The notes beneath the pieces are model-generated. The model had not been told where the DNA came from. It was given only the letters and a program-made list of their open reading frames with translations, and searched no databases. A stretch of DNA of 8,978 nucleotides, from NCBI GenBank assembly GCA_048882505.1, contig JBHLRO010000047.1, forward strand, positions 1 to 8,978. The letters run 5' to 3'. Both the position numbers and the translations under genes were made by a program. This stretch comes from Candidatus Thorarchaeota archaeon. Lineage in GTDB: Archaea; Asgardarchaeota; Heimdallarchaeia; Hodarchaeales; Hodarchaeaceae. Numbering within the stretch: position 1 is the first letter of the stretch; each line of letters begins with the position of its first letter. Below, piece after piece: positions 1 through 8,978 of the stretch.

Positions 1-389
1 AGAACATAACCCAAACGCTCTGATTTGGTTTTTAATTTCAATTCCTCGCACCCTGAGATAGAATTGCGACTGGGGTCTTCTTGGGAAGGGATTTATGTAA
101 ATTCCCTAGCCCTGAGGAATTACCTCCATTCATGCAGAACCCTCTGTTTTAAAAACTATTATAGAGTCTCGATGCGAAACTCCTTCTATATTTGTATGTA
201 GGTTTGAGGATGATTTATAAAAATGGAGGGCCCATCTTTTCTCCATTTTCTCTGCAAATTTGTAGGACTTTATTCCAGTTTCTCCCGTTTCTAGGAAAAT
301 AACGGATAAATGAAAATTCCTCAGGAAATGAATCCTCAGGGTACGTTGCAGAAATGAAGAAAGGTTTTGGATTCGAAAGCGTCTTACTA

Positions 390-493
390 GGTGTTGAAAC
401 GAGTAGTCCAATCGTCAATAAGGATTAGGAGAAAAAAGGAGCGCAACGGAAGAGGTAAAGGGAAATTGGATTGATCTGATATCTAAACACGTT
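390..493 (+). repeat. Copy E1 (most degenerate) of a 4-copy ~95-bp intergenic element
   Basis: 390-417 GGTGTTGAAACGAGTAGTCCAATCGTCA matches 5774-5801 at 25/28 nt. Also carries AGGATTAGGA (421-430) and the 3' block GGATTGATCTGATATCT (468-484). ATCGTCA-to-TCTGAT spacing is 64 nt, as in E3 and E4. Confidence 0.85.
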
Positions 494-524
494 TATTAAC
501 AGTTGCGGTAGAATAAAACCAACG

Positions 525-889
525 GTGGGATTCGAGCTGGACCAACAGGGAATCACTTGGAGCGGGGCAGGGATGAAGGTGCTTTTTGACCTGGTGCTAT
601 TCTTAATCGGATGGTTGTTTTTTACGTATGTTCCGGAGGAGCAGGCAAAAACCTGGGCGCTGGCCTTGGTTCTAATGATTGTCGGGGGATACCTCCTCGT
701 AAAACATGTACCTCTGCTACTTTCTGGACTCATGGTGGAGGAATCGATAACGACCCCGCGCATCTGTCTAGCCTGCCATTTTGCCAATCCAAGCATATAA
801 GTGAAAATTGCAGCAAGTGTGGAGCAGGGCTTCCACCAAGGGAACAAGAACAGGAAATTAGGTTTAAGGGTAATCTCGATTCTTGGTAA
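525..889 (+). pseudogene. Frameshifted small membrane protein with C-terminal zinc ribbon (paralog A of 5420..5758 and 8502..8831)
   Basis: ORF 525..800 aligns with 8502..8831 (KVLFDLVLFLIG / KVLIGLMLFFIG; LMIVGGYLLVKHVP / VMILGGNLLLKHTP; PRICLAC / PRICPEC) but stops after the first CxxC. The second CxxC (SENCSKCGAGLPPREQ, cf. SVRCNNCGTALPPDEQ) is in the frame of ORF 611..889. Removing AT at 795-796 restores C-x2-C-x10-C-x2-C. Homologous start position is CTG 537; ATG 573 is an alternative. An assembly error cannot be excluded. Confidence 0.8.
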
Positions 890-1592
890 TCAATTCAATA
901 TAGAATCTTACCAAATCCTTCTCTGGAACTTCGTCAGGAGTTCCCTTCCACAGGAGTCTACCGTGGTGGATAAACAGATATCCAGTGCAAAATCCTCCTA
1001 GATCTTCCAAAGAATGACTAGAAACCAAAAAACTGGTTCCAAGGATATTGTGATATTCTACAACAATATCTTTCAATCTAACTTTTGCCAGGGGATCTAG
1101 ATTTGCAAAGGGTTCGTCCATAATAGCAATTTCAGGAAGGCCCATCAAGCATTGAACAATGGCCAATTTCTGTTTCATACCGGACGATAAATACCGAATT
1201 TCTCTTTCTAATATTAGCTCTGCTTCTAACTTTAGGAGCAGATATTGAATAAGAGGATTGATACGCGTAGCGGAGATTCCATAGGCTTCAGAAACAGTCC
1301 TAAGATACTCCTTAGAGACATAACCAGAAGGAAAACGCTGCGAAGTAAAACAAACCCCAATTTTCTGTTTTAATTTGAGATTTTCCGTACTCGGATCCTG
1401 GCCAAGGACATTCAGGCGGCCGGAAGAGGGGCGGATTATGTTCCAGAGGAGATTAAGAAGTGTGGTCTTGCCTGCTCCATTGGGGCCAATTATCCCCCAA
1501 ATTCCCGGTTTCAGGGCAAAAGAGACATTTACTAACGCTTTAGTGCTCCCGTAGTTTTTACACAAACTTTCCGTGTTGATGATTTCCTTCAT
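864..1592 (-). CDS. ABC transporter ATP-binding protein (ABC-2 / CcmA-like exporter ATPase)
   Basis: Walker A GPNGAGKTT, signature LSSGMKQ, Walker B IAIMDEP, H-loop SSH. Start placed at ATG 1592 (MKEIIN), which overlaps the permease stop as ATGA and follows GAGGAG; the ORF track's 1634 start is probably too long. Confidence 0.95.
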   Translation of the reverse strand: MKEIINTESLCKNYGSTKALVNVSFALKPGIWGIIGPNGAGKTTLLNLLWNIIRPSSGRLNVLGQDPSTENLKLKQKIGVCFTSQRFPSGYVSKEYLRTVSEAYGISATRINPLIQYLLLKLEAELILEREIRYLSSGMKQKLAIVQCLMGLPEIAIMDEPFANLDPLAKVRLKDIVVEYHNILGTSFLVSSHSLEDLGGFCTGYLFIHHGRLLWKGTPDEVPEKDLVRFYIELITKNRDYP

Positions 1593-3244
1593 AGGTCTCT
1601 CCTCATAAATACGATACTGCCGACGATAATACATCCTAATGCAAGGAGAAAATGAAATCCAATACTAATCCCTAGATCGAGTATTGCATCATGTAGGAAG
1701 AGCAATTTGTCTTCCAGTATCCAGTCTGGAGCTATTGGTCTGATAAAAAAGTATTCTATCACTCGTTCAGGAACGAAAATTGAGAGATAGGAGTCAAATG
1801 TTTCCTGGGCATGAGGAAGGTCTAGAAACTCTTGTGTATAGGGAAAAAAGCGTGATTCAAGATCCGCTGAGACGAAAAACCAACTAGCTATGAATCCTAA
1901 CCATGAAATTACAGTGTAACGGGAATTCTTCAGGATTAGAGCCAATAAAAGAGACAAACATGAGAGGGTAAATGAGACAATGCCATAAGCAAAGAAGGGA
2001 ATCCAAAGCAGATCGATCGGTTGAAATCCAATGGTTGGGTTTCTCAGAGGAACTAAAACAAAGGTACCCCCGACAAATGCAACGCAGATCAAAAAAGACA
2101 CTAGTATCAATACACTAAGCTTACCGAGAATATATCCCTTTCTCGATAATGGCAGGGCTAATCTTACCTTGTGGACTCCCTCATCGAAATCACGACATAA
2201 GAAAAGAAGTGTAATTGTTAGAATAATGCTGAGTACAATTATATAAAAACTAACACCGATGTTTCCTATTGTTGTTCCAAATTCCCCGAAAACATAGCCT
2301 CCTGAAGGCTCCCAGGCCGTATAAACCTCACGAAAACGTTCAAGAATGATAGTTACGGTTAAAGGGATGAACAAAATTACAAACGGACTCCCAAACACCT
2401 GAAAAAGCTCGAACTTGAAAAGGATGAGGAAGTTTTTGATCCTAATAGGAGGCAATCGTCCATAAGGAACAGATTCCTTGCTGTCAGAATCTTTAGTGGA
2501 GGAGTTCATTCCTTCTAAAACACTAACTAGGGTAGAAGCATTTGAACCGTTAATTATAGATCGAGGTGGTTGGTTCTTCGAGATAGAGGCCTTTATCGTT
2601 GGAAGTAAGGTAATGCCGATACCTAGTACAAGGGCTAAAGTCAACAAACCAGTTCCAAGCCACATTATTCCATTATCTTGGCCAATGATTCCATACTCGT
2701 CTACAATCAGTGTTCCAGTCAAATTCTGGGCAATTGAAAAAGCATCGGCCAAATAAATGACGATATACGCGTCATCCATTGGAATCGAAAGATGGGTTGT
2801 TCTTCGCTGTGATAATTGTTCATCATAGGTGAGATTAAGGAGATGATGAGCGTGTGGAGCCAAATTTTCAAGTGTGATATCCGTACGCCAATTCCGGTTC
2901 TCATCTTGAAGAAGGGGTTGGTCTTCTTTCCCGTTCAACAACAAAACGTGTATGCCAAATCCTGGGTCAGTTTCCGCAGTGAATCTATTTAACACCTCGA
3001 TCTGCTGACCTACTACCCCTTGAGGGAATTTCCCCCAGTTTAGTACTTGGTAGTTCTTTTCATTGTCGTCCCACCCAAATCTATACACATATCCCCCATA
3101 AACATTATATCCCATTGTAAGATTGGAATACCCTCCAACCAGAATCAGACTGGCAAGAATTAACCCAAGACTGACATAAATATAGCTCCGGGACTTGGGA
3201 CTGAGGTTGAATCGAAACTCGACATATCGACCAATTACACCCAT
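1589..3244 (-). CDS. ABC-2 type permease with an additional N-terminal TM / extracellular domain / TM module
   Basis: C-terminal half has about six hydrophobic segments and the ABC-2 motif DFDEGVHKVRLALPLSRKGYILGKL, and is translationally coupled to the ATPase. N-terminal half has TM, ~150-aa soluble region, TM and a Ser/Lys-rich linker. ATG 3244 preferred over TTG 3292, which overlaps the upstream gene by 32 nt. Confidence 0.88.
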   Translation of the reverse strand: MGVIGRYVEFRFNLSPKSRSYIYVSLGLILASLILVGGYSNLTMGYNVYGGYVYRFGWDDNEKNYQVLNWGKFPQGVVGQQIEVLNRFTAETDPGFGIHVLLLNGKEDQPLLQDENRNWRTDITLENLAPHAHHLLNLTYDEQLSQRRTTHLSIPMDDAYIVIYLADAFSIAQNLTGTLIVDEYGIIGQDNGIMWLGTGLLTLALVLGIGITLLPTIKASISKNQPPRSIINGSNASTLVSVLEGMNSSTKDSDSKESVPYGRLPPIRIKNFLILFKFELFQVFGSPFVILFIPLTVTIILERFREVYTAWEPSGGYVFGEFGTTIGNIGVSFYIIVLSIILTITLLFLCRDFDEGVHKVRLALPLSRKGYILGKLSVLILVSFLICVAFVGGTFVLVPLRNPTIGFQPIDLLWIPFFAYGIVSFTLSCLSLLLALILKNSRYTVISWLGFIASWFFVSADLESRFFPYTQEFLDLPHAQETFDSYLSIFVPERVIEYFFIRPIAPDWILEDKLLFLHDAILDLGISIGFHFLLALGCIIVGSIVFMRRDL

Positions 3245-3260
3245 TCTATTTCCATTCTTC

Positions 3261-3683
3261 TTATTGTGGGGGACACGTTTTAGCCTGGTCAAAATCGACT
3301 AGGGCTTTCATGTGAATCATACTTTTCCCGAATTCAGTGATATTGTAGTAATTAGAGTCCTTAAAGAGTTTTACGGTCTCTATACATCCTACACGGGTAA
3401 GGATTTTCAGATGGTGGTTGATACTCTTCCAGCTGAATTTTAATCGCTGACTCAACTGATAACAATTCATCGGACCCCCTCCAACTAAAGCCTGTAAGAT
3501 TTTAATTCTCGTCCCTTTTCCTCTCGATCGTTCCAAAAGAACTCTTACAACATTATTCTGGCTTTTATCGATAGTCCTACTAATCGCTCCTTTAGGTTTG
3601 GCCACAGTTCGATCTTTATTTCTTTCGTCCAACAGTATCCCTGCCTTCCTTAGATGCTTGTAGAAATTAGCATTATAATCCAT
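3261..3683 (-). CDS. ArsR-family winged helix-turn-helix transcriptional regulator
   Basis: SRGKGTRIKILQALVGGGPMNCYQLSQRLKFSWKSINHHLKILTRVGCIE matches the archaeal ArsR/HTH_20-like pattern (R-x2-I-L...PMN-x2-QL-x3-L-x5-I-x-HHL-x2-L-x3-G-x-I). First gene of the ABC operon. Confidence 0.85.
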   Translation of the reverse strand: MDYNANFYKHLRKAGILLDERNKDRTVAKPKGAISRTIDKSQNNVVRVLLERSRGKGTRIKILQALVGGGPMNCYQLSQRLKFSWKSINHHLKILTRVGCIETVKLFKDSNYYNITEFGKSMIHMKALVDFDQAKTCPPQ

Positions 3684-3714
3684 TAAATTAGATCAAGGCC
3701 ATCATGATGCCTCC

Positions 3715-3721
3715 TTATAAA
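3715..3721 (-). promoter_or_regulatory. Putative archaeal TATA box of the ArsR-ABC operon
   Basis: Minus strand reads TTTATAA, 32-38 nt upstream of ATG 3683, consistent with a short-leader transcript starting near 3690. Confidence 0.5.
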
Positions 3722-4550
3722 CCTAGTAGGTCAATATCTTCACCACATTTTTCCAATGATTGAGGTAAAAAAGCTCAATGGCAGAGAGAAAGACAAAATC
3801 CAAAAAAATAACTTAGGTTTCCTAACTGTTCTAACCCATTAGCATTTGCCGTATACAAAAGGTTGGTTAGGTAATGACTGGAACTTCTATGCAGTGGGGT
3901 GAATAATGGGAGCACTACGAGAAGTAAGGTTATTAAAGAAGATTTCAGCTGAATCCATGTGCTTTGAAATCTCGAGGAATTGGAAGGGTCATTCTTAAGT
4001 GGATTAAGACTTTTTTTCCAAAATCTGTGCCCTGAAACACCAATTTACTTTTGCATCGGACCTTAAACTTAATGCAGTACTCCCCGGAATGGTAAAAATG
4101 AAATGTGATAGATCTTTACCGCGTTACTGATATTGCTTTAGGGAGAATTCCCCACTTGTCAAAGGTTCCCAAATAATTTGATTTATCTGCTTTGGTTTTC
4201 AATCTTTTTATCTAGCGTTAAAATGGCATCCAATGTACGGTTGAAAAGGGTTTTGTAATTATTTCCTTGGGTCCTATAATATACCATCACCTACAGGTAA
4301 CCATAATTCCCTAGATCTGAAAGATAACCTAAAATCACAGGGTACTCGAGGGAACAATACAAAACACGATTATTAATCGCAAGGTGTGTCGAACATGTTC
4401 ACTATATTTTTGCAGTAGGACTCAAGTGAGATATAGCTTAACCATGATTTATCACTAATTTTACCATAATTTGTAAATTAAGCTTATTAATGAGTTTAAG
4501 AGGAAAAATACGGCATCTATGTTATGATCAGTTTCGGTGAGGTGATAATA

Positions 4551-5060
4551 TTGGCAAGATCTAAAATGAAAATGTTTTCAGTACTATTGATCCCTTTGAT
4601 GGCGATGTTAGTTTCAACGATACAGGTTCAGGCAGTAGAAGTTGGTTACTATTCAGCTACCAGCTATAGAGTCTCTTCCACTGCAAATTGGAACAGTCAA
4701 TCGGGGTACGCTCCGGATTACTATCTCCAGGTCTCGTATCGAAATACTGATGGTTCTTGGAATGACAAAGCATTAAGGTTTCTTGTTTCGGCCGTGGCTA
4801 ATTTTGATATCTACTTTAATCCAGAAAAATCCTTAGGAAGTGGCACAGCTCGCAACGATGGTTACACTCCAGTTAGAGTAAGACCCATGGTAATAAGATA
4901 TTACTTTATATGGATATTTTTACATTCTCAAAGTATCTATGGAGGTTGGTGGGAACTCACACCACCAATAGGCACAAGTGCGCATGCTTACACCATGAGT
5001 GCTTATTATTACGGCGGTGGTGCCTCAACCTGGTATTTCCACATCACTAGGGCATATTAA
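4551..5060 (+). CDS. Hypothetical secreted protein (signal peptide; Tyr/Trp/Gly/Ser/Thr-rich, Cys-free)
   Basis: Open frame 4524..5060. GAGGTGAT at 4539-4546 favours in-frame TTG 4551. N-terminus has a basic stretch, hydrophobic core and VQA-type cleavage site. Followed by a T-tract. No family recognised. Confidence 0.75.
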   Translation: MARSKMKMFSVLLIPLMAMLVSTIQVQAVEVGYYSATSYRVSSTANWNSQSGYAPDYYLQVSYRNTDGSWNDKALRFLVSAVANFDIYFNPEKSLGSGTARNDGYTPVRVRPMVIRYYFIWIFLHSQSIYGGWWELTPPIGTSAHAYTMSAYYYGGGASTWYFHITRAY

Positions 5061-5075
5061 ACGTGCATACCTGGG

Positions 5076-5089
5076 TTTTTCTTTTTTTT
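5076..5089 (+). terminator. Oligo-T archaeal-type terminator
   Basis: TTTTTCTTTTTTTT 15 nt after the stop codon at 5060. Confidence 0.65.
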
Positions 5090-5276
5090 CTGAACCGTGC
5101 CTACAACCGAGACCGGCCAGAACGAGGAAGAATGGCCGAACTCAGATTTCTCAAAAGCAGTAACCGTTCCGGAGTTGCTAGGGAAGTATCAACATCAAAC
5201 GGAGTAAAAACCTACGTTTGAGACCCGGTACTCAAGATATTCTTACACCGAGACTAAATTTAGATCAGCTTTCCAA

Positions 5277-5379
5277 GAAATGAGCGGCCCCATCGTCAGA
5301 CAGGATTAGGATAGACGAAGTATCATAGAGCGATGGAAGAGTGGGGGTGAAAAGGATCGGTCTGATGTCTGGTACCGCT
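5277..5379 (+). repeat. Copy E2 of the 4-copy element
   Basis: 5292-5311 ATCGTCAGACAGGATTAGGA matches 8377-8396 at 19/20. 5354-5372 GGATCGGTCTGATGTCTGG matches 8434-8452 at 17/19. Block spacing 69 nt. Confidence 0.9.
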
Positions 5380-5419
5380 GATCTGATTGAGGGTAAGAGT
5401 GAAGTAAGGTGGGATTAAA

Positions 5420-5758
5420 TTGGATGTTCAAAAAGAAAATTTGAGGAGGTGGGATTTCAAAGCAATCCTGGGGGTAGGCCTGACTATGGGAGCATTTGTG
5501 ATCCTTCTACTCCCAACACATGGAGTGGGCAGGTTTGACCTGTTAGGATTTCTTATTCGTGCGGGGATCGGCTTGGTTACCCTGATCCTAGGGAGCTATT
5601 TACTCATCACACATGCGCCCTTCCTGCGTGTGGAACAGAGATGGTGGAAACCAGCAGAAATCTGGATCTGTCGTAAATGTGGATTTGGGAACAAAAGAAC
5701 CAGAACCCAGTGTGTCAAGTGTGGCGTGGAATTTCAAGCCGTCGATCGTAAGAGGTAA
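5420..5758 (+). CDS. Small membrane protein with C-terminal zinc ribbon (paralog B)
   Basis: Two to three hydrophobic segments, LILGSYLLITHAP motif shared with paralogs A and C, CRKC-x10-CVKC zinc ribbon (zinc_ribbon_2/DZR-like spacing). TTG start after GGTGGGATT. Confidence 0.8.
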   Translation: MDVQKENLRRWDFKAILGVGLTMGAFVILLLPTHGVGRFDLLGFLIRAGIGLVTLILGSYLLITHAPFLRVEQRWWKPAEIWICRKCGFGNKRTRTQCVKCGVEFQAVDRKR

Positions 5759-5773
5759 TAAGGACAAAGTTTT

Positions 5774-5870
5774 GGTGTCGAAACGAGCAGCCCAATCGTC
5801 AGATAGTAGTAGGATGATAAACCAATCAAAGGTAAGAGAAAGATGGGAACAGGAGCGGTCTGATGTCTGT
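5774..5870 (+). repeat. Copy E3 of the 4-copy element (directly after paralog B; no paralog downstream)
   Basis: GGTGTCGAAACGAGCAGCCCAATCGTCAGATAG ... GGAGCGGTCTGATGTCTG. Block spacing 64 nt. Confidence 0.9.
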
Positions 5871-5875
5871 GGATC

Positions 5876-5881
5876 TTTTTT
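5876..5881 (+). terminator. Possible oligo-T terminator immediately after E3
   Basis: TTTTTT 5 nt after the 3' conserved block of E3. Confidence 0.35.
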
Positions 5882-6040
5882 CTAGGATACAGGCATCAAA
5901 TGGGAGATTTGTTGAATTCGCATCATTCTGGCAGGTTGACTTTAGAAACATTAATTTATTGAAAATGTGTGAAAACAGGATAATCGTTTTGAAGAGCCAC
6001 AATATTTAGATTTTAGCATACGATGAGCAGGGGTGATTGA

Positions 6041-7282
6041 ATGGTCGCTATGAGAAATGGGTTGGGCTATGACACGATTTGGGGAATTATTGGCATAATA
6101 GCGGGATTGTTTTGGATAGGATTCATTACTAATACCTTCTCGGGCTTTTCCGCGGTTATGACAGAGCAAATAGAAATCACCGTACTACTGATAAACGGGT
6201 TCTTTTCCCTGTTCATAATTTTTGGCATCGTTATGCTAATAGTCGATTATAGAAAACGAAAACAAGTAGGGTATGCTGTGTATTGGGGAAGGGTGTTAAG
6301 AACCTTCATTTCCTTTGAATCGGAACCTCGTCCCATTTCAAGGCAGGAGATTGGGTATTACAAAACACGAGAAGAACAGTATAGGGGAACAACCTTGGTG
6401 AAATATCGAAATGAATCCTATCACTTTGAAATTAGCTATCCTGAGGACTGGAGTGTCAATGAGGATGTTCCTGGAGCGGTGGTTATTTTCACCCCGTTTG
6501 AAAGATATCCAGCGGGTTTCGGGGAGAATTTTTCGATTGGTTTTACGGAACTAACTCAAGGGAAGACCTTAGATGAATATCAGGATGAAAATCTCGAAGT
6601 CTTGCAGGAAACATTGCCTGCGGCCGGGGTTCAGAAGTTCAAAATTCATGAAAAAACGTTGATAACGCTAGCAAATTCGTCTGCGGGAAAACTGGTCTAT
6701 TCAGGAAGCGTCCAACAGTTTAATATTACGTGGCTCGCAGTAATGCTATTAACTGATGAACACTTTATCGAAATTACTTTTACAACCGATTCAAAGCGCT
6801 TTAAACAACTAGAAAAGACATACAATAGCATTGTTGAGTCGTTCACGTTTTTTACGGAAACCCCAATTCACGATGAATTATTAGAAGAAAAAGAGTGGGA
6901 AGAGGATATCGAAATCCTGCTAAAATTCAGAGACTTTACATTTACTAATTCTATTGAACTAATGTACCAGGTCAATTCGACGGATCCAGTGTTGTTATTG
7001 GAGCAGATAAGAAGTGTCAGTAACTATTCGATTTTTGCCGCAGATTTCTCTGAACCAAATGCTGTGTTTGAGAATATCCAGGAACTTTCATTCGTTAACA
7101 TAGATCGAATGGGAGTGATTTCAATGGAAAATGTGTTCATTGGTGTATTTGTCACAGACAAAGGTGTTTTAACTATTATTGGAGGAGTTTTGACACCGAG
7201 TCAGCAGGCGGAGATCAGAGAATTGTTTACAAGAAAAGCCAAGAAATTTCATGACGTATTTTTCCCAGGAAAGCACGAATAA
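6041..7282 (+). CDS. Membrane protein: 2 N-terminal TM helices, PsbP-like (Mog1/PsbP fold) domain, uncharacterised C-terminal domain
   Basis: SD GGGGTGA 4 nt before ATG. Two hydrophobic helices. Central YRNESYHFEISYPEDW...TLDEY...ITL...LVYS...ITFTT...YNSIVESFTF follows the prokaryotic PsbP-related pattern. Confidence 0.8.
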   Translation: MVAMRNGLGYDTIWGIIGIIAGLFWIGFITNTFSGFSAVMTEQIEITVLLINGFFSLFIIFGIVMLIVDYRKRKQVGYAVYWGRVLRTFISFESEPRPISRQEIGYYKTREEQYRGTTLVKYRNESYHFEISYPEDWSVNEDVPGAVVIFTPFERYPAGFGENFSIGFTELTQGKTLDEYQDENLEVLQETLPAAGVQKFKIHEKTLITLANSSAGKLVYSGSVQQFNITWLAVMLLTDEHFIEITFTTDSKRFKQLEKTYNSIVESFTFFTETPIHDELLEEKEWEEDIEILLKFRDFTFTNSIELMYQVNSTDPVLLLEQIRSVSNYSIFAADFSEPNAVFENIQELSFVNIDRMGVISMENVFIGVFVTDKGVLTIIGGVLTPSQQAEIRELFTRKAKKFHDVFFPGKHE

Positions 7283-7370
7283 AACAAAGCTTGATGTGGA
7301 TTTACATGAAACCTGAAGTAATTCATGGTTATGACGAGTCCACGACCATTAAATCAACCTGCAAGAGGAT

Positions 7371-8327
7371 GTGATTCGGATCTATACTCGATTTACTGAG
7401 ACCATGAAGAATATACGCAAAGAACCAATGGAAGTAATGAGACGGGGAAATTTGCCTTCTAGAAAATGTATTAGGTTATATTTCATTCTTCTTTGCGTAT
7501 TAACAATTAGTGTGAGTCAAGTACAGGGGAAGGTGGTAGTAGAGCGGACTAATACTTACACCTGCGTAGCAGATGCGTATGTCGATTCAACAAATGCCAA
7601 TAGCAACTATGGGAGTGCCGATCTCAGAGTCTCATTCTGGACATTAACGTCATTGAATGTTTCTGAAATTTCTTTCTTGGCATTTTTTGTGACAGGACTC
7701 CCATCGGATGCCGTTATTTCTGCAGTAAAGCTTAGTATAAGTGTCAAATTCATGCCATACGATGATCATTCAAAAATGATTGAAGTGTATCAAACTGATT
7801 TATTTGATGAGACCACTCTCACCTGGGAGAATATGCCCTCCATTAATGAGGCAGATACCCTCTTTGTCGCTCGTGAACTTATTACTTCGGATAGTAGATG
7901 GGTGTTTACTCTATCTCAAGATGGTGCGGGAGAGTTCGAGGCACACACGGTAACGGGGAATGGCAATTTTTACTTCTTTTTGATGACAACAACCGACAAT
8001 TCGGCGGCGATTACGTTTGATTCTAGAGATGACTTTTTGAATCCTCCCAAATTGGATGTGACTTACACTTCTACAGCGGAGGGGGCTAATACTTCTCCTA
8101 CTACGGAAGGAAATGGAGATATACTCGTACTTATGATCATAGGGGTACCAATTCTGGCCATTATTGGCGGCACAATCTATTCAAGAAGGAAAAGGAAGAG
8201 ACAAACTGAAACGTTGAGTCGGCAACCCATCTTTGTCAGCCCGAAAACGGGATATTGTACTAAGTGTGGGCACCCAATGAGGCCCAATGCCATCTTTTGT
8301 GAAAATTGTGGCACGAGGAAAGAATAA
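7371..8327 (+). CDS. Type-I membrane protein: signal peptide, DNRLRE/CBM96-like extracellular domain, TM, basic cluster, C-terminal zinc ribbon
   Basis: ADAYVDS...NYGS, LPSDAVISAVKL, DETTLTWENMP and FDSRD...PKLDVTY follow the DNRLRE/CBM96 pattern. Thr/Ser linker, TM ILVLMIIGVPILAIIGGTIY, SRRKRKR, CTKC-x10-CENC. True start is probably ATG 7428 or 7437. Confidence 0.85.
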   Translation: MIRIYTRFTETMKNIRKEPMEVMRRGNLPSRKCIRLYFILLCVLTISVSQVQGKVVVERTNTYTCVADAYVDSTNANSNYGSADLRVSFWTLTSLNVSEISFLAFFVTGLPSDAVISAVKLSISVKFMPYDDHSKMIEVYQTDLFDETTLTWENMPSINEADTLFVARELITSDSRWVFTLSQDGAGEFEAHTVTGNGNFYFFLMTTTDNSAAITFDSRDDFLNPPKLDVTYTSTAEGANTSPTTEGNGDILVLMIIGVPILAIIGGTIYSRRKRKRQTETLSRQPIFVSPKTGYCTKCGHPMRPNAIFCENCGTRKE

Positions 8328-8363
8328 AACTGATGCTGACAAATTAAAACCATCCAGATAGAG

Positions 8364-8460
8364 GACGAGTAGTTCGATCGTCAGATAGGATTAGGAGGCA
8401 AAAGACGAACAGATGAGGAAAATCAGTGGAAATGGAGCGATCTGATGTCTGGCTACGTCG
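8364..8460 (+). repeat. Copy E4 of the 4-copy element (best-paired copy)
   Basis: ACGAGTAGTTCGATCGTCAGATAGGATTAGGA ... GGAGCGATCTGATGTCTGGCTACGTCG. Block spacing 64 nt. Inner helix 8379-8386/8440-8447 and outer helix GTAGTT/GGCTAC. Confidence 0.9.
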
Positions 8461-8501
8461 TTACAGCGAGTGTTGGATAGGAGAGTTGGGTAGGATTTAA
8501 G

Positions 8502-8831
8502 GTGAATGCGCACGAAAAAATCTCAGACTGGGTAGGGCTTAAAGTGCTTATTGGCCTCATGCTGTTTTTTATCGGATTGGTAAACTTCCTCATGATGCCT
8601 GTGCACATAATAACGAAAATTTGGGTGTTAGGGCTGCTGGTGATGATTTTAGGTGGGAACCTGCTGCTAAAACATACGCCCTCCTTACTGATAGGCCAAA
8701 GAGGGATAGCTGCGTCGGGAGTCCCTAGAATCTGTCCGGAATGTCAATTTGCCAATCGAAGTGATAGTGTCAGGTGTAACAATTGTGGAACAGCGCTTCC
8801 TCCAGACGAACAGGACTATGGGGGAGGGTAA
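8502..8831 (+). CDS. Small membrane protein with C-terminal zinc ribbon (paralog C)
   Basis: Two hydrophobic segments, CPEC-x10-CNNC. Clear similarity to 525..889 and weaker similarity to 5420..5758. GTG start after GGTAGGATT. Confidence 0.82.
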   Translation: MNAHEKISDWVGLKVLIGLMLFFIGLVNFLMMPVHIITKIWVLGLLVMILGGNLLLKHTPSLLIGQRGIAASGVPRICPECQFANRSDSVRCNNCGTALPPDEQDYGGG

Positions 8832-8861
8832 TCAGTCTGTGAATTGCAAGCTGGTGATTGA

Positions 8862-8978
8862 ATGCTGAGCAGGACAAGGAATAAGGGAACCGTAATCCTG
8901 GTGGCCCTGGTTACTGGAGTCCTTACCATCTATACGTGGCTGGCCATGGATACGATGTCTTTTGTGTGGGTGGATGAG
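8862..8978 (+). CDS. Partial ORF (N-terminus of a membrane or secreted protein), runs off the window
   Basis: GGTGA SD then ATG 8862. Reads MLSRTRNKGTVILVALVTGVLTIYTWLAMDTMSFVWVDE, open to the end, with a basic N-terminus and hydrophobic helix. Not in the ORF track (39 codons). Confidence 0.65.
   Translation, partial: MLSRTRNKGTVILVALVTGVLTIYTWLAMDTMSFVWVDE

Follow-up and report, generated by a model that had tools for sequence, protein, structure and literature searches.

Orphan copies of the 23S rRNA 3' trailer lie between the genes of a mosaic accessory island in a Hodarchaeales-type archaeon

In archaea, the leader and the trailer of an rRNA form a helix that is cut by the splicing endonuclease EndA, a step followed by circularisation (PMC7038931, PMC10351888, PMC7714728). 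Such processing stems are known once per rRNA gene. A second type of locus is the integron-type cassette array (CALIN), for which enrichment in Asgard archaea has been reported (PMC9668308). In these arrays, as in integrons and in super-integrons with VCR-type repeats, co-oriented repeats of ~100 nt lie between small and diverse cassettes that often carry toxin-antitoxin genes, and the arrays differ among close relatives. Tandem islands at the 3' ends of tRNA and tmRNA genes are a further precedent, in that accessory blocks stacked behind a stable-RNA gene are bounded by direct repeats of its 3' part (attL/attR). In naturally transformable bacteria, foreign DNA can also enter by homology-facilitated illegitimate recombination, that is, via one conserved anchor.

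The locus studied here shares features with each of these systems. As in the archaeal pre-rRNA processing stem, its repeat stands directly after 23S, is complementary to the leader, and has in predicted folds a central helix of 4-5 bp with a 3-nt bulge on the trailer strand. However, ~30 extra trailer strands are found here between protein genes, without a leader, and the predicted leader-side bulge of 2-4 nt would not make a strictly canonical bulge-helix-bulge (BHB) site. The co-orientation, repeat length and cassette-like surroundings recall integrons and CALINs, but attC cores, IntI, attI and a fixed crossover point are all missing, and the repeat copies an rRNA flank and often heads a gene instead of trailing it. 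As in tandem islands, directly repeated copies of a stable-RNA gene's 3' end flank the accessory blocks, and the 310-nt 23S fragments among them have one left boundary; yet the target is the 23S tail plus trailer, no integrase was found in or near the blocks, most repeats come without 23S sequence, the modules are small (0.5-5 kb), and junctions are distributed across the repeat. With homology-facilitated illegitimate recombination the locus has in common a conserved anchor (23S tail plus trailer) beside variable cargo, and variable outer junctions, although that process is described for bacteria and for archaea or a 23S locus serves as a mechanistic analogy only. A literature search of limited coverage returned no description of rRNA-trailer repeats between genes.

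The window, that is, the whole 8,978-nt stretch that was analysed (contig JBHLRO010000047.1), carries four copies of the repeat, E1 to E4 (Table 1). A first-pass annotation of the same DNA had described four plus-strand copies with two conserved blocks, and both the copies and the blocks were recovered. The spacing of the blocks is the same in E1, E3 and E4, and the centre of E2 is 5 nt longer. AT-rich, TATA-like stretches are indeed present upstream of E2 and E4, and the innermost pair of the helix proposed between the blocks reads U-A in E4, C-G in E2 and U.G in E3, as had been claimed. The 3' block of E1 has ATA in place of the majority ATG. The repeat had not been recognised as a known family, in line with which an Rfam scan of the window gave no match at E<=1; a scan of related loci returned LSU rRNA and nothing else.

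Table 1. Positions of the trailer copies, of the small genes behind them and of the intervening cargo in the window
Feature	Position	Strand	5' core	3' block	Basis and content
E1, orphan 23S-trailer copy	391..496	+	411-430	468-485	CM R1 match, 90.5 bits
Small membrane + zinc-ribbon protein gene behind E1	525..800	+			Alignment, ORF list; no Pfam match
Cargo between E1 and E2	864..5060	- then +			ArsR-type regulator, ABC-2 permease, ABC ATPase (-); 178-aa secreted-type ORF (+); Pfam
E2, orphan 23S-trailer copy	5272..5382	+	5292-5311	5354-5371	CM match, 89.8 bits
Paralogous small membrane + zinc-ribbon gene behind E2	5420..5758	+			Weak Pfam zinc-ribbon match
E3, orphan 23S-trailer copy	5775..5880	+	5795-5814	5852-5869	CM match, 93.5 bits
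Cargo between E3 and E4	6041..8327	+			PsbP-like membrane protein, CBM96 protein with zinc ribbon; Pfam
E4, orphan 23S-trailer copy	8357..8462	+	8376-8395	8434-8451	CM match, 99.7 bits
Paralogous small membrane + zinc-ribbon gene behind E4	8502..8831	+			Pfam search, alignment

Each of E1 to E4 is an orphan copy of the 3' trailer of 23S rRNA; in the pre-23S processing stem, this trailer forms the 3' strand. The direct junction with the 23S end was read in a relative (G007), the true 23S 3' end of the present genome (G000) not being assembled. On G007 contig C8, the Rfam LSU model ends at position 53937, where the first element starts; at locus L036 of the same genome, the model ends at 3938 and the element occupies 3849-3939. 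On contigs C52 and C45 of G000, and also in G007, G002 and G012, element copies are immediately preceded by fragments of the 23S 3' end, 310 nt long (model positions 2721-2973). All of these fragments begin at one and the same base, which gives a common left boundary in four genomes, and many other copies have kept only the last 12-31 nt of 23S. At the other end of the gene, the G000 23S leader holds an antisense copy of the element (C38:2089-2188). Thus, the earlier view of the repeat as a folded leader, a small RNA or a recombination hairpin has to be amended as regards origin, which traces to the 23S rRNA 3' trailer, while a role in recombination is still plausible.

The element and the 5' leader of 23S are complementary, and cofolding of leader and trailer yielded -101 kcal/mol for G000 and -61 kcal/mol for G007. 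In the two lineages compared, helices A and B are built from different sequences, yet their strands match in each, and both lineages share the core motif. In the predicted fold, this invariant core, UCGUC-AGA-U, contributes the central helix, a bulge of 3 nt and the first part of the helix beyond it to a BHB-like site, the type of site that the tRNA-splicing endonuclease cuts. The trailer-side bulge is predicted as AGA or AGU, and the leader side as a bulge or a small internal loop.

The family is much larger than the window suggests. The first-pass annotation was right that the repeat is real, strand-oriented and non-coding, yet its four copies understate a set of ~30 in G000, a count that is uncertain per cell because the small contigs may mix strain variants. 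Nearly all copies lie on six small contigs and have the same orientation within each contig; seven have only the 5' block and one has only the 3' block. Diverged arrays were detected in 14 of the 21 same-genus genomes searched, and in relatives the island starts at the 23S 3' end. The element usually stands upstream of co-oriented genes, with its 3' block 40-170 nt ahead of their start codons; copies followed by a convergent gene lack this block. This placement is compatible with a role in expression. Across at least 50 copies from five genomes, the same core is retained and conservation is much stronger in the two blocks than in the centre, where change has nearly reached saturation. Relatives have a different element, of ~91 nt overall, with a loop that differs in length and composition and is not purine-rich. 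The island itself contains small membrane and zinc-ribbon proteins, toxin-antitoxin pairs and an ABC transporter, plus Ras-type GTPases in relatives. A single paralogue family occupies the place behind many copies: the E1 and E2 genes share 29% identity and a CxxC...CxxC tail, and behind E3 come an oligo-T run and a decayed remnant of the small paralogue gene (an ORF read from the sequence).

Comparison between contigs revealed a mosaic. The same modules recur in different neighbourhoods at 92-98% identity, and inter-contig homology breaks at no fewer than three places, namely the element start, the 5' core and the 3' end. E1 with its downstream gene is 94% identical to C45:1377-1805, where the twin module is placed behind a 310-nt 23S fragment; the E1 gene ends before the second CxxC pair, unlike the C45 copy, and the cargo that follows it in the window is absent on C45 between the same two modules. 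From its 3' block onward, E2 is 92% identical to C52:5035-5520, whereas the 5' half differs. Since homology is confined to the 3' part, the junction lies inside the element. The gene upstream of E3 and the E3 5' block are common to C52:5481, where the 3' block is absent. E4 matches C48:1-602 at 95% identity from TCGTCAG onward, and the sequence upstream is unrelated. G016 and G000 have elements in common, but not cassettes.

No dedicated recombinase was found with the array, and no integrase near the element copies. The one tyrosine recombinase of G000 (a PF00589 match) is Xer-like and sits on another contig, C5; searches of G000 for a serine recombinase and a Y1 transposase found neither. In G007, G002, G012 and G016, PF00589 matches exist, none of them on array contigs, and a Pfam search of 10 G007 array proteins gave no recombinase. 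G000 and these four genomes are MAGs, in which absence is not proven. Target-site duplications are not visible at the flanks of the copies. A MITE was rejected on that account and because the inverted blocks are internal and the co-oriented copies occur in a single type of island only; the aloposons and Heimdallarchaeum repeat classes (PMC8813620) are unrelated to the element. In G007:C8, similarity to the true trailer does not fall with distance from 23S, so polar ageing of the copies is not seen and a simple insert-at-head polarity does not apply.

We favour the reading, at a probability of roughly 0.55, that the orphan copies provide shared homology where gene modules join and are exchanged behind 23S. 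The mosaic junctions lead us to infer that recombination would occur at the trailer copies. Position and complementarity show that, in the true rRNA transcript, the ~100-nt trailer pairs with the 23S 5' leader to make the processing stem. Trailer copies, some with 12-31 nt or ~310 nt of 23S tail, stand in one direction throughout a mosaic accessory-gene island. DNA segments made of a trailer copy and a neighbour gene would be added and exchanged by recombination in the 23S tail, the 5' core or the 3' block. Exchange inside these conserved tracts would leave each gene module with a trailer copy at its head. Module junctions do fall inside the element, and the region varies between strains and breaks assemblies. 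The much better conservation of the blocks than of the centre is not explained by plain homologous recombination, unless functional trailers often serve to renew the copies or the blocks are functional in themselves.

Several other explanations were weighed. One of them follows the first-pass annotation, which had described a covarying CGUCAGAY/RUCUGAUG helix of 8 bp around a purine-rich stretch: with this helix as its defining feature and the stretch as its loop, the repeat would be an autonomous structured RNA (a leader, riboswitch-like or small RNA). This helix is 90% paired across copies, oligo-T follows some of them, such as E3, and in the absence of an Rfam match the RNA would be new. 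However, covariation did not appear on larger alignments: among 20 own-genome copies, 0 pairs were changed on both sides and the score was reached by 289 of 500 shuffles, and among 52 model-aligned copies from five genomes there was 1 two-sided cell, matched by 260 of 500 shuffles. The innermost C-G pair occurs in 1 of those 52, and relatives show A, G or U at helix position A29 with an unchanged partner. The outer helices that had been suggested are only 48-56% paired, without excess covariation; RNAalifold gave no consensus pair; and single plus-strand copies folded at shuffle level (MFE z of -0.7 to +0.7). Two blocks of such composition contain an 8-nt complementary run in 11-16% of shuffles, the 3' arm is missing in seven copies, and the loop is not maintained in relatives. 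What looks like a helix between the two blocks is thus incidental, their helix-like conservation being inherited from the leader-trailer stem context, and the autonomous structured-RNA reading, now very improbable, is largely refuted. Hardly any credence goes to a coding reading, in which a short ORF (MSG...) upstream of the main gene, and translationally coupled to it, would have its ribosome-binding site and start codon in the 3' block. GGAG does stand 7 nt ahead of ATG (14 of 20 copies) or GTG (4 of 20), differences within subfamilies are mostly synonymous or conservative, and the E2 ORF stops 1 nt before the start codon of the main gene; against this, neither the sequence nor the length (4-47 aa) of the peptide is constant among subfamilies or in relatives, the ATA noted above stands in E1 as well as in its C45 twin, and leader pairing in the true trailer accounts for the same bases. 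A peptide encoded in the 5' block was rejected, the start codon being absent in E3 and E4 as read from the sequence. A CALIN, with the element as an attC site recombined by an integron integrase, is likewise highly improbable. The repeats are co-oriented, alike within a genome and spaced at intervals of 0.5-4 kb, toxin-antitoxin genes and small proteins are among the cargo, and the assembly fragments at the region, all of which would fit. Yet RYYYAAC / GTTRRRY cores are absent from both strands of E1-E4 with 15-nt flanks, the block order is reversed relative to R''...R', the recombinases found are not on array contigs, the junctions do not fall at a single crossover point, and the element is rRNA-derived. 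The lack of R''/R' cores, of an integron integrase and of a single crossover point equally disposes of an attC-like reading of the single-stranded DNA recombination hairpin suggested earlier.

The remaining explanations accept the trailer origin. The orphans may be an RNA cis element, kept as 5' UTRs with a trailer half-site. Pairing of the mRNA with the abundant leader or spacer RNA of 23S, or with a local hairpin, would then lead to its cleavage, ligation or masking and so link expression of the island genes to the synthesis of rRNA. The position of the 3' block relative to co-oriented and convergent genes speaks for this, as do conserved blocks around a diverging centre. Of the full copies in G000, all 18 that lie outside the rRNA locus pair in silico with the 23S leader (ddG -32 to -60 kcal/mol, z -4 to -13), but leader complementarity is already expected from descent alone. 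In relatives, several copies swap the helix-A strand for a local AT hairpin and others pair the GGGCUA of a retained 23S tail with UAGUCC, for which G000 has GGGCUG with CAGUCC; one-sided helix changes are mostly G.U-compatible on the plus strand. On the other hand, helix B positions are free to vary, and the upstream hairpins found in some copies are weak on average (mean z -0.6). Nor is the centre constrained to leader pairing: G-to-A opposite leader C is as common as A-to-G opposite leader U, and selection for a purine-rich centre that pairs with the leader is therefore unsupported by the substitution directions. We regard an RNA cis element as rather unlikely. Unlikely too are neutral relics, functionless by-products of segmental duplication of 23S tail, trailer and neighbour gene, in which gene conversion from the functional trailer would renew the most similar tracts. 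A decay series of intact, half and degenerate copies, mutated sarcin-ricin loops in the G007 23S fragments, a distant G007 copy 97% identical to the true trailer and the one paralogue family behind many copies all agree with relics. Conversion tracts, however, should homogenise the centre too, which is close to saturation; the same core persists across those five genomes; and the modules hold unrelated cargo beyond the paralogue. A bolder extension of shared-homology exchange would make the tail of the 23S gene a dedicated Asgard gene-capture platform, an integrase-less analogue of the integron, with modules added and exchanged via the trailer. Through the half-site retained in each mRNA leader, transcripts would be open to cutting or joining by the factors of rRNA maturation (leader RNA, splicing endonuclease, ligase); we consider this speculative and quite unlikely.

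Our observations suggest that the tail of the 23S gene is a place where new genes get stacked and shuffled. They also call for caution, as short, conserved and complementary repeat blocks can descend from a two-strand context, such as a leader-trailer stem, and need no fold of their own. If exchange at shared trailer homology is correct, the end of the rRNA gene, the most conserved DNA of the cell, would be a docking and shuffling site for accessory genes without a recognisable integrase, and this in the archaeal lineage closest to eukaryotes. Alongside integrons and tRNA-linked islands, it would be a third type of locus at which genes are stacked. The breaks of Asgard assemblies at such regions would be accounted for, and recently acquired genes could be sought there. 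Should the 23S tail in addition be a capture platform, the expression of acquired genes, including those for Ras-type GTPases, would be tied to ribosome synthesis.

All four copies of the repeat described in the first-pass annotation (E1 to E4) were recovered at the positions it gave, all on the + strand. They share a 5' block of ~40 nt, terminating in ATCGTCAGAYAGGATTAGGA, and a 3' block of ~18 nt, GGAKCGRTCTGATGTCTG, separated by a purine-rich centre of 59 nt (64 nt in E2). The annotation recognised no known family; scanning the window returned zero Rfam matches even at E<=1. We then searched for the element with an nhmmer profile, followed by a covariance model, R1 (20 copies), as had been suggested for the host and its relatives, and many further copies were found. 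The source genome (G000; 4.3 Mb in 83 contigs, 94.6% complete) holds ~30 of them by the two methods, almost all on six small contigs of 2.7-9.5 kb each (C45, C47, C48, C52, C59 and C81, of which C47 is the window). There is one copy per 0.5-4 kb, and orientation is uniform within each array contig, with one exception on C48. Seven copies consist of the 5' block alone, typically ahead of a convergent gene, and one of the 3' block alone. The sole inverted pair seen among the arrays lies on C48 (3897-4012, +; 4290-4365, -), both members being 5'-block-only, around an 85-codon ORF. Of 21 further same-genus genomes, 14 had R1 arrays, and the R1 search of 39 genomes outside the genus gave essentially nothing, with 1 weak match. 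In three same-genus relatives, G007, G002 and G012, the element is ~91 nt long and retains the core TCGTCAG-N-T-R-G...AGGAG and a 3' block, CGGTCTGATGTCTG; the centre differs from that of the source genome and is not purine-rich. A full-text literature search yielded no paper on such rRNA-trailer arrays.

When the sister contigs were scanned against Rfam, LSU rRNA was the sole match. A 54.8-kb contig of G007 terminates in a 23S gene (model 2545-2987, - strand), and the first element begins at the exact base where the 23S model stops. In the source genome, the copies at C52:7403 and C45:1807 are each immediately preceded by a ~310-nt fragment of the 23S 3' end (model 2721-2973), and similar fragments occur in the three relatives, two of them in G007. 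All six, from four genomes, start at the same base, in the motif ACGTGTTGGATC immediately ahead of the sarcin-ricin loop; this shared start points to breakage or crossover at a specific site within 23S. The sarcin-ricin loop is universally conserved; since the G007 fragments carry mutations in it, they are decaying duplicates. Many more copies in relatives retain just the final 12-31 nt of 23S, and their left ends differ. On C38 of the source genome, the 5' two-thirds of 23S lies on the - strand, and directly past the 23S 5' end the + strand carries an element-like sequence. Being on the opposite strand beyond that end, its reverse complement belongs to the 23S leader. We put at about 90% the probability that the element represents orphan copies of the 23S trailer, that is, copies away from the 23S gene, the true trailer being the one directly behind it.

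Fragments of the 23S 3' end in the source genome (G000) and three same-genus relatives
Feature	Genome	Contig	Positions
23S 3' fragment	G000	C52	7079-7391
23S 3' fragment	G000	C45	1819-2131
23S 3' fragment	G007	C8	27759-28068
23S 3' fragment	G007	C8	46367-46669
23S 3' fragment	G002	C184	257-566
23S 3' fragment	G012	C390	2653-2962

The element-family 23S of the source genome has its 5' part on C38, and its model positions 2078-2721 are unassembled. A second, full-length 23S rRNA gene (C57:307-3242) is possibly a bin contaminant. It shares only ~76% identity with the C52 fragment across 145 nt of the 3' region, and 64-71% with the near-identical 23S of another relative, G016. Incidentally, ~200 nt at C34:28787-28990 are 73% identical to the region upstream of the 23S leader, judged through the near-identical G016 locus, and may represent an rRNA promoter or leader region that the two share.

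Cofolding of leader and trailer gave -101 kcal/mol for the whole element in the source genome and -61 kcal/mol for the 5' block in G007. The predicted order is the same in both genomes: helix A (9-13 bp), a 4-5 bp helix (UCGUC/GRCGA), a 3-nt trailer-side bulge (AGA or AGU) and helix B (9-12 bp). Helices A and B differ in sequence between the two genomes but are complementary within each lineage, and in the cofold the element's invariant core coincides exactly with the central helix, the bulge and the first part of helix B. Archaeal pre-rRNA forms a processing stem with a bulge-helix-bulge site, and the predicted element-leader duplex has the same architecture (PMC7038931, PMC10351888, PMC7714728). 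Its geometry is just near-canonical, because the leader-side bulge is 2-4 nt. The duplex with the 23S leader is a putative processing stem of the bulge-helix-bulge type. As a separate observation, short AT-rich palindromes (a T-run, 2-4 nt and an A-run) are inserted in many of the relatives' copies. Some separate the 23S tail from the trailer, and others replace the helix-A strand immediately ahead of TCGTCAG (L035:13583 and L036:2145 and 2967, loci on G007:C8; L040:14900, L042:2274 and L043:254 and 6036, loci in relatives). These could be hairpins, terminators or promoter boxes.

The first-pass annotation had proposed another structure, a covarying 8-bp helix between the two blocks of each copy (CGTCAGAY with RTCTGATG). 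Over 20 copies, this helix was 90% paired, but there were 0 two-sided changes and the covariation score was equalled in 289 of 500 shuffles. When copies from five genomes (52 in all) were aligned to a model already containing the helix, there was 1 two-sided cell, and the score was equalled in 260 of 500 shuffles. The annotation's outer helices were 48-56% paired, their covariation not being in excess. RNAalifold on 20 copies predicted zero pairs, and single-copy folds of the + strand were no better than shuffled sequences (z = +0.07, -0.09, +0.73 and -0.73 for the four window copies). An 8-base complementary run between blocks of this composition arises by chance in 11-16% of shuffles, and the A of CAGAY varies (A/G/U) in relatives with its partner U unchanged. 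The G.U changes specific to the + strand are real, yet no more frequent than transitions would yield. The repeat family is real. Both arms are thus conserved as sequence, but the covarying helix joining them is not supported by the data.

Across contigs of the source genome, the same modules recur in differing neighbourhoods. E1 with its gene is 94% identical to C45:1377-1805, where this twin stands behind a 23S fragment and an E2-type module follows directly, without the 4.4-kb transporter block. E4 with its gene is 95% identical to C48:1-602, upstream of which the sequence is unrelated, and there are four instances of the E2 module. Shared sequence gives way to unshared sequence at differing points: inside the element's first 9 nt (C45 copy vs C52 and E1), between CCAA and the centre (E4 vs C48; E3 vs C52:5481) or where the 3' block ends (E2 vs C52:4987); no single crossover point emerged among the aligned copies. 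G016 matches the source genome at 98% identity across the 23S flank; on the contig examined, the two have elements in common but no cassettes. In G007, likeness to the true trailer does not decay with distance from 23S, and a copy 28.7 kb from the gene is 97% identical to that trailer.

E1, E2 and E4 each lie upstream of a paralogue from one gene family, whose small product combines two membrane helices with a C-terminal zinc ribbon; a decayed remnant of the gene lies behind E3. The first gene past the G007 true trailer also encodes a membrane and zinc-ribbon protein. The E1 paralogue is truncated (window 525-889), a stop preceding the second CxxC pair and the remainder being in another frame (611-889). 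Its C45 version is intact (106 aa), the window version being a frameshift or pseudogene. Cargo among the window elements includes an ArsR-type regulator, an ABC-2 transporter, a PsbP-like protein and a CBM96 protein, with AbiE and PIN toxin-antitoxin genes, GTPases (Ras-family and Rag-like) and other, unrelated genes in the sister contigs and the G007 array. An element 3' block heads each of the Ras-family GTPase paralogues at G007:C8 40839-42690, 48653-49301 and 52197-52917 (L035, L036), and in two cases (40843 and 21826) a GTPase frame ends at a stop codon within the 3' block (GGTCTGA). Short ORFs at window 5365-5418, 8445-8480 and 5861-6004 start at an ATG within the 3' block, with GGAG 7 nt before; inside subfamilies most of their differences are synonymous or conservative, and across subfamilies they are unconserved.

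The source genome has one tyrosine recombinase, Xer-like, on C5, with an unusual insertion; a search found no serine recombinase and no Y1 transposase. The open frame of the tyrosine recombinase (C5:210883-212124) has 428 codons vs ~290-310 in G007, G002 and G012. The extra segment, between the N-terminal and catalytic domains, repeats the short motif ILYLL and could be an insertion or an unspliced insert. The four relatives have tyrosine recombinases, none on array contigs, and ten G007 array proteins showed no recombinase domain. Core motifs of attC are absent from E1-E4; the integrons reported in Asgard genomes have a site of a different kind from the 23S-trailer element (PMC9668308).

For the orphan trailers we infer, and favour, a DNA-level role. 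The conserved tracts (23S tail, 5' core and 3' block) would provide shared homology for recombination, and modules, each with its own trailer copy, would be gained, lost and exchanged behind the 23S gene. Such exchange would explain the 23S anchoring, the retained 23S tails and the co-orientation, as well as the within-element junctions, the differences between close relatives and the assembly breaks. By itself, it gives no account of the strong block conservation in orphans. The main rival is an RNA role of the orphan element in the 5' UTR. In its favour, the 3' block lies 40-170 nt ahead of start codons and is missing before convergent genes, every full copy outside the rRNA locus can still pair with the 23S leader in silico, and helix A is swapped for a local hairpin in some relatives. 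Against it, the centre shows no constraint to pair with the leader, and helix B varies freely.

Returning to DNA-level exchange, one possible cause of the block conservation is repeated renewal from the functional trailers of related strains, in which the blocks would be constrained by the leader. We raise it because it would explain why the blocks are conserved but the centres free, and also why the neighbour gene recurs. The origin of the repeat family is the 23S trailer, and its elements are likely the junctions of a recombining accessory island, with an additional RNA role being possible.
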